Shown piece after piece: positions 1 to 64,000 of a stretch of 64,000 bases of DNA (positions are counted from its first letter, which is position 1; the number at the start of each line of letters is the position of its first letter). Origin of the DNA: Candidatus Deferrimicrobium sp. Its GTDB lineage: Bacteria; Desulfobacterota; Deferrimicrobia; Deferrimicrobiales; Deferrimicrobiaceae. Where the stretch lies: NCBI RefSeq assembly GCF_036396855.1, contig NZ_DASWKA010000030.1, positions 12,103 to 76,102 on the forward strand, read 5' to 3'. A model generated the notes under the pieces. It worked only from the letters and a program-made list of their open reading frames with translations. It made no database searches and had not been told where the DNA came from. Position numbers and translations under genes: made by a program.

Positions 1-460
1 GGGGGGAGATGATCGTGATCTTTCCCTGGACCCGTTCGTCGAAGATGAAGTTCCTCTTCGTCTGCTCGCTCATGAACTTGATGAGGACCGCCAGATCGAC
101 GTCGGTGAAGTCCATCGACAGGTAGACCGGAGGAGATACCGGGGGCGCCGGAGCCGCTGCGGGAGGCGTCTCGGGAGCGGTCGCGGGCGCCGGAGCCTCC
201 GCGGGGGGCGTCTCGGGAGCGGTCGCTGGCGCCGGAACCTCCGGGGAGAGTGTCTCGGGAGCGGTCGCAGGCGCCGGAGCCTCCGCGGGGGGCGTCTCGG
301 GAGCGGTCGCGGGCGCCGGAGCCTCCGGGGGGAGTGGTTCGGGAGCGGTCGCGGGCGCCGGAGCCTCCGCGGGGGCGACGTTGTCCGAAGGCGCCTCGGC
401 AGCGTATGCGGCGGGCCCGAAGGCGATGAGGCCGGCGATCAGCACGACAGGAATTCGCAT
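1..460 (-). CDS. gspD: Type II secretion secretin GspD, N-terminal part (gene runs off the window start)
   Basis: Absent from the ORF track because no stop lies in the window. ATG at 460-458 is preceded by GGAG. Translation gives MRIPVVLIAGLIAFGPAAYA (signal peptide), then 14-aa Pro/Ala/Thr repeats, then SMDFTDVDLAVLIKFMSEQTKRNFIFDERVQGKITIISP, a secretin N0-type motif. It lies directly downstream of gspC. Confidence 0.75.
   Translation of the reverse strand, partial: MRIPVVLIAGLIAFGPAAYAAEAPSDNVAPAEAPAPATAPEPLPPEAPAPATAPETPPAEAPAPATAPETLSPEVPAPATAPETPPAEAPAPATAPETPPAAAPAPPVSPPVYLSMDFTDVDLAVLIKFMSEQTKRNFIFDERVQGKITIISP
145..378. repeat. 42-bp tandem repeat, about 5.5 copies, in frame inside gspD
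   Basis: Units gcgccggagcctccgcggggggcgtctcgggagcggtcgcgg start at 145, 187, 229, 271, 313 and 355 (last one partial). On the minus strand they encode APAPATAPETPPAE-like units. Confidence 0.9.
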
Positions 461-474
461 GGGAATCTCCCGGA

Positions 475-1392
475 TCATCGGATTTCGTACGTCAGCGTGT
501 TCTTTTGCCCTTGACGAAGGATGTTTACCGTCACCTTCTTCTCATCCTTCAGGTTCTGGAAGATGGTGTAGAGCTTCTCGGGGGAGGATACGTCCAGACC
601 GTTCACCTGCTGGAGGACGTCCCCTCCCTGGAACCCGAGCTGTTCGAAGGTGGTGCCCGGGCGGATGGCGGCGATCCGGTACCCGGCCGACTTGTTTCCT
701 TCGAAAAACGGGATCAGGCGGACCTGGGTCATGTATTGGTTGATGTTGGTGGTCAGTTGCGTCACACCCTCCTCGTCGATGGAGAACCGGTTGTCCGCAA
801 GGCGTTCCACGCGGATGCCTCCCGCCGGAGGGGAGGAGGTCCCGGCGGCCTGGGGCGCACCGGGGGCCACGCTCCTCGTCTCCGCGGCGGGTGGGGGGGA
901 AAGGGACGCGCGCGTTCTGCTGCCCACCGGAAGGATCTCGAGCATCTCGCGCTCGCCGCCCCGGGTGAGCCACACCTTGGCCCGCTCGACGGAGGAAAGG
1001 AACGCCCCGGGCTCGACCTCCTCCTTTTCACGGAACGCCTTCGGCTCCTTCATCCCGGTCGCCCACAGGATCGCGCGCCGGGAGGCCGGGTTGGAGGAGA
1101 CGATCGTCCCGACGAGGACGAACGCCGTGCGCGGCCCCTGGGCAACGGATTGCACGTTACCTCCGGGGAGCCGGGACGGCAATTTCATCCCCTGCGAGGG
1201 GGCGAACAGGTTGGTCCACTGCTCCGGCGTCGTCGCCGGGACGGCTTGCGCCGCGGGAACGGCCGCGGCCCGCGACGCGGCCTTCGGGGCATACGCGCGC
1301 AAGGAGAGGTAGCTCGACAGCGTCATGCCGAGGGAACCCGCCGCCACGACGATAGAAATTCCCAATACCGCAAAATATTCCGGCTTTCGCAT
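475..1392 (-). CDS. gspC: Type II secretion protein GspC-like with C-terminal PDZ domain
   Basis: 305-aa ORF with an N-terminal TM helix (YFAVLGISIVVAAGSLGMTL) and a GspC-type core (FVLVGTIVSSNPASRRAILW...EVEPGAFL). The C-terminal PDZ-like segment reads GYRIAAIRPGTTFEQLGFQGGDVLQQVNGLDV. It sits immediately upstream of gspD. Confidence 0.7.
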   Translation of the reverse strand: MRKPEYFAVLGISIVVAAGSLGMTLSSYLSLRAYAPKAASRAAAVPAAQAVPATTPEQWTNLFAPSQGMKLPSRLPGGNVQSVAQGPRTAFVLVGTIVSSNPASRRAILWATGMKEPKAFREKEEVEPGAFLSSVERAKVWLTRGGEREMLEILPVGSRTRASLSPPPAAETRSVAPGAPQAAGTSSPPAGGIRVERLADNRFSIDEEGVTQLTTNINQYMTQVRLIPFFEGNKSAGYRIAAIRPGTTFEQLGFQGGDVLQQVNGLDVSSPEKLYTIFQNLKDEKKVTVNILRQGQKNTLTYEIR

Positions 1393-1468
1393 CCACTCCC
1401 CGGAAGGTCGGATATAAACATATATATTGGACGCATACTTGGTAGTTCGTCAACAGCGACGCTTCCCG

Positions 1469-2092
1469 TCACCGCCGATTCCCCCGGTTTTGACGGAGCT
1501 GGTATTGCCGGGTGAGGCGCCTCCCCTCCTCGTACCCGGTGGCGGTATCGGGGGAGGCCGGCCGCAAGGCTGCGGAGCCGACCGGGGAATCGGCTCCGGT
1601 CACCGCCGTGCCCCCGTGGCTTCCCAAAGGCAGGATCTCGAGTTTTTCTCTCTCGCTGCCGCGCGTGATCCAGGCCACGTCGCGCTCGACCGAGGCGAGG
1701 AACGCCCCGGGCTCGACCTCCTCCTTTTCACGGAACGCCTCCGGCGCCTTCATCCCGGTCGCCCACAGAATCGCGCGGCGGGAGACCGGGTTGGAGGAGA
1801 CGATCGTCCCCATGAGGACGAAATTCGAGCGCGACGCCAGGGGATCGGTCATCCCGTCCACCGCGGGGAGGCGGGACGCCAGTTTCATCCCGGCCCCGGG
1901 GGCGAAGAGGTTGTTCCATTCCTCCGGCGGCGCGGCGGGTCCGGCGGGTCCGGCGGGGGTCGCGGCCACCTGGGCCGGGGCCTTCGGGGAGTACGCGATC
2001 AGGCCGAGGAAGCTCGTCAGGATGACGCCGAGCGAAACGGCCGCCACGATGATGGAAAACCCCAATACGGCCAGGAAGACCGGCTTCCGCAT
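1469..2092 (-). CDS. GspC-like paralog lacking the PDZ domain
   Basis: ORF 1469..2122. The likely start is MRKPVFLAVLG at 2092, parallel to the MRKPEYFAVLG start of the neighbour. It shares the TM helix and the FVLMGTIVSSNPVSRRAILWATGMK..FREKEEVEPGAFL core but has no PDZ segment. Confidence 0.6.
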   Translation of the reverse strand: MRKPVFLAVLGFSIIVAAVSLGVILTSFLGLIAYSPKAPAQVAATPAGPAGPAAPPEEWNNLFAPGAGMKLASRLPAVDGMTDPLASRSNFVLMGTIVSSNPVSRRAILWATGMKAPEAFREKEEVEPGAFLASVERDVAWITRGSEREKLEILPLGSHGGTAVTGADSPVGSAALRPASPDTATGYEEGRRLTRQYQLRQNRGNRR

Positions 2093-2203
2093 GCATCCCC
2101 CGGGAAACAGAATGTGAGCCATTCTTCATATTGAACGCATTTCCCGGATCCCGTCAACAACCCCGGAACCCGGACGTTCATCACGCGCCGATGATCCGGT
2201 ATA

Positions 2204-3928
2204 ATGGGCACCGCCATGAGTGACCCGACCCTTCGCCCCAAAGGATCCGGAGCACGGGATCCCGTCGACTTCCTCCGGGGGATCGTCCGGCGCGACACCG
2301 AATCCGGCGTCTACGGCGGCCGGGTGGCGACGCGCTTCCCCCCCGAGCCGAACGGCTTCCTGCACATCGGCCACGCCAAGTCGATCTGCATCAACTTCGG
2401 CATCGCCGCGGAGTTCGGCGGCGTCTGCCACATGCGGTTCGACGACACGAACCCGGAAACCGAGGACATGAAATACGTCGAATCGATCCGGCGCGACGTG
2501 CGCTGGCTCGGGTTCGACTGGAAAGAGAATCTCTTCTTCGCGTCGGATTATTACGAACAGCTCTACGAACTGGCGGTCCGCCTGATCCGGGACGGGAAGG
2601 CGTACGTGGACAGCCAGAACGACGAGGGGATCCGGAGGGGCCGCGGCACGATCACGGAGCCGGGCGTCCACAGCCCGTACCGGGACCGCGCGGTGGAGGA
2701 GAACCTCGACCTCTTCGCCCGCATGAAGGCGGGGGAGTTCCCCGACGGGGCGCACGTCCTGCGCGCGAAGATCGATATGGCGGCGCGGAACATGAAGCTG
2801 CGCGACCCGCTGCTCTACCGGATCCGCCACGCCGCGCACTATCGCCGCGGCGACGCCTGGTGCCTCTACCCGATGTACGATTTCGCCCATCCGCTCTCCG
2901 ACGCGATCGAGGGGATCACGCACTCGATCTGCACGCTCGAGTTCGAGAACAACCGGGCGATCTACGACTGGCTCGTCGACAACCTGTTCCCGGAACCTCG
3001 TCCCCGGCAATACGAGTTCGCGCGCCTGAACCTCGACTATACGGTGATGAGCAAGCGGAAGCTTCTCCAGCTGGTGGAGGAGGGACTCGTCTCCGGCTGG
3101 GACGATCCCCGGATGCCGACGATCGCCGGGATGCGCCGCCGCGGCTACGCGCCGGAAGGGATCAGGCTCTTTGCCGCGCGCATCGGCGTGGACAAGTCGA
3201 ACAGCCGCGTCAGCATGGAACTGCTCGAGGACGCGATCCGGGACGATCTGAACGCCCGGTCGCCGCGCGCGATGGCCGTCCTGCGCCCCCTCAAGGCGAC
3301 GATCACGAACTGGCCGGACAACCGGGTGGAAGAACTGGAGATCGCGCTTTGGCCGAAGGATGCCGGGAAGGAGGGGACGCGCACGGTCCCCCTGGCGCGC
3401 GAGATCCTCATCGAGCGCACCGATTTCTCCGTCGATCCGCCGGCCGACTGGCGCCGCCTGCGCCCGGGCGGCGAAGCGCGGCTCATGGGCGGCTACTTCC
3501 TCCGGTGCGACGAGGTTTTTCGCGACCCGGCCACCGGCGAGGTGTCGGAGCTCCTCTGCTCGTACGACCCCGAGTCTCTCGGCGCGCCGGCCAGGGGCGA
3601 GCGGAAGAAATCGACCGCGATCCAATGGGTGTCCGCTGCGCATGCGGTATCGGCCGAGGTCCGCCTGTACGACCGCCTGTTCACCGTCGCCGATCCCGAG
3701 AACGTGGAAGAGGGGAAGACGTTCAAGGAGTTCCTGAACCCGGCCTCGGTGGAGGTGCTGCGGGGATCCCTTGTCGAACCCGCTCTCGCGTCCGCCTCGC
3801 CCGGGGACCGTTTCCAGTTCGTCCGCAACGGCTACTTCATCGCCGACGAGGCCGATTCGAAGCCCGGCGCGCCGGTTTTCAACCGCATCGTCGGCCTGAA
3901 GGACAAGTACCGCCCCAAAGGGTATTGA
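2204..3928 (+). CDS. glnS: Glutamine--tRNA ligase
   Basis: 574-aa ORF with class I motifs FPPEPNGFLHIGHAK and VMSKRKL, and GlnRS-type architecture. An alternative ATG lies at 2216. Confidence 0.95.
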   Translation: MGTAMSDPTLRPKGSGARDPVDFLRGIVRRDTESGVYGGRVATRFPPEPNGFLHIGHAKSICINFGIAAEFGGVCHMRFDDTNPETEDMKYVESIRRDVRWLGFDWKENLFFASDYYEQLYELAVRLIRDGKAYVDSQNDEGIRRGRGTITEPGVHSPYRDRAVEENLDLFARMKAGEFPDGAHVLRAKIDMAARNMKLRDPLLYRIRHAAHYRRGDAWCLYPMYDFAHPLSDAIEGITHSICTLEFENNRAIYDWLVDNLFPEPRPRQYEFARLNLDYTVMSKRKLLQLVEEGLVSGWDDPRMPTIAGMRRRGYAPEGIRLFAARIGVDKSNSRVSMELLEDAIRDDLNARSPRAMAVLRPLKATITNWPDNRVEELEIALWPKDAGKEGTRTVPLAREILIERTDFSVDPPADWRRLRPGGEARLMGGYFLRCDEVFRDPATGEVSELLCSYDPESLGAPARGERKKSTAIQWVSAAHAVSAEVRLYDRLFTVADPENVEEGKTFKEFLNPASVEVLRGSLVEPALASASPGDRFQFVRNGYFIADEADSKPGAPVFNRIVGLKDKYRPKGY

Positions 3929-3949
3929 CGTACATGGACGGAACAATTA

Positions 3950-4045
3950 CGATAGGCCTACTAGCCGGGGTGCTCGTTCCTACAGGGGCGGGCTGAGATC
4001 ACACCCGTTGAACCTGATCCGGATAATGCCGGCGCAGGAAGACAA
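3950..4045 (+). promoter_or_regulatory. TPP (THI-box) riboswitch aptamer
   Basis: ctagccggggtgc...ggctgagatcacacccgttgaacctgatccggataatgccggcgcaggaag matches the conserved THI-box segments (GGGGUGC, CUGAGA, ACCC-UUGAACCUGAUC-GGAUAAUGCC-GCG-AGGAA). It lies directly 5' of thiS. Confidence 0.85.
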
Positions 4046-4051
4046 CGAGAT

Positions 4052-4087
4052 GCGCGCTCGGTGAAAAACCTGGCGCGTTTTTTTATT
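4052..4087 (+). terminator. Intrinsic terminator, the riboswitch expression platform
   Basis: GC stem gcgcgc(4052-4057)/ggcgcg(4072-4077) is followed by a run of seven T (4078-4084), immediately upstream of the thiS RBS. Confidence 0.6.
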
Positions 4088-4103
4088 GTTCGGAGGGGCG
4101 GGC

Positions 4104-4304
4104 GTGAATCTGATCGTCAACGGCGAGGCGTACGAGGCGGAGCGGCTCGAATCCGTGACGGCGCTGCTCGAGGAGATGGGTGTCGGCGGCCGGCCGGTGG
4201 TCGTCGTCCTGAACGATGAAGTGGTCCCCGCTTCCTCGTGGGGCGCGTGCGGGTTGCGGGAGGGCGATCGCGTGGAGTTGTTCCGCCTCGTCGGCGGCGG
4301 ATGA
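4104..4304 (+). CDS. thiS: Sulfur carrier protein ThiS
   Basis: ORF 4086..4304. GTG at 4104 follows GGAGGGG. The small ubiquitin-like protein ends in ...ELFRLVGGG (C-terminal GG) and is followed by thiG. Confidence 0.85.
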
Positions 4305-4323
4305 TCGCCGGGAGGGGGGAGGC

Positions 4324-5157
4324 ATGAATCGGGAACCCGGAGGGGAAGAGATGGAGGGTCAAGACAGGGTACCGGATGAGTGGAGCGTCGGGGGGCACCG
4401 GTTCTCCTCGCGGCTCCTGATGGGGACCGGCAAGTTCCAGGATGCGGAAACCATGGTGGGGGCCGTCCTGGCCTCGGGGGCGCAGATCGTCACGGTGGCG
4501 CTGCGCCGCGTCGGCCGCAATCCACGGGAAGACGACATGCTCGGTCCGCTGGGAGAGCTGAAGGGGATCACCCTGATGCCGAACACCTCCGGGGCGCGGA
4601 ACGCGTCGGAGGCGATTCGAGCGGCGCGCCTCGGGAGGGAAATCTGCGGGAGCCCCTTCGTCAAGGTCGAGATCCACCCCAACCCGCACCATCTCATGCC
4701 CGACCCGATCGAGACGTTCGAGGCCGCAAGGGTCCTCGCCGCGGAAGGATTCGTGGTGATGCCGTACATGCCGGCCGACCCGGTCCTCGCCAAGCGGCTG
4801 GAGGACGTCGGGTGCGCGTCGCTGATGCCGCTCGGTTCCGCGATCGGAAGCGGGCGCGGGCTGGCCACGGCCGAGATGCTGCGGCTCATCCTTCGCGAGG
4901 CACGGATCCCCGTGATCGTCGACGCGGGCCTCCGTTCCCCTTCGGAAGCCGCCGCCGCCCTCGAGATGGGGTGCGACGCGGTCCTCGTGAACAGCGCCGT
5001 GGCGGCGTCCGGCGACCCGATCGCCATGGCATCGGCGTTCGCGCGGGCGGTCGGGGCGGGCCGGGACGCGCACCGGGCCGGCCTCATGCCGCAGGGCGGC
5101 GGCACCGCGCTGGCGACAAGCCCCCTGACGACGTTCCTTTCCGGGGAGGGTTCATGA
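4324..5157 (+). CDS. thiG: Thiazole synthase ThiG
   Basis: ORF 4216..5157 with ATG at 4324. Motifs [19 protein letters not shown] and VIVDAGL..PSEAA are typical of ThiG. Confidence 0.9.
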
Positions 5158-6290
5158 CACCGGAAGCGCGGATGCCCGCGTGGCTGGATCCATCGCCGTG
5201 GCTCGACGGAAAGGAGGCGACGCCCACGGACGTGGAACAGGCGCTCGGGTGCGATGCGCCCGGCGTGCGGGAACTCGCCGCGCTCCTTTCCCCGGCGGCG
5301 CATCCCTTCATGGAAACCATGGCGCAGCGCGCCCGCGCCCTGACGCAACGCCACTTCGGGCGAACCATCTCCATGTACGCGCCGCTCTACCTGGCCAACT
5401 ACTGCACGAACGGCTGCGCGTACTGCGGCTTCGCCTCCGATCGGGTCCAGCCCAGGCACCGCCTCGAGCCTCCGGAGGCGGAGGAGGAACTGGCGATGCT
5501 GAAGGAGATGGGGTTCGAGGAGGTTCTTCTGCTCACCGGGGAGCGCACTTCCCACGCCGGCTTCGATTACCTTCTCGAATGCGTGTCGCTGGCGGCGCGG
5601 CGGTTCCACGCCGTCGGGGTCGAGGCCTTTCCCATGACTACCCGGGAGTACGCCCTCCTGGCCGAAGCGGGCTGTTCCGGGGTGACGTTGTACCAGGAAA
5701 CGTACGATCCGCGCCAGTACGACCGACTCCACCGCTGGGGCCCGAAGAAGGATTACCTGGACCGGCTGGATGCGCCCGCCCGGGCGATGGAAGCGGGGAT
5801 CCGGACCGTTGGCCTGGGGGTGCTCCTCGGACTGTCGGATCCGGCCTTCGACGCCCTCTGCCTGCTGCGCCACGCGGAGCATCTGCGGCGGAATCATTGG
5901 AAGTCGGGGATCACGCTCTCGTTCCCCCGCCTGCGGCCCCAGTCGGGGAATTTCTCGGCGATGTTCCCCGTCGACGAGGCGTGGCTGGCGCGTCTGGTGT
6001 TCGCGGTCCGGATCGTTCTCCCGGATGTCCCGCTCCTCCTTTCGACGCGGGAACGGCCGGAATTCCGGGACGGCATGGCCGGGCTCGGGATTTCGAAGAT
6101 GAGCGCGGGAAGCCGCACGAGCGTCGGCGGCTACGGCGAGGCGGAGCCGGCGACCGAAGGCCAGTTCCAGGTCAGCGACAAGCGCAGCGTGCCGGAATTC
6201 TGCTCCATGCTGCGGAACCGGGGTCTGGAGCCGGTATTCAAGAACTGGGACAGCGTGTTCCGGGACGCGGATGGAGGCGGGCATGGATGA
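5154..6290 (+). CDS. thiH: 2-iminoacetate synthase ThiH (radical SAM)
   Basis: ATG at 5154 overlaps the thiG stop (ATGA). It carries the radical-SAM CxxxCxxC motif ([10 protein letters not shown]) and ThiH-like length and context. The upstream part of ORF 4380..6290 is an out-of-frame overlap with thiG. Confidence 0.9.
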
Positions 6291-6924
6291 CGCGTTCGGG
6301 CTTTATCTCGTCATGACCGACCCGGTGGTCGGATACGAGGCGTGCGCGGAAGCGGCGGTCCGGTGCGGCGTTCGGTATCTCCAGCTCCGGATGAAGGGGG
6401 CGCCCCCGGATGCCGTTCTCCAAACCGCCCTGCGCGTGCGCGAGATCACCCTCGGCAGCGACACCCTGTTCATCGTCAACGACGACGTGACGATCGCGCG
6501 CGATGCGGACGCCGACGGGGTCCACCTCGGTCAGCACGACCTGCCGATCGCCGAGGCGCGGCGCCTGTGGACCGCGCCGGGCAAGCGTTTCGGCCTTTCG
6601 ACGCACAATGAGCGGGAGGCGCTCATCGCGTCGCGCCTGTCGCCCGATTACATCGGGGTCGGACCGGTGTTCGCCACCCCGACCAAGGCGATCCCCGACC
6701 CGGTCCTCGGCACCGACCGGATGGGATCGATCATCCGATCGGTCCCGGTGCCGGCCGTCGCCCTTGGCGGGATCGACCTCGGGAATCTCGCGGAGGTCCT
6801 CCGCAGCGGCGCCCGGAACTTCTGCGTCGTGCGCGCGGTCACCCGCCGCCCGGATCCGGAGACCGCGATCCGGGAGTTGCAGGAGATCTGGCGGCAGGAA
6901 ACGGGAGCCGGCCTGGAGATTTGA
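6283..6924 (+). CDS. thiE: Thiamine-phosphate synthase ThiE
   Basis: ORF 6271..6924. ATG at 6283 has a GGAGG 5 nt upstream. Motifs LYLVMTD, YLQLRMK, DGVHLGQ and GVGPVFATPTK are present. Confidence 0.9.
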   Translation: MDDAFGLYLVMTDPVVGYEACAEAAVRCGVRYLQLRMKGAPPDAVLQTALRVREITLGSDTLFIVNDDVTIARDADADGVHLGQHDLPIAEARRLWTAPGKRFGLSTHNEREALIASRLSPDYIGVGPVFATPTKAIPDPVLGTDRMGSIIRSVPVPAVALGGIDLGNLAEVLRSGARNFCVVRAVTRRPDPETAIRELQEIWRQETGAGLEI

Positions 6925-6949
6925 AATCTTGTCGCGGGTTTGTTTTTCG

Positions 6950-6995
6950 TTGAACAAAGTACGCAAGTTTCTCCCCTCTCTCACCGATATTGAAT
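6950..6995 (+). promoter_or_regulatory. Conserved upstream element L1 (TTGAAC-AAAGTACGCAAGTT-N14-CCGATATTGAAT)
   Basis: A 46-bp element 33 bp upstream of the histidine kinase start. It recurs with the same spacing at 10543-10588. Confidence 0.5.
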
Positions 6996-7027
6996 CCGAA
7001 GGCAACCCATTCAGCGAGAGGATCCCG

Positions 7028-8938
7028 ATGGACCGGACAGCCGACAAACGCGCCTTCCGCAGCCCCGGCGCCTCCAAGGAGGAGCGAAAACGGCTTCGTG
7101 CCGTTTTCGACCTTTCCGGCGACGCCATCTTCCTCATCGACGGAGGGGGGCGTTTCCTCGATGTCAACCAGGTCGCCTGCGAACGCTACGGCTATGCCCG
7201 GGACGAGATGCTGCGGCGGCACGCGGGCGATTTAAACGTCCCGGAGCATGCCCCGCACTACGAGGGTCGGATGGCAACGCTCCGACGCGACGGCGCCGTC
7301 ATCTTCGAGACGGTGCACCAGGCGAAGGACGGCCGGCGTATCCCCACGGAAATCAGCTCGAGGCTCATCCGCGGGGGAGGCCCGGACTTCATCATCAGCG
7401 TCTGCCGGGACATTACGGAGAGGGTGAAGGCGGAGGAGGAGCAGCAGATCTTCAAGTCCCTCGTTGAGAACAGCACCGATCTCATCGGGATCGCCTCGCT
7501 GGACGGGAAGGTCTTCTACCTGAACAAGGCCGGCCTGAAGCTCGTCGGTCTGGACAGCCTGGGAGAAGAACGGAGAAGGAGGATTCAGGACTTCGCCCTG
7601 GAAAAGCACTTTAAACCGTTGCAGGAGATGCTTGCGTCTCTCTCGAAAGAGGGGACGTGGAAGGGCGAGGCAAGGATTCGTGACTTCATTACGGGGACGC
7701 CGATTCCGGTCGAGATCCACGGGTTCGCCATCAGGGACGACAAGACCGGGCAGCCGATCGCCCTCGCGGCCATCGTTCGGGACATCTCGGAGCGGAAAAA
7801 ACTGGAAGAGGAGATGGCGAGGGGCGACAAGCTGAATTCGATCGGCATCCTTGCCGGGGGGATCGCACACGATTTCAACAACCTCCTGACGGCGATCTTC
7901 GGGAACATCACGCTGGCGAAGATGTACGCGAACCGCCGGAGCGAGGTGTACAAGCGGCTGGAGGAATCCGAGAAGGCGGCGGAACGGGCGAGAGACCTGA
8001 CCCACCAGCTGTTGACGTTTTCGAAGGGCGGAGCGCCCGTCAAGAGGACGATCTCTCTTCAGGAACTGGCGAAGGAGTCGGCGAACTTCGTCCTGCGGGG
8101 ATCCAACGTCAAGTGTGAGTTCTCGTTTCCCCCCGACCTTTGGCACGTGGAGGCGGACGAAGGACAGATCAGCCAGGTGCTCAACAACATCATCATCAAC
8201 GCCACCCATGCGATGCGCGAGGGGGGGACCGTGCAGATGCACTGCGGGAATGTGGTCGTCGAACAGAGCGACCCGCCGCTGGCGAAGGGCAAATACATTT
8301 TGATTTCCATCATGGATCACGGGACCGGGATCACGAAGAAGCACCTGTCGAAGATCTTCGATCCCTATTTCACGACGAAGAAGAAGGGCAGCGGTCTTGG
8401 GCTGTCGACCAGCTATTCCATCGTCAGGAGCCATGGCGGGCATATAACGGCCGAATCCTTCCCGGGGATCGGCACGACCTTCAAGATTTACCTGCCGGCC
8501 TCCGGGGAGGGAATGCTGCTCCCGTGCGCCGAAGACGCACTGTTTGTCACGGGGAAGGGGAGAATCCTGGTGATGGACGACGAGGAGGCGGTCCGGGATG
8601 TCGCCCGGGGCATGCTGGAGGCCCTCGGCTACTCGGTGACGCTTGCGAAAGACGGGACGGAAGCGATTGATTTCTATAAAGCGGCGATGGTGGACGGAGA
8701 GCCGTTCGATTCGGTGCTCATGGATCTTACGATACCGGGCGGCATGGGCGGCATGGAAGCGGTGAAGAGGATCCTTGAATTCGACTCGAAGGTGAAAGCG
8801 ATCGTTTGCAGCGGATATTCCAACGACACGATCATGGCGAACTACAACAGCTTCGGTTTCCGCGCCGTCGTTCCCAAACCTTACAGCCTGAAGCAATTAG
8901 GCGGAGCCATCAGCGAAGTCCTCTCAGCGCCGCAGTAA
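7028..8938 (+). CDS. Hybrid sensor histidine kinase (PAS-PAS-HisKA-HATPase-REC)
   Basis: ATG at 7028 with a GAGAGGA RBS, inside ORF 6503..8938. It has two PAS-like segments, an H-box GGIAHDFNNLL, N/G boxes (NNIIINATHAM, DHGTGI, GSGLGLS) and a C-terminal receiver (ILVMDDEE...LMDLTIPGGMGG). Confidence 0.9.
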   Translation: MDRTADKRAFRSPGASKEERKRLRAVFDLSGDAIFLIDGGGRFLDVNQVACERYGYARDEMLRRHAGDLNVPEHAPHYEGRMATLRRDGAVIFETVHQAKDGRRIPTEISSRLIRGGGPDFIISVCRDITERVKAEEEQQIFKSLVENSTDLIGIASLDGKVFYLNKAGLKLVGLDSLGEERRRRIQDFALEKHFKPLQEMLASLSKEGTWKGEARIRDFITGTPIPVEIHGFAIRDDKTGQPIALAAIVRDISERKKLEEEMARGDKLNSIGILAGGIAHDFNNLLTAIFGNITLAKMYANRRSEVYKRLEESEKAAERARDLTHQLLTFSKGGAPVKRTISLQELAKESANFVLRGSNVKCEFSFPPDLWHVEADEGQISQVLNNIIINATHAMREGGTVQMHCGNVVVEQSDPPLAKGKYILISIMDHGTGITKKHLSKIFDPYFTTKKKGSGLGLSTSYSIVRSHGGHITAESFPGIGTTFKIYLPASGEGMLLPCAEDALFVTGKGRILVMDDEEAVRDVARGMLEALGYSVTLAKDGTEAIDFYKAAMVDGEPFDSVLMDLTIPGGMGGMEAVKRILEFDSKVKAIVCSGYSNDTIMANYNSFGFRAVVPKPYSLKQLGGAISEVLSAPQ

Positions 8939-8988
8939 CCGCCACGAAGGAAAACGCCCCCTTCCGGGGGCGCGGACATTCGTGGCGG
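8939..8988. terminator. Compound GC hairpin between convergent genes
   Basis: Outer inverted repeat ccgccacgaa(8939-8948)/ttcgtggcgg(8979-8988) encloses cgccccc-ttcc-gggggcg (8955-8972). No clear U-tail. Confidence 0.45.
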
Positions 8989-9062
8989 TCCTGATGCACG
9001 TCCTCCTCCGGGACGGGTGCGGCCGATATGCTCCGCCAGGGTGCGCTTGACAGGCGCCCCAT

Positions 9063-9473
9063 TCACTTCGGCACGGTCGGGTACCCGGCCTGGACCCAGG
9101 CGTCCCATCCCCCCTTCAGCACGGAGACCTTCGTAAACCCTTTCTCGATCAGCCGGAGCGCCACACCGGCGCTCGTTTGCTCGTTGCTTCAGGCGCAATA
9201 CAGGATCATGGGCTTGTTCTTGGAGTACCGCTTCTCCCATCCCCCCACGTCGTTCGGCTCTTCCCGCACCGCCCCGGCGATCTTGCGTTCGCTCCCTGTC
9301 CAATCCCTCCCGCTCCGGACATCCACAATGACGATTTCCGGGTTGCCCAAACGCTGCTTGAGTTCCTCCTTCGTGATCCGGGGAGGCTCCGCCGCTGAAA
9401 CTTCCCAGGAAACCGGTAAGGATGCCAACAGGAGGAACATCGCTCCGTAAGCGGCAATCCTTCTCTTTTTCAT
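9063..9473 (-). CDS. Periplasmic single-domain rhodanese, probable selenoprotein (in-frame UGA at 9191-9189)
   Basis: ATG at 9473 with a GGGAGGAG RBS, and signal peptide MKKRRIAAYGAMFLLLASLPVSWEVSAA. The rhodanese fold reads ...IVIVDVRSGRDW...KPMILYCA-[TGA]-SNEQTSAGVALRLIEKGFTKVSVLKGGWDAWVQAGYPTVPK*. The frame stays open for 41 more codons after the TGA and completes the domain. Confidence 0.7.
9156..9174 (-). promoter_or_regulatory. SECIS-like hairpin
   Basis: On the mRNA strand the hairpin is GAGCGCC-GGUGU-GGCGCUC (7-bp stem, G-rich apical loop). It starts 14 nt after the UGA. Confidence 0.6.
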
Positions 9474-9625
9474 ATCTCCTCCCTCGTGACTCCCGCGCGT
9501 CCCCAAAAATACTATTTTCGCAGAAAACGGATCACGGTTTTCCTGGATACGGAGAATATATGACTCCGATCCCCGCGCTTGGAATCATGGAGGACGTGCG
9601 AAACGTTATAGGTGTTTCCTGTATC

Positions 9626-9640
9626 CTATATACTATATAG
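9626..9640. promoter_or_regulatory. Perfect 7-1-7 palindrome CTATATA-C-TATATAG in a divergent promoter region
   Basis: It lies in the AT-rich 210-bp spacer between the rhodanese (-) and carbonic anhydrase (+) genes. Candidate operator. Confidence 0.4.
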
Positions 9641-9715
9641 ACTATATTCTAGCCGCGTCAGGCCATGGCGGGACCGGGGCCATGAATCTCACTGCCGGCT
9701 GCGTAAGGAGCGGCT

Positions 9716-10375
9716 ATGACGAAATCGACCACGGATCGGTATCTGGAAAACAACAAGCAGTATGCGGGCGGGCAGACGATACACAAGCCCTCTTACCCTG
9801 GAAAGCTGCCGATTCACCCGGCCAGGCGCGTGTCGGTCGTGGCCTGTATGGATGCGCGGCTTGACGTCGAGGACCTGCTCGGCCTGCAGACCGGCGACGC
9901 GCACATCATCCGCAACGCCGGTGGCGTGGTGAGCGACGATACGATTCGCTGCCTCATCGTCTCGCATCATCTGCTGGACACAAATGAGATCCTCCTGATT
10001 CACCATACCCGCTGCGGCATGCTCGCCTTCACGGATGATTTGCTCAAAGCCGGCCTGGAGGGAGACCCGGCGGCCGGGAAACTGCTTGCTCAGGCGACGG
10101 GGCGCGCTTTCACGAGCTGCAAGAAATCCGCGGCGATGCCGTCCGCGTTCCACGCCTTCCGCGGCCAGATCGAACCGCTCGATGCTCCGCGCGACGCGAA
10201 GCAAACGGAACGCCTCGAGTGGGACGTGCGGCGGGGGATGTCTTCGATCCTGAACCATCCGTGGATCCCGACCGGCGGGCCGGACGCGGTCACTGTGCGC
10301 GGATTCATCTACGACGTGGATACCGGGAAGCTGGAGGAAGTGGGCTATCCGGGGCCCATGGGATCGATCCGATAA
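9716..10375 (+). CDS. Beta-class carbonic anhydrase family protein
   Basis: 219-aa ORF with an AAGGAG RBS. Zn-ligand motifs are VVACMDARL and HHTRCGM. The C-terminal [14 protein letters not shown] is typical of the small beta-CA clade. Confidence 0.85.
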
Positions 10376-10389
10376 CGGCGGTCCCAGTG

Positions 10390-10524
10390 CCCCCGAAGGG
10401 GGTACCCCAGGGAGCGCGTTATATCCGGGAGTGGGGCGGGGGAACCCCGCTCTATGAACGGCAGGTAATATGCGTGGCGGTCCCAGCGGGGTTCGAACCC
10501 GCGTTTTCGCCTGGGAGGGCGCCG
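10390..10524. repeat. Repeat copy A: 85-bp R element plus a 3' fragment of tRNA-Glu
   Basis: 10475-10511 is identical to the 3' 37 nt of the tRNA-Glu gene at 21755-21791, with degenerate similarity to about 10524. 10390-10474 is homologous to 15465-15552. Confidence 0.8.
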
Positions 10525-10542
10525 ACGTACGATTACGGGAAT

Positions 10543-10588
10543 TTGAATAAAGTACGCAAGTTATAGCACCATCCTACCGATATTGAAT
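10543..10588 (+). promoter_or_regulatory. Conserved upstream element L2 (copy of L1)
   Basis: TTGAAT-AAAGTACGCAAGTT-N14-CCGATATTGAAT, with the same 46-bp geometry as 6950-6995. Confidence 0.5.
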
Positions 10589-10619
10589 GGGAAGCTTATC
10601 CCATGACGGGAGGAACCCG

Positions 10620-10766
10620 ATGGCCCGAAAGGCAGACCGGCACGTCCCCGGCGGACCCCGCGCTTCCATGGAGGAGCTGGAACGGCCCCGCTCCGTCGTT
10701 CCGAAACCTTGCAGCCTGAAGCAATCGGGCGGGACCATCAGCGCTGTTCTCTCGGCGCCGCTTTGA
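10620..10766 (+). pseudogene. Collapsed relic of a paralog of the 7028..8938 histidine kinase (48 codons, still in frame)
   Basis: The relic reads MARKADRHVPGGPRASMEELERPRSV|VPKPCSLKQSGGTISAVLSAPL*. The kinase at 7028..8938 has N-terminus MDRTADKRAFRSPGASKEERKRLRAV and C-terminus VVPKPYSLKQLGGAISEVLSAPQ*. DNA similarity is visible on both sides, and the relic is preceded by the L2 leader. Confidence 0.6.
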
Positions 10767-10787
10767 TGCCCCGGGTGAATTGATCGG

Positions 10788-12785
10788 ATGGCCCACCAGC
10801 ACGTCGTCAGCGACTACATGGAGCACGGCGCCTGCTTTTCCTGGGAACCGGGACTTGTAGCGCTCCACGTCATCTCCGACATCGTAACCGGCATCGCGTA
10901 CTTTTCCATCCCCGCCGCACTGTTCTACTTCGCTTACAAGCGGCGGGACCTTCCCTTCCACGGCGTAATTCTCCTCTTCGGGATTTTCATCCTGGCGTGC
11001 GGGACCTCCCATTTCCTGGCGGCCTATACGGTATATGTCGCCGACTACTGGATCGAAGGGGGGGTGAAGGCGTTTACGGCGTTGATCTCGGCGGTGGCCG
11101 CCTTTTACATGATCCCCCTGATCCCCGATGCCATCGCGATGCCCAGTTTGACGAAGTCATTGAAACAGAACAAGGAGCTGAACGCGCAACTGGAAAGAAA
11201 ATTGGACGAACTGAACGGGAAAACCCGGGAACTCATGGAAACCAACCGTGAACTGAACCTCAGCGAAAGCCGTTTCCGAGTGCTGGTCGAGCATGCCCCG
11301 GACGCCATCGTCGTGTACGACGCAACGCAGAACAGGTTCGTGGACGCCAATGCCAATGCGGATCGTCTTTTCGGATGCAGTCGCGAGGAGCTCCTGGCAT
11401 CCGGACCGCCGCGGTTTTACGCATCGGCGCAGCCGGATGGGTTTCCCCCCGCTGAGAGCATGGAGAAGATGATCGAACGGGCCCTGGCCGGAGAAACATT
11501 GCTGTTCGAGCGAGCGGTGCACAACGCGGAAGGGAAGGATCTTCTTTGCGAGGTGCGGCTGGCACGATTGCCTTTTACGGATCGCAACCTGATGCGCGGC
11601 AGCTTCATCGACATCACCGAACGGAAGAAACTGGAGGAACGGTTGCGCCAGTCGCAGAAGATGGAGTCGGTCGGAAGGCTTGCGGGGGGCATCGCCCACG
11701 ACTTCAATAACCTCCTGACGGTGATCACCGGGTACAGCGAGCTCATGCTGAGCCAGCTTGAAGAGAGGTCGCCGCTGGTCAAGGAAGTGGAGGAAATCAA
11801 GCGGGCCGGCGAGCGGGCATCGTCGCTTACGCAGCAACTTCTTGCGTTCAGCCGACGCCAGGTGCTGCAGCCGAGGGTGATCGACCTGAACGAGGTGGTC
11901 TCCCGCGTGGAGAAAATGCTCCGCCGGTTGATCGGGGAGGACGTGGAGCTCCGGACGGTCCCGGGTGCGGGGCTGTGGAGCGTAAAGGCCGACCCGGGTC
12001 AGATCGAGCAGGTCCTGGTCAACCTCGTGGTGAACGCAAGGGATGCGATGCCCGGCGGCGGGGTGCTCACCATCGAGACGGGCAACGTGTTTCTCGACGA
12101 GGAATATTCCCTCGGGCATCTCCCCGCGCAGTCCGGCCATTACGTCATGCTCGCCGTCAGCGACACGGGAGTGGGGATGGACGAGAGGACGAAGTCGCAG
12201 GTCTTCGAGCCCTTCTTTACGACGAAGGAATCGGGGAAGGGGACGGGGCTCGGGCTCTCCACCGTATACGGAATCGTCAAGCAGAGCGGGGGCTACATCT
12301 GGGTGTACAGCGAGCCCGGCAAGGGATCGACGTTCAAGGTCTACATTCCGCGCACGGAGGAGCGGGAGGATGGTCCACGCAAGGCGGTCCCGCCTGTCGA
12401 GGATCTTCGCGGGGAGAAAACCGTTCTCATTGTCGAAGACGAGGAATCGATTCTGAAATTGTCCTGCGCCGTTCTCGGTGGATACGGGTACGCGGTTCTT
12501 GCGGCGCGCGGCGGGGAGGATGGCCTTCGGATCGCCGGGAAGCACGAGGGGGAGATCAGCCTGCTCCTGACCGATGTGGTCATGCCCGGGATGGGGGGAA
12601 GGGAGTTGTACGAGCGGATTCTGCAGCAGCGACCGAAGATCAAGGTCCTTTACATGTCCGGCTATACGGACAAAGCGATCGTTCGCCGGGGTGTGCTGGA
12701 TCCGGGGACGTCTTTCCTGCAGAAGCCTTTCTCGCCGATTTCCCTGGCCCGGAAAGTGAAGGAGGTCCTTGAACCCCGGGCGTAA
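10788..12785 (+). CDS. Hybrid histidine kinase with N-terminal ethylene-binding-domain-like membrane module (EBD-PAS-HisKA-HATPase-REC)
   Basis: 665-aa ORF. Residues 27-120 align without gaps to Arabidopsis ETR1 helices 1-3 (ISD, IAYFSIP, FG.FI..CG..H, IP). After that come a coiled coil, a PAS domain, the H-box GGIAHDFNNLL, an ATPase domain and a receiver. Confidence 0.9.
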   Translation: MAHQHVVSDYMEHGACFSWEPGLVALHVISDIVTGIAYFSIPAALFYFAYKRRDLPFHGVILLFGIFILACGTSHFLAAYTVYVADYWIEGGVKAFTALISAVAAFYMIPLIPDAIAMPSLTKSLKQNKELNAQLERKLDELNGKTRELMETNRELNLSESRFRVLVEHAPDAIVVYDATQNRFVDANANADRLFGCSREELLASGPPRFYASAQPDGFPPAESMEKMIERALAGETLLFERAVHNAEGKDLLCEVRLARLPFTDRNLMRGSFIDITERKKLEERLRQSQKMESVGRLAGGIAHDFNNLLTVITGYSELMLSQLEERSPLVKEVEEIKRAGERASSLTQQLLAFSRRQVLQPRVIDLNEVVSRVEKMLRRLIGEDVELRTVPGAGLWSVKADPGQIEQVLVNLVVNARDAMPGGGVLTIETGNVFLDEEYSLGHLPAQSGHYVMLAVSDTGVGMDERTKSQVFEPFFTTKESGKGTGLGLSTVYGIVKQSGGYIWVYSEPGKGSTFKVYIPRTEEREDGPRKAVPPVEDLRGEKTVLIVEDEESILKLSCAVLGGYGYAVLAARGGEDGLRIAGKHEGEISLLLTDVVMPGMGGRELYERILQQRPKIKVLYMSGYTDKAIVRRGVLDPGTSFLQKPFSPISLARKVKEVLEPRA

Positions 12786-13032
12786 GAACGTCACCGGATC
12801 CCGGCAGCCCGTCGGCCGCGGGAAGTGGTAATTTCTGTTGTTATCCCGTGATTGCGAATACAATGAAGCACTGGTGACAGGTATTGTTGGGTGAGAGGAG
12901 AAGGATCTGACTCTGCCCGCGGCAAATCGTACCTTCCGTCCCCTCCCCGACGCATACAGCAAGCTCGCATCCCTCTTTGGAGCGGCCACCGCAGCGCTCG
13001 GGATCCTTGGTTTATCGGGCTGGATCCTCGGG

Positions 13033-15396
13033 ATGCCCCTGCTCGCGGGCATCCGATCCGCTTATATCCCGATGGCTCCCATCACCTCGATCGCCCTGGC
13101 TTGCCTCGGGGGGCTGCTCCTCGTTATCTCGGTGGGCCCCTCGCAAGGTTTGGTGGGCATGCTCGCAGTCGTGATTTCCGCGCTCATTTCGGCATACGGG
13201 CTGATCGAGCTCGTGGAAGCCCTGGGAATCCCCTTACTCTCCCTGGAAGAACGGCTGTTTCCCCATCCTCCGATGGTGGGTGCGATCCCCACCGGCCGCA
13301 TGTCACCGACAACGGCGGGTCTCCTGCTCCTCGCGGGAGCGGTTGTCCCGTTGCACTCTCTCCGCGAGCGGGGAGGGGAGCGCCGGAAGCTTCTCGGAGA
13401 CCTGGCCGGGTGTCTGGGGATTCTCGTGGCGATGGGCGGGATGGTGGTCGTCCTGAGCTATCTGCACGGGACCCCTCTTCTGTATGGCACCCTGACGATT
13501 CCGATGGCGGCTACGACCGCGCTCGCGTTCCTGTTGCTGGGAACGGGGCAGCTCCTCGCGATGGGACCGGACGGGTTCCCGTCGAGGCTGTTCTCGGGGC
13601 ATTCGGTCCGGGCCAGGCTTCTCCGGGCGTTCGTCTCGACCACGGTCGGTGTCGTGGTGGCGATCGACCTGTTGCACGTCTATGCCCGTGGAGTTTTCTT
13701 CGAAGACAACGCAATCCTGTCCGGTGTTTCCGCCACGGCCGTCGCCGTGATAACGGGTGCGCTGATCGCAAGAGTGGCCTTGAAGGTCGGCGACGACATG
13801 GACCGTTCCGAAGAAATCCGCAGGGAGGCGGAGGACAAACTTCGCGAGAGCGAGGATCGGTATCGGGACCTTGTGGAGCACAGCCAGGACCTCATCTGTA
13901 CGCACGATCTGGAGGGTCGCATCCTCTCCGCGAATCCGTGGGCTGCAACGATCCTGGACTACGCCCCGGAGGAGTTGTTGCGAATGAATTTCCGCGAACT
14001 TCTCGTGCCGGAAGTTCGTCATGAGTTCGAAAGATACCTGGAAAAGATCAGGATGCATGGCACCGCGCGGGGCCTGATGCGGGTTCAGACGCGCAATGGC
14101 GACCGGCGCCTCTGGGAATACAAGAACACCTTGCGTACGGAAGGATTGGCGGAACCGATCGTCCGCGGGATGGCGCATGACGTCACCGAGAGCAAGCGGG
14201 CGGAGGCGGAAAAGCGGAACCTGGAAGAGCAGGTCCGGCGGACGCAGAAGCTGGAGAGCCTGGGCGTGCTGGCCGGCGGGATCGCGCACGACTTCAACAA
14301 CATCCTGATGGCCGTGCTGGGGCACGCCGAGCTGGCCCTCGCCGAAATATCCCCGATGTCCCCCGCCCGCCGGAACATCACCGAGATCGCGACCGCGGCG
14401 CGCCGTGCCTCCGAACTGTGTCGGCAGATGCTGGCGTACGCCGGCAAGACGTCCATCGCGTTGGAGCGGGTGGTGCTGCGGGATCTGGTCGAGGAGATGG
14501 CGCACCTGCTCAAGACCGCGATCTCGAAGAAGGCGATCCTTAACCTGAACCTGGAGCGGGGCCTTCCGCCGATCGAGGCGGATCCGAGCCAGATCCGGCA
14601 GATCGTAATGAACCTGATCATCAACGCCTCGGAAGCGATCGGGGACCGGAGCGGGGTGGTCACCGTATCGGTGGGCGCGACGCGTTGCGACGAGGAGTAC
14701 CTGAGCAGGACGGAACTTCGGGAGACGCTGGCGCCCGGGCTGTACCTCCACCTGGAGGTGGCGGATACCGGCTGCGGGATAGGCGAGGAGACGCGATTGC
14801 GAATCTTCGAGCCGTTCTTCTCCACCAAGTTCACGGGGCGGGGACTGGGACTGGCCGCCGTCCTGGGGATCGTCCGGGCGCACAAGGGGGCGCTGAAGGT
14901 GTACAGCGAACCCGGGAAGGGTACGACGTTCAAGATCCTCTTCCCGGCGACGGAAGGACCGGTGGAGGGAGCACGGACCATCGAGCCCGCCCCGCTGGCC
15001 GACTGGCGGGGGAAGGGGACGATCCTGCTGGTGGACGACGAGGAGAGCCTGGTCGCCCTGGGGGCGCGGATGTTGGAGCACCTGGGCTTCACCGTACTGC
15101 TGGCGTCGGACGGCCTGCAGGCGGTGGAGCTGTACCGGGAACGGGGGAAGGAGATCGACATGGTGCTGATGGACCTGACGATGCCGCACATGGACGGCGC
15201 GGAAGCATTCGGGGAGCTGCGCCGGCTGAACCCCGCCGTCCTGGTGGTCCTCGCCAGCGGGTACAGCCACGAAGACGTGGCGTCCCGCTTCGCGGGGAAG
15301 GGTCTCAACGGGGTGTTGCAGAAGCCGTATTCCCTTCTCAAGCTCCGGGAATCGCTCGCCGGATTGTTGCCGAAACGACAGGAGGGGGATGCGTGA
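13033..15396 (+). CDS. Hybrid histidine kinase with a multi-TM N-terminal sensor (TM-PAS-HisKA-HATPase-REC)
   Basis: 787-aa ORF with several hydrophobic helices in the first ~250 aa. It has a PAS domain, the H-box GGIAHDFNNIL, an ATPase domain and a receiver (ILLVDDEES...LMDLTMPHMDG). The frame is open upstream to 12895 (see findings). Confidence 0.9.
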   Translation: MPLLAGIRSAYIPMAPITSIALACLGGLLLVISVGPSQGLVGMLAVVISALISAYGLIELVEALGIPLLSLEERLFPHPPMVGAIPTGRMSPTTAGLLLLAGAVVPLHSLRERGGERRKLLGDLAGCLGILVAMGGMVVVLSYLHGTPLLYGTLTIPMAATTALAFLLLGTGQLLAMGPDGFPSRLFSGHSVRARLLRAFVSTTVGVVVAIDLLHVYARGVFFEDNAILSGVSATAVAVITGALIARVALKVGDDMDRSEEIRREAEDKLRESEDRYRDLVEHSQDLICTHDLEGRILSANPWAATILDYAPEELLRMNFRELLVPEVRHEFERYLEKIRMHGTARGLMRVQTRNGDRRLWEYKNTLRTEGLAEPIVRGMAHDVTESKRAEAEKRNLEEQVRRTQKLESLGVLAGGIAHDFNNILMAVLGHAELALAEISPMSPARRNITEIATAARRASELCRQMLAYAGKTSIALERVVLRDLVEEMAHLLKTAISKKAILNLNLERGLPPIEADPSQIRQIVMNLIINASEAIGDRSGVVTVSVGATRCDEEYLSRTELRETLAPGLYLHLEVADTGCGIGEETRLRIFEPFFSTKFTGRGLGLAAVLGIVRAHKGALKVYSEPGKGTTFKILFPATEGPVEGARTIEPAPLADWRGKGTILLVDDEESLVALGARMLEHLGFTVLLASDGLQAVELYRERGKEIDMVLMDLTMPHMDGAEAFGELRRLNPAVLVVLASGYSHEDVASRFAGKGLNGVLQKPYSLLKLRESLAGLLPKRQEGDA

Positions 15397-15464
15397 CGTC
15401 TCTCATGCAGGGATCCCACCGGGAAGCCGGTCCAAGAGGGCGTTGACCCTCTCCCTTTTCCTTC

Positions 15465-15600
15465 CCCCCGAAGGGGGTACCCCTGGGAGCGCGATATATC
15501 CGGGAGTGGGGCGGGGGGGAACCCCGCTATATAAACGGCAGGCGGTTATTCGTGGCGGTCCCAGCGGGGTTCGAACCCGCGTTTTCGCCGTGAGAGGGCG
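15465..15600. repeat. Repeat copy B: 88-bp R element plus the 3' 48 nt of tRNA-Glu (attL-like)
   Basis: 15553-15600 is identical to 21755-21802 (tRNA-Glu from its 3' end into the anticodon loop). 15465-15552 is homologous to 10390-10474. Confidence 0.85.
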
Positions 15601-15688
15601 TTAAATAGCCCTTTCAGCATCATCCCGCATAACGTCCCATCGAAGTAGTACCCTACAGAATGTACTGAATTATAACCGTTAATAACGC

Positions 15689-16570
15689 TTGACGGTAACA
15701 CCGAACTGGGCGATCCGCACGGAATTCTCCCTCCTCCACGGCCGGGCGTTCCGAAGTCTTAAACGGATCACGACCGTGAAGGCCCTCTTTTACTTCTACG
15801 AAAAGCGCGTCGTGAAGGTGGACAAGCGGAAACGTGGCGATAAGCGATTCCAGGTCCAGCACGACGCGGAGATCAAGTTTTCCTACAAGGAAGCAGAGCA
15901 GCGGGGACTGACGCGAAAGCGGTTCGCGCAGGCGATCCGGGATCTTCATGCGGCCGGATTCATCGACATCCTCTATCGCGGCAGCGGGGCGCTGAAAGAT
16001 AGTTCCACCTATCGGTTGAGTGAACGGTGGAGGCGGTTCGATACTCCGGACTTCAAGGCCCAGGACATTCCCCTGCGTCTCCGGGAAGAACCGACGAAGA
16101 ATCTGGAACACGACGAAAAAGGAAGGTGGACCCGGGAAGAGGAAAAACCTCAAGTGGTCGAAATGCCCCTTGCTCAAGGGTCAAAACGTCCACTTGAGAT
16201 AACCGTACAAGGGTCAAACCGTCCACTTGAAAGGGGCGATTTCGACCAATCTTCAAGGGTCATAACGTCCACTGAACTAAGTACTACCAGGGGTAGCACT
16301 CGGATTCGGACTGTGAAGAAGGTTAAAAGAAAGACTCGGACCCGCGGTCACGGTTCAAAAGCTATCGCGGCCCCATTGAAAACGAAAATTCGACCCGCTG
16401 CAATTCCTACATGGCCGGATCAAAGCAAGGTACTCGACCTATGCGACAAGCTCCTCCTCGACTCCCTGGAGCGGTTCGGGGATGACGGCCGACCTCACCC
16501 CGAGATGGAGACGGCGCGGAACCTTATCAAGATCATCAACCGGGCGGTGGGAAGCGAGGCGGTGAACTGA
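15689..16570 (+). CDS. Phage/plasmid-type DNA-binding, replication-initiator-like protein
   Basis: 293-aa ORF (TTG start). The N-terminal pattern TPNWAIR...FRSL...AKALFYF...SYKEAEQRGLTRKRFAQAIRDLHAAGFI is typical of winged-helix proteins of integrative elements. The gene contains three iterons. The functional call is inference. Confidence 0.5.
   Translation: MTVTPNWAIRTEFSLLHGRAFRSLKRITTVKALFYFYEKRVVKVDKRKRGDKRFQVQHDAEIKFSYKEAEQRGLTRKRFAQAIRDLHAAGFIDILYRGSGALKDSSTYRLSERWRRFDTPDFKAQDIPLRLREEPTKNLEHDEKGRWTREEEKPQVVEMPLAQGSKRPLEITVQGSNRPLERGDFDQSSRVITSTELSTTRGSTRIRTVKKVKRKTRTRGHGSKAIAAPLKTKIRPAAIPTWPDQSKVLDLCDKLLLDSLERFGDDGRPHPEMETARNLIKIINRAVGSEAVN
16175..16275 (+). repeat. Three direct 22-23-bp iterons (CAAGGGTCAAAACGTCCACTTGA)
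   Basis: Copies at 16175-16197, 16208-16230 and 16254-16275 lie inside the rep-like ORF and encode the repeated QGSKRPLE/QGSNRPLE. Confidence 0.75.
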
Positions 16571-16788
16571 TGAGCACAAAGGAAACCAACACCATGATCA
16601 CCACGGTGGACACGATCACGATCACCGATCCTGACCCGTGCCGGGCTACCCGGTGCGATATGCAGGACAGTCCCACGTCGGCGTGTCGTAAGAGGGGCTG
16701 CGGCTTCGAGTGGAGCAAAACAGCCCGGCTCGACCGCAAGGCGAGGGAAGAGAAGGACAGGAAGGTGAGGGAGAACGTATGCCGATGA
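16570..16788 (+). CDS. Small Cys-rich hypothetical protein
   Basis: 72-aa ORF whose ATG overlaps the upstream stop by 1 nt. It has several Cys (CRATRCD...CRKRGCG). No recognisable family. Confidence 0.4.
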   Translation: MSTKETNTMITTVDTITITDPDPCRATRCDMQDSPTSACRKRGCGFEWSKTARLDRKAREEKDRKVRENVCR

Positions 16789-17126
16789 AGCCGAGGAAGC
16801 CGTGCAAGGGTCCACTCTGTCCGGGTCTGACATCAACGAAGTATTGCGACCGGCACGCCCACCTCGAACAGCAGGACAAGGCGAGATGGGATGCACGGCG
16901 CGGGAGCGCAAAGGAACGCGGGTACGGAGGATCCTGGTCAGCGGCCCGGCTGATGCACCTTCGGAATAGCCCGCTCTGCTACGACTGCGGCAGGCCCGCC
17001 ACGCTGGTCCACCATATCGTACCTATCAGCGAAGGCGGGCCGCGGCTCGACATGGACGGGCTGATGAGCTTATGCGTCGGATGCCACGGCAAGCGGCACG
17101 GCAACGATGCGAGGGCGAAGGGATGA
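16779..17126 (+). CDS. HNH endonuclease (phage packaging-associated type)
   Basis: ATG at 16779 follows GGTGAGGGAG. Motifs are CYDCGRPATLVHHIVPISEGG...LMSLCVGCHGKRH (HNH/zinc finger). It lies just upstream of the small terminase gene. Confidence 0.8.
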   Translation: MPMKPRKPCKGPLCPGLTSTKYCDRHAHLEQQDKARWDARRGSAKERGYGGSWSAARLMHLRNSPLCYDCGRPATLVHHIVPISEGGPRLDMDGLMSLCVGCHGKRHGNDARAKG

Positions 17127-17268
17127 ACCGTAACTCCTTGCTATGGAAGGAGATACCGGGGCGGCCTTCGATCATACCCAATGATGCCCCACGACCGACC
17201 GGTGAGGTGGAAACGCGTGAGACCCGCCGCGAACGAGAATTGGCAATTTCAAAAAGGAGATTTTGGCG

Positions 17269-17616
17269 ATGACAGCGACCTCTCGTAAAGCTCCCCGGGC
17301 TCCCGGTCACCTCTCCAAGCCCGCCCGGAAATGGTGGTCGGGCGTCATGGAGTGCTACGAGATCGAGGAGCACATGATCCAGACGGTGACAGCGGCGGCG
17401 GAGGCCTGGGACCGGAAGGAGATGGCCCGGGAGATCCTCGGCAAGGAAGGATTGACCATCGACTGCCGGGACGGGAAGAAAACGCATCCCGCCGTCGGGA
17501 TCGAGCGGGACAGCAGGCTCGCCTACCTCCGGGCCGTCCGCGAGCTGTGTTTATCCGCCGAAGATCCGGAGGATTCCCGCTCGCCGGGACTTCGCTACCC
17601 CGGGAGGAGGTATTAA
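17269..17616 (+). CDS. Phage terminase small subunit, P27-like
   Basis: ORF 17263..17616 with ATG at 17269 after AAGGAG. The sequence pattern (PGHLSKPARKWW...EEHMIQTVTAAAEAWDR...GLTI...GKKTHPAV...RDSRLAYLRAVRELCL) resembles the P27 small-terminase family. Confidence 0.65.
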   Translation: MTATSRKAPRAPGHLSKPARKWWSGVMECYEIEEHMIQTVTAAAEAWDRKEMAREILGKEGLTIDCRDGKKTHPAVGIERDSRLAYLRAVRELCLSAEDPEDSRSPGLRYPGRRY

Positions 17617-17618
17617 AA

Positions 17619-17834
17619 ATGCCGATCAAGAAAAAACTGGCACGTAAGGTTCCGCGGCCCGCTCCGCTGAAGCCGGATGTGTTTCCCCTTCTCCAAACCG
17701 GCGAGGAGATTGATTGGTTCGCCTTCGACCTTTCGTATGGTGACAATGCGCGTGAACTATTCGAACGTGTCCGGGGCGACTACCCCGCGGGGACGTTCCC
17801 GTGGGCGGAGCAGAGATTCGGGCGGGCGGGCTGA
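17619..17834 (+). CDS. Hypothetical phage-like small protein
   Basis: 71 codons with a strong GGGAGGAGG RBS. It is tightly packed after the small terminase gene. Confidence 0.5.
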   Translation: MPIKKKLARKVPRPAPLKPDVFPLLQTGEEIDWFAFDLSYGDNARELFERVRGDYPAGTFPWAEQRFGRAG

Positions 17835-17836
17835 CG

Positions 17837-18091
17837 ATGCCGACACGTTTACGAACTGGAAAACGTTCATCCCGCTTAGGCGGACTTTCCGAGGTTGCGT
17901 ATCGTTATTTCGGCGAAGGACCGTTTTTCGAGGCGGAGAGATTCGAGCAGCAGACCTCGCCGGCGGAGCGTGCCGGGATTTGGAGGGCGCACCGGGCCGC
18001 GATCATCGAAAGATGGCGCGTCGAAAACCCTGCAAACATCGACCTGGGAACCTGGGGCGAACACCTGGAGGGGGCCGCACATGCCAACTAA
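17837..18091 (+). CDS. Hypothetical small protein, paralog 1 (MPTRLRTGKR...)
   Basis: ATG lies 2 nt after the upstream stop. It shares the N-terminus and a W..HR..I..RW motif with the next gene. Confidence 0.5.
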   Translation: MPTRLRTGKRSSRLGGLSEVAYRYFGEGPFFEAERFEQQTSPAERAGIWRAHRAAIIERWRVENPANIDLGTWGEHLEGAAHAN

Positions 18092-18398
18092 GCTACGGAC
18101 GGGAAAACGACAGACGCGGCTCTCCGAGGACCGCATGGCGCACCTGGTATCGGGGACGTGCCTGGACTCCCCCGTCCGCTGGCACTCCCGGCTGCATTAC
18201 CCCTTCAAGGATGAGAAGCACCGCCGGGCCGTCTGGTTCCAGCACCGCGAGGAGATTGTCGCCCGATGGGGGCCGGTTGAGCTGTTGCAGGCGTGGGCGG
18301 ACTACGAGGCGACGGAGGAGCAGAAGGCGGCCTTCGATCATTCCGGTACGCCGAACCCGTTCCGGACCTACCAGCAGGAGGAAGCCGATGCCGACTGA
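18081..18398 (+). CDS. Hypothetical small protein, paralog 2 (MPTKLRTGKR...)
   Basis: ATG at 18081 overlaps the upstream gene by 11 nt. It carries the motif VWFQHREEIVARW. Confidence 0.5.
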   Translation: MPTKLRTGKRQTRLSEDRMAHLVSGTCLDSPVRWHSRLHYPFKDEKHRRAVWFQHREEIVARWGPVELLQAWADYEATEEQKAAFDHSGTPNPFRTYQQEEADAD

Positions 18399-18645
18399 CC
18401 GTGACAAGTTACTCGCCGATTTCGTAACGGCTGCGCTTGAACTGATGAAGGAAGGGCTCTCCGGGCTCAACGTCGAGAAGGCGTTTCACGTCTCCCGGGC
18501 GCAACAGATGGGCGCGGATGTCGTTTTGGTTTTTGCTCCCGGCGCCGGGACCGTGGTCGGGTGTCTCCATTTTCCCGACCCGGACGCCGATACGCCGGAG
18601 CTTTTCCGGATCGTGGTCCCCTTTCCGGAAGGGGTGTCGAATTGA
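18388..18645 (+). CDS. Hypothetical small protein
   Basis: 85 codons. The ATG overlaps the upstream stop (ATGCCGACTGA). Confidence 0.45.
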   Translation: MPTDRDKLLADFVTAALELMKEGLSGLNVEKAFHVSRAQQMGADVVLVFAPGAGTVVGCLHFPDPDADTPELFRIVVPFPEGVSN

Positions 18646-18864
18646 TTTCCTCCCTTCGCTTCTCATGCGTCGGGAAGATGAACCTGTTTCACCTGGCGCG
18701 GATCGCCGACGAGAGTGCGGCCCTCCGCTTTCATCCCATCAACACGCGCTCGCATGGCGACCACGGCGAGAGAACGAAGGCGTCACGGCGCGCAAACCCA
18801 TCAACACGGTGGGCAAATTCAGATAGCTTTGTGAACCGACAATTAAATAACGAAAGGATTCGTC

Positions 18865-20133
18865 ATGCCATACAAAACGATCAAGGCCGAAATCGCGTCT
18901 ATGGGCGGCTTGATTTCGGAGCTTCGCGAGAAAGCCCAGCACTTCAACAGACCGCTCACCGCGAAAGAATCGGCGCTCTGCGCCGATGCGGAGCTCAAGA
19001 TCAACGAACTCCGGATGGAACTTCCCGCGAATGAACCGCTGACCCTCCAGGGGCCGGGCGGCGGCTCGCCCCGGGCCATCAGCGGGGGCAGCAATACCGG
19101 CGGCTTCGAGAGCGTCGGCGAGATCATGCAGGCCCTCTACCGGCGCTCCAAGGGCGAGGGGATGGATCCCCGGCTCGAACCGCTCCAGGTGCGGGCGGGG
19201 ATCAATGAAACGGTCCCGAGTCAGGGAGGATTCGCGGTTCCGGAGCAGCTCATCTACAAGGCCTTCACGGAAGACCTCCAGGACACGGTGCTCCTGCAAC
19301 TGTGCGACAAGGTGACAATGACCAGCGACAAGCTGGGCGTCCCGATTTTCGGGGACGACTCGCACTCCACCTCGGCTCCCTTCGGGATCACCTGGGACCA
19401 GATCCCCGAGTCCGGCACCTTCGGCGACTTCCAGTCGGTCCCCTTCAAGAAGCTGCAACTTCACGCCTACAAGTCCGGGGCGCTTTTCTCCGCGTCGAAC
19501 GAATGGCTCTCCGATGCGGATCCCGCCATGCGCGCCCGGCTGGAGAACATCTTCCAGGCGTCTTTGCGGTGGTACGTCGAAAGCAAGCTGTGGAACGGAA
19601 CGGGGGCGGGCCAGGCGCTCGGGGCGCTCAATGGCGACGGGGCGCTCGAAATCCCGAAGGAGACGGGCCAAACCGCGGACACGATCATGACGGAGAACAT
19701 CGTCAAGATGTGGGCGCGGCTCCGGCCGGGATCCCACAACCGGGCAATATGGGCGGCGAATCCGACGACGTTTCACATGTTGGCAACTTTGGCTGTTTCA
19801 ATTGGGACCGGAGGGAGCGTGGTTTCTCTTCTTCAGCCCTCCGGGATCGCGGGGGCTCCGGCAACCTCGATCCTCGGGCGGCCGCTCTACCTCTCGGAAC
19901 ACCTCCCGGCGCTCGGGGATGCGGGCGACATCTGCCTCCTCGACCCCATGCTGTACGTCCTTGGGGACCGGAAGCAGATCACCGTGGATGCCTCACCTCA
20001 CATCAGATTTCAATATGACGAGACGGCGTTCCGTGTTCAATCCAGATTCGACGGCCAACCCGCGCTCTCTTCGGTCCTGACTCCGGCCAATGGCGACACG
20101 TGCGCCTGGCTCGTGAAGATCGCGGCGAGGTGA
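18865..20133 (+). CDS. HK97-family phage major capsid protein homolog
   Basis: 422-aa ORF with an AAAGGA RBS. An N-terminal coiled-coil/scaffold-like segment precedes a body typical of HK97-type capsid proteins (...VPSQGGFAVPEQL...LPALGDAGDICLLDP..Y...R). Confidence 0.8.
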   Translation: MPYKTIKAEIASMGGLISELREKAQHFNRPLTAKESALCADAELKINELRMELPANEPLTLQGPGGGSPRAISGGSNTGGFESVGEIMQALYRRSKGEGMDPRLEPLQVRAGINETVPSQGGFAVPEQLIYKAFTEDLQDTVLLQLCDKVTMTSDKLGVPIFGDDSHSTSAPFGITWDQIPESGTFGDFQSVPFKKLQLHAYKSGALFSASNEWLSDADPAMRARLENIFQASLRWYVESKLWNGTGAGQALGALNGDGALEIPKETGQTADTIMTENIVKMWARLRPGSHNRAIWAANPTTFHMLATLAVSIGTGGSVVSLLQPSGIAGAPATSILGRPLYLSEHLPALGDAGDICLLDPMLYVLGDRKQITVDASPHIRFQYDETAFRVQSRFDGQPALSSVLTPANGDTCAWLVKIAAR

Positions 20134-20151
20134 TGATCCGAACTTCCACCC

Positions 20152-20173
20152 GGGGGCGGCTTCGGCCGCTCCC
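20152..20173 (+). terminator. UUCG-tetraloop hairpin after the capsid gene
   Basis: gggggcggc-ttcg-gccgctccc forms a 9-bp stem including one G.U. The U-tail is weak. Confidence 0.45.
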
Positions 20174-20541
20174 TGCTTCCCCCTGCCGAGTAATTGCGGC
20201 GGGGCCGTCCCGAAAGGGGCGGGATACTGACCCGGCGTTTTCATACGGTTTCTCGCGATCGGTGACGCCTTCCCGTGCCGGGGCCGCCGCAAGGCGGTGT
20301 GATCGGGCAGGTGAAGCGGGCGCGGATCATCGCGAACCTCGGCATCCTTCCGGGCGACAGCAGCCCGCGGGAGTGCCCCGAAAGCGACCTCGTTCGTCGA
20401 GGGCCGTCGCGAGGCGGTAAATGGTGGAAAGGTCGCGAGCTGTGACGGGACGGGGGCATCACAGGCGGTCCTTCGGGGCCGCTTCCCCCTCCCCGGATCT
20501 TCGAGCAAGCATTACAACTTTGCGTTGTAACTCTCCCGGAG

Positions 20542-20907
20542 GTGTCACGATTGCCATCCTCTCCCCGCGGCTGGTTCTGTAGATCGACCTATACCCTCGA
20601 TGCGCAGGGGCGGCCCTTTTCGCCTCGGCTGGAATACACGGGATGGACGGATCGACGGATGAACGACTCCCGGGAGACGGCGCTGTCCGTGAAGATCATG
20701 GCGGAGCGGGCGTCTCATGCGGTATGCGGGAATGGTGTCGGGTACAAGCTGCTGTTGGACTACTATGCGGGCGAGGTGTCCTGGTGGAGCTTCACGGAAC
20801 CGGAGCAAGCGATCCTCCGGAAGACCATCCGGCATTTCTCGAAGGCGCTCCGCGAGGCGGGATTCCTACCGGATGACGATGGGCACGCATCCCGGGCGAG
20901 TCCTTGA
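20542..20907 (+). CDS. Hypothetical protein, possible island regulator
   Basis: 121-aa ORF. TTG at 20551 fits the GGAGG at 20538-20542 better than GTG at 20542. It is preceded by the palindrome TTACAAC-N5-GTTGTAA (20512-20530). Confidence 0.4.
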   Translation: MSRLPSSPRGWFCRSTYTLDAQGRPFSPRLEYTGWTDRRMNDSRETALSVKIMAERASHAVCGNGVGYKLLLDYYAGEVSWWSFTEPEQAILRKTIRHFSKALREAGFLPDDDGHASRASP

Positions 20908-21104
20908 ACGGTAACGCTCCCCGGCGTGCGGCCATCGGTGGGGGCTCTTGACGGCTTGCGGTGGATCGGCCCGCACCTCCCCCCAGGCGATCTCGCGGAT
21001 GGAAGAAGTTCCCTCCGGGAAAATCATCGAAGAAAGAAACTTCCTAACGGGAATATAAGTCCAATTTTGGAGTTTTATAAAATCCAGCCCAAGGGAGGCG
21101 GAAA

Positions 21105-21671
21105 ATGAAACGGTTCAATAGGTATCTCTCCAAAGCGATTTGTTGCGTGGTTCTACTGTTACCACTGGCCTTCATCGGTGCGGGTCAGGCGGTAGCGGCA
21201 CCGGCTACACCGAATGTAAATGTCGTCAATACACCGACTGTACTTGTCGGAAATACTCCATTGCCGGTGTTTGACGTAGACAACCCTGCGAGTCAGCCTT
21301 TCCAGGCATCTGCACAATTTACGATGAGTGGGATTGGGCCAGTATTCAGCGTTACTTCCGACATTACTGTTGTACCTGCTGGAAAGATGCTTGTGATTGA
21401 GCATGTCACTTTTATTGGCGCAACGGGGTCGCCGGGGAAAATAGGAGCGAGTATCTCAAACTCAATAGCTGGTCCGGGAAGGACTCATTGGTTGGTATTA
21501 ACAGAGCAAGGCGCTCTATTTGGTACTCCTGCTTTCATGGCAAATCAACCGATGCGTTTGTATGCCGGCCCCGGGACAACAGTTCGAGGTCATGCCTTTC
21601 GCAGCATAGATTCAATTGATGCAAGCGCGGGCGCATTTAGCATCTCTGGACATTTTGTCGATATTCCATAG
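21105..21671 (+). CDS. Secreted hypothetical protein, AT-rich cargo gene
   Basis: 188-aa ORF with an AAGGGAGG RBS and signal peptide MKRFNRYLSKAICCVVLLLPLAFIGAGQAVAA. It is visibly AT-richer than everything around it. Confidence 0.6.
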   Translation: MKRFNRYLSKAICCVVLLLPLAFIGAGQAVAAPATPNVNVVNTPTVLVGNTPLPVFDVDNPASQPFQASAQFTMSGIGPVFSVTSDITVVPAGKMLVIEHVTFIGATGSPGKIGASISNSIAGPGRTHWLVLTEQGALFGTPAFMANQPMRLYAGPGTTVRGHAFRSIDSIDASAGAFSISGHFVDIP

Positions 21672-21713
21672 GGAAGGTGTTATGAGTACCGTTATGAGTG
21701 AGGCGTAAAAGAG

Positions 21714-21746
21714 AAGGGGTTTTCGGCATATAACCGAAAACCCCTT
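21714..21746. terminator. Bidirectional intrinsic terminator
   Basis: A 13-bp stem aaggggttttcgg/ccgaaaacccctt with a 7-nt loop is T-rich on both sides. It serves the cargo gene (+) and the tRNA operon (-). Confidence 0.7.
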
Positions 21747-21754
21747 TGATTTCG

Positions 21755-21830
21755 TGGCGGTCCCAGCGGGGTTCGAACCCGCGTTTTCGCCGTGAGAGGG
21801 CGGCGTCCTGGGCCACTAGACGATGGGACC
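21755..21830 (-). tRNA. tRNA-Glu (anticodon CUC)
   Basis: The 76-nt sequence GGTCCCATCGTCTAGTGGCCCAGGACGCCGCCCTCTCACGGCGAAAACGCGGGTTCGAACCCCGCTGGGACCGCCA closely resembles E. coli tRNA-Glu. The anticodon loop is CUCUCAC and CCA is encoded. Confidence 0.95.
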
Positions 21831-21833
21831 GGC

Positions 21834-21907
21834 TGGCTGGGGAGCCAGGGCTCGAACCTGGAAACCGTGGGTCAGAGCCACGTGTGATACCATTTCACCA
21901 CTCCCCA
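21834..21907 (-). tRNA. tRNA-Gln (anticodon CUG)
   Basis: The 74-nt sequence is TGGGGAGTGGTGAAATGGTATCACACGTGGCTCTGACCCACGGTTTCCAGGTTCGAGCCCTGGCTCCCCAGCCA. It has the UGGGG...CCCCAGCCA acceptor typical of tRNA-Gln and the anticodon loop CUCUGAC. Confidence 0.95.
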
Positions 21908-21944
21908 ACGGAACGAACAAGTTACTCGATAGGGAGCAGTTGCG

Positions 21945-23339
21945 TCAAGCGCCAATCCGCCCCGCGGCGCTCCGAAGGCGGCGCACCACCTCGTCCCGCC
22001 CGAGGATCTCCATCACCTCGAACAGCCCCGGCGACGCGGTCCCCCCGGTGAGGGCGACGCGGATCGGTTGGTGAACCTTCAGGTTCCCCCCCCTGCGTTC
22101 CACCACCGCTTTCAGTGCATCCTCCCTCTCCGCCTTGAAGTCCTCGAGGACGGAAAACGCATCGGCGATCTCGCGGAGAACAGGGGCGATCTCCGGGGTG
22201 AGGAACTTCGACGCCACCGAAGGTTCGGCCGGCTTCGGGCGGAAGTAATATTCCGCCGATTCGGCCATCTCCTCGAGGGTCCGGGACCGCTCCAGCAATG
22301 TTCGCACGGCGGCGGTGAGCCACGGGGATGGTTTCGTGTCGATCCCGCGTTTCGCGAGGAAGGGGACGAGGAGGTTCGCGAGCAGCGAAGGTTCCGCCAT
22401 CTTGATGTAGTAAGCGTTGAGATGGAGCAGTTTGTCGAGGTTGAATTTCGACGGAGACTTGCCGACGTGCTCCAGGGAGAAGAGGTCCTGCATCTCCACC
22501 ATGGAGAAGATCTCCTGGTCGCCGTGCCCCCACCCGAGGCGCACGAGATAGTTGACCATCGCTTCGGGGAGGAAGCCCTTCTCCCGGTACGCCGTCACCG
22601 ACACGTCGTCCTGGCGTTTGGAGAGCTTGCCGCCTTCCATCCCGTGGATCAGCGGAAAGTGGCCGAACCGAGGGAGAGGGTAGCCGAGCGCCTCGTAAAG
22701 AAGGATCTGCTTCGGCGTGTTGTTCAGGTGGTCGTCTCCTCGCAGGACGTGGGTGATCCCCATCGACGCGTCGTCGACCACGACGACGAAGTTGTACGTC
22801 GGCGACCCGTCGGTTCGCAGGAACACCAGGTCGTCCAGCTCCGCGTTCTCGTAGACCACGTCGCCGCGCAGCAGGTCGCGCACCACCGTCTGTCCCGCGC
22901 GCGGCGTCTTGAACCGGAGGACGGAAGGCTTCCCTTCCGTCGCGCCGGAGGCAAGGTCGCGGCACCGGCCGTCGTACCGGGGCTTCTCCTTGCGCGCCGC
23001 CATCTCCTCCCGGCGCGCGTCGAGCTCCTCTTTCGTGCAGACGCACCGGTACGCCTTCCCATCCCGCAGGAGCCGCTCCGCCTCCTTCCGGTACAGCTCC
23101 ATCCGCTCCATCTGGAAATGAGGACCCTCGTCCCACGTGATCCCGAGCCACGTCATTCCGTCGAGGATCGCCCGGACCGCCTCGGGGGTGGATCGCTCCT
23201 GGTCGGTGTCCTCGATCCGGAGGATGAATTTGCCGCCGGTGTTGCGGGCGTAAAGGAGGTTGAACAGGGCGGTTCGGGCACCGCCGATGTGGAGGAATCC
23301 CGTGGGGCTGGGGGCGAAGCGCGTCACGACGTTCGGCAT
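21945..23339 (-). CDS. gltX: Glutamate--tRNA ligase
   Basis: ATG at 23339 (MPNVVTRFAPSPTGFLHIGGART) with the KLSKR motif. The N-terminal 200 aa of ORF 21945..23939 is a spurious extension over the neighbouring gene. Confidence 0.95.
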   Translation of the reverse strand: MPNVVTRFAPSPTGFLHIGGARTALFNLLYARNTGGKFILRIEDTDQERSTPEAVRAILDGMTWLGITWDEGPHFQMERMELYRKEAERLLRDGKAYRCVCTKEELDARREEMAARKEKPRYDGRCRDLASGATEGKPSVLRFKTPRAGQTVVRDLLRGDVVYENAELDDLVFLRTDGSPTYNFVVVVDDASMGITHVLRGDDHLNNTPKQILLYEALGYPLPRFGHFPLIHGMEGGKLSKRQDDVSVTAYREKGFLPEAMVNYLVRLGWGHGDQEIFSMVEMQDLFSLEHVGKSPSKFNLDKLLHLNAYYIKMAEPSLLANLLVPFLAKRGIDTKPSPWLTAAVRTLLERSRTLEEMAESAEYYFRPKPAEPSVASKFLTPEIAPVLREIADAFSVLEDFKAEREDALKAVVERRGGNLKVHQPIRVALTGGTASPGLFEVMEILGRDEVVRRLRSAAGRIGA

Positions 23340-23395
23340 GGAGGGTCCTCGATTCGGGGGATCGGATCCGGCGGACGGGACGAAAAAGGGGAGCC

Positions 23396-24220
23396 TCAGC
23401 GGAAGGCGAGCCCCGCGTACCCGACCACCTGTTCGAAATCCCGGCTGACGTCGCCGGAGGTGGCGTATCTTATCAAACGGGCCGACGTCGCGCCAAGGCG
23501 GCGGGCGGCGAAGAGGACGACCGTGGACGGCATCACCCCGCACATCGAGATCCGCTCGGTTCGGACGGTTTCGAAGAGCCCCTCGGGATCGAGGGCCAGC
23601 ATCCGGTCGATTGCCAACCGGTCCTTTTTCCGGGCCACGGCGTCGGGCACATAGTGGGACATGTCGGAGCTGGCGACCAGCAGGGGAAGCTCGGGGTCTC
23701 CCGCGATCGCGTCCGCCACTCCCTCCCCGAGGTCCCGGCACTCCTCGAGGGAAAGTCGTCCGAGGGCGACGGGGACGATACGCACGTCCGGCCGGAACCG
23801 GTGAAGGAACGGAAGCTGGACCTCGATCGCATGCTCCCGGGAATGGGCCGACGCGTCTTCCCGCAGGAGGGGACAGGCGGCTTCGAGTCGTGCGGCGAGT
23901 TTTTCGTCGATCGGGACGTCTCCCCACGGCATCCGCCAAACGCCGCGGGACATGATGGCGGCATCCTCCCCGATCCCGGTGTGGTTCGGGCAGAAGATCA
24001 CCGCCCTGCCGGGCACCCGGACGGAGGAGAAGACTTCTCCCGCCACTGCCCCGGAATAGACGTATCCCGCATGGGGGGAAACGACCCCGATCGCCGGCTC
24101 CGGGGCTTCCACCTCCCGGGTGAGCTCGAAGAGCGCCCGGGAAAGGCCGGAGGCGGTCCCGGGATAGAACTGTCCGGAGACGGCGGGCATCCGCTTCATG
24201 TTCATGCCCACATGATACAA
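23396..24220 (-). CDS. Memo-like protein (AmmeMemoRadiSam system protein B family)
   Basis: 274-aa ORF with motifs PAVSGQFYPG, VSPHAGYVYSG and HSREHAIEVQLPFL. The start is uncertain (TTG 24220, ATG 24205 or 24199). Confidence 0.8.
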   Translation of the reverse strand: MYHVGMNMKRMPAVSGQFYPGTASGLSRALFELTREVEAPEPAIGVVSPHAGYVYSGAVAGEVFSSVRVPGRAVIFCPNHTGIGEDAAIMSRGVWRMPWGDVPIDEKLAARLEAACPLLREDASAHSREHAIEVQLPFLHRFRPDVRIVPVALGRLSLEECRDLGEGVADAIAGDPELPLLVASSDMSHYVPDAVARKKDRLAIDRMLALDPEGLFETVRTERISMCGVMPSTVVLFAARRLGATSARLIRYATSGDVSRDFEQVVGYAGLAFR

Positions 24221-24241
24221 CGCGCGGGGGGTATTTGGCGA

Positions 24242-24271
24242 TTGACAGCCGGGGGGGGGGTTCCCTATAGT
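24242..24271 (+). promoter_or_regulatory. Near-consensus sigma-70 promoter of the yceD-rpmF-plsX-fab operon
   Basis: TTGACA (24242-24247), an 18-nt spacer containing a G10 run (24251-24260), and TATAGT (24266-24271), about 30 nt upstream of the yceD start. Confidence 0.55.
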
Positions 24272-24301
24272 ATCTCTTTTACTTTACGAGGGAATTCGCG
24301 C

Positions 24302-24844
24302 TTGTACATCCGGGTGTCCGAGATTCCCGGGGGCGGACTGGATGTGTTCGCTTCCCGGGGGAAGGCGTCGATCCCCCGCGTTCTGGATGGGATGGATCCC
24401 TCACCGTTGCGGGCGCTCCGGCTGGTCGACGCGGATCTTCTCCTGACGGTCGAGGGCGGCGACGTCTGGATCGAGGGTTCGTTCGAAGCGCTCGGCGAGG
24501 GCTTTTGCGACCGTTGTACCGACCCGGTGACGCTCCGGCTCGGGAAGGCGTTCCGGGTGTTCCTGACGCCGAAGAGCCGGGATCGGGTACCCGCCGGATC
24601 GGTCGAACTTCACGAGGAAGACCTCGATGTCGAGTATTATGACGGAACGGGTGTCGAAACGAACGACATCCTCTGGGAGCAGGTGGGCCTGGAACTCCCG
24701 ATGCGGCTCGTGTGCACCGAAGCGTGCCGCGGGGTCTGCCCCGTGTGCGGGAAGAACCGGAACCAGGAGGAGTGCTCCTGCGTTGCGGGGGAAGTAAAGA
24801 GCCCGTTCGAAATTCTCAAGAACCTGAAAGGAAAAAAGGAGTAA
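24302..24844 (+). CDS. yceD: YceD/DUF177 family protein (23S rRNA accumulation protein)
   Basis: TTG at 24302 in ORF 23654..24844. It has the C-terminal CxxC...CxxC segment (CTEACRGVCPVCGKNRNQEECSC) and the conserved position upstream of rpmF. Confidence 0.8.
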   Translation: MYIRVSEIPGGGLDVFASRGKASIPRVLDGMDPSPLRALRLVDADLLLTVEGGDVWIEGSFEALGEGFCDRCTDPVTLRLGKAFRVFLTPKSRDRVPAGSVELHEEDLDVEYYDGTGVETNDILWEQVGLELPMRLVCTEACRGVCPVCGKNRNQEECSCVAGEVKSPFEILKNLKGKKE

Positions 24845-24847
24845 GCC

Positions 24848-25030
24848 ATGCCGAATCCGAAACGACGCGGATCGAAATGCCGCCGGGACAAGCGGCGCAC
24901 GCACAAGAAACTGTCCCAACCGGCGGTGAGCATCTGCCCGCAGTGCAAGGCGACCAAGCGCCCCCATGCCGTTTGCCCGACGTGCGGAACCTACAAGGGT
25001 CGGGAAGTCATCGTAAAATCCGAAGACTGA
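24848..25030 (+). CDS. rpmF: 50S ribosomal protein L32
   Basis: 60 aa, MPNPKRRGSKCRRDKRRTH...CPQC...CPTCG. Confidence 0.95.
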   Translation: MPNPKRRGSKCRRDKRRTHKKLSQPAVSICPQCKATKRPHAVCPTCGTYKGREVIVKSED

Positions 25031-25046
25031 CCCACTCTTCCGTTCG

Positions 25047-26069
25047 ATGAAAATCGCCGTCGATGCGATGGGGGGGGACCATGCCCCGCGCGAGATCGTG
25101 CGGGGTGCGGTCGAATCGGCCCGTTCGAACGGCCTCTCCCTGATCCTGGTCGGCCAGGAGGAGCGGATCCGCGCGGAGTTGCGCCAGATCGACGTTTCCG
25201 GCGCCGCCATCGAGGTGCAGCACGCCTCCGAGGTCGTCGAGATGAGCGAAGTCCCCGCCATCGCCCTCCGCAAGAAACGGGATTCGTCGATCCGCGTCGG
25301 GCTTCGACTTGTCGCCGACGGGAAGGCGTCCTCCTTTGTCAGCGCGGGAAACTCCGGCGCGGTGATGGGGGGGGGGTTCCTGATCCTCAAGAAGATCAAC
25401 GGCGTGGACCGCCCCGCGATCGCGGCGACCATCCCCACGCCCCACGGCCCGGTGGTCCTCGTCGACGCCGGCGCGAACGTCGAGTCCAAGCCCGCCCACC
25501 TGCTGCAGTTCGGATATATGGGCGAGGCGTACTCCAGGATGATCCTGGGAATCCCGCGCCCCCGCGTCGGCGTCGTCAGCATCGGCGAGGAGGATTCGAA
25601 GGGGACGGACCTGACGCGGGACACGTGCGGGCTGTTCCGTCGCACGGGACTGAATTTCGTCGGGAACGTCGAGGGGCGGGACTTCTTCGCGGGGAAAGCC
25701 GATGTGTTCGTCTGCGACGGATTCGTGGGGAATGTCGCGATCAAGACGATGGAAGGGATGGCGACGGCCCTCGGGCAGTTTTTGAAAGAGGAGATCGGCA
25801 AGTCCCTCATGGCGAAGGTGGGCGCCCTGCTCGCGGAGCGCGCTCTTCGGGGGGTGAAGGACCGGCTCGACTACGAGGAATACGGCGGCGCTCCGCTCCT
25901 GGGGGTCCGGGGCGGGGTTTTCATCTGCCACGGATCGTCCAGCGAGCGGGCGATCAAGAACGGGATCCGGGCCGCCGGCTCCCTGGCGCGCTATGGCGTG
26001 GACGTCGAGATCGCCCGGTCCATCGCGGCGCGGGGACACGCGGCGGCGGGCGCGCCGGCGATACCATAA
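25047..26069 (+). CDS. plsX: Phosphate acyltransferase PlsX
   Basis: 340 aa, MKIAVDAMGGDHAP... in the canonical rpmF-plsX-fabH context. Confidence 0.95.
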   Translation: MKIAVDAMGGDHAPREIVRGAVESARSNGLSLILVGQEERIRAELRQIDVSGAAIEVQHASEVVEMSEVPAIALRKKRDSSIRVGLRLVADGKASSFVSAGNSGAVMGGGFLILKKINGVDRPAIAATIPTPHGPVVLVDAGANVESKPAHLLQFGYMGEAYSRMILGIPRPRVGVVSIGEEDSKGTDLTRDTCGLFRRTGLNFVGNVEGRDFFAGKADVFVCDGFVGNVAIKTMEGMATALGQFLKEEIGKSLMAKVGALLAERALRGVKDRLDYEEYGGAPLLGVRGGVFICHGSSSERAIKNGIRAAGSLARYGVDVEIARSIAARGHAAAGAPAIP

Positions 26070-26089
26070 GACGACCGCAGGGAGGGAAC

Positions 26090-27067
26090 GTGGCATCGAA
26101 AATCATCGGGCTGGGGATGTACGCCCCGCCGAAAGAGTTGACCAATTCCGACCTCGAAAAGATGGTCGATACGAACGACGCGTGGATCACGGAGCGTACC
26201 GGGATCCGGACCCGCCACATCGCGGAGCCGGGGTCGCCGAATTCCGATCTCTGCGTCGAGGCGGCCCGGAAGGCGCTGGACGACGCGGGCGTCGACCCGG
26301 CGGAAATCGACATCGTGGTCGTCGGGACGCTGACGCCCGACATGCCGTTCCCCTCCACCGCGTGCTTCCTGCAGGCGAAGATCGGGGCGACGCGCGCCTA
26401 CGGCATGGACCTCTCCGCCGCCTGTTCGGGGTTCGTCTACTCCCTGTCGGTGGCGGACGCGCTGATCCGGGCGGGCCGGGGAAAGAAGGCCCTCGTGGTC
26501 GGCTCGGAGATCCTCTCCACGGTCGTCGATTACACCGACCGCTCGACCTGCATCCTCTTCGGCGACGGCGCGGGGGCGGTGGTTCTCTCCGAATGCCCGG
26601 AAGGGGAGGGGGTCCTCAGCTGCCACCTGCACTCCGACGGCGATCTCTGGAAGCTGATCTATTGCCCGGGCGGCGGCACACTGCATCCGTACTCCCCCGA
26701 GATGCTGGAACAGCGGCTTGGCTTCATACGGATGGCGGGGAATGAAACGTTCAAGCACGCCGTCCTCCGGATGGTCGAGGCTTCCCGCGAGGCGCTGGAC
26801 CGGAACGGGGTCACCATCGACGACGTGAAACTGTTCATCCCGCACCAGGCGAACCTGCGCATCATCCAGGTCGTCGGGAAGCGGCTCGGGATCCCCGACG
26901 AGCGCGTCTTCGTCGACCTCGAGAAGTACGGGAACACCTCCGCCGCCTCCATCCCGATCGCGCTCGCGGAAGCCAAGGCGCAGGGACGGTTCGCAGCCGG
27001 GGACCTCGTGCTCGTCGTCGCGTTCGGGGGGGGGCTCACCTGGGCCTCCGCCCTGATGCGGATGTAG
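26090..27067 (+). CDS. fabH: 3-oxoacyl-ACP synthase III
   Basis: GTG at 26090 after GGAGGGA. Motifs DTNDAWITERTGI, SAACSGF and HQANLRI..., ending in GGGLTW. Confidence 0.95.
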   Translation: MASKIIGLGMYAPPKELTNSDLEKMVDTNDAWITERTGIRTRHIAEPGSPNSDLCVEAARKALDDAGVDPAEIDIVVVGTLTPDMPFPSTACFLQAKIGATRAYGMDLSAACSGFVYSLSVADALIRAGRGKKALVVGSEILSTVVDYTDRSTCILFGDGAGAVVLSECPEGEGVLSCHLHSDGDLWKLIYCPGGGTLHPYSPEMLEQRLGFIRMAGNETFKHAVLRMVEASREALDRNGVTIDDVKLFIPHQANLRIIQVVGKRLGIPDERVFVDLEKYGNTSAASIPIALAEAKAQGRFAAGDLVLVVAFGGGLTWASALMRM

Positions 27068-27076
27068 GAGGAGGAG

Positions 27077-28009
27077 ATGGGAATCGGGCTCCTCTTTCCG
27101 GGGCAGGCGTCGCAGTTCCCGGGGATGGGGAAGGATCTTCACGACGCATATTCGGTCGCGCGTCGGACCTTCGAGGAGGCGTCCGAGGCGCTGTCGCTGG
27201 ACATGGCGGCGCTCTGTTTCCGGGGAACCGAGGAGGAGCTCCGGATGACGGAGAACACGCAGCCGGCGATCTTCACCGTGAGCGTGGCCGCCTTCCGGGT
27301 CCTCGCGGCCGAGACCGGGGTCCGGCCCGCCTGCGCGGCAGGCCATTCCCTCGGGGAATATTCGGCGCTGGTCTCGGCCGGGGCGCTCCCCTTGAGGGAC
27401 GCGGTCCGGGTCCTGCGGTCGCGCGGGAAATACATGCAGGAAGCCGTTCCGGTGGGGGAGGGCGCGATGGCGGCGATCCTCGGGCTTTCCCCTTCGCAGG
27501 TCGAGGAGGCATGCCGCGCGGGCGCGTCGATGGGCATCGTCTCGCCGGCGAACTTCAACGGCGGCGGCCAGATCGTGATCTCGGGAGAGGCGAAGGCGGT
27601 GGCGGCGGCGTGCGAGGCGGCGAAGGCCGCGGGCGCGAAGCGGGCCCTTCCTCTCGCCGTGAGCGCACCGTTCCATTGCGCCTTGATGCGGCCCGCTGCG
27701 AACCGGCTCGCGCCCGAGTTGCGGGCGATCCCGCAGGGGCCGTTCGCGTTCCCGGTGGTGGCGAACGTGACGGCGGATCCGTACGGGGCAGGCGATGTCG
27801 TCGCCGATGCGCTGATCCGGCAGATCACCGCTCCGGTGCGCTGGGAGGAATCGGTCATCGCGATGCGGGCCGCGGGGGCCGATGCGTTTCTCGAGGTGGG
27901 GCCGGGGAAGGTCCTCTCGGGGCTCCTTCGCCGGATCGAAAAGGACGCGGCGACGGCGGTCTTCTGCGGTCCGGCCGACCTCGACGCGGTGCGGGGGTTG
28001 ACCGCCTGA
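27077..28009 (+). CDS. fabD: Malonyl CoA-ACP transacylase
   Basis: 310 aa with motifs FPGQASQ, GHSLGEYSAL and APFHC. Confidence 0.95.
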   Translation: MGIGLLFPGQASQFPGMGKDLHDAYSVARRTFEEASEALSLDMAALCFRGTEEELRMTENTQPAIFTVSVAAFRVLAAETGVRPACAAGHSLGEYSALVSAGALPLRDAVRVLRSRGKYMQEAVPVGEGAMAAILGLSPSQVEEACRAGASMGIVSPANFNGGGQIVISGEAKAVAAACEAAKAAGAKRALPLAVSAPFHCALMRPAANRLAPELRAIPQGPFAFPVVANVTADPYGAGDVVADALIRQITAPVRWEESVIAMRAAGADAFLEVGPGKVLSGLLRRIEKDAATAVFCGPADLDAVRGLTA

Positions 28010-28074
28010 CGTTTTTCGCTGGAACCGCGGGACCGGGAAAAGATAAGAATACGGGGTAAGATGGGAGGATGAAG

Positions 28075-28818
28075 ATGCGGATTTCCGGGAAGGTGGCGCT
28101 GGTCACCGGTTCCGCGCGCGGGATCGGCCGGTCGATCGCCGAGGCGTTCAGCGCGGAAGGGGCGATCGTCGTGGTGAACGACGTCGGAAACGACGCGGGG
28201 GCCCGCGAGACCCTGGCCGCCATCACGAGTTCGGGCGGGAGCGGGACGGTGGAGATGTTCGACGTGAGCGACGCTGTCGGGGTCGACGCAGGAGTGAAGA
28301 ACATACTGGCCGCGCACGGCCGGATCGACATCCTCGTGAACAACGCCGGGATCACCCGGGACAACCTTCTCCTGCGGATGTCGGAGGAGGAGTTCGACGC
28401 GGTCATCCGCGTCAACCTGAAGGGAACCTACCTCCTGACGAAGACGGTCACCCGCCACATGATGAAGCAGCGGAGCGGAAAGGTCGTCAACATCAGTTCG
28501 GTGGTCGGAATGATGGGGAATGCCGGCCAGTCGAATTACGCCGCGGCGAAGGCGGGGATCATCGGCTTCACGAAGGCCGCCGCGCGCGAGCTTGCAGCGC
28601 GGAACATCACGGTCAACGCGATCGCCCCCGGGTTCATCCGGACGGCGATGACGGCGGGACTGCCGGAGGCTGTCCAGAAGTCGTTTCTCGCCCAGATCCC
28701 GCTCGGCCGTTTCGCGGAACCGAAGGAAGTGGCCGAACTGGCCCTGTTTCTGGCCTCCGACGCCTCCTCCTACATCACGGGGCAGGTGATCGGGCTCAAC
28801 GGCGGGATGTACATGTAG
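28075..28818 (+). CDS. fabG: 3-oxoacyl-ACP reductase
   Basis: ORF from 28069. ATG at 28075 is better spaced from GGGAGG. SDR motifs TGSARGIG, NNAG and YAAAKAG are present. Confidence 0.95.
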   Translation: MRISGKVALVTGSARGIGRSIAEAFSAEGAIVVVNDVGNDAGARETLAAITSSGGSGTVEMFDVSDAVGVDAGVKNILAAHGRIDILVNNAGITRDNLLLRMSEEEFDAVIRVNLKGTYLLTKTVTRHMMKQRSGKVVNISSVVGMMGNAGQSNYAAAKAGIIGFTKAAARELAARNITVNAIAPGFIRTAMTAGLPEAVQKSFLAQIPLGRFAEPKEVAELALFLASDASSYITGQVIGLNGGMYM

Positions 28819-28864
28819 TGCGGATCACATGTAGCGCATATCAAGGGGAAAGGGAGGAAACGGA

Positions 28865-29098
28865 ATGCCGGTAGAACAGCGGGTCCGGGAGATCGTGGCG
28901 GAGCAACTGGAACGTGACGTGAACGAGGTCACCAACACGGCGTCGTTCATCGACGACCTGGGGGCGGACTCCCTCGACATCGTGGAGTTGGTGATGAAGA
29001 TGGAGGAGGAGTTCGGGATCGAGATCCCCGACGAGGAAGCCGAGAAGATCAAGACCGTCAACGACGTGATCCAGTACATCACGACGCACAAGAAATAG
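28865..29098 (+). CDS. acpP: Acyl carrier protein
   Basis: 77 aa with the DLGADSLD phosphopantetheine site. Confidence 0.95.
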
Positions 29099-29150
29099 CG
29101 GCCCAGCCCAGGCGGGCCCCGATCGAAGGGGCGAGGGCGGAAGGAACGAC

Positions 29151-30389
29151 ATGCGCAGAGTGGTTGTGACGGGACTGGGGGCGGTGACCCCCCTTGGCGT
29201 GGGAGTCCGGCCCACGTGGGACGCGGTTCTCGCCGGCACGTCGGGCGTGGGGCCGATCACGCGGTTCGACGCGAAGGATTTTTCCACGACCATCGCGGCC
29301 GAGGTAAAGGGGTTCGACCCCGAGCGGTTCATCGACAGGAAAGAGATCAAGCGGATGGACCCGTTCATCCACTACGCCATGGCGGCCACGCACATGGCGA
29401 TGGAGGACGCGGGGCTGGTGATCGACGCCGCGCTGGCGCCGAAGACGGGCGTCTACATGGGGAGCGGGCTGGGAGGGCTCTCCACCCTCGAACGGTACCA
29501 CAAGGCGTACATGGAGGGCGGGCCGAGGAAGATCAGTCCCTTCTTCATCACGATGCTCATCTCAAACCTCGCCCCGGGGCATATCGCGATGCGGTACGGC
29601 GCCAAGGGGCCGAACATCGCAACAACGACGGCGTGCGCCGCCTCCAGTCACGCGACCGGCGAGGGGATGCACGCGATCCGCAGCGGAGTGTGCGACGTGG
29701 TGATCGCGGGCGGCGCCGAGGCTACGATCACCCCGCTCGGGCTGGGCGGGTTCTGCACCATGAAAGCCCTTTCCACCCGGAACGACGATCCCGGGACCGC
29801 ATCGCGCCCCTTCGACAAGGAGCGGGACGGCTTCATCATGGGGGAAGGGTCTGCGATCCTGATCCTCGAGGAGCTTGAGCACGCCCGGAGCCGGGGGGCG
29901 AAGATCTACGCGGAGATGCTCGGATACGGCGCCTCGGCCGACGCCTACCATGTCACGGCACCGTCTCCCGGCGGCGAGGGGGCGGCGCGCGCGATGACGG
30001 CGGCCCTTGCCGACGCCGGCGTTCCCGCTTCCGCGGTCGACTACATCAACGCTCACGGCACCTCGACCCCCTACAACGATCTGTACGAAACGATGGCGAT
30101 CCGGACCGTGTTCGGCGAGCGGGCGAAGTCGATCGCCGTCAGTTCGACCAAGTCGATGACGGGGCATCTCCTCGGCGCCGCGGGGGCGATCGAAGGGATG
30201 TTCTGCGCCCTCGCGTTGCAGGAGGGGGTGATCCCGCCCACGATGAACTACACGACGCCGGACCCGGAGTGCGACCTCGACTACGTCCCCAACACGTCGC
30301 GCCGCCAGCCGATCCGGTACGCCATGTCCAACTCTTTCGGCTTCGGCGGAACGAACTCGGTCCTGCTGTTCGGCCGTTTCGAGGCGTAG
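29151..30389 (+). CDS. fabF: 3-oxoacyl-ACP synthase II
   Basis: 412 aa with the KAS II catalytic context ([21 protein letters not shown]). Confidence 0.95.
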
Positions 30390-30392
30390 CCC

Positions 30393-32150
30393 GTGGCGCC
30401 CCTCCCACGACGCGTCGTCATCGCCTCCGATCACGCGGGCGTGGAGATGAAGCGGGCCCTGCGGGAAGCGATGGAGGCCCTCGGCATTTCCGCGCAGGAT
30501 CTCGGGACAGGCTCCGGGGAATCGGTGGATTATCCGGACTACGCCGCGGCGGTCGCCGGGCGGGTCTCCGCGGGGACGGCGGACGCCGGCGTGCTGGTCT
30601 GCGGGACCGGCATCGGGATGTCGATCACGGCCAACAGGTTCCCCGGGGTTCGCGCCGCGATCCTCTACGACGACGAAGCGGCGCGGTTGTCCCGCCTGCA
30701 CAACGACGCCAACGTCGCCGTCTTCGGCGCGCGGACGATGTCCGCGGACGACGCGGCGCGGCGGCTGGGGCTTTTCCTGTCGGAGCCGTTCGAGGCGGGC
30801 AGGCACACACGGCGGATCGAGAAGATCCGCGGCATCGAGAAGACCATCCCGGCCGGTCCCGCGCCGGCCGCACAACGAGAGGCTCCCATGTCCTTCCTGA
30901 AAGAGGCCGACCCCGAGATCTTCGACATCATCCGCAAGGAGACCGAGCGGCAGGCGTCCACGCTCGAGCTGATCGCCTCGGAGAACTTCGTGAGCGAGGC
31001 GGTCCTCGAGGCCACCGGGTCCGTGCTGACGAACAAGTACGCCGAGGGGTACCCGGGGAAGCGGTATTACGGCGGGTGCGAGTTCGTGGACCAGGCCGAA
31101 GCGCTGGCGATCGAGCGCGCGAAGAGGATCTTCGGCGCCGAGCACGTCAACGTGCAGCCCCACGCCGGCTCCCAGGCGAACATGGCCGTCTACTTCACCG
31201 TGATGAGCCCGGGCGACACGATGCTTGGGATGAACCTCTCCCACGGCGGCCACCTGACCCACGGATCCCCCGTGAACTTCTCGGGGAAGCTCTACAACGT
31301 GGTCCCCTACGGCGTGCGGGAGGACACCGAGACGATCGATTTCGACCAGGTCCGCGACCTCGCCCTGAAGCACCGGCCGAAGCTGATCGTCGTGGGCGCC
31401 TCCGCCTACCCCCGGACGATCGACTTCCCGGCGTTCCGCAGGATCGCAGACGAGGCCGGCTGCATGGTGATGGCCGACATCGCGCACATCGCGGGGATGG
31501 TCGCCGTCGGACTGCACCCCAGCCCGGTTCCGTACTGCGAATTCGTCACGACCACGACGCACAAGACGCTGCGCGGCCCCCGCTCCGGACTGATCCTGTG
31601 CCGGGAGGAGTTCAGGAAGAAGCTCGATTCCGCCATCTTCCCCGGGAGCCAGGGCGGCCCCCTGATGCACGTGATTGCGGCGAAGGCCGTGGCGCTGAAG
31701 GAGGCGATGACCCCCGCCTTCAAGGAGTACCAGGAGCAGCTCGTCCGCAACGCGGAGGCGATGGCGAAAGCCCTCCTCGCCCGCGGATACCGGCTCGTCT
31801 CCGGCGGCACGGACAACCACCTGATCCTGGTCAACCTGAAGGACACCCCGCTGACGGGGAAAGAGGGGGAAGCGGCGCTGGAGAAAGCGGGGATCACGGT
31901 CAACAAGAACACGGTCCCCTTCGAAACGCGAAGCCCGTTCATCACCAGCGGGATCCGCATCGGAACGCCCGCGGTCACCACCCGCGGGATGAAGGAAAAG
32001 GAGATGGAACGGATCGGCAACCTGATCGCCGACGTGCTCGCCGCGCCCTCGGACGCCTCCGTGCAGCGGCGGGTGGAGACGGAGGTGCGCGCGTTGTGCG
32101 ACGCCTTCCCTCTCTACGCCTCGCGTCTCGGGGCGTACGCGAAGGGGTGA
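30393..32150 (+). CDS. glyA: Single ORF fusing ribose-5-phosphate isomerase B (aa 1-150) to serine hydroxymethyltransferase (aa 166-585)
   Basis: 585-aa ORF with no stop between the two parts. The RpiB part reads VVIASDHAG...[12 protein letters not shown]...[11 protein letters not shown] 15-aa Pro/Ala linker follows, then a complete SHMT ([12 protein letters not shown]...ASENF...THKTLRGPR). An internal ATG at 30888 is preceded by GAGAGG. Confidence 0.8.
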
Positions 32151-32626
32151 GGCCGTTGCCGGCGGCGGCGCGGACCCGTCCCGACTGGGACACCTATTTC
32201 ATGGACATGGCGAAGCTCGCCGCCAGGCGCTCGTCGTGCCTGCGGAGGTCGGTCGGCGCGGTGCTGGTGAAGGACCGCAGGCTCCTGGCGACGGGGTACA
32301 ACGGCGTTCCCTCCGGCGTCACGCACTGCGAGGTCGTCGGATGCCTCCGCGAGCGGCTCAAGGTCCCCTCGGGGGAGCGCCACGAACTGTGCCGGGGCCT
32401 GCACGCCGAGCAGAACGCGATCATCCAGGCCGCGTACCACGGCGTCTCGATCAAGGGCGCCCAACTGTACTGCACGAACCTTCCTTGCATCATCTGCGCG
32501 AAGATGCTGGTCAACGCCGGCGTCCGCCGGATCATCTATCTCGAGGGGTACAGCGACACCCTGACACGGGAGATGCTCGACGAGGTCGGCATGGAGCTGC
32601 TGAAGCTCACGGATCCCTCCCCATGA
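32147..32626 (+). CDS. dCMP deaminase family protein
   Basis: GTG at 32147 overlaps the glyA stop. Motifs are HAEQNAI and [13 protein letters not shown] (CDA zinc site). Confidence 0.85.
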
Positions 32627-33099
32627 AATGCCCCCGGTGCGGCCACGTGGACAACAAGGTGGTCGATTCCCGGGCGGGCAAGGACGGGGACGTCATACGA
32701 CGCAGGAGGGAATGCCTCTCCTGCGCGCGGAGGTTCACCACCTACGAGCGGATCGAGGAGGAGCTTCCCCTTGTCGTGAAGCGGGACGGCCGGCGCGAGC
32801 CGTACGACCGCCAGAAGATTCTCTCCGGGATCCGAAAGGCGTGCGAGAAGCGGCCCGTAAGCGCGGACACCATCGAACACCTCGTGGAAGCCCTCGAGCA
32901 GGAATTCCAGTCCGGCGCCGAGAAGGAGATCTCCACCATCCGGATCGGCGAGCGGGTGATGGCGAAGCTGGTCCAGGTGGACGACGTGGCGTACGTCCGC
33001 TTCGCCTCGGTGTACCGGCAGTTCAAGGACGTGAGCCAGTTCGTCGAGGAGATCAGGACCCTCATCTCCGAGCCTCCCGGCCGAACGACGAAGTCATGA
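32623..33099 (+). CDS. nrdR: Transcriptional repressor NrdR
   Basis: MKCPRCGH...[16 protein letters not shown] zinc ribbon plus an ATP-cone. The ATGA overlaps the upstream stop. Confidence 0.95.
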
Positions 33100-34220
33100 C
33101 GACCCGTCCGGAGTTTCCCGGAATCGGGTTCATGCGGCGGGCGTTGCGGCTCGCCCGGAAAGGGGCCGGGCGGACCGCGCCCAACCCGGCGGTCGGCGCC
33201 GTGGTCGTGCGGGGAGGGCGCGTCGTGGGGGAAGGGTATCACCACGCCGCGGGACTTCCCCACGCCGAGATCGAGGCGATTCGGGTGGCGGGGAGCGCGG
33301 CGCGGGGTGCGGACCTGTACGTGACGCTCGAGCCGTGCGATCACCGCGGCCGCACCGGGCCGTGCACCGAGGGGATCCTCGCGGCGGGGATCGCGCGGGT
33401 GTCGTACGCGATGGAGGACCCCAACCCGGCCGTTTCCGGCCGCGGCGCGGCGCGGCTGCGCGACGCGGGCCTCGTCGTGCACCGCGGGCCGATGGAGGCC
33501 GAGGCGAGGGAACTCAACCGCGGGTTCTGCCGCTGGGTCGTTTCCGGGAAGCCGTTCGTCACGCTGAAGCTGGCCGTCTCCCTCGACGGCCAGATCGCGG
33601 CCGCGGGCGGCGATTCCCGGTGGATCACGGGCGAGGCGGCGCGTCGAAGCGTGCACCGGATGCGGTCGGAGTCCGACGCCGTGCTCGTGGGGGGGGAAAC
33701 GGCGCGTCGGGACGATCCGCTCCTTACAGCCCGCGTTCCCGGGGGGCACGACCCCCGGAGGGTGATCCTCACGTCGCGCCCCGCGGAACTTGCGCGCGGG
33801 AAAGTCCTTCGCGATCCGGGCGGCCAGGTGATCGTCGCCTGCCCGAAAGGCGTCCCGGAGCACGACGTGCGCATCGTGCGGGACGCGGGGGCCGTGGTGC
33901 TCCGCCTCCCCGCGCGTGGGGGGGCCGTGCGCGCGCGCGATTTCCTGGCCGCCCTCGGGGCGGAAGGGGTGACGTCCCTCCTGGTCGAGGGAGGCGCCCG
34001 GACCGCCGGCTGGCTCGCGTCCGAGGACGCGGTCGACCGGTACGTCGTCTTCGTCGGGCCCCTGCTCCTGGGAGAAGGGATCCGCGCCGTGGCAGGCTGG
34101 GCGAGCCGGTCGGTGTCCTCCGGGAAGCGCCTCGCGTTCACCTCGGTCCGCCGCGTCGGCCCGGACATCGAAATCTCCGCGGAACCCGTGCCCGCCAAGG
34201 GCATGAGAGAAGGTGGATGA
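33096..34220 (+). CDS. ribD: Riboflavin biosynthesis deaminase/reductase RibD
   Basis: ATG at 33096 (ATGA overlap). Motifs are [17 protein letters not shown] and TLEPC, followed by a reductase domain. Confidence 0.95.
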
Positions 34221-34222
34221 AG

Positions 34223-34858
34223 ATGTTCACCGGTATCGTCGAGGACGTGGGGACGGTCACCGCCCTGTCGCCGTTGCGGGCGGGGACGGCGATCACGGTG
34301 GCGACGAACCTGCCGATGGAGACGATCGCGGAGGGGGATTCCGTCGCCGTCTCGGGGGTTTGCCTTACCGTGGCGCGGAAAGGGGCGGGGACGATCGAAG
34401 CGGACGTCTCGAAGGAGACGCTCTCGAAGACGACGCTCGGCGGGATGCGCTCCGGGTCAAAGGTCAATCTGGAGCGGTCGCTGACCCTGTCGGGGCGTCT
34501 GGGAGGCCACATCGTCTACGGCCACGTGGACGGAACCGGCGTGATCCGGGAAATCCGCCCGCTGGGGGAAGCCCGGGTATTCCATATCCAGGCCGATCCT
34601 TCTATAATGAAGTTCATGGTTTACAAGGGGGCGATCACCGTCGACGGGGTCAGTCTCACGATCAGCGCCTCCCGCCGGGACGGATTCGAACTGGCCATCA
34701 TCCCGATCACACTTGAACGGACGACGCTTGGCGTCGCGCGGGCAGGGGAGCGGGTCAACCTCGAAACCGACATCGTCGGGAAATACGTCCTCAAGATCCT
34801 TGAAGGCGGGAGGAGCGGCGTCACGCTGGATTTTCTGAAAGATCACGGATATTCGTAG
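34223..34858 (+). CDS. ribE: Riboflavin synthase
   Basis: Canonical [11 protein letters not shown]-terminus (an alternative ATG at 34217 adds MK). Two lumazine-binding repeats are present. Confidence 0.9.
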
Positions 34859-34874
34859 GAAAGGCGAGGACGGG

Positions 34875-36080
34875 ATGCCGTTTTCAAGGATCGAGGAGGC
34901 CATCGCGGACATCCGCGATGGCAGGATGGTCGTCCTCGTGGACGACGAGGACCGGGAGAACGAGGGCGACCTGACCCTCGCGGCGGAGTTCGTCACCCCC
35001 GAGGCGATCAACTTCATGGCCCGTCACGGGCGCGGGCTCATCTGCCTCAGCATCACCGAGGAGAAGGCGAAGGCGCTGCGTCTTCCCCCCATGGTGCACG
35101 ACAACTCCTCGGCTTTCGGCACCGCCTTCACCGTCTCGATCGAGGCGCGCCGCGGCGTGAGCACCGGCATCTCGGCGCACGACCGGGCCACGACGATCCG
35201 GACCGCCATCGCGGAAACCGCCAGGCCGGAAGACCTGGTCCGCCCGGGTCACGTCTTCCCCATCATCGCGCGGAAGGGCGGAGTCCTGGTGCGGACGGGG
35301 CAGACGGAAGGGTCGGTCGACCTCGCCCGCCTCGCCGGGTGCGCGCCCGCCGGAGTGATCTGCGAGATCATGAACGAGGACGGCACGATGGCGCGGATGG
35401 GCGATCTCGAGCGGTTCTCCGCGGAGCACAACCTCCGGATCGTCTCCATAAAGGACCTGATCGAGTACCGGATGCACGGCGAGCGGCTGGTGGAACGCAC
35501 CGGCGAAACCCGGATGCCGCTGCGGATCGGCGGCGAGTTCACGGCCTACACCTACGCAAACGCGATGAACGGCGACACCCACATCGCCTTCGTCAAGGGG
35601 GAGATCCGCCCCGAGGAACCGATCCTCGTGCGCGTCCATTCCGAGTGCCTGACCGGCGACGTCTTCGGCTCGATGCGGTGCGATTGCGGCGAGCAGCTTC
35701 GAAACGCCCTCCGGCGGATCGAGGCGGACGGGACGGGAATCCTCCTCTACATGCGCCAGGAAGGGAGGGGAATCGGGCTCGAGAACAAGATCCGCGCCTA
35801 CAACCTGCAGGACAAGGGGTTCGACACCGTCGAGGCGAACGAGCGGCTCGGGTTCAAGCCCGACCTGCGGGATTACGGCGTCGGAGCGCAGATCCTGGTG
35901 GACCTCGGGGTCCGCAAGATCCGGCTCCTCACGAACAACCCGAAAAAGATCATCGGCCTGTCGGGCTACGGCCTGCAGATGATCGAGCGGGTGCCGATCG
36001 AGGTCGCGCCGAACGAGGCGAACGTCCGGTACCTTCGAACCAAGAAGAAGAAGATGGGCCACATCCTGAACATGGAGTAG
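34875..36080 (+). CDS. ribBA: Bifunctional DHBP synthase / GTP cyclohydrolase II
   Basis: 401 aa. The DHBP part has [11 protein letters not shown] and the GCH II part has [19 protein letters not shown]. Confidence 0.95.
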
Positions 36081-36089
36081 GAGGGGGCG

Positions 36090-36551
36090 ATGGTGCGGGT
36101 GATCGAGGGGGATCTGCAGGGCCAGGGAGTCAAGGTGTCGATCGTGGTCTCGAGATTCAACGGCTTCATCACCGACAGGCTGCTCGAGGGGGCGCTGGAC
36201 GCCCTCCGGCGGCACGGCGTGGAAGAAAAGGGGATCACCGTGGTTCGTGTCCCCGGCTCCTTCGAGATCCCGCTGGGGGTGCGGCGGGCGGCGGGACAAA
36301 AGGTCGACGCGGTGATCGCGCTCGGTGCGCTGATCCGGGGAGGAACCCCGCATTTCGACTACCTGAGCGCCGAGGTCACCAAGGGAGTCGCCCACGTGAT
36401 GCTGGAGACGGGGATCCCCGTCGCGTTCGGCGTGCTGACGACGGATACCGTGGAGCAGGCGATCGAGCGCGCCGGCACGAAGGCGGGGAACAAGGGTGCC
36501 GAGGCGGCCCAGTCCGCCCTCGAGATGGTCAGTCTGCTCCGCAAGATGTGA
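36090..36551 (+). CDS. ribH: 6,7-dimethyl-8-ribityllumazine synthase
   Basis: 153 aa with VSRFN..IT..LL.GA and VPG.FEIP motifs. Confidence 0.95.
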
Positions 36552-36581
36552 GCGGGACGGACCCGGGGAAAGCAAGATTTC

Positions 36582-37004
36582 GTGCGCAGGGAATCCCGGG
36601 AGAAGGTATTCCAGACCCTCTTCATGATGGACGCGCTGGGGGTTGGCCCGGACGAGGCCATCCCCCTTTTCGCGTTGTCCTCCGATCCGCCCTCCGACGC
36701 GCGCTACTACGCGGAAGCGGTGCGCGGTGTATGGAGCCGCATCGGTGAAATCGATGCCGTCATCGGGGAGGCGGCGGAGCACTGGCGAGTCGAAAGAATG
36801 ACGCTCGTGGACCGGAACATCCTGCGCCTCGGGGCGTACGAGCTCTCCCCGGGGAGCGACATCCCGATCGCGGTGGCGATCAACGAGGCGGTCGAGCTCG
36901 GCAAGCGGTTCGGCTCCGAGGAGTCCGGCGCCTTCATCAACGGGATCCTCGACCGGATCTCCGGGATCGCACGGAAGAAGACAACGGCGGAGGGATCGGC
37001 GTGA
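36582..37004 (+). CDS. nusB: Transcription antitermination factor NusB
   Basis: 140 aa (GTG start) with the [12 protein letters not shown] motif, in rib-nusB context. Confidence 0.9.
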
Positions 37005-39577
37005 AGTACAGGCCGCAGGAGATCGAACGGAAGTGGCAGCGGAGATGGGACGAGGCCGGAGTGTCCCGGTGCCCGGACGAGCTGTCCGGACCGAAATATT
37101 ACTGCCTCGAGATGTTCCCGTACCCTTCCGGACGGATCCACATGGGGCACGTGCGGGTGTACACGATCGGCGACCTGCTCGCGCGCTTCAAGCGGATGCA
37201 GGGGTTCCAGGTGCTTCACCCGATCGGTTGGGACGCGTTCGGGCTGCCCGCCGAAAACGCCGCCTACCGGCACGGGACGCACCCGGCGAAATGGACGTGG
37301 GAGAACATCGCCTTCATGCGGGGCCAGCTGAAGGAGTTGGGGATCTCCTACGACTGGGACCGCGAGTTCGCGACCTGTTCCCCGGAATATTACAAGTGGG
37401 AGCAGCTCTTTTTCCTGTGGATGCTTCGGGACGGTCTCGCGTACCGCAAGCGCGCCACTCTCAACTGGTGCGGGGAATGCCAGACCGTGCTCGCCAACGA
37501 GCAGGTGAACGGCGACGGGACGTGCTTCATCCACGACCAGACGCCGGTGGCCCAGAAGGAGCTCGACCAGTGGTTCATCGGCATCACGAAGTACGCCGAG
37601 GAGCTGCTCTCCGGGCACAGGGAGCTCGAGGGCCGGTGGCCGGCGAACATCCTCGAGATGCAGCGCAACTGGATCGGCCGCAGCGAGGGGGCGGAGATCC
37701 GCTTTCCCCTCGACGAGGGGGGCGGCGACGTCACGGTGTTCACGACGCGGCCCGACACGCTCTTCGGCGCCACGTTCATGAGCATGGCCCCCGAGCACCC
37801 GATGGTGATGGAGTTCGCGAAACGGACCGGCAGGGAGCGCGAGGTGAGGGAGTTCGTCGACCGGGTGGCGGGCCAGGACCGGATCGCCCGGACGAGCGAG
37901 GACCTCGAGAAGGAGGGGGTGTTCACCGGGGGGTATTGCGTGAACCCCGCCACGGGAAACCGGATCCCGGTCTACGCCGCCAACTTCGTACTGTACGACT
38001 ACGGAACGGGCGCGGTGATGGCGGTGCCGGCCCACGACCAGCGCGACTTCGAGTTCGCCCGCAAGTACGGCCTCCCGGTGACGGTCGTCGTGCAGCCCGA
38101 GGGGGAGGCGATCGATCCGGCGACGATGACCGCTGCGCACGAGGGGCCGGGGCGACTGGTCGGCTCCGGCGCGTTCGACGGGATCTCGAGCGATGAGGGG
38201 AAGAGGGCGATAACGGATCACCTGGAAGGGAAGAGGTTGGGTCGCGGGACGATCCAGTACCGTCTTCGCGACTGGGGCGTCAGCCGGCAGCGGTACTGGG
38301 GTTGCCCGATCCCGGTGATCCATTGCGAGGCGTGCGGAATCGTCCCCGTTCCGGAGAAGGATCTTCCGGTGGTGCTCCCGGAGGACCTTCCGTACACGCG
38401 GGAGCGGGGGAACCCGCTGGCAGGCGCGGAGCATTGGGTTCGCGTGCCGTGCCCCTCCTGCGGGAAGCCCGGCCGGCGGGAGACCGACACGTTCGACACC
38501 TTCGTCGAGTCCTCCTGGTACTTCCTGCGCTACATCGACCCGAAGAACGACCGCGCTCCGCTCGACCCGGAAAAGATGCGCCGGTTCGCGCCTGTGGACC
38601 AGTATGTGGGGGGGGTGGAGCACGCCTGCATGCACCTCATCTACGCACGCTTCTTCCACAAGTATCTCCGCGACAAGGGGCTGGCTCCGGGAAACGAACC
38701 GTTCGAGCGCCTCCTTTCCCAGGGGATGGTCTGCATGCAGACCGCCGAGTGCCCCAAGCACGGCTGGAGGTACCCGGAGGAGGTCGACGAAAAAGGGAAG
38801 TGCCGCCAGTGCGGCGAGACGGTGGACGTCGGGCGGTCGATGAAGATGTCGAAGTCGAAGAGGAACGTCGTCGAGCCCTCGTCGCTGATCGAGCGGTACG
38901 GGGCCGACACGGCACGGCTCTTCATTCTCTTCGCGGCGCCGCCGGAAAAGGACCTCGACTGGAACGAGCAGGGCGTGGAGGGAGCCTTCCGGTTTCTCAA
39001 CCGCATCCATCGGCTGGTCGCGCCGCGCGCAAAGGCGATCGCGGCCGCCGCGGCCGTCTGGGACGGTTCCCGAGAGGTCCGCGCCATCCGGCAGGTGACC
39101 CACCGGACGCTGATCAAGGTCACCGCCGACATCGAGGACCGCTCCCACTTCAACACGGCGATCTCCGCCGTCATGGAGATGGTGAATTTCCTCTACCTCG
39201 TCCCCGAAGCCGCGTGGGAGCGTCCCGCGCCGGCCGCCGCCCTCCGCGAAGCGGTGGAGATCCTGCTCCATATGCTTTCTCCCTTCGCGCCTCATATGGG
39301 CGAGGAACTTTGGGAGCGCATCGGAGGGAAGGGACTGCTCTGCTCCCGTCCCTGGCCCGCAGCCGACGTCGACGTCGCGCGGGAGGAGGAGATCGAGGTC
39401 GTCGTCCAGGTCAACGGGAAGGTGCGGTCGAAGCTGGCCATCGGCGCCGGCGCCGGAGAGGGAGAGGTTCGCGAGCGGGTGATGGCCGATCCGAAGGTCC
39501 GGGAGTACACGGCGGGCAGGGAGATCCGAAAGACCGTCTACGTTCCCGGGAAACTCTTCAGCATCGTCGTTTCCTGA
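37001..39577 (+). CDS. leuS: Leucine--tRNA ligase
   Basis: 858 aa with class I motifs [11 protein letters not shown] and KMSKSKRN. The GTG overlaps the nusB stop. Confidence 0.97.
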
Positions 39578-39608
39578 AGGGAATGTATTGAAGCACAAGG
39601 GGAGATTC

Positions 39609-40133
39609 ATGGCAGGCCGGATCGCGTATCGGATCCTCTTCGCGTTGACGCTCCTGTCCGCGGTCGCGGGGTGCGGATACCGCCTCGAGTCCGGGACGGC
39701 GCTGTTCAGGAACCCCTCGGTGCGGATGGACGTCCCCCCCTTCGCGAACCGTTCCGCGACGCCCGACGCCGGCGCCGTGGCCGCCGCGCGCTTCCGCGAG
39801 GAACTTCGCCGGAGCGGCTTCCGTGGCACCTTCGGAAACATCGGCGCGAACTACCTGGTCGAGGGGACGGTGCGGGAGGTCCGTTCGGACCTCTTCTCCC
39901 ACGGCGCGGACCGGTTCTCGCTCGAGAATCGCCTTACCCTGGTGGTGGATATCCGGGTGGTCGAGGTCGTCCGGGGAGGAGTCCTCTGGAAAGAGTCCGG
40001 CCTGACCGAGACCGCTTCCTTCTTTTCCGGAACGGACGCGCAGTACACGGAGGCAAACCGGCGCGCCGCCTTCGAGCAGGTAGTCCGGCGGATGGCCGTC
40101 CGCCTCTCCCAGACCCTCCGCGTGCTCCTTTGA
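39609..40133 (+). CDS. lptE: LPS-assembly lipoprotein LptE
   Basis: ORF from 39588. ATG at 39609 after GGGGAG gives MAGRIAYRILFALTLLSAVAGC (lipobox). It sits in the conserved leuS-lptE-holA position. Confidence 0.7.
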   Translation: MAGRIAYRILFALTLLSAVAGCGYRLESGTALFRNPSVRMDVPPFANRSATPDAGAVAAARFREELRRSGFRGTFGNIGANYLVEGTVREVRSDLFSHGADRFSLENRLTLVVDIRVVEVVRGGVLWKESGLTETASFFSGTDAQYTEANRRAAFEQVVRRMAVRLSQTLRVLL

Positions 40134-41050
40134 AACCGGCCGATCCTCCCCCGATCTTCCGGGAGTGGCTCTCGGGGGATCCCGCCCCGGCATACCTTCT
40201 TTATGGGGACGGAGCCGGTCTCGCCGGGCTTTTCGCGTGGTCGTTGGAGGGGAAGCTGCGCGGAGAAGGGGTTCCGATCGAGTCGTTCCGGTGGACGCTC
40301 GAAGATCTCGCCCGGGAATCCCCCACCGCTGCGTGGCGGTCCCCGTCGTTCTTCTCCCGCGTGCGGATCTTCACGCTTCCCGACATCGCGGAGATGAAGA
40401 AGGCGCACCGGGAGGAGATCAAGGCGTATCTCGAATCCCCGGAGCCTTCCGCGACGCTGATCCTCCACGGGACCGATTTCCGGCAGGCGCGAGGGTTCTC
40501 AGGCGCACGGAACCTCCTTTCGGACGCCCCGAGGGAAGAGAAGGCGGTCGAGGCGCTGGCGCGTCATGCCGTTGCCGTGGCCGCCGAGGGCGGAGCGAAG
40601 CTCACGCGGGAATCTGCGCACTTTCTCGCGCGGTGGGTGGGCGTCTCCTTCGACGCCCTCGGCGCGGAGATCGGCAAGGTGCTGGCGTTTGCCGGCGGGC
40701 GCGGGGAAGTGGTCGAGGAAGACATCCGTGCGGTCTGTGTCGCCCGGGGAGAAGTCGATCCGTTCCGCCTGGCCGAGACGCTGGTGCGGAAGGACGGAAA
40801 AACGTGTCTCTCCCTGTTCCGTCGCTTCGCGGCGGCGGCGGATCCCGACGATTACCACAAACTGAACGGGGCGGTGGCGTGGTTCCTTCGGAGCAGGATC
40901 CAGGGGAAGGGGAGTGCCGGAGGGGTTACGCCGCGGCGGGCCGCGGAGATCTTCCGGACCCTGTCACGAATCGACCGGGAGATCAAGGGGGAGAGCAGGC
41001 TCTCCCCCGGGCAGGTGTACGAGATCCGGCTGCTGTCGCTGCTGCGCTGA
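40130..41050 (+). CDS. holA: DNA polymerase III delta subunit
   Basis: TTG at 40130 overlaps the lptE stop. The ~306-aa protein has delta-like organisation and conserved synteny. Sequence motifs are weak. Confidence 0.7.
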   Translation: MKPADPPPIFREWLSGDPAPAYLLYGDGAGLAGLFAWSLEGKLRGEGVPIESFRWTLEDLARESPTAAWRSPSFFSRVRIFTLPDIAEMKKAHREEIKAYLESPEPSATLILHGTDFRQARGFSGARNLLSDAPREEKAVEALARHAVAVAAEGGAKLTRESAHFLARWVGVSFDALGAEIGKVLAFAGGRGEVVEEDIRAVCVARGEVDPFRLAETLVRKDGKTCLSLFRRFAAAADPDDYHKLNGAVAWFLRSRIQGKGSAGGVTPRRAAEIFRTLSRIDREIKGESRLSPGQVYEIRLLSLLR

Positions 41051-41055
41051 CCAGG

Positions 41056-41325
41056 TTACTTCTTCGCCGCCTTGTGGACGGCTTTCGCCAGGCGCGAGAC
41101 CTTGCGGGATGCGGTCTTCTTGTGCAGAACGCCCTTCGACCCGGCGCGCTCGAGGACGGAAGCGGCTTTGCGCAGCAGTTCGACGCTCTTCTCCCCGGTT
41201 CCCTCTGCGATCGCGGACCGGACGTCCTTGACGGCGGTCTTCACCGTGGAGCGGACGTGGCGGTTGCGAGCCCTGGCCTTCAGGCTCTGCTTGTGCCGTT
41301 TGATGCCGGACTTGATCCTGGCCAA
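41056..41325 (-). CDS. rpsT: 30S ribosomal protein S20
   Basis: 89 aa, MARIKSGIKRHKQSLKARARN... Confidence 0.95.
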   Translation of the reverse strand: MARIKSGIKRHKQSLKARARNRHVRSTVKTAVKDVRSAIAEGTGEKSVELLRKAASVLERAGSKGVLHKKTASRKVSRLAKAVHKAAKK

Positions 41326-41473
41326 TCTGTGCCTCCTTGCGATCCGTTCGATGAATTCGGTAAAGCGACATTAAACACTACGATTAGCGAAAAGTCAAAG
41401 AATTACGCGGTCCGTGGATGCCCAATAAAAAGGCAATCTGATAAAGGGGCACTCCGGACACGGGCGAAGGGGA

Positions 41474-41519
41474 ATTTCCACAGGAGAATCCACAGACTAT
41501 CCACAAAGGATGTGGAAAA
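41474..41519. promoter_or_regulatory. Cluster of four DnaA-box-like 9-mers
   Basis: The boxes are ATTTCCACA (41474-41482), GAATCCACA (41486-41494), CTATCCACA (41497-41505) and the inverted TGTGGAAAA (41511-41519). The direct boxes are spaced 12 and 11 bp apart. Confidence 0.5.
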
Positions 41520-41529
41520 CGCCGTGCGG

Positions 41530-42333
41530 TCAGGCCGTCGACTTCTTCGCCATCTCCCAGAGGCGATCCAGCGTGGGCATGTCGGAATCCTCGATAGAAC
41601 ATCCTGTTTCCACTGCGATTTTTTCCATCTCCCGAAACCGGCGCTCGAAACGTTCATTGACGGACACCATCGCCACCTCCGCGTTCAGGCCCAGAAACCG
41701 GGCAAGATTCACCAGGGAGAAGAGGAGATCGCCGAGTTCGTGCTCCGTGTGGGCCGGATCTCCCTCCGCCATCGCCTCTTTCAGTTCCGAGAGCTCCTCT
41801 TCGACCTTTTCCAGCACCTGCTCCGTCCGTTCCCAGTCGAACCCGGCCCTTGCCGCTTTTTTCGACATCTTCGCCGCTCGGAGAAGGGAGGGAAACTCTT
41901 TCGGAATTCCACCGATGATCGATTCATGGGAACGGTTCTCGATCGTTTTCTTTATGTGATCCCACTGTCGCGACACCGCATCCGGCGTGTCGGCGGTGGC
42001 GTCCCCGAAGACGTGCGGGTGCCGTCGAATCATCTTCTCCGAGATGGAGGCGATCACGTCAGTAATGTTGAATTGCCCGTTTTCGGATGCGATTTGCGCG
42101 TGGAACAGGATCTGCAAGAGAAGATCCCCGAGTTCCTCGCACAGCGAATCCGGGTTTCCGCCACGGATCGCGTCGATCACTTCGTGCGCCTCTTCCACGA
42201 GATATTGGCGAAGCGTTTCGTGGGTCTGGGCGCGGTCCCACTCACAGCCGCCGTTCGCGCGAAGGCGGGCCATGATCTCCACCAATTTCCGGAATTCGTC
42301 CACAGAGTTTTTTCTCCGGAGTAATGTTAGCAT
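41530..42333 (-). CDS. mazG: Nucleoside triphosphate pyrophosphohydrolase MazG
   Basis: 267 aa with tandem MazG domains (LRANGGCEWDRAQTHETL, EELGDLLLQI, HELGDLLFSL). Confidence 0.9.
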   Translation of the reverse strand: MLTLLRRKNSVDEFRKLVEIMARLRANGGCEWDRAQTHETLRQYLVEEAHEVIDAIRGGNPDSLCEELGDLLLQILFHAQIASENGQFNITDVIASISEKMIRRHPHVFGDATADTPDAVSRQWDHIKKTIENRSHESIIGGIPKEFPSLLRAAKMSKKAARAGFDWERTEQVLEKVEEELSELKEAMAEGDPAHTEHELGDLLFSLVNLARFLGLNAEVAMVSVNERFERRFREMEKIAVETGCSIEDSDMPTLDRLWEMAKKSTA

Positions 42334-42341
42334 AAAGGCTT

Positions 42342-44255
42342 ATGACTCGACGGGTTTCCAACCGATCCCGGAGAGGGTGGGTGAGGTGCGCGCTCTTCCT
42401 CCTGGTCTTGATCCCTCTCGATCCCTCCCGCCTCGACGCGGCGGACCCGTTTCCAGGATACCCGATATCCGTTCGCCAACAGGCGATCCGCGTGGTCGAG
42501 GCGGCAGGCCCCGGAAAGGGGGAGGCGCTCGAACGGGAGGTACGCGCTCTTCGGCGTGCGATGTTCGACAACGCGATCCTGTCCATGAACGCCGTTCCGG
42601 ACCGGATCTTCGACCGCGCGGCCCGGGAAGGGTGGAAACGCGGGTCGTACGAATCGATGAGAGCGGTAACCCGCGTTGCGCCGCTCTCCGTCCCTCTCTG
42701 GACCTGGCTTGTCTGGGACGACGTTGCGCGGTTCCGGCTCGAGGAGTTCCTCTTCGACGTCGGAGGGTTGTGGGGAGCGCTTCGACAGTACGGTCCCGGG
42801 CTGCTCGGGTACGCCGTTTGGCTTGTTCTGTTCCTCTCCGCATCGGCGTGCTGGTTCGCGATCTGGGCGTCGCTCAATCTCCTGCTGCGGGCGCTCCCCG
42901 CGTTGACGTTGGACGTCGCCCGCTTCCTCAAGGGACTCCCCCGGCCGGAGATCTTCGCCTCCGGGATCGTCCTCGCCGTTTTTGCGGCACCGGTCGCGTG
43001 CGAAGTCGGGATCGCCGCGGCGGTGGTCTTCTGGGTCGCCCTCTCGGCCGCGTACCTGCGCCGCGGCGAGCTCGTGATCGGGGGGACGGCGATCCTGCTT
43101 ATGGCCGGCGTCTTCCTTTGCGGCGGCTTCCTCGAAGCGATTCACCCGGTGGCGGCAACGGCGCGGCAGGGGGGATGGCTGGGAGGGGAGGGGTACTACT
43201 ACGGGGGGGGGTCGAACCCCGGGGATGACGGGCGGGGGTTGCTGACCGGGGAGGAATGGGAGCGCATGGCGCGGTTCGCCCGCGCCCGGTCCGAGATGGA
43301 GGGAGGAAACCTGCGGACGGCGGAGTCGCTCTGGACCGAACTGATCGGAGAAGGAGGGGATTCGGCCGATGCGTACAACAACCGCGGGATCGTCCGTATC
43401 CGCCTCGGAAAGACGGAGGAGGGGCTCGCCGATTTCGAAGCCGCGGCATCCCTCAGCCCGGCAGGCGGTCGGGCCCAATGGAACGCCTACCAGGTCTACC
43501 TGCAGGAGTTCCGGCTGGTGCAGGCCTCCCGGATCCAGCCGGTCGCCTGGGCCGGAATCCGCGGCCTTGTCCCCTTCGACTACCGCGCCGAGGAGATGAC
43601 CCACGGGGAACTGGTCGCCGCGCCGCTTCGGGTCGGAGACGTGTGGAAGAGCCTGTTTACCGTGAGGGAAGAGTGGTTTCGGGAGGCCGGGAGGAACTCG
43701 TTCCACGCCCTGTTCTTCCGTCCCGTCCCCGGGGCATGGGTCCCGGCGCTTCTGGCGGCCGGGTTGGCCTGGACGGCGCTGTGGCGGCTTCTCTCCGGGA
43801 AAATCTGGGTGAGCAGCGTCTGCCGTTCGTGCGGCGCCGGCACGCTGGTCGTCCGGAGCCGCGAAGCCGTCGACATCTGCAACGCGTGCCGAGCGCAGGT
43901 CGGCAAGGGGATCCGGGGGGGAGAGGAGCGCGAACTGCGGGGGTTGAGCATTTCACTGCACCGGCGGTATGTCCGCGCCTGCTCCGTCCTGTTCCCGGGG
44001 GCGGGAGCCCTCTGGGCGGGGAAGGTGTTCCGGACCATGGTGTACGGTCTTCTCCTCTCGCTTTCCGCCGGGTTGATCACCGTGTCGTGGAGCGCCGGCA
44101 GGCTGGCAGGCGGCCTGATCGGCGACATGCAGACCGACATCTGGAGGGCGGCGCTGGGGGCGGTCGCGGTTCTTTGGCTGTTCGGGGCCGCCTGGGGATG
44201 GCGCTCGTTCGAGAACCTCCAGTTGCGTCACAACGTCTCCGGGGAAAGGCTGTAG
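42342..44255 (+). CDS. Multi-pass membrane protein with a TPR-like segment and a CxxC...CxxC zinc ribbon
   Basis: 637-aa ORF with several hydrophobic helices. It has a TPR-like region (ADAYNNRGIVRIRLGKTEEGLADFEAA) and CRSCGAG...CNACRAQ. No family is recognised. Confidence 0.6.
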   Translation: MTRRVSNRSRRGWVRCALFLLVLIPLDPSRLDAADPFPGYPISVRQQAIRVVEAAGPGKGEALEREVRALRRAMFDNAILSMNAVPDRIFDRAAREGWKRGSYESMRAVTRVAPLSVPLWTWLVWDDVARFRLEEFLFDVGGLWGALRQYGPGLLGYAVWLVLFLSASACWFAIWASLNLLLRALPALTLDVARFLKGLPRPEIFASGIVLAVFAAPVACEVGIAAAVVFWVALSAAYLRRGELVIGGTAILLMAGVFLCGGFLEAIHPVAATARQGGWLGGEGYYYGGGSNPGDDGRGLLTGEEWERMARFARARSEMEGGNLRTAESLWTELIGEGGDSADAYNNRGIVRIRLGKTEEGLADFEAAASLSPAGGRAQWNAYQVYLQEFRLVQASRIQPVAWAGIRGLVPFDYRAEEMTHGELVAAPLRVGDVWKSLFTVREEWFREAGRNSFHALFFRPVPGAWVPALLAAGLAWTALWRLLSGKIWVSSVCRSCGAGTLVVRSREAVDICNACRAQVGKGIRGGEERELRGLSISLHRRYVRACSVLFPGAGALWAGKVFRTMVYGLLLSLSAGLITVSWSAGRLAGGLIGDMQTDIWRAALGAVAVLWLFGAAWGWRSFENLQLRHNVSGERL

Positions 44256-44257
44256 CG

Positions 44258-45144
44258 ATGCAGGGGAAGATCGCCGACTTCGGCATCCCGGATATCTTCC
44301 AGCTCGTCTCCTCCCAGGGAAAGAGCGGATCCCTCGCGATCTCCGGGCCCGATCGCGTGACGATCTTTCTCTTCTCCGAGGGAAAGATCGTCGACGTCCA
44401 GCCGGACCGCCGGGAATCGAGATCCCTCCTCGGCACGATGCTCCGGGACGCGGGGTACCTGACGGACTCGGATCTCAGGAGGCTCCTCTCTTTCCAGGGA
44501 GCGGGCGGGAAGAAGATCGGCGAACTCCTGGTCGAGAAGGGGAAGGTCTCGAAGGAGGTCCTCGCCCGGTACCTCGTCCTGCAGGTCAAGGAGTGCCTCT
44601 TCGACGTCCTCACTTTCAGCGAGGGAGAGTACCGGTTCGAGGGATTCGCCGTCCATCCCTTCGCGTGGGGAGGAGAACCGATTCGCCCGGATGTCCTCCT
44701 GATGGAGGGGATGCAGTTCCTCGATGAATATCCTCGTTATCGCGGGATATTTCCATCCGGAGATTTTCTCGTGACGCGGAAGAGGGGGGAACGCGTCGAC
44801 CCGTACGCCTTCAGCGAGGTGGAGAGGATTCTCTGGAAGGCACTCGACTTCTCGGAGGATCCCGATCGCGTCTACCGGAAAGCGTGCCTCACGGGATTCG
44901 AGGGGATCAAGGGGCTGGCCGGACTCCTCCAACGCGGGATGATCGAGGTCTCCGCGAAAGATCCCGGGGACCATGTCGATCCCGGCAAGCGGCTGCGCGA
45001 CGAGGTCACCGCCAGGCGCCGTTTCAACACGATCCGGATGGCGCTGTGGGGATTCGCGGCAGCGGCGGCGGCCGTGTGGATCTACCGGGGGCTCTTCTCC
45101 CTGGAGGCGTATCGGGCCTTCACGGCGTGGGTGGACTTCTTCTG

Positions 45145-45145
<1 letters not shown>
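44258..45145 (+). CDS. DUF4388 (PATAN-like) domain protein
   Basis: ATG at 44258. The N-terminal GKIADFGIPDIFQLVSSQGKSGSL pattern is characteristic of DUF4388. It has a C-terminal TM helix. Confidence 0.6.
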
Positions 45146-46137
<992 letters not shown>

Positions 46138-47693
46138 CCGCCCGCCGGAGAACGGGGCCTCGCCGCGGGGCCGCCACTGGCGGCTTCTCGCGCTGAGCCT
46201 CGGGTCGGGCGCCGTATTCGCGGTTCTCTTCTACCTTTGGGGGCGTGAACTCTTCCCGAGGGGGGCGGGGCGATGGGGGGGGACTTTCCCCTTCGTCGGC
46301 GCGGTCGCGCTCACGTTGGCCGTAGCCCTCTTCCTCACGGAATGGTTCGGGTTCGCCGGCCGCGAGGTGCGGAAGGTCCGGCTGGCGGCGCGCGACTTCC
46401 TCTTCCTCTGTTCCCTCGCTCTCCTGCTGTTCTTCGCGGCGAAGGCGGTGATCGACCTGATCGCCGAGATCCCGTCGCTCGGGCGGAGCGTCCCGACCCG
46501 GGTGTACTCCTATCTGATACCGCTCCCCGCCTTCGCGATGGTGGTCCGGGTCCTCATCAACTCCGAGACGTCGATCCTCTTCACGGTCGCCGCGTCGGTC
46601 CTCTCGGCCGCCGCCGCCGCGGGAAGCTGGCCCGCGCTGCTGTTCCTCCTCCTGTCCGGCACCGCCGGCGCCGCGCGCGCGCGACGGGTCCCGGACAGGT
46701 ACCGCATGCTGATGGCCGGCGTGCAGACCGCGCCCGTGTGCGCCCTCGCCGCGGCGGCCCTCGAGTTCTCCTTCCACGGCGGCGGGGGAGTCGTGTGGGC
46801 CGGGATCTTCGGCGCCTTCAACGGCCTCCTGTCCGGCCCGATCGCCCTCGCGGTCATGCCGGTGGCGGAGTCAGCTTTCGGGTACGCGAGCGACATCCGC
46901 CTGATGGAGCTGTCCGGCACCGGCCACCCGCTCCTCTCCCGGCTGATGATGGAGACGCCCGGGACGTTTCACCACAGCGTGGTGGTCGGGACGCTGGCGG
47001 AGGCGGGCGCGCACGCCATCGGCGCCAACCCGGTGCTTTGCCGCGTCGCCGCCCTCTACCACGACATCGGGAAACTCGGGAGAGCCCAATATTTTTCCGA
47101 GAACCAGGCCGGAGCGGCGAACGTTCACGACGCGATGTCTCCCGGGCTCTCCCGCGCGGTGATCCTGTCCCACGTGAAGGAAGGGGTCCGCATGGCGGGT
47201 GAGTACCGGCTGGGGGACCGGATCACGGAGATCATCGAGCAGCATCATGGGACGAGCCTTCTCTACTGCTTCCTCGACAAGGCGAGGCCGATGATCCAGG
47301 ACCGGAAGGCGTCGGAGGAGATGTTCCGGTACCCGGGGCCGAAGCCGAAGAGCCGCGAGGCGGCGATCATCATGCTGGCCGACGCGGCCGAGGCGGCGGT
47401 GCGAAGCCTTGCCCGCCCCACCCCGCAGGAGGTCGACGAGACCGTCACCGGGATCGTCAACCGGATCTACCTCGACGGTCAGCTGAACGAGTGCGACCTC
47501 ACCCTGCGGGAGCTGCACGCCGTCGGCCGCGCCATCCGCCAGGTCCTCACCGCCGTCGCCCACGCCCGTGTCGACTACCCCGCGGGAGCGAGCAATTGAT
47601 GCACGGGCGCCCGCTCTGCGACACACGCGACACAGGCCACAGAGGGGTTTTCTCGGCGAGTGTACGGCAAGGGGGATTCACTTTAAGGTGCAA

Positions 47694-47889
47694 GCGCTTT
47701 CAGGGGACATACCTGGTTCTGACCCGGGAGGAAGACAAGGGGTGTCCTCCCGCTGAAGGGAAGGTGTGTCCCCTGCCCACAACCCACAACCCACAACCAC
47801 AAGGTTTAGGCGCTTTCAGGGGACATACCTGCCGAGGGGGGCCATTCTTTGTCTGACCTGAGTCGCAGGGAAGGTGTGTCCCCTGCCCA
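47694..47889 (+). repeat. Two tandem 116-bp-period hairpin elements separated by (CCCACAA)3
   Basis: The left arm gcgctttCAGGGGACATACCTg occurs at 47694 and 47810. The right arm gggAAGGTGTGTCCCCTGccca occurs at 47758 and 47868, giving a 14-bp stem with one G.U on the + strand. The heptamer repeat lies at 47776-47802. Confidence 0.8.
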
Positions 47890-48355
47890 TGAACGATACA
47901 GGGTTAGCCTGCGCCAAGACCTTCGTCCCGCGCCGCTCGCGGGGCGGCGGCTGAAGGCGTACGCACGGGCTGCGCTCGCCCTCCTTTCTTCGAACGGGGC
48001 CGACGTGCGGGTCCGGGTGGTCGGGGACGCCGCGATGGCGCGCTGGAACCGGGAATTTCTCTGCAGGGACCGCCCCACGAACGTCCTCTCCTTCCCGGAG
48101 ACGGACGGCGTTCCGGCGCGCGGGGCGATGGTGACGGGGGACATCGTCGTTTCCGCCCCCACCTGCCTGTCGGAGACCGGGGGATGGAAGGAGACGCCCG
48201 AGGCGCGCGTATTCTTCTTCGTCCTCCACGGCATCCTCCACCTCGCGGGGTACGATCACGAGAAGGGCGGCGCGCCGGCACGCCGGATGCGCCGGAAGGA
48301 ACTGGCGCTGTTCCGGCGTGTCCTCGACGGGGAAGGCCGGGTGCGGATCCGTTGA
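47876..48355 (+). CDS. ybeY: rRNA maturation endoribonuclease YbeY
   Basis: ORF 47849..48355 with a likely GTG start at 47876. Motifs are TNVLSFP and HGILHLAGYDH (zinc site). Confidence 0.85.
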   Translation: MSPAHERYRVSLRQDLRPAPLAGRRLKAYARAALALLSSNGADVRVRVVGDAAMARWNREFLCRDRPTNVLSFPETDGVPARGAMVTGDIVVSAPTCLSETGGWKETPEARVFFFVLHGILHLAGYDHEKGGAPARRMRRKELALFRRVLDGEGRVRIR

Positions 48356-49882
48356 GCCGCCAGGGACCGGCGACACTCTTCCTGACCGGCGCGCTGTTCG
48401 TTCTTTCCTACGCCCTCGGGACCCCAGGGTACGATGTTCCCTGGCTGCCGTTCGTCTGCCTGGCCCCGTTCCTCGCGCTCGCGGTGTCGGCACGCTCGGC
48501 GCGGCACGCCGCCTTTCGCGGATGGATCGCGGGAACGGCCGCCAACGTCCCCCTCTATTACTGGATCGCCTACACCATCGCGGTGCAGGGGAAGCTCGGC
48601 TGGGCGCCAGGGATCCTCGCGGCATTTCTCGTCTCCGCCTACGTCGGCGCCTACTTTTCGGTAGCCGCCGCCGCCGCGCGCCACCTGGAGGGCCGGTTCG
48701 GCGAGCGCGGCCTCTGGCTCTTTCCCCTTGTCTGGACAGCCGTCGAGGTGGCCCGAAGCCACCTTTTCTCCGGCTTCCCCTGGATGCTCCTCGGGTACAC
48801 CCTCGCCGGGAGCGCCACGCTGCGCCAGGCGGCGGACCTGGCGGGGGTTCACGGGCTCTCGTTCCTTCTCGCCCTGTCCGGCGTCTCCGTCTATCTCGCG
48901 GGGAGGCGTCTGTGCGATCGGGCCCCCGTAAAGGCGGCGATCCCGCTGATCCCCGGGATCGCGGTGATCCTGTTCCTGGTTCTGTACGGTCGGTCCGGTT
49001 CGGCGAACCCGGCGGGTTTTGGGGCCCGGGTTCCCGAGGTGAAGGTGGCCATCGCCCAGGGCGGAATCGACCAATCCTTGAAGTGGGACCCGGGGAACCA
49101 GCTGGCCACGCTCGCGATCTACGGGGAGCTTACGCGCACGGCGAGGGACGAGGGCGCGCAGCTGGTCGTCTGGCCGGAGACCGCGGCTCCGTTCTTCTAC
49201 GGGTGGGAAGCGGGGCTCTCCCGGCGGCTCGAGGCCATCGCGGTGAGCGGGGGGATCCCGATCCTCTTCGGGGCGCCCTGGTACGACCCCGGGGGCGGCG
49301 GGAAATTCTACAACAGCGTCTTCCACATGGACGCACGCGGGATCGTACTCGGGCGGTACGACAAGCGGCACCTGGTGCCGTTCGGCGAATACGTTCCCCT
49401 CCGACCGGTCCTCTTTTTCCTGAACAAGCTGACCGCGGGCGCGGCAGATTTCTCGTCCGGCACCTCCCCGGCCCTGTTCCGCTTCAACGGCCAGCCGGTG
49501 GCCGCATCGATATGCTACGAGGCGCTGTTTCCGCCGCTGTTCCGGGAAGGGGTCCTCGAAGGGGGCACGTGGCTCGTGAACGTCACGAACGACGCCTGGT
49601 TCGGCGACACGGTCGCCCCACACCAGCACCTCGCCATGGCCCGGATGCGGTGCGTGGAGTTCCGGCGACCCATGGTGCGTGCCGCCAACACGGGGATCAG
49701 CGCGGTCATCGACGCGGACGGGGGGATCGCGACTTCCCTCGGCCTCTTCCGGCGGGGGGTTCTGGTCGCCGGAATCCGGCCGGGGACCGGAGAAACCGTC
49801 TACGCAAAAACCGGGGAAATCTTTGGGATTTCATGTAGTATACTTGCGTTTTTAGCGTTTATTTTTCCCTTGCGAGGTTCCC

Positions 49883-51004
<1,122 letters not shown>

Positions 51005-51008
<4 letters not shown>

Positions 51009-52492
51009 ACGAGTCGTGGAACGACCTGATGAAGGAGCGCATTCTCAAGATCAACGCGCTGAAGTCGGCGGGGCGGAATCCGTGGCCGAACGACCAGGCT
51101 CCGGGGTGGACCAACGCGGGTGCCCGCGCAGCCGCGGAAGGGCGTTCTTCGGAGGAGCTGGCCGCGCGGACGATCCGGGTGGACGTCGCGGGGCGGGTGA
51201 TGGGCCTTCGACGCTTCGGAAAGGCGGCGTTCCTCGTCCTGTCCGACCGGTCGGGCCGGCTGCAGGCGTACCTGAAAAAGGATCGCCTCGGGGAGGAGGA
51301 GTACGACCTCTTCCTGAAATCCGTCGACGCGGGTGACATCGTCTGGGTCGACGGGCCCCTGTTCCTCACACGCACGGGCGAGTTGACCGTCGATGCGGCG
51401 AAGTTCCGCCTGCTGACGAAGGCGATCCGCCCCCTTCCGGAGAAGTGGCACGGGCTCTCCGACATCGAGACCCGCTACCGGCAGCGGTACGTGGACCTGA
51501 TCGTCAACGAGGACGTCCGGGAGATCTTCCGGCGGCGGGCGCGGATCGTTTCCTTCCTCCGCTCCTTCCTGACGACCCGGGACTTCCTCGAGGTCGAGAC
51601 CCCGATGATGCAGACGGTGGCGGGGGGCGCGACGGCGCGTCCGTTCGTGACCCATCACAACGCCCTCGACATGGACCTGTACCTGCGGATCGCCCCGGAG
51701 CTCTACCTGAAGCGTCTCCTGGTCGGCGGGTTCGAGCGCGTCTTCGAGATCAACCGGAACTTCCGGAACGAGGGGATCGATACCCAGCACAACCCCGAGT
51801 TCACGATGATCGAGTTCTACCAGGCGTACGCCACCTACACGGAGATGATGGCGCTGACGGAGGAGATGCTCTCCTCCCTGGCGACGGAGCTGTTCGGCGC
51901 GCCGAAGTTCACCTACCAGGGGGAGACGGTCGACTTCACTCCGCCGTGGGAGCGCCTGACGGTGGCGCAGGCCGCGGCCCGCCACGGGGGGTTCCCCGAG
52001 GAGCGCCTGTCCGACGAGGCGTTCCTTCGGGAGACGGCGGCGAAGCTCGGGGTCAAGGACGCGGCGACGGCGTCCCCGGGGAATCTGCTGGTTGCGATCT
52101 TCGAGGAGGTGGCCGAGAAGAAAATCGCCGGACCGACCTTCGTCACGGAATACCCGATCGACGTCTCCCCGCTCTCGCGCCGCAACGACGAACGTCCGGA
52201 GATCGTCGACCGGTTCGAGCTGATCGTCCGCGGCCGGGAGATCGCAAACGCGTTCTCGGAGCTGAACGACCCGGTGGATCAGCGGGAGCGGTTCGACGAG
52301 CAGCTCCGCAGGCGCGAACGGGGGGACGAGGAGGCCCATTTCATGGACGAGGATTACCTCCGGGCGCTCGAACACGGGATGCCGCCCGCGGCCGGGGAGG
52401 GGATCGGAATCGACCGGCTCGTGATGCTCCTCACGGACTCCCCGTCGATCCGCGACGTGATCCTGTTCCCCCAGCTTCGGAAAGAAGGGTAG
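51005..52492 (+). CDS. lysS: Lysine--tRNA ligase (class II)
   Basis: GTG at 51005 overlaps the prfB stop. It has an OB-fold N-domain and class II motifs (FRNEG, GIGIDRL). Confidence 0.95.
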
Positions 52493-52498
52493 AGGCGG

Positions 52499-53734
52499 TT
52501 GCGCCTTCCCGTCGAGTTCTACATCGCCCGGAAGTACCTTCTGGCGAAACGGAAGCAGACGTTTATCTCGATCATCACCTTCATCTCGATCGGCGGGGTC
52601 ACCGTCGGGGTGATGGCGCTGATCATCGTCCTCGCGGTGATGAGCGGATTCGAGCGCGAGTTGAAGGACCGGATCCTCGGGGCCACCGCGCACGCCCACA
52701 TCACCAGCCTGAACGGGAGCATCGAGAACCCGTTTGCCGTGACGGAAAAGGTGCGGAAGGTCGACGGCGTGGTCGCGGCCTCCCCGTACATCTTCACCCC
52801 GATGATGATCGCCTCGGGGAGCGGCGCCGTCGGCGGAGTGCTGCGCGGCGTCGACACGTTGACGGTCGGCGACGTCACCCGGCTGCGGCGTGACCTCCGG
52901 GCCGGGCGGCTCGAGGATCTCCATCGGGCAACGAAGGACGGACTGCCGGGCGCCATCCTGGGAAAGGAGCTCGCCGGGAACCTCGGCGTCGGGCCGGGGG
53001 ACGTGATCGAGGTGCTGGTGCCCGGAGGAACGATCACCCCACTCGGCGCGTTCCCCAAGACGGCCCGGTTCGGCGTCGCAGGCATTTCCGAATCGGGGAT
53101 GTACGAGTACGACGCCACCTTCGCCTATGTCGACTTCGAGGAGGCCGGACGCCTGCTGGGGATGGAGGGGCGCGCCACGGGGGTGGAAGTCAAGGTGAGG
53201 GACGTCTACGACGCCGGGGAGGTCGCGCAGCGGATCCGGTCGACCCTCGGGTATCCGTTCTGGGCGAAGGACTGGATGCAGAGCAACCGGAACCTTTTCT
53301 CCGCCCTGAGGCTCGAAAAGGTGGTGATGTTCATCATCCTCGTCCTCATCGTGATGGTGGCGGCCTTCAACATCATCTCCACCCTGATCATGATCGTGAT
53401 GGAGAAGACGAAGGACATCGCGGTCCTGATGACGCTGGGGGCGACGCGCCGCTCGATCCGGAGGATCTTCGCCATCGAGGGGCTGATCATCGGGGTGGCC
53501 GGGACGGCGGCCGGGACCGCGCTCGGCGCGTTGCTGTGCTTCCTGCTCCAGCGGTACCGGTTCATCCGCCTTCCGAGCGACGTCTACTACATCTCGACCC
53601 TTCCCGTCGCCCTCGAACCGGGGACCGTCCTTCTCGTGGTGGCGAGCTCCATCCTGATCTGCTTCCTCGCCACCGTCTATCCCGCGCTCCAGGCATCCCG
53701 CGTCGATCCTGCGGAGGCGATCCGGTATGAGTGA
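52499..53734 (+). CDS. Lipoprotein-releasing ABC transporter permease (LolC/E family)
   Basis: 411 aa, beginning FYIARKYL..KRKQTFIS, with FtsX-like C-terminal helices. Confidence 0.9.
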   Translation: MRLPVEFYIARKYLLAKRKQTFISIITFISIGGVTVGVMALIIVLAVMSGFERELKDRILGATAHAHITSLNGSIENPFAVTEKVRKVDGVVAASPYIFTPMMIASGSGAVGGVLRGVDTLTVGDVTRLRRDLRAGRLEDLHRATKDGLPGAILGKELAGNLGVGPGDVIEVLVPGGTITPLGAFPKTARFGVAGISESGMYEYDATFAYVDFEEAGRLLGMEGRATGVEVKVRDVYDAGEVAQRIRSTLGYPFWAKDWMQSNRNLFSALRLEKVVMFIILVLIVMVAAFNIISTLIMIVMEKTKDIAVLMTLGATRRSIRRIFAIEGLIIGVAGTAAGTALGALLCFLLQRYRFIRLPSDVYYISTLPVALEPGTVLLVVASSILICFLATVYPALQASRVDPAEAIRYE

Positions 53735-54407
53735 TGCGCCCGCCCTGCAGGCCGAGGAGGTGCGGAAGGTGTTCCGCCGCGACGGGTACGATATCGAGGT
53801 GCTCAAGGGCGTCTCCCTCTCCCTCGCGATGGGCGAGACGGCGGGGGTGGTCGGCATTTCCGGCGCCGGAAAGACGACGCTGCTCCAGATCCTCGGGACG
53901 CTCGACCGAGCGACCTCCGGGAAGGTGCTGTACGGAGGGAAGGACGTGACGCAACTCTCCGCGGACGAGATGGCCGCCTTCCGGAACCGCTCGGTCGGAT
54001 TCGTCTTCCAGTCCCACAACCTGCTGCCGGAATTCAGCGTCCTCGAAAACGTGACGCTGCCGTGCCTGATCGCGCGGATGGATCCTGCGGAGGCGCGCCG
54101 ACGGGCCGTCGCGCTGCTCGGGGAGGTCGGGCTCTCGGAACGTCTCGCGCACCGCACCGGGGAGATCTCCGGCGGCGAGCAGCAGCGCACGGCGATCTGC
54201 CGGGCCCTCGTGATGGAGCCGTCGGTGCTTCTGGCCGACGAGCCGACCGGGAATCTCGATCGGGCGACGGCCTCCGGCGTGGTCGACCTTCTCCTGTCGC
54301 TCAACCGGTCGAGGGGACTGTCCCTGCTCATGGTGACGCACAACGACCAGGTCGCGTCCCGTCTTCACCGCGTGATCCGGATCGACGACGGGAGGATCGC
54401 CTCGTGA
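53727..54407 (+). CDS. lolD: Lipoprotein-releasing ABC transporter ATP-binding protein
   Basis: 226 aa with a Walker A (GISGAGKTT), the signature ISGGEQQR and a Walker B (LLADEPTGNLD). Confidence 0.9.
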   Translation: MSDAPALQAEEVRKVFRRDGYDIEVLKGVSLSLAMGETAGVVGISGAGKTTLLQILGTLDRATSGKVLYGGKDVTQLSADEMAAFRNRSVGFVFQSHNLLPEFSVLENVTLPCLIARMDPAEARRRAVALLGEVGLSERLAHRTGEISGGEQQRTAICRALVMEPSVLLADEPTGNLDRATASGVVDLLLSLNRSRGLSLLMVTHNDQVASRLHRVIRIDDGRIAS

Positions 54408-56680
54408 GGGGGATATTCTCTCTCCACCGGGTCTTCCTGTGCGCGGTTCTTCTTTTGATCGGCGCCGGGAGCATGGAAGCCGCCGGATTCCGGGTGGAGG
54501 CGATCGAGGTGCGGGGGGCGGACCGCGTCGGTCCGGACGCGGTCCGGAAGGCGATGAGCACGAAGGTCGGGGAGGAGCTGGACCTGGAAAAGGTCCGCCA
54601 GGACGTAAAGGCGATCTACAAGACGGGGTATTTCCGTGACGTAACCTTCGACACGGAGGAGGTCTCCGGAGGATATCGCCTTACCGTGATCGTCGCCGAG
54701 AAGCCGATCGTCGGAGCGGTGCTGATCGAGGGGAACAAGGACGTGGAGACCGCCGACCTTCGCGCCGCCCTGACCGTCAAGGAGCGGTCTCTTTACCAGG
54801 AGGAGAAGGTAAAGGAATCGGCGAATAAATTAAAGGAAGTTTGCCAGAATAAAGGGTTTATCGACGCATCCGTTGAGTCGTCCGTCACGGAGGACTCCAA
54901 GGGGGCCTTGCGGGTGACCTTCCGGGTCGCCGAGGGCCCGAAGCTGAAGATCGAACGGATCGTCGTCATCGGAAACCGGTACCACCCGACGAAAGCGATC
55001 CTCAAGGTGATGGACACTTCGACGAAGGGATTCTTCTCGTTCATCACCGACTCCGGAACCTTCAAGAAGGACGGCCTCGAAAACGACGTACGGAAGATCG
55101 AGGCGCTCTACCAGAACAGCGGGTTCCTGGACTCCAAGATCTCCGAGCCGAACGTCGACCGGGGGAAGAAAGGGTTGATCCTCACGATCCGGATCTTCGA
55201 GGGGCGGCAATACCGCGTCGGGGAGATCCGCTTCTCCGGGGAATCCGGCATCCCCGAGGACACGCTTCGAAAGACGGTAAAGCTCACCCGCGGCGAGGTC
55301 TTCGATCGGGAGACGCTCCTGTCCGACCTGCTCGCCCTCACCACCCTCGTGAACGACGAAGGGTACGCGCAGGCCCTCGTTTCCCCCGGGGTGGAAAAAC
55401 GCAAGGAGTACCCGGTCGCGGACGTGACCTACCGGTTCGAGCGGGGCACGAAGTTCCGCTTCGGAAGAGTGGAGGTCTCAGGAAACACGAAGACGCTGGA
55501 CCGCGTCATCCGCCATAGTCTCGACGTCGCCGACGGGCGGACCTACACGGCCACGGGACTGAAAACGAGCAAGGAGAACCTGACCCGCACATCGTACTTC
55601 AAGGACGTGAAGATCAGCACCGCCCCTTCGACGGTGCCGGGAGAGATGGACGCGAAGATCGAGGTGCAGGAAGGGCCGACCGGGACCTTGTCGGGCGGGC
55701 TCGGGTACAGTTCGATCGACAAGATCTTCGGCGTGGTCCAGTTGACCGAGAACAACCTCTTCGGCAGGGGCTGGAAGGCGTCCCTCAACTCCCAGTTCGG
55801 GGCGCGACGGACCACGTACAGCATCGACTTTCGCGATCCGTATTTCCTGGACACCGACTTCAGCCTGCTTCTCGGCGCCTACAAGACGAAGGTGCAGTAC
55901 ACCGATTTCGAGAAGGATGCGCGAGGGGGAAGAGCGGGCATCGGATACAATTTTTCGAGGTTTATCCACGGGTCCGTCTCCCTCCGGATGGACGAGACCA
56001 GGATCCTTGCGGTTTCCGGCACGCTCCCCTCTTCGAACATTCGGCAGGAGATCGACAAGGGCCTCCAGAAAACCCGGAGCATCGGCTTCAACGTGACGCG
56101 GAACACGACGGACCGGTTCATCGACCCCTCCCGGGGAGGCGTCCAATCCGCTAGTCTGGAATACGCGGGGGGGCCATTGGGCGGCGACAGTCAGTTCGTC
56201 AAATATTTCCTGAACGCGAAGTGGTTCTACCCGGTGACCACTTCCACCGTGTTTTCGTGGAACGTCCTATGGGGACACGTGGTTCCGACGATCGGGGGCG
56301 AGGAGATACCGCTGTTCGAGCGGTTTTTCCTCGGGGGGCCATACAGCGTCCGGGGTTTCCGGTCCCGGTCCATCTCGCCCACGGACCCCAACACGGGGGA
56401 ATTGATCGGGGGAAACAAGGAGGTGGTCGCAAACCTGGAGTACCTGTTTCCACTCGTCGGCGAGATCGGGTTCAAGGGGGTGCTCTTTTTCGATGCCGGG
56501 AACTCCTGGGCGCAAGGTTCCTGGCCCTTCATGGACCAGGGGTTGTGGGCGGCCTACGGGGTTGGCATCCGCTGGTACTCTCCGATGGGGCCGCTGCGAT
56601 TCGAATGGGGACGGAATCTCGACCGCCCGGAGGGGCAACCGAAGAGCGTGTTGGAATTCACGATCGGGACGGCGTTCTGA
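54404..56680 (+). CDS. bamA: Outer membrane protein assembly factor BamA
   Basis: GTG at 54404 overlaps the lolD stop. It has a signal peptide, POTRA repeats and a C-terminal barrel ending ...VLEFTIGTAF. Confidence 0.9.
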   Translation: MRGIFSLHRVFLCAVLLLIGAGSMEAAGFRVEAIEVRGADRVGPDAVRKAMSTKVGEELDLEKVRQDVKAIYKTGYFRDVTFDTEEVSGGYRLTVIVAEKPIVGAVLIEGNKDVETADLRAALTVKERSLYQEEKVKESANKLKEVCQNKGFIDASVESSVTEDSKGALRVTFRVAEGPKLKIERIVVIGNRYHPTKAILKVMDTSTKGFFSFITDSGTFKKDGLENDVRKIEALYQNSGFLDSKISEPNVDRGKKGLILTIRIFEGRQYRVGEIRFSGESGIPEDTLRKTVKLTRGEVFDRETLLSDLLALTTLVNDEGYAQALVSPGVEKRKEYPVADVTYRFERGTKFRFGRVEVSGNTKTLDRVIRHSLDVADGRTYTATGLKTSKENLTRTSYFKDVKISTAPSTVPGEMDAKIEVQEGPTGTLSGGLGYSSIDKIFGVVQLTENNLFGRGWKASLNSQFGARRTTYSIDFRDPYFLDTDFSLLLGAYKTKVQYTDFEKDARGGRAGIGYNFSRFIHGSVSLRMDETRILAVSGTLPSSNIRQEIDKGLQKTRSIGFNVTRNTTDRFIDPSRGGVQSASLEYAGGPLGGDSQFVKYFLNAKWFYPVTTSTVFSWNVLWGHVVPTIGGEEIPLFERFFLGGPYSVRGFRSRSISPTDPNTGELIGGNKEVVANLEYLFPLVGEIGFKGVLFFDAGNSWAQGSWPFMDQGLWAAYGVGIRWYSPMGPLRFEWGRNLDRPEGQPKSVLEFTIGTAF

Positions 56681-56712
56681 TCGAACTACGGGAAGGGAAA
56701 AGGAGACAAGAG

Positions 56713-57267
56713 ATGCGGAAAGCGGGAATCATCCTGGTAGCGGCTGTGGTCACGGCGATCTTCGCGGGGACCTCCCTCGCGGAAGGGTTGCGGGTGGCCG
56801 TCATCGACATGAACAAGATCCTCAACGACTCCGAGGCGGGCCAGTCGGCGAAGAAGAAGATGGAATCCCGGTACGAGGAGCTGAAAAAAGCGATCGACAG
56901 GACGCAGGAAGAGGCGCGCAAGATCAAGGACGAGATCGACAAGCAGAAGGTGATGCTGGGGAAGGAGAAGCTCAAGGAGAAGGAGGACGCCCTCCAGGCG
57001 AAGATCAACGAACTGCGGCAGATGACCCAGAAGGGGGAGCAGGAGATGCAGGCCCAGCAAGCCGAATTCACCCGCGATGTGTTCAAGGCGGTCGAGAAGC
57101 AGGTCGAGGTCGTCGTGAAGGCCGACAAGCTCGATATCGTCCTCGAGAAGACGGCGGGGGTCATCCATTTCAACCCGTCGATGGACATCTCGCTGCGGGT
57201 CCTTGACCTGGTGAACAAGGCCGGCAAGGAGGCGCCGGAGAAAAAGAGTAGCGGAAGTGGGAAGTGA
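56713..57267 (+). CDS. skp: Periplasmic chaperone Skp (OmpH family)
   Basis: ATG at 56713. It has a signal peptide and a Lys/Glu-rich coiled coil, in the bamA-skp-lpxD context. Confidence 0.85.
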   Translation: MRKAGIILVAAVVTAIFAGTSLAEGLRVAVIDMNKILNDSEAGQSAKKKMESRYEELKKAIDRTQEEARKIKDEIDKQKVMLGKEKLKEKEDALQAKINELRQMTQKGEQEMQAQQAEFTRDVFKAVEKQVEVVVKADKLDIVLEKTAGVIHFNPSMDISLRVLDLVNKAGKEAPEKKSSGSGK

Positions 57268-57429
57268 GGGTCTGTCACGGAATAAAGTGTGCAGATATGG
57301 GCGTTGAGTCGCCCGGCCGGCAAGGCACGAGGAGGGAGAATACCGTGAGTATTCGACAGACGAGCAACGCAGCCCGCCGGGATGAATCGGCGGCCAGATC
57401 GCACAGGTTATTCCGTGACAGGCCCTAAG
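57264..57429 (+). ncRNA. 166-nt structured repeat element, copy 1 (candidate cis-regulatory RNA or hairpin MITE)
   Basis: A 19-bp closing stem joins 57267-57285 with 57408-57426 (one U.G on the + strand). Internal hairpins are GGGCG-N6-CGCCC, GAATAC-CGTGA-GTATTC and CCGCCG-N8-CGGCGG. It is 156/166 identical to 59685-59850. Confidence 0.7.
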
Positions 57430-58449
57430 CTCCTTCTCTCGGTTCTGGCGGAGGCGATCGGGGCCCGTCTCCAGGGGACGGACGCCGAGGTGAGCGGGAT
57501 CGCAGGGGTGGACGAGGCCGGGCCGGGACAGGTCACCTTCCTGTCGAACCCGAAGTACACCCGACAGGCCCGGGAGACGAAGGCGTCCGCGATCATCGCC
57601 AAACAGCCGATCTCCGGCGCCGGGTGCGCGTTCCTGCTCACGCCGGATCCGTACCTCGCCTTCGCCCTTGCCGTCGAGCGGTTCCACCCGACGGTGCGGC
57701 TCGCCGCCGGCGTTTCCGCGCAGGCCAGCGTCCATCCGACCGCCGTGCTGGGGAAGGAGGTGCACGTCGGCCCTTTCGCCGTCGTCGCCGAGGGAGCGGT
57801 CGTCGGCGACCGGGTCACGCTGTACCCCGGGACGTACGTCGGGAAGGGAGCGGTCGTCGGCGACGACTCCGTTCTTCACCCGCGGGTCACTCTCTATGAA
57901 GGGGTGCGTGTCGGGAAGCGGGCGCTCCTGCACGCCGGCTGCGTGATCGGCAGCGACGGCTTCGGGTTCGCGCCGACTCCGCAGGGGTACCGGAAGATAC
58001 CGCAGGTGGGGACCGTCGAGATCGGGGACGACGTCGAGATCGGGGCGAACACCACGATCGACCGCGCAGCGCTCGGGGTCACCCGCGTCGGTCCCGGGAC
58101 CAAGCTGGACAACCTGATCCAGGTGGCGCACAACGTGGAGATCGGCCGGGACACGGTGATCGCCGCCCAGGTGGGGATATCGGGGAGCGCCCGGATCGGG
58201 GACCGCGTGATGATCGGCGGTCAGTCGGGGCTGGCGGGGCACATCGAGGTGGGTGACGGGGTGATGCTCGGCGCGAAGACCGGGGTGGCCGCATCGCTCT
58301 CGGCGAAGGAGAGCAGGGCCTGGTCGGGAGTGCCGGCGATGCCCCACAGGACCTGGCTGAAAATGGCGACGCTCCTGCCGAGGCTGCCGGAGCTTTTCCG
58401 GCGGGTCGCCCGGCTGGAGGGCGGGAAACCTGCGGAAGGAGAGGAGTGA
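57415..58449 (+). CDS. lpxD: UDP-3-O-acylglucosamine N-acyltransferase
   Basis: ORF 57382..58449. GTG at 57415 gives VTGPKLLLSVLAEAIGARL.G, which fits LpxD N-termini. The ATG at 57382 belongs to the repeat element. Hexapeptide repeats run throughout. Confidence 0.9.
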   Translation: MTGPKLLLSVLAEAIGARLQGTDAEVSGIAGVDEAGPGQVTFLSNPKYTRQARETKASAIIAKQPISGAGCAFLLTPDPYLAFALAVERFHPTVRLAAGVSAQASVHPTAVLGKEVHVGPFAVVAEGAVVGDRVTLYPGTYVGKGAVVGDDSVLHPRVTLYEGVRVGKRALLHAGCVIGSDGFGFAPTPQGYRKIPQVGTVEIGDDVEIGANTTIDRAALGVTRVGPGTKLDNLIQVAHNVEIGRDTVIAAQVGISGSARIGDRVMIGGQSGLAGHIEVGDGVMLGAKTGVAASLSAKESRAWSGVPAMPHRTWLKMATLLPRLPELFRRVARLEGGKPAEGEE

Positions 58450-58450
58450 C

Positions 58451-58909
58451 ATGTTCCGAATCCGGGAAATCATGGAGCTGTTGCCGCACCGGTACCCGTT
58501 CCTGCTCGTGGACCGGATCCTGGAGTGGGAACCCGGGAAGCGGATCGTCGGCATCAAAAACGTGACGATCAACGAGCCGTTCTTCCAGGGGCACTTCCCG
58601 GGACACCCGATCATGCCGGGTGTCCTGATCGTGGAGGCCCTCGCGCAGACGGGGGGGATCCTCGCGCTCAAGGAGATGGGAGGCGGGAAACGGATCGCGT
58701 ACTTCACGGGGATCGACAATTGCAAATTCCGCCGGCCGGTCGTCCCTGGAGACCAGCTTCGCCTGGAGATCACCGTGATCGCACACAAGGGGCCGGTGTG
58801 GAAGATGCACGGCGAGGCCCGGGTCGACGGTGCGCTCGCGGCGAGGGGGGACGTGACGGCGACGATCCCGGACGGCGTCGATCCGGGCGGGGAAGGGGAA
58901 GAGACATGA
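58451..58909 (+). CDS. fabZ: 3-hydroxyacyl-ACP dehydratase FabZ
   Basis: 152 aa with motifs LPHRYPFLLVDR and FFQGHFPG.PIMPGVL. Confidence 0.95.
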   Translation: MFRIREIMELLPHRYPFLLVDRILEWEPGKRIVGIKNVTINEPFFQGHFPGHPIMPGVLIVEALAQTGGILALKEMGGGKRIAYFTGIDNCKFRRPVVPGDQLRLEITVIAHKGPVWKMHGEARVDGALAARGDVTATIPDGVDPGGEGEET

Positions 58910-59688
58910 TTCATCCGACCGCCATCATCGATCCGGGGGCGGAGCTCGGGAAAGACGTCTCGGTCGGGTCGTTCGCCGTAATCGGGCCGAAGGTGACGAT
59001 CGGCGACGGGACCACCGTCGGATCGCACGCGGTCATCGAGTCCCACGTCCGCATGGGAAAGGGGAACCGCATCCATTCGTTCGCCTCCGTCGGGGCGATC
59101 CCGCAGGATCTGAAGTTCCGCGGCGAGGAGTCGTGGGTGGAAATGGGGGACGGGAACATCATCCGCGAATTCGCCACCTTGAACCGTGGCACCTCCGGGG
59201 GCGGAGGCGTGACGCGGATCGGGAACAACACGCTGGTGATGGCGTACAGCCATGTCGCCCACGACTGCGTCATCGGGAGCCGCGTCATCATGGCGAACGC
59301 GGCCACTCTCGCCGGCCACGTTACGATCGAGGACGGCGCGATCATCGGCGGGATGACCGGGGTGCACCAGTTCGTCCGGATCGGGGAGCACTGCATCATC
59401 GGAGGGATGTCGGCCGTTTCGCAGGACGTTCCGCCGTACGTCACGGCGGTCGTTTCCCGACCGCAGCGCGGATACGCGCTTTACGGTCTGAACCTCGTAG
59501 GGCTCCGGCGGAACCGCTTCTCCCCGGAGACCGTTGCTGCGCTGAAGCAGGCGTTCAAGATCATCTTCCGCGCGGAGGTTCCCATCAAGGAGGCGCTTGC
59601 GCGGGCCGAGGCGGAGCTCCCGGCGCTGCCCGAGGTCAGGCACCTGATCGCGTTCGTCCGCGAGAGTAAACGCGGCGTTCTGAGGTGA
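58906..59688 (+). CDS. lpxA: UDP-N-acetylglucosamine O-acyltransferase
   Basis: ATG at 58906 (ATGA overlap). It begins MIHPTAIIDP and has hexapeptide repeats. Confidence 0.95.
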   Translation: MIHPTAIIDPGAELGKDVSVGSFAVIGPKVTIGDGTTVGSHAVIESHVRMGKGNRIHSFASVGAIPQDLKFRGEESWVEMGDGNIIREFATLNRGTSGGGGVTRIGNNTLVMAYSHVAHDCVIGSRVIMANAATLAGHVTIEDGAIIGGMTGVHQFVRIGEHCIIGGMSAVSQDVPPYVTAVVSRPQRGYALYGLNLVGLRRNRFSPETVAALKQAFKIIFRAEVPIKEALARAEAELPALPEVRHLIAFVRESKRGVLR

Positions 59689-59850
59689 GGGTCGGTCCAG
59701 GAATAATGTGTGCAGATATGGGCGTTGAGTCGCCCGGCCGGCAAGGCACGAGGAGAGAGAATACCGTGAGTATTCGACCGACGAGCAACGCAGCCCGCCG
59801 GGATGAATCGGCGGCCAGATCGCACAGATTATTCCTGGACCGGCCCTAAG
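59685..59850 (+). ncRNA. 166-nt structured repeat element, copy 2
   Basis: A 19-bp closing stem joins 59688-59706 with 59829-59847. It has the same internal hairpins as copy 1 and ends 1 nt before the lpxB ATG. Confidence 0.7.
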
Positions 59851-59851
59851 G

Positions 59852-60997
59852 ATGCCGAAAACCTTGTTCCTCGCCTGCGGGGAGCCTTCGGGGGAGGCGT
59901 ACGCCGCGCGGGTGGCGCGCGCGTTCCGCGGCCGCTTTCCGGGCGTCCCGATGGAGGGGATCGGAAGCGCGCTTCTCGCGGCGGAAGGGGTGAGGATCCT
60001 GCGGGATTACGGCGACATCTCCGTCATCGGCGTCACGGAAGCGCTGCGGCGCCTTCCGGCGATCCGCGCGGCCCTTTCCGCGGTCACGGCGCGCGTGAGC
60101 CGACCCGACATCGGAGCGGTGCTGCTCGTCGACTTTCCCGACTTCAACTTCCGGGTGGGGAAAACCGCCGCGCGGCGCGGGATCCCCGTGGTCTATTACG
60201 TCCCCCCGCAGGTGTGGGCCTGGCGACCCGGCCGGGCGAAGACCCTCTCCCGGTTCACGAAGGGCGCGGTCGTCCTGTTCCCCTTCGAGGTCGCATTCCT
60301 TCGCGCAAGCGGCGTAAACGCCGTCTTCGCCGGACATCCGATTCTCGACGAGCTCGCCCCGTTCCTCGACGCGCCTCCCGACCCGGACCGGTTCGGGATC
60401 CCCCGGGGGAAGCGGGGGATCGGCCTGCTCCCGGGAAGCCGGTCGGGGGAAGTCGCCGCGCACCTTCCGATCCTGCTCGACGCCGCGCGCCTCCTCCTTC
60501 AACGGTTTCCCGACCTCCACTTCGCCCTTCCCGTGGCGCGTCCGGCGCTGCGTGAGGCGATCGCGCGCGAGGTCGCGGACTCGGGGCTTCCGGTCGCGCT
60601 GGTGGACGAGACGCGGCAACTCCTCTTCCGGGGGCTGGAGGCCGCGATCGCGGTTTCGGGAACCGTCACGCTCGAGCTTGCCCTGCTTGGCGTGCCGGCG
60701 GTCATCGTCTACCGGACCTCCTGGTTGAGCTACCAGGTCGGCCGTCGCCTGGCGAGGGTCGACTGCGTCGGCCTGCCCAACATCGCTTCAGGAGAGAAGT
60801 TCCTGCCGGAGTTGATCCAGGACGACTGCACTCCGCAGCGGATCGCCGTCGCCCTCGGGGAGATCCTGTCCGATCCGGCGCACAGGGAGCGTCTGCGCGC
60901 GATGGGGCTCTCGCTGCGTTCGATCCTCCGCGGCCCGGGTCCCACGGAGGCGGTCGTTTCGATGCTGGGGAGGGAGGCGGCGGAAGGATGGGCGTGA
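59852..60997 (+). CDS. lpxB: Lipid-A-disaccharide synthase
   Basis: 381 aa with GEPSGE and VVYYV.PQVWAWR motifs. Confidence 0.95.
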   Translation: MPKTLFLACGEPSGEAYAARVARAFRGRFPGVPMEGIGSALLAAEGVRILRDYGDISVIGVTEALRRLPAIRAALSAVTARVSRPDIGAVLLVDFPDFNFRVGKTAARRGIPVVYYVPPQVWAWRPGRAKTLSRFTKGAVVLFPFEVAFLRASGVNAVFAGHPILDELAPFLDAPPDPDRFGIPRGKRGIGLLPGSRSGEVAAHLPILLDAARLLLQRFPDLHFALPVARPALREAIAREVADSGLPVALVDETRQLLFRGLEAAIAVSGTVTLELALLGVPAVIVYRTSWLSYQVGRRLARVDCVGLPNIASGEKFLPELIQDDCTPQRIAVALGEILSDPAHRERLRAMGLSLRSILRGPGPTEAVVSMLGREAAEGWA

Positions 60998-62757
60998 GCC
61001 TGTACCGGCGGATGCTCGAGTACACCCGGCCGTACGTTCCGAGGCTCCTCCTCGCGATGCTCGTGATGGTCGGGGTGTCGGCTCTCAGCGGCTCTACCGC
61101 CTTCCTCGTGAAACCGATCCTCGACGACATCTTCATCCGGAAGGACGCCGCCCAGCTGACGTACATCCCGCTCCTGGTGCTGGCGATCTACATCGTCCGC
61201 GGGCTGCTCGAGTTCACCCAGAGCTACCTGATGGCCGGGGTTGGGCAGCGGGTGGTGCGGGACATCCGCGATCACCTGTACCGCCACCTGCAGTCGCTGT
61301 CGCTCTCGTTCTACCTCAGGCATCCCACCGGGGTCCTGATGTCCCGCGTCCTGAACGACGTCGGCCTGATGCAGAGCGCGATCACCGACGCCGCCACCGG
61401 GCTCGTCAAGGACATCTTCACCGCGGGGTTTCTCATTTTCGTCATCTTCTATCGCGACTGGAAACTCGCGCTGATCGCCCTGGTCGTCTTCCCGCTCGCC
61501 TTCTGGCCGATCGCCCGCTTCGGCCGGAAGCTGCGGCGGACGAGCGTCCGGGCACAGGAGATCACGGGGGGCCTCTCGTCCCATCTGCAGGAGACGATCA
61601 GCGGGGCGAAGCTCGTGAAGTCGTTCGGGGCCGAGACCTACGAGACGGAGCGGTTCTCCCTCCGGAACAACGAGCTGTTCCGCCTGAGCATGAAGGTCGT
61701 GAAGGTGCAGGCGATGACCTCCCCGCTTTCCGAGATGTTCGCCGGGGTCGGGGCGGCGGCGGTCATCTACTACGGCGGCCACAGCGTGGTGAACGGCCAC
61801 AGCACGGCGGGTAATTTCTTCTCCTTCATCACTGCGCTGTTCATGCTCTACGAGCCCGTGAAGCGGCTCTCCCGGATCAACAACGTCGTCCAGCAGGGGC
61901 TCGCCGCCGGTGGTCGCGTTTTCGAGGTGATCGACACGCTGCCCGAAGTGTGCGAGGCGGCGGGTGCGGTCGCGCTCGGTCCGATCACGAAGGAGATCTT
62001 CTTCGATCGCGTCGATTTCCGGTACGCCCCGGGAGGGGAAGCGGTCCTGAAGGAGATCGACTTCCGTGTCCCGGCCGGGACGATGGTCGCCATCGTCGGC
62101 TCCAGCGGGGCGGGGAAGTCCACGCTGGTCGACCTGATCCCGCGGTTCTACGACCCGCAGGAGGGAGTGATCCGGATCGACGGGGTCGACGTCCGGAACG
62201 TCACGCTCGCTTCCCTGCGCGAGCAGATCGGTATCGTGAGCCAGCACACGGTGCTCTTCAACGACACGATCCGGAACAACATCGCCTACGGGATGCCCGA
62301 CGCCCCGATGGAGAAGGTCGTCGAGGCGGCGCGCCGCGCGAACGCGCACCCGTTCATCGAGCGGATGCCCGACGGGTACGGGACGGTCGTGGGGGAGCAG
62401 GGGCTGCGGCTGTCCGGAGGGGAGCGGCAGCGCCTCGCGATCGCCCGGGCGCTGCTGAAGGACGCCCCGCTGCTCATCCTCGACGAGGCGACCTCCGCGC
62501 TCGACACCGAATCGGAGCACGTTGTGCAGGAGGCGCTGGACGCCCTCATGCGCGGCCGGACGACCTTCGTCATCGCCCACCGGCTCTCCACGGTCCGCAA
62601 CGCGGACGTGATCTTCGTGGTGGAGGACGGGCGCATCGTCGAGCGGGGGCGGCACGAGGACCTTCTCTCCCGGGAGTCCCGCTACCGCTCCTTCTACCTG
62701 AAGCAGTTCGAGGAGCGGAAGGCCGATCTCCCGGATGGCGAAGCGGGAACACGCTGA
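60988..62757 (+). CDS. msbA: Lipid A export ABC transporter MsbA-like (permease + ATPase)
   Basis: 589 aa with six TM helices. It has a Walker A (GSSGAGKST), LSGGERQR and ILDEATSALD. Confidence 0.9.
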   Translation: MGVSLYRRMLEYTRPYVPRLLLAMLVMVGVSALSGSTAFLVKPILDDIFIRKDAAQLTYIPLLVLAIYIVRGLLEFTQSYLMAGVGQRVVRDIRDHLYRHLQSLSLSFYLRHPTGVLMSRVLNDVGLMQSAITDAATGLVKDIFTAGFLIFVIFYRDWKLALIALVVFPLAFWPIARFGRKLRRTSVRAQEITGGLSSHLQETISGAKLVKSFGAETYETERFSLRNNELFRLSMKVVKVQAMTSPLSEMFAGVGAAAVIYYGGHSVVNGHSTAGNFFSFITALFMLYEPVKRLSRINNVVQQGLAAGGRVFEVIDTLPEVCEAAGAVALGPITKEIFFDRVDFRYAPGGEAVLKEIDFRVPAGTMVAIVGSSGAGKSTLVDLIPRFYDPQEGVIRIDGVDVRNVTLASLREQIGIVSQHTVLFNDTIRNNIAYGMPDAPMEKVVEAARRANAHPFIERMPDGYGTVVGEQGLRLSGGERQRLAIARALLKDAPLLILDEATSALDTESEHVVQEALDALMRGRTTFVIAHRLSTVRNADVIFVVEDGRIVERGRHEDLLSRESRYRSFYLKQFEERKADLPDGEAGTR

Positions 62758-62911
62758 GTGGACCATTTCATAAATACGGCAACGAATCCGAAGAGCGATC
62801 CCGGAAGGCGCCTGGCCTCCGGGACTCCCCCTACGGCTGCGCTGCCTCGGAGGGGAGCTCCGTTCGTGGCTCGCCGTGCGGTGAACCCGCACGGCTGGCA
62901 CCGGCCTCACT

Positions 62912-62954
62912 GTGCCCCCCGTTCTTCCTACGGCGGGGGTACCCCGGCAGCGCG
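62912..62954. repeat. Partial third copy of the R-element 5' module
   Basis: gtgccccc...gggggtaccccggcagcgcg compares with gtgcccccgaagggggtaccccagggagcgcg at 10387 and with the copy at 15465. Confidence 0.4.
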
Positions 62955-63072
62955 AAGCTCGTACCGGGGCGCCCCCCTCCTGCGGCTGCTCCGCCGGGCC
63001 CAACCGTTACGTGCGCCTTCCGTGCTGTCTTCACGATATGTCGCCGTACATGTGTTTGGGAGTTTATAGGTA

Positions 63073-64000
63073 ATGGGTCGCCCGTTCCTCCCCGGAAGCC
63101 CGGGGCATCTTCTCTACAACTTCCTGCTCGGGACGGGACTTATCGTCGGCGCTCCCGCCTGGATCCCGTGGGTCCTCCTCTCGCGGAAGCGGAGGGCGAA
63201 CCTCCCGGACCGGGTCGGACTGCGCGGCGGTCCCCGGCGGGCGCCCATCGACGGACGCCCGACCGTGTGGGTTCATGCGGTATCCGTGGGGGAGACCCTC
63301 GCGGCCGTTCCCCTCCTTCGCCTGCTGCGCCTTCGCGTCGCCGACGCCCGGCTCCTCGTCTCGAGCGTGACGCTCACCGGGCGGGAGACGGCGGTCAAAT
63401 CCCTCTCCGGAATCGTCGACGAAGGATTCTACTTTCCGTTCGACCTTCCGGGTCTCTGCGGGAGCTTCCTCGACCGGGTTCGGCCGGACGTCGTGGTGAT
63501 CGTCGAGACCGAGATCTGGCCCAACTTCATCGCCGCGTGCGCACGCCGCGGGGTTTCCGTCGTGATCGTCAACGGCCGTTTGTCGAAGCGCTCGTTCGTC
63601 GGATATATGCGGTTCCGATGGTTCTTCGCTCCCATCCTCCGGACGCTTCGGACGATCTCGGCCCAGACCTCGGAGGATGCGGAGCGGTTCGTCGCCCTGG
63701 GGGCCCCGCGGGACATCGTCACCGTTGGGGGGAACCTGAAGTTCGACGTTTCCCCCCCCGAATCCGGCGCGTCGCCGCTATCGGCCATGCTCCTGCGGGA
63801 GAAGGCCGCGGGAGCCGCGTGGATCGTCGCAGGTTCGACGCACGACGGCGAGGAGGCGCAGCTACTGCGGGCGTTCCTCACAGCGCGGGAGAGGAACCCA
63901 TCGATTCGGCTCCTCCTCGCGCCGCGCCACCCGGAGCGATTCGACGCTGTCGAGGCCCTCGTCCTCAGGGAGGGCGTTTCCTTGGTACGCCGCACGTCGA
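63073..64000 (+). CDS. waaA: 3-deoxy-D-manno-octulosonic acid transferase (partial, runs off window end)
   Basis: Absent from the ORF track because no stop lies in the window. ATG at 63073. Translation MGRPFLPGSPGHLLYNFLL...VWVHAVSVGE...VIVETEIWPN...VNGRLS is typical of KdtA/WaaA. Confidence 0.85.
   Translation, partial: MGRPFLPGSPGHLLYNFLLGTGLIVGAPAWIPWVLLSRKRRANLPDRVGLRGGPRRAPIDGRPTVWVHAVSVGETLAAVPLLRLLRLRVADARLLVSSVTLTGRETAVKSLSGIVDEGFYFPFDLPGLCGSFLDRVRPDVVVIVETEIWPNFIAACARRGVSVVIVNGRLSKRSFVGYMRFRWFFAPILRTLRTISAQTSEDAERFVALGAPRDIVTVGGNLKFDVSPPESGASPLSAMLLREKAAGAAWIVAGSTHDGEEAQLLRAFLTARERNPSIRLLLAPRHPERFDAVEALVLREGVSLVRRTS

What the first reader, a model, noticed from the sequence alone, without database searches (positions are those of the whole stretch)
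59685..59854. Upstream stop codon and downstream start sit in opposite arms of the same long stem: possible long-range translational coupling
In both copies the element begins with GTGAGGG. Its TGA is the stop codon of the upstream gene (skp 57265-57267; lpxA 59686-59688) and lies at the base of the left arm. The right arm contains the best lpxD start (GTG 57415) in copy 1 and ends 4 nt before the lpxB ATG (59852) in copy 2. The conserved tail GGCCCTAAG provides the only SD-like AAGG. A ribosome terminating on the upstream gene would melt the closing stem and expose the downstream initiation region about 150 nt away. Without upstream translation the start would be sequestered. This would enforce stoichiometric coupling inside an envelope-biogenesis operon. 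The mechanism is inference; the geometry is read directly from the sequence.
Basis: inference. Interest (0 to 1): 0.6.

Follow-up and report, generated by a model that had tools for sequence, protein, structure and literature searches.

The report
Mobile hairpin inserted at stop codons
The long stem with a stop codon in one arm and a start in the other is a copy of a small mobile hairpin that inserts at stop codons between operon genes, so the geometry comes from how it inserts; the stem is still conserved in a way suggesting it keeps the downstream gene translatable.

Summary
Both copies (core 57268-57425 and 59689-59846) fold into one roughly 60-bp imperfect rod. The upstream stop codon lies at the left base. 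The lpxD start lies in the right arm, and the lpxB start lies 4 nt beyond it.

It is not an lpx-specific regulator. It is a MITE-like repeat of the genus Candidatus Deferrimicrobium, with 52 copies at 38 sites in 24 of 28 genomes. All 27 relatives lack the lpxA|lpxB copy, and about 23 lack the skp|lpxD copy. Empty sites hold one stop triplet and filled sites hold two, so the stop-at-base geometry comes from insertion.

The stem is nonetheless constrained:
- 14 pairs covary.
- The sense RNA folds better in 52 of 52 copies.
- Orthologous copies change about 5-fold more slowly than neighbouring third codon positions.
- In four species the lpxD start arose inside the right arm as GTG, ATG or TTG, with compensating changes in the left arm.
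- At 11 of 13 sites with a close start, the element separates the Shine-Dalgarno sequence from its start.

I infer that rod closure keeps stop, SD and start adjacent. This is untested.

The roughly 90-nt core also occurs in IS5-type MITEs of other phyla. An earlier report of this scan (e1-3597903) had already found the mobile element.

The parts
57265..57267 (+). Left flanking triplet TGA of copy 1, which is the skp stop codon
   Evidence: Empty sites in relatives have a single TAA here.
57268..57425 (+). Copy 1 core (158 nt, GGG...CCC), a rod-like hairpin between skp and lpxD
   Evidence: Fold at -90.5 kcal/mol, z = -8.6. Orthologous copies occur in G001, G012 and G021. Covariation is shown.
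57415..57417 (+). lpxD start codon GTG inside the right arm, paired with CAC 57276-57278
   Evidence: The family consensus here is TGG. The four skp|lpxD copies have GTG, ATG, TTG and TTG in the lpxD frame, with CAC, CAT, CAG and CAA opposite. The Pfam LpxD domain starts at residue 23.
57257..57259 (+). Former lpxD start GTG (GTG GGA AGT AAG in empty sites). It is now cut off from lpxD and opens a 16-codon frame that runs into the left arm and ends at TGA 57305-57307.
   Evidence: Comparison of empty and filled sites, and the sequence itself.
57426..57428 (+). Right flanking triplet TAA of copy 1
59682..59687 (+). SD-like GAGGTG at the end of lpxA. It was the lpxB Shine-Dalgarno before insertion and is now 164 nt upstream of the ATG in linear sequence.
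   Evidence: Duplex energy with the anti-SD is -9.9 kcal/mol. Empty sites read GAGGTAAGGATG or similar.
59686..59688 (+). Left flanking triplet TGA of copy 2, which is the lpxA stop codon
59689..59846 (+). Copy 2 core (158 nt) between lpxA and lpxB, present in this genome only
   Evidence: Fold at -96.1 kcal/mol, z = -9.4. The site is empty in all 27 relatives.
59847..59849 (+). Right flanking triplet TAA of copy 2
59852..59854 (+). lpxB start ATG, 4 nt after the last paired base of the stem
   Evidence: The same start (ATGCCGAAAACC or GTGGCGAAAACC) is used in all relatives. The Pfam LpxB domain starts at residue 6.

Best explanation
Shown: the two stems are copies of a non-autonomous mobile hairpin (MITE-like). 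The core is 158 nt with ends GGGYCTGTCC...GGACAGRCCC, and it is dispersed in the genus Candidatus Deferrimicrobium. It inserts at a stop-like triplet (TAA, TGA, TAG or TNA) that afterwards stands on both sides of it.

Shown: the left triplet therefore still stops the upstream gene, and the right triplet sits just before whatever followed the stop. In tight operons that is the next gene's start. This is why a stop lies at the left base and a start near the right base.

Inferred: the insertion survives between essential, closely coupled genes only because its RNA closes into a rod right down to the flanking A-U pair. Closure adds only 3 nt to the path between the upstream stop or Shine-Dalgarno sequence and the downstream start. 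Initiation can then still occur in two ways. One is a split SD-start arrangement, as in phage T4 genes 38 and 25. The other is hand-over from ribosomes terminating at the base, which also open the first few base pairs and expose the lpxD start in the right arm.

Inferred: selection for this closure would explain the covarying stem, the bias towards the sense orientation and the slow change in place. On this view the coupling is a tolerated and maintained consequence of a selfish insertion, not a regulator that evolved for the lpx operon.
For: Mobility:
- There are 52 distinct copies at 38 sites in 24 of 28 genus genomes and none in 16 genomes of other families.
- Occupancy differs between species.
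- Empty sites have one triplet where filled sites have two.
- Footprint-like remnants and roughly 55-nt internally deleted copies exist.
- A sister family in a gammaproteobacterial MAG has a CTAG duplication and the same terminal repeats as a resident 1.5-kb DUF772 + DDE_Tnp_1 insertion sequence.

Geometry:
- The stop is exactly at an element end at 27-28 of 38 sites, and 15 nt inside the left arm at 4 more.
- The orientation is about 28 forward to 4 reverse.
- A rough expectation from the availability of TNA-like sites is 7-25% at stop codons.

Constraint:
- 98.7% of cells are paired, 14 pairs have double changes, 0 of 500 shuffles reach this, and slid controls give 1-4.
- The sense RNA averages -92 against -79 kcal/mol for the antisense, and is more stable in 52 of 52 copies.
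- In orthologous copies the core is 97.6% identical and the outer stem 95.3%. Neighbouring codon position 3 is 87.1% identical.
- The lpxD start was created in the right arm in four species, with compensating changes in the left arm.

Split ribosome binding site:
- At 11 of 13 sites with the start 10 nt or less from the right end, the only good anti-SD match lies left of the element.
- At 15 of 16 sites with a more distant start, the match lies to the right (p = 0.002 and 8e-6).

Precedents:
- Hairpins that bridge SD and AUG in T4 genes 38 and 25 (PMC3014915).
- The RNA-unfolding and reinitiation models of translational coupling (PMC12548453).
Against: - There are no expression data.
- In a library screen cited in PMC12548453, structure directly after the upstream stop codon correlated negatively with coupling.
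- A 158-nt rod is far larger than the T4 hairpins.
- No cognate transposase was found in the 28 Deferrimicrobium assemblies.
- The middle base of the two flanking triplets differs at about 20 of 38 sites, which a clean 3-bp duplication does not predict.
- Covariation in a DNA palindrome could also arise from hairpin-templated repair.
- Some 'orthologous' copies could be independent hits on a hot spot. The rimM|trmD site shows signs of repeated use.
- Four sites carry the element in reverse, one of them also inside an operon junction.
Confidence: 0.55

Rival explanations
1. The stem is a regulatory device that evolved for the envelope operon. The downstream start is sequestered, and only a ribosome terminating on the upstream gene opens it, which enforces stoichiometric expression of skp/lpxD and lpxA/lpxB.
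For: The lpxD start codon is base-paired in the stem, and the pairing is kept by compensating changes in four species. The stop codons lie at the stem base. RNA unfolding is an accepted mechanism of coupling (PMC12548453).
Against: The same element sits at 36 other unrelated junctions, including fabH|fabD, rimM|trmD, accB|accC and upstream of dnaJ. All 27 relatives lack it at lpxA|lpxB and about 23 lack it at skp|lpxD, with the same genes and starts. The lpxB start and most other starts lie outside the stem. The proposed SD in the tail is not usable.
Confidence: 0.1
2. The element is a purely selfish, translationally irrelevant MITE. The hairpin reflects only terminal inverted repeats and a palindromic origin. 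Covariation comes from hairpin-templated DNA repair or gene conversion. Slow change reflects recent or repeated insertion at hot spots. Downstream genes are translated independently.
For: The features are those of a typical MITE. There are signs of hot-spot reuse at rimM|trmD, with a footprint plus a full copy in G041 and a footprint in G022. In two site pairs the elements are less alike than their flanks: L018/L026 and L009/L078.
Against: G.U pairs and fixed bulges persist, and only the sense strand folds best, in 52 of 52 copies. This argues for selection at the RNA level rather than correction of a DNA palindrome. The orientation bias of about 28 to 4 relative to genes is not expected from a DDE transposase. 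The four skp|lpxD copies share derived states, so they are truly orthologous, yet their 90-nt core has 0-3 differences while third codon positions are 10-21% diverged. At 11 sites the SD and start of genes such as trmD and lpxB are separated by the element, so some mechanism must rescue initiation.
Confidence: 0.2
3. The element acts as an RNA processing or stability element, as described for Correia elements and REP sequences. The long duplex is cut by RNase III or blocks exonucleases. This uncouples or stabilises the cistrons on either side, and the downstream gene is translated from a processed 5' end near the right arm.
For: An 18-bp perfect outer stem within a roughly 60-bp rod is a plausible RNase III substrate. 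Correia elements are co-transcribed and bound or cleaved by RNase III (PMC2649163, PMC10969869). The highly conserved internal loops could be protein recognition sites.
Against: Processing alone does not explain why the stop codon sits exactly at the base, or why the base pairs covering the lpxD start are kept.
Confidence: 0.1

Closest known systems
IS5-family-type MITEs (non-autonomous derivatives with short TA-containing duplications)
   Same: Both are small and non-coding, with terminal inverted repeats. Both are flanked by a duplicated T-N-A or TAG triplet. Both are dispersed, with presence/absence differences between relatives and footprints. The sister family in a gammaproteobacterial MAG shares its terminal repeats and CTAG duplication with a resident DUF772 + DDE_Tnp_1 insertion sequence. 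An 824-bp IS5-family element on contig G019:C187 begins GGGTCTGTAC, like the repeat here.
   Different: No partner transposase was found in the Deferrimicrobium assemblies. The interior is more conserved than the ends. The middle base of the two triplets often differs. The element shows a strong preference for stop codons and for the sense orientation.
Chunjie MITE of Geobacter uraniireducens Rf4 (Chen et al. 2008, as summarised in PMC3184786 and PMC10969869)
   Same: It is a MITE in a related phylum that folds into a very stable RNA hairpin. [quoted passage not shown]
   Different: Chunjie is 178-235 bp and A+T-rich, with 21-bp terminal repeats and 9-bp direct repeats. No stop-codon targeting or split ribosome binding site was described in the sources I could read. 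No sequence comparison was made here.
Correia (CREE) elements of Neisseria and ERIC/IRU elements of enterobacteria
   Same: They are imperfect palindromes of about 100-160 nt, co-transcribed with neighbouring genes, that act at the RNA level. Correia elements bind RNase III (PMC2649163).
   Different: There is no sequence relationship, and no Rfam or other match. Correia elements duplicate TA and carry promoters and an IHF site. Neither family is reported to sit exactly on stop codons.
Split translation initiation regions of phage T4 genes 38 and 25 (PMC3014915)
   Same: A stable hairpin between the Shine-Dalgarno sequence and the start codon brings the two to a working distance. Here 11 sites have the SD left of the rod and the start 3-10 nt right of it.
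   Different: The T4 hairpins loop out 16-17 nt, not 158. The T4 cases are experimentally shown, whereas this one is inferred. Here the hairpin is a mobile insertion.
Long-range translational coupling by RNA unfolding (E. coli rpmI-rplT, phage f1 genes VII-IX, MS2; PMC12548453)
   Same: The downstream start (lpxD) is paired with sequence that the ribosome translating or terminating on the upstream gene must open.
   Different: In those systems the pairing partner lies inside the upstream coding sequence and the arrangement is conserved. Here both arms belong to an insertion that most relatives lack.

Membership tests
MITE (non-autonomous DDE-transposon derivative) | Small size with no protein-coding capacity | tested here: met
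   The core is 157-161 nt. The internal 43-codon frame shows changes at second codon positions and stem covariation rather than a codon pattern.
MITE (non-autonomous DDE-transposon derivative) | Terminal inverted repeats | tested here: met
   The ends GGGYCTGTCCNGGAATAA and their complement are found at both ends of every copy.
MITE (non-autonomous DDE-transposon derivative) | Target-site duplication | tested here: inconclusive
   Empty sites hold one stop-like triplet and filled sites hold two. However, the middle base differs between the left and right triplet at about 20 of 38 sites.
MITE (non-autonomous DDE-transposon derivative) | Dispersed copies with presence/absence differences between relatives | tested here: met
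   There are 38 sites. lpxA|lpxB is filled in 1 of 28 genomes and skp|lpxD in 4 of 28. Many empty sites were recovered.
MITE (non-autonomous DDE-transposon derivative) | Autonomous element with the same ends in the same genomes | tested here: not met
   No pair of ends lies 0.5-3 kb apart in the 28 assemblies. No homologue of the gammaproteobacterial transposase was found. The DDE_Tnp_1 hits lack these ends. Only a 55% G+C contig (L224) has a similar first 9 nt. The assemblies are fragmented, so absence is not shown. The sister family in G044 does have such a partner.
Translational coupling by RNA unfolding | The downstream start or RBS is paired in a structure that upstream translation must open | tested here: met
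   The lpxD GTG is paired 9-11 bp from the stem base, which abuts the skp stop. The lpxB ATG is 4 nt outside the stem, so a 30S footprint would overlap the stem. This rests on predicted structure supported by covariation.
Translational coupling by RNA unfolding | Downstream expression depends on translation of the upstream gene | not testable with these tools
   This needs reporter fusions, toeprinting or ribosome profiling.
Translational coupling by RNA unfolding | The arrangement is conserved among relatives with the same operon | tested here: not met
   All 27 relatives lack the lpxA|lpxB copy and about 23 lack the skp|lpxD copy.
Split SD-start region bridged by a hairpin (T4 genes 38 and 25) | SD and start are too far apart in linear sequence, with a stable hairpin between them that restores the spacing | tested here: met
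   At 11 of 13 close-start sites the anti-SD match is only on the left flank. The rod closes to the flanking A-U pair in 51 of 52 copies.
Split SD-start region bridged by a hairpin (T4 genes 38 and 25) | Destabilising the hairpin lowers initiation | not testable with these tools
   An experiment is needed.
Intrinsic transcription terminator | A G+C-rich hairpin followed by a run of U | tested here: not met
   The right flanks read TAAG, TAGG, TGAA and similar, without a T run. Co-oriented genes follow within 3-57 nt.
Any curated RNA family (Rfam 15) | Covariance-model match at or near the gathering score | tested here: not met
   There was no match at E <= 1 over 4 kb. At E <= 10 the only match was a sub-threshold generic hairpin hit to a plant miRNA precursor, at 19 bits against a gathering score of 70.

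The most novel reading that the evidence does not exclude
The nearly invariant interior of about 90 nt (GAGUCGCCCGGCCGGCAAGGC ... GGGAUGAAUCG) has an exposed SD-like CGAGGAGGG in a large internal loop near the tip. It may be a portable RNA module that makes a transposon translationally invisible. On this reading it holds the insertion as a closed rod and perhaps tethers 30S subunits, so that the element can sit between the stop or SD and the start of essential operon genes without polarity. This would explain three observations. The same core is carried by rod-shaped MITEs of 157-160 nt with unrelated terminal repeats and different duplications (TNA or CTAG) in Desulfuromonadota, a gammaproteobacterium, another Pseudomonadota MAG and a Desulfobacteraceae MAG. 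The sense orientation is strongly preferred, since the antisense strand would present an anti-SD mimic. And copies are conserved in place.
Probability: 0.2. Interest if true: 0.8.

Novelty: new variant of a known kind. Interest (0 to 1): 0.55.

Why it matters
Mobile elements normally break operons when they land between coupled genes. This family sits at stop codons between essential genes such as lpxA|lpxB, skp|lpxD, rimM|trmD, accB|accC and fabH|fabD. In about a third of assessed sites it lies between a gene's Shine-Dalgarno sequence and its start codon, yet it persists across species and is conserved in place.

If rod closure rescues initiation, it would be a natural example of hairpin-bridged initiation or reinitiation on a much larger scale than the T4 cases. 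It would also be a ready-made insulator for synthetic operons. A core shared across phyla inside MITEs with different ends raises the question of what cargo a MITE can carry and why.

For annotation, lpxD in this genome starts inside the element, and the element supplies stop codons.

Tried and rejected
- Rfam at permissive thresholds gave nothing meaningful.
- The internal 43-codon ORF (ATG 59718 to TAA 59849) and the apical SD + GUG mini-cistron were rejected. The substitutions are not codon-like. The GUG is GAG or GGG in about 9 copies and is absent in the gammaproteobacterial family.
- An intrinsic terminator was rejected because there is no U run.
- A TA (2-bp) duplication was rejected because sites with TGA...TGA have no TA.
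- An IS200/IS605-type insertion without duplication, with the element carrying its own TGA, fits only half of the sites with empty-site data, so it is left open.
- Integron attC and SECIS were considered from memory and dropped. There is no GTTRRRY core, the stops include TAA and TAG, and relatives end the proteins at the same place.
- A frame relation between the conserved AUG at -44 and downstream starts was rejected. The sites split 13:8:9 over the three frames, which is no signal.
- The search for an autonomous partner in Deferrimicrobium found none.
- Searches for the core found nothing in plasmids or viral contigs, and only one further contig in JGI metagenomes, identical to the Desulfobacteraceae copy.
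- The Chunjie paper itself (PMC2516098) was not held.
Full report
**1. Observation**

The window holds two copies of a 158-nt core, each flanked by stop-like triplets.
- Copy 1: TGA 57265-57267, core 57268-57425, TAA 57426-57428.
- Copy 2: TGA 59686-59688, core 59689-59846, TAA 59847-59849.

The copies are 93% identical. Each folds into a single imperfect rod, at -90.5 and -96.1 kcal/mol, with z-scores of -8.6 and -9.4 against shuffles.

Pfam confirms the gene order skp (OmpH), lpxD, fabZ-like, lpxA, lpxB. The left triplets are the stop codons of skp and lpxA. The lpxB ATG (59852) lies 4 nt after the last paired base. GTG 57415 lies in the right arm in the lpxD frame.

**2. What the element is**

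A third copy lies on another contig of the same genome, after a vapBC-like toxin-antitoxin pair. In a first draw of relatives, the element was found in 19 of 24 other genomes of the same genus and in none of 16 genomes of other families. Record titles identify the genus as Candidatus Deferrimicrobium, formerly placed in 'Deltaproteobacteria'.

From the loci fetched I collected 52 distinct copies at 38 different sites.

The lpx operon was found in all 27 other species of the genus:
- None has the lpxA|lpxB copy.
- Only G001, G012 and G021 share the skp|lpxD copy.
- Relatives with empty sites keep the same lpxB start 3-30 nt after the lpxA stop.
- In those relatives skp and lpxD overlap by 11 nt (GTG GGA AGT AAG over ...GGG AAG TAA).

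**3. How it inserts**

I joined the flanks of 24 sites and searched the genus, which recovered some 40 empty sites. Where the alignment is clean, the empty site holds one stop-like triplet and the filled site holds triplet + element + triplet. Examples:
- gaga TAA gatg becomes gaga TAA[..]TAA gatg.
- actg TAA aggc becomes actg TGA[..]TGA aggc.
- cacc TCA cttc becomes cacc TGA[..]TCA cttc.

Footprint-like remnants occur:
- TAAGGGGGGCCCTAA at rimM|trmD in G022.
- TGAGGGCCCCAA at skp|lpxD in G018.
- TGAGGGACAGGCCCTAA at lpxA|lpxB in G017.

Internally deleted hairpins of about 55 nt also occur.

The base next to the core is invariant: A on the left and T on the right, in 38 of 38 sites. The middle base of the two triplets disagrees at about 20 of 38 sites, which a simple 3-bp duplication does not predict. 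I leave this unexplained.

No partner transposase with these ends was found in the 28 fragmented assemblies. An 824-bp IS5-family element on a 55% G+C contig begins CTA|GGGTCTGTAC and ends CCAGACCC|TAG, which is similar over its first 9 nt.

**4. Geometry across the family**

I assigned coding frames by GC3 periodicity.
- At 23-24 of 38 sites a co-oriented upstream ORF has its stop in the triplet abutting the left end.
- At 4 sites the left triplet has mutated and the ORF runs on to the in-frame TAA 15 nt inside the left arm.
- At 4 sites the element is reversed, and a minus-strand gene's stop abuts the right end.

The orientation relative to genes is about 28 forward to 4 reverse. A rough count of TNA-like triplets in non-coding DNA against stop codons predicts that only 7-25% of random tolerated insertions would fall on stops (crude gene calls). 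Either target choice or selection must therefore add to this.

Many junctions are classical tight operon joints: fabH|fabD, rimM|trmD, accB|accC and upstream of dnaJ. These names are read from the flanking peptide sequences and were not checked by profile.

**5. Evidence that the stem matters**

- On the 52-copy alignment, 98.7% of cells are paired. Fourteen pairs show changes on both sides, no shuffle out of 500 reaches this, and slid controls give 1-4.
- The sense strand folds better than its reverse complement in all 52 copies, at a mean of -92 against -79 kcal/mol. G.U pairs become C.A on the other strand. This points to RNA rather than a DNA cruciform.
- In orthologous copies the 90-nt core is 97.6% identical and the outer stems 95.3%. 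Neighbouring codon position 3 is 87.1% identical, and positions 1+2 are 96.4%.
- The family consensus in the right arm is TGG at -11. The four skp|lpxD copies have GTG (this genome), ATG (G012) and TTG (G001, G021) in the lpxD frame. The left arm reads CAC, CAT, CAG and CAA opposite them. The insertion cut the old lpxD start (GTG 57257) from its gene. A new start then arose inside the stem, and the pairing over it was kept through at least two further changes.

**6. A refinement of the mechanism**

I scored matches to the anti-SD on both flanks.
- At 13 sites the start lies 10 nt or less from the right end. In 11 of these the only good match (-7 kcal/mol or better) lies in the 18 nt left of the element, and none lies to the right.
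- At 16 sites the start is farther away. In 15 of these the match is on the right.

At about a third of assessed sites, including lpxA|lpxB (GAGGUG 59682-59687) and rimM|trmD, the element therefore separates a gene's Shine-Dalgarno sequence from its start codon by 161 nt of linear sequence. If the rod closes to its last A-U pair, the path from SD to start grows by only 3 nt.

This is the arrangement shown experimentally, on a much smaller scale, for phage T4 genes 38 and 25 (PMC3014915). It is compatible with both current models of coupling, RNA unfolding and reinitiation (PMC12548453). That review also cites a screen in which structure just after the upstream stop lowered coupling, which counts against the idea.

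All of this section is inference from sequence.

**7. The conserved core in other phyla**

An exact 21-mer from the interior was scanned over one genome per species. Besides Deferrimicrobium, it occurs in the following:
- A gammaproteobacterial MAG (OY761822.1).
- A Pseudomonadota MAG (JBDRLK01).
- A Desulfobacteraceae MAG (VMSV01, also found as one JGI contig).
- In part, another deltaproteobacterial MAG.

One hit in Caldimonas looks like chance. One hit on a short 'Margulisiibacteriota' contig is identical to the Deferrimicrobium form and is probably mis-binned.

In these genomes the same interior of about 90 nt sits in rods of 157-160 nt with unrelated outer stems. The gammaproteobacterial genome has about 30 copies, flanked by CTAG on both sides. 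Their terminal 16-18 nt equal those of a resident 1.5-kb insertion sequence that encodes a DUF772 + DDE_Tnp_1 transposase. The interior of that insertion sequence lacks the core.

The family is thus a conserved cargo inside MITE shells that differ between hosts. I could not assign a function to the core. It has fixed bulges and a large internal loop with an exposed CGAGGAGGG near the tip.

**8. Comparison and verdict**

The closest known kinds are:
- IS5-type MITEs, for mobility.
- Chunjie of Geobacter uraniireducens, a MITE reported inside an operon without disturbing it (PMC3184786, PMC10969869).
- Correia and ERIC elements, which are co-transcribed palindromes with RNase III interaction (PMC2649163).
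- The T4 split initiation regions and rpmI-rplT-type coupling, for how it may work.

An earlier report of this scan (e1-3597903) had already called the two repeats a mobile hairpin that inserts at stop codons, points with the genes and changes slowly. My independent tests agree with it. They add the empty-site triplets, the start codon created in the stem, the split SD-start pattern and the cross-phylum core.

The geometry is a by-product of insertion and not an lpx-specific regulator. The evidence favours, without proving, the view that the closed stem is what lets the downstream gene still be translated.

Noticed in passing
L173-L203 (gammaproteobacterial MAG OY761822.1, handle G044; IS at G044:C1:4533818-4535329): There is a family of about 30 copies of a 157-nt MITE with CTAG duplications. 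Its terminal repeats match a resident 1.5-kb IS5/IS1182-like insertion sequence (DUF772 + DDE_Tnp_1). It carries the same roughly 90-nt interior as the Deferrimicrobium element.
   Followed up: partly
G000:C122:19572-19600, G000:C30:7048-7065 and G000:C108:16924-16941 (own genome, outside the window): These look like short derivatives of the element. One is a mini-hairpin, TAG GGCCTGTCC CG GGACAGGCCC. The other two are solo arms, GGGCCTGTCCGGGAA(G/A), each followed within a few nt by an ATG, at gene junctions.
   Followed up: partly
L002 (G000:C149:1-2808): The third copy of the element lies in a cluster of toxin-antitoxin-like pairs (AbrB/PIN vapBC-like, HicB-like, HigB/HigA-like, judged by ORF sequence only). 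It does not abut a stop codon; the stop is 22 nt upstream.
   Followed up: no
window 102-414: A tandem array of six 42-nt units at 66-89% identity was seen in the repeat scan.
   Followed up: no
window 10471-10522, 15549-15600, 21751-21802: There are three copies of a tRNA-3'-end-like 52-mer (GGCGGTCCCAGCGGGGTTCGAACCC...), two of them identical. They probably mark attachment-site duplications of integrated islands, which earlier notes of the scan also mention.
   Followed up: no
L083 (G041, rimM|trmD junction) and L091 (G022): The same junction carries a footprint (TAAGGGGGGCCCTAA) in one species. In another species it carries a footprint plus a full copy. This suggests repeated use of one site.
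   Followed up: partly
L128 (JBAZZP010000026.1, labelled Candidatus Margulisiibacteriota): A 3.4-kb contig carries a copy identical in type to the Deferrimicrobium element. It is probably a mis-binned contig.
   Followed up: no
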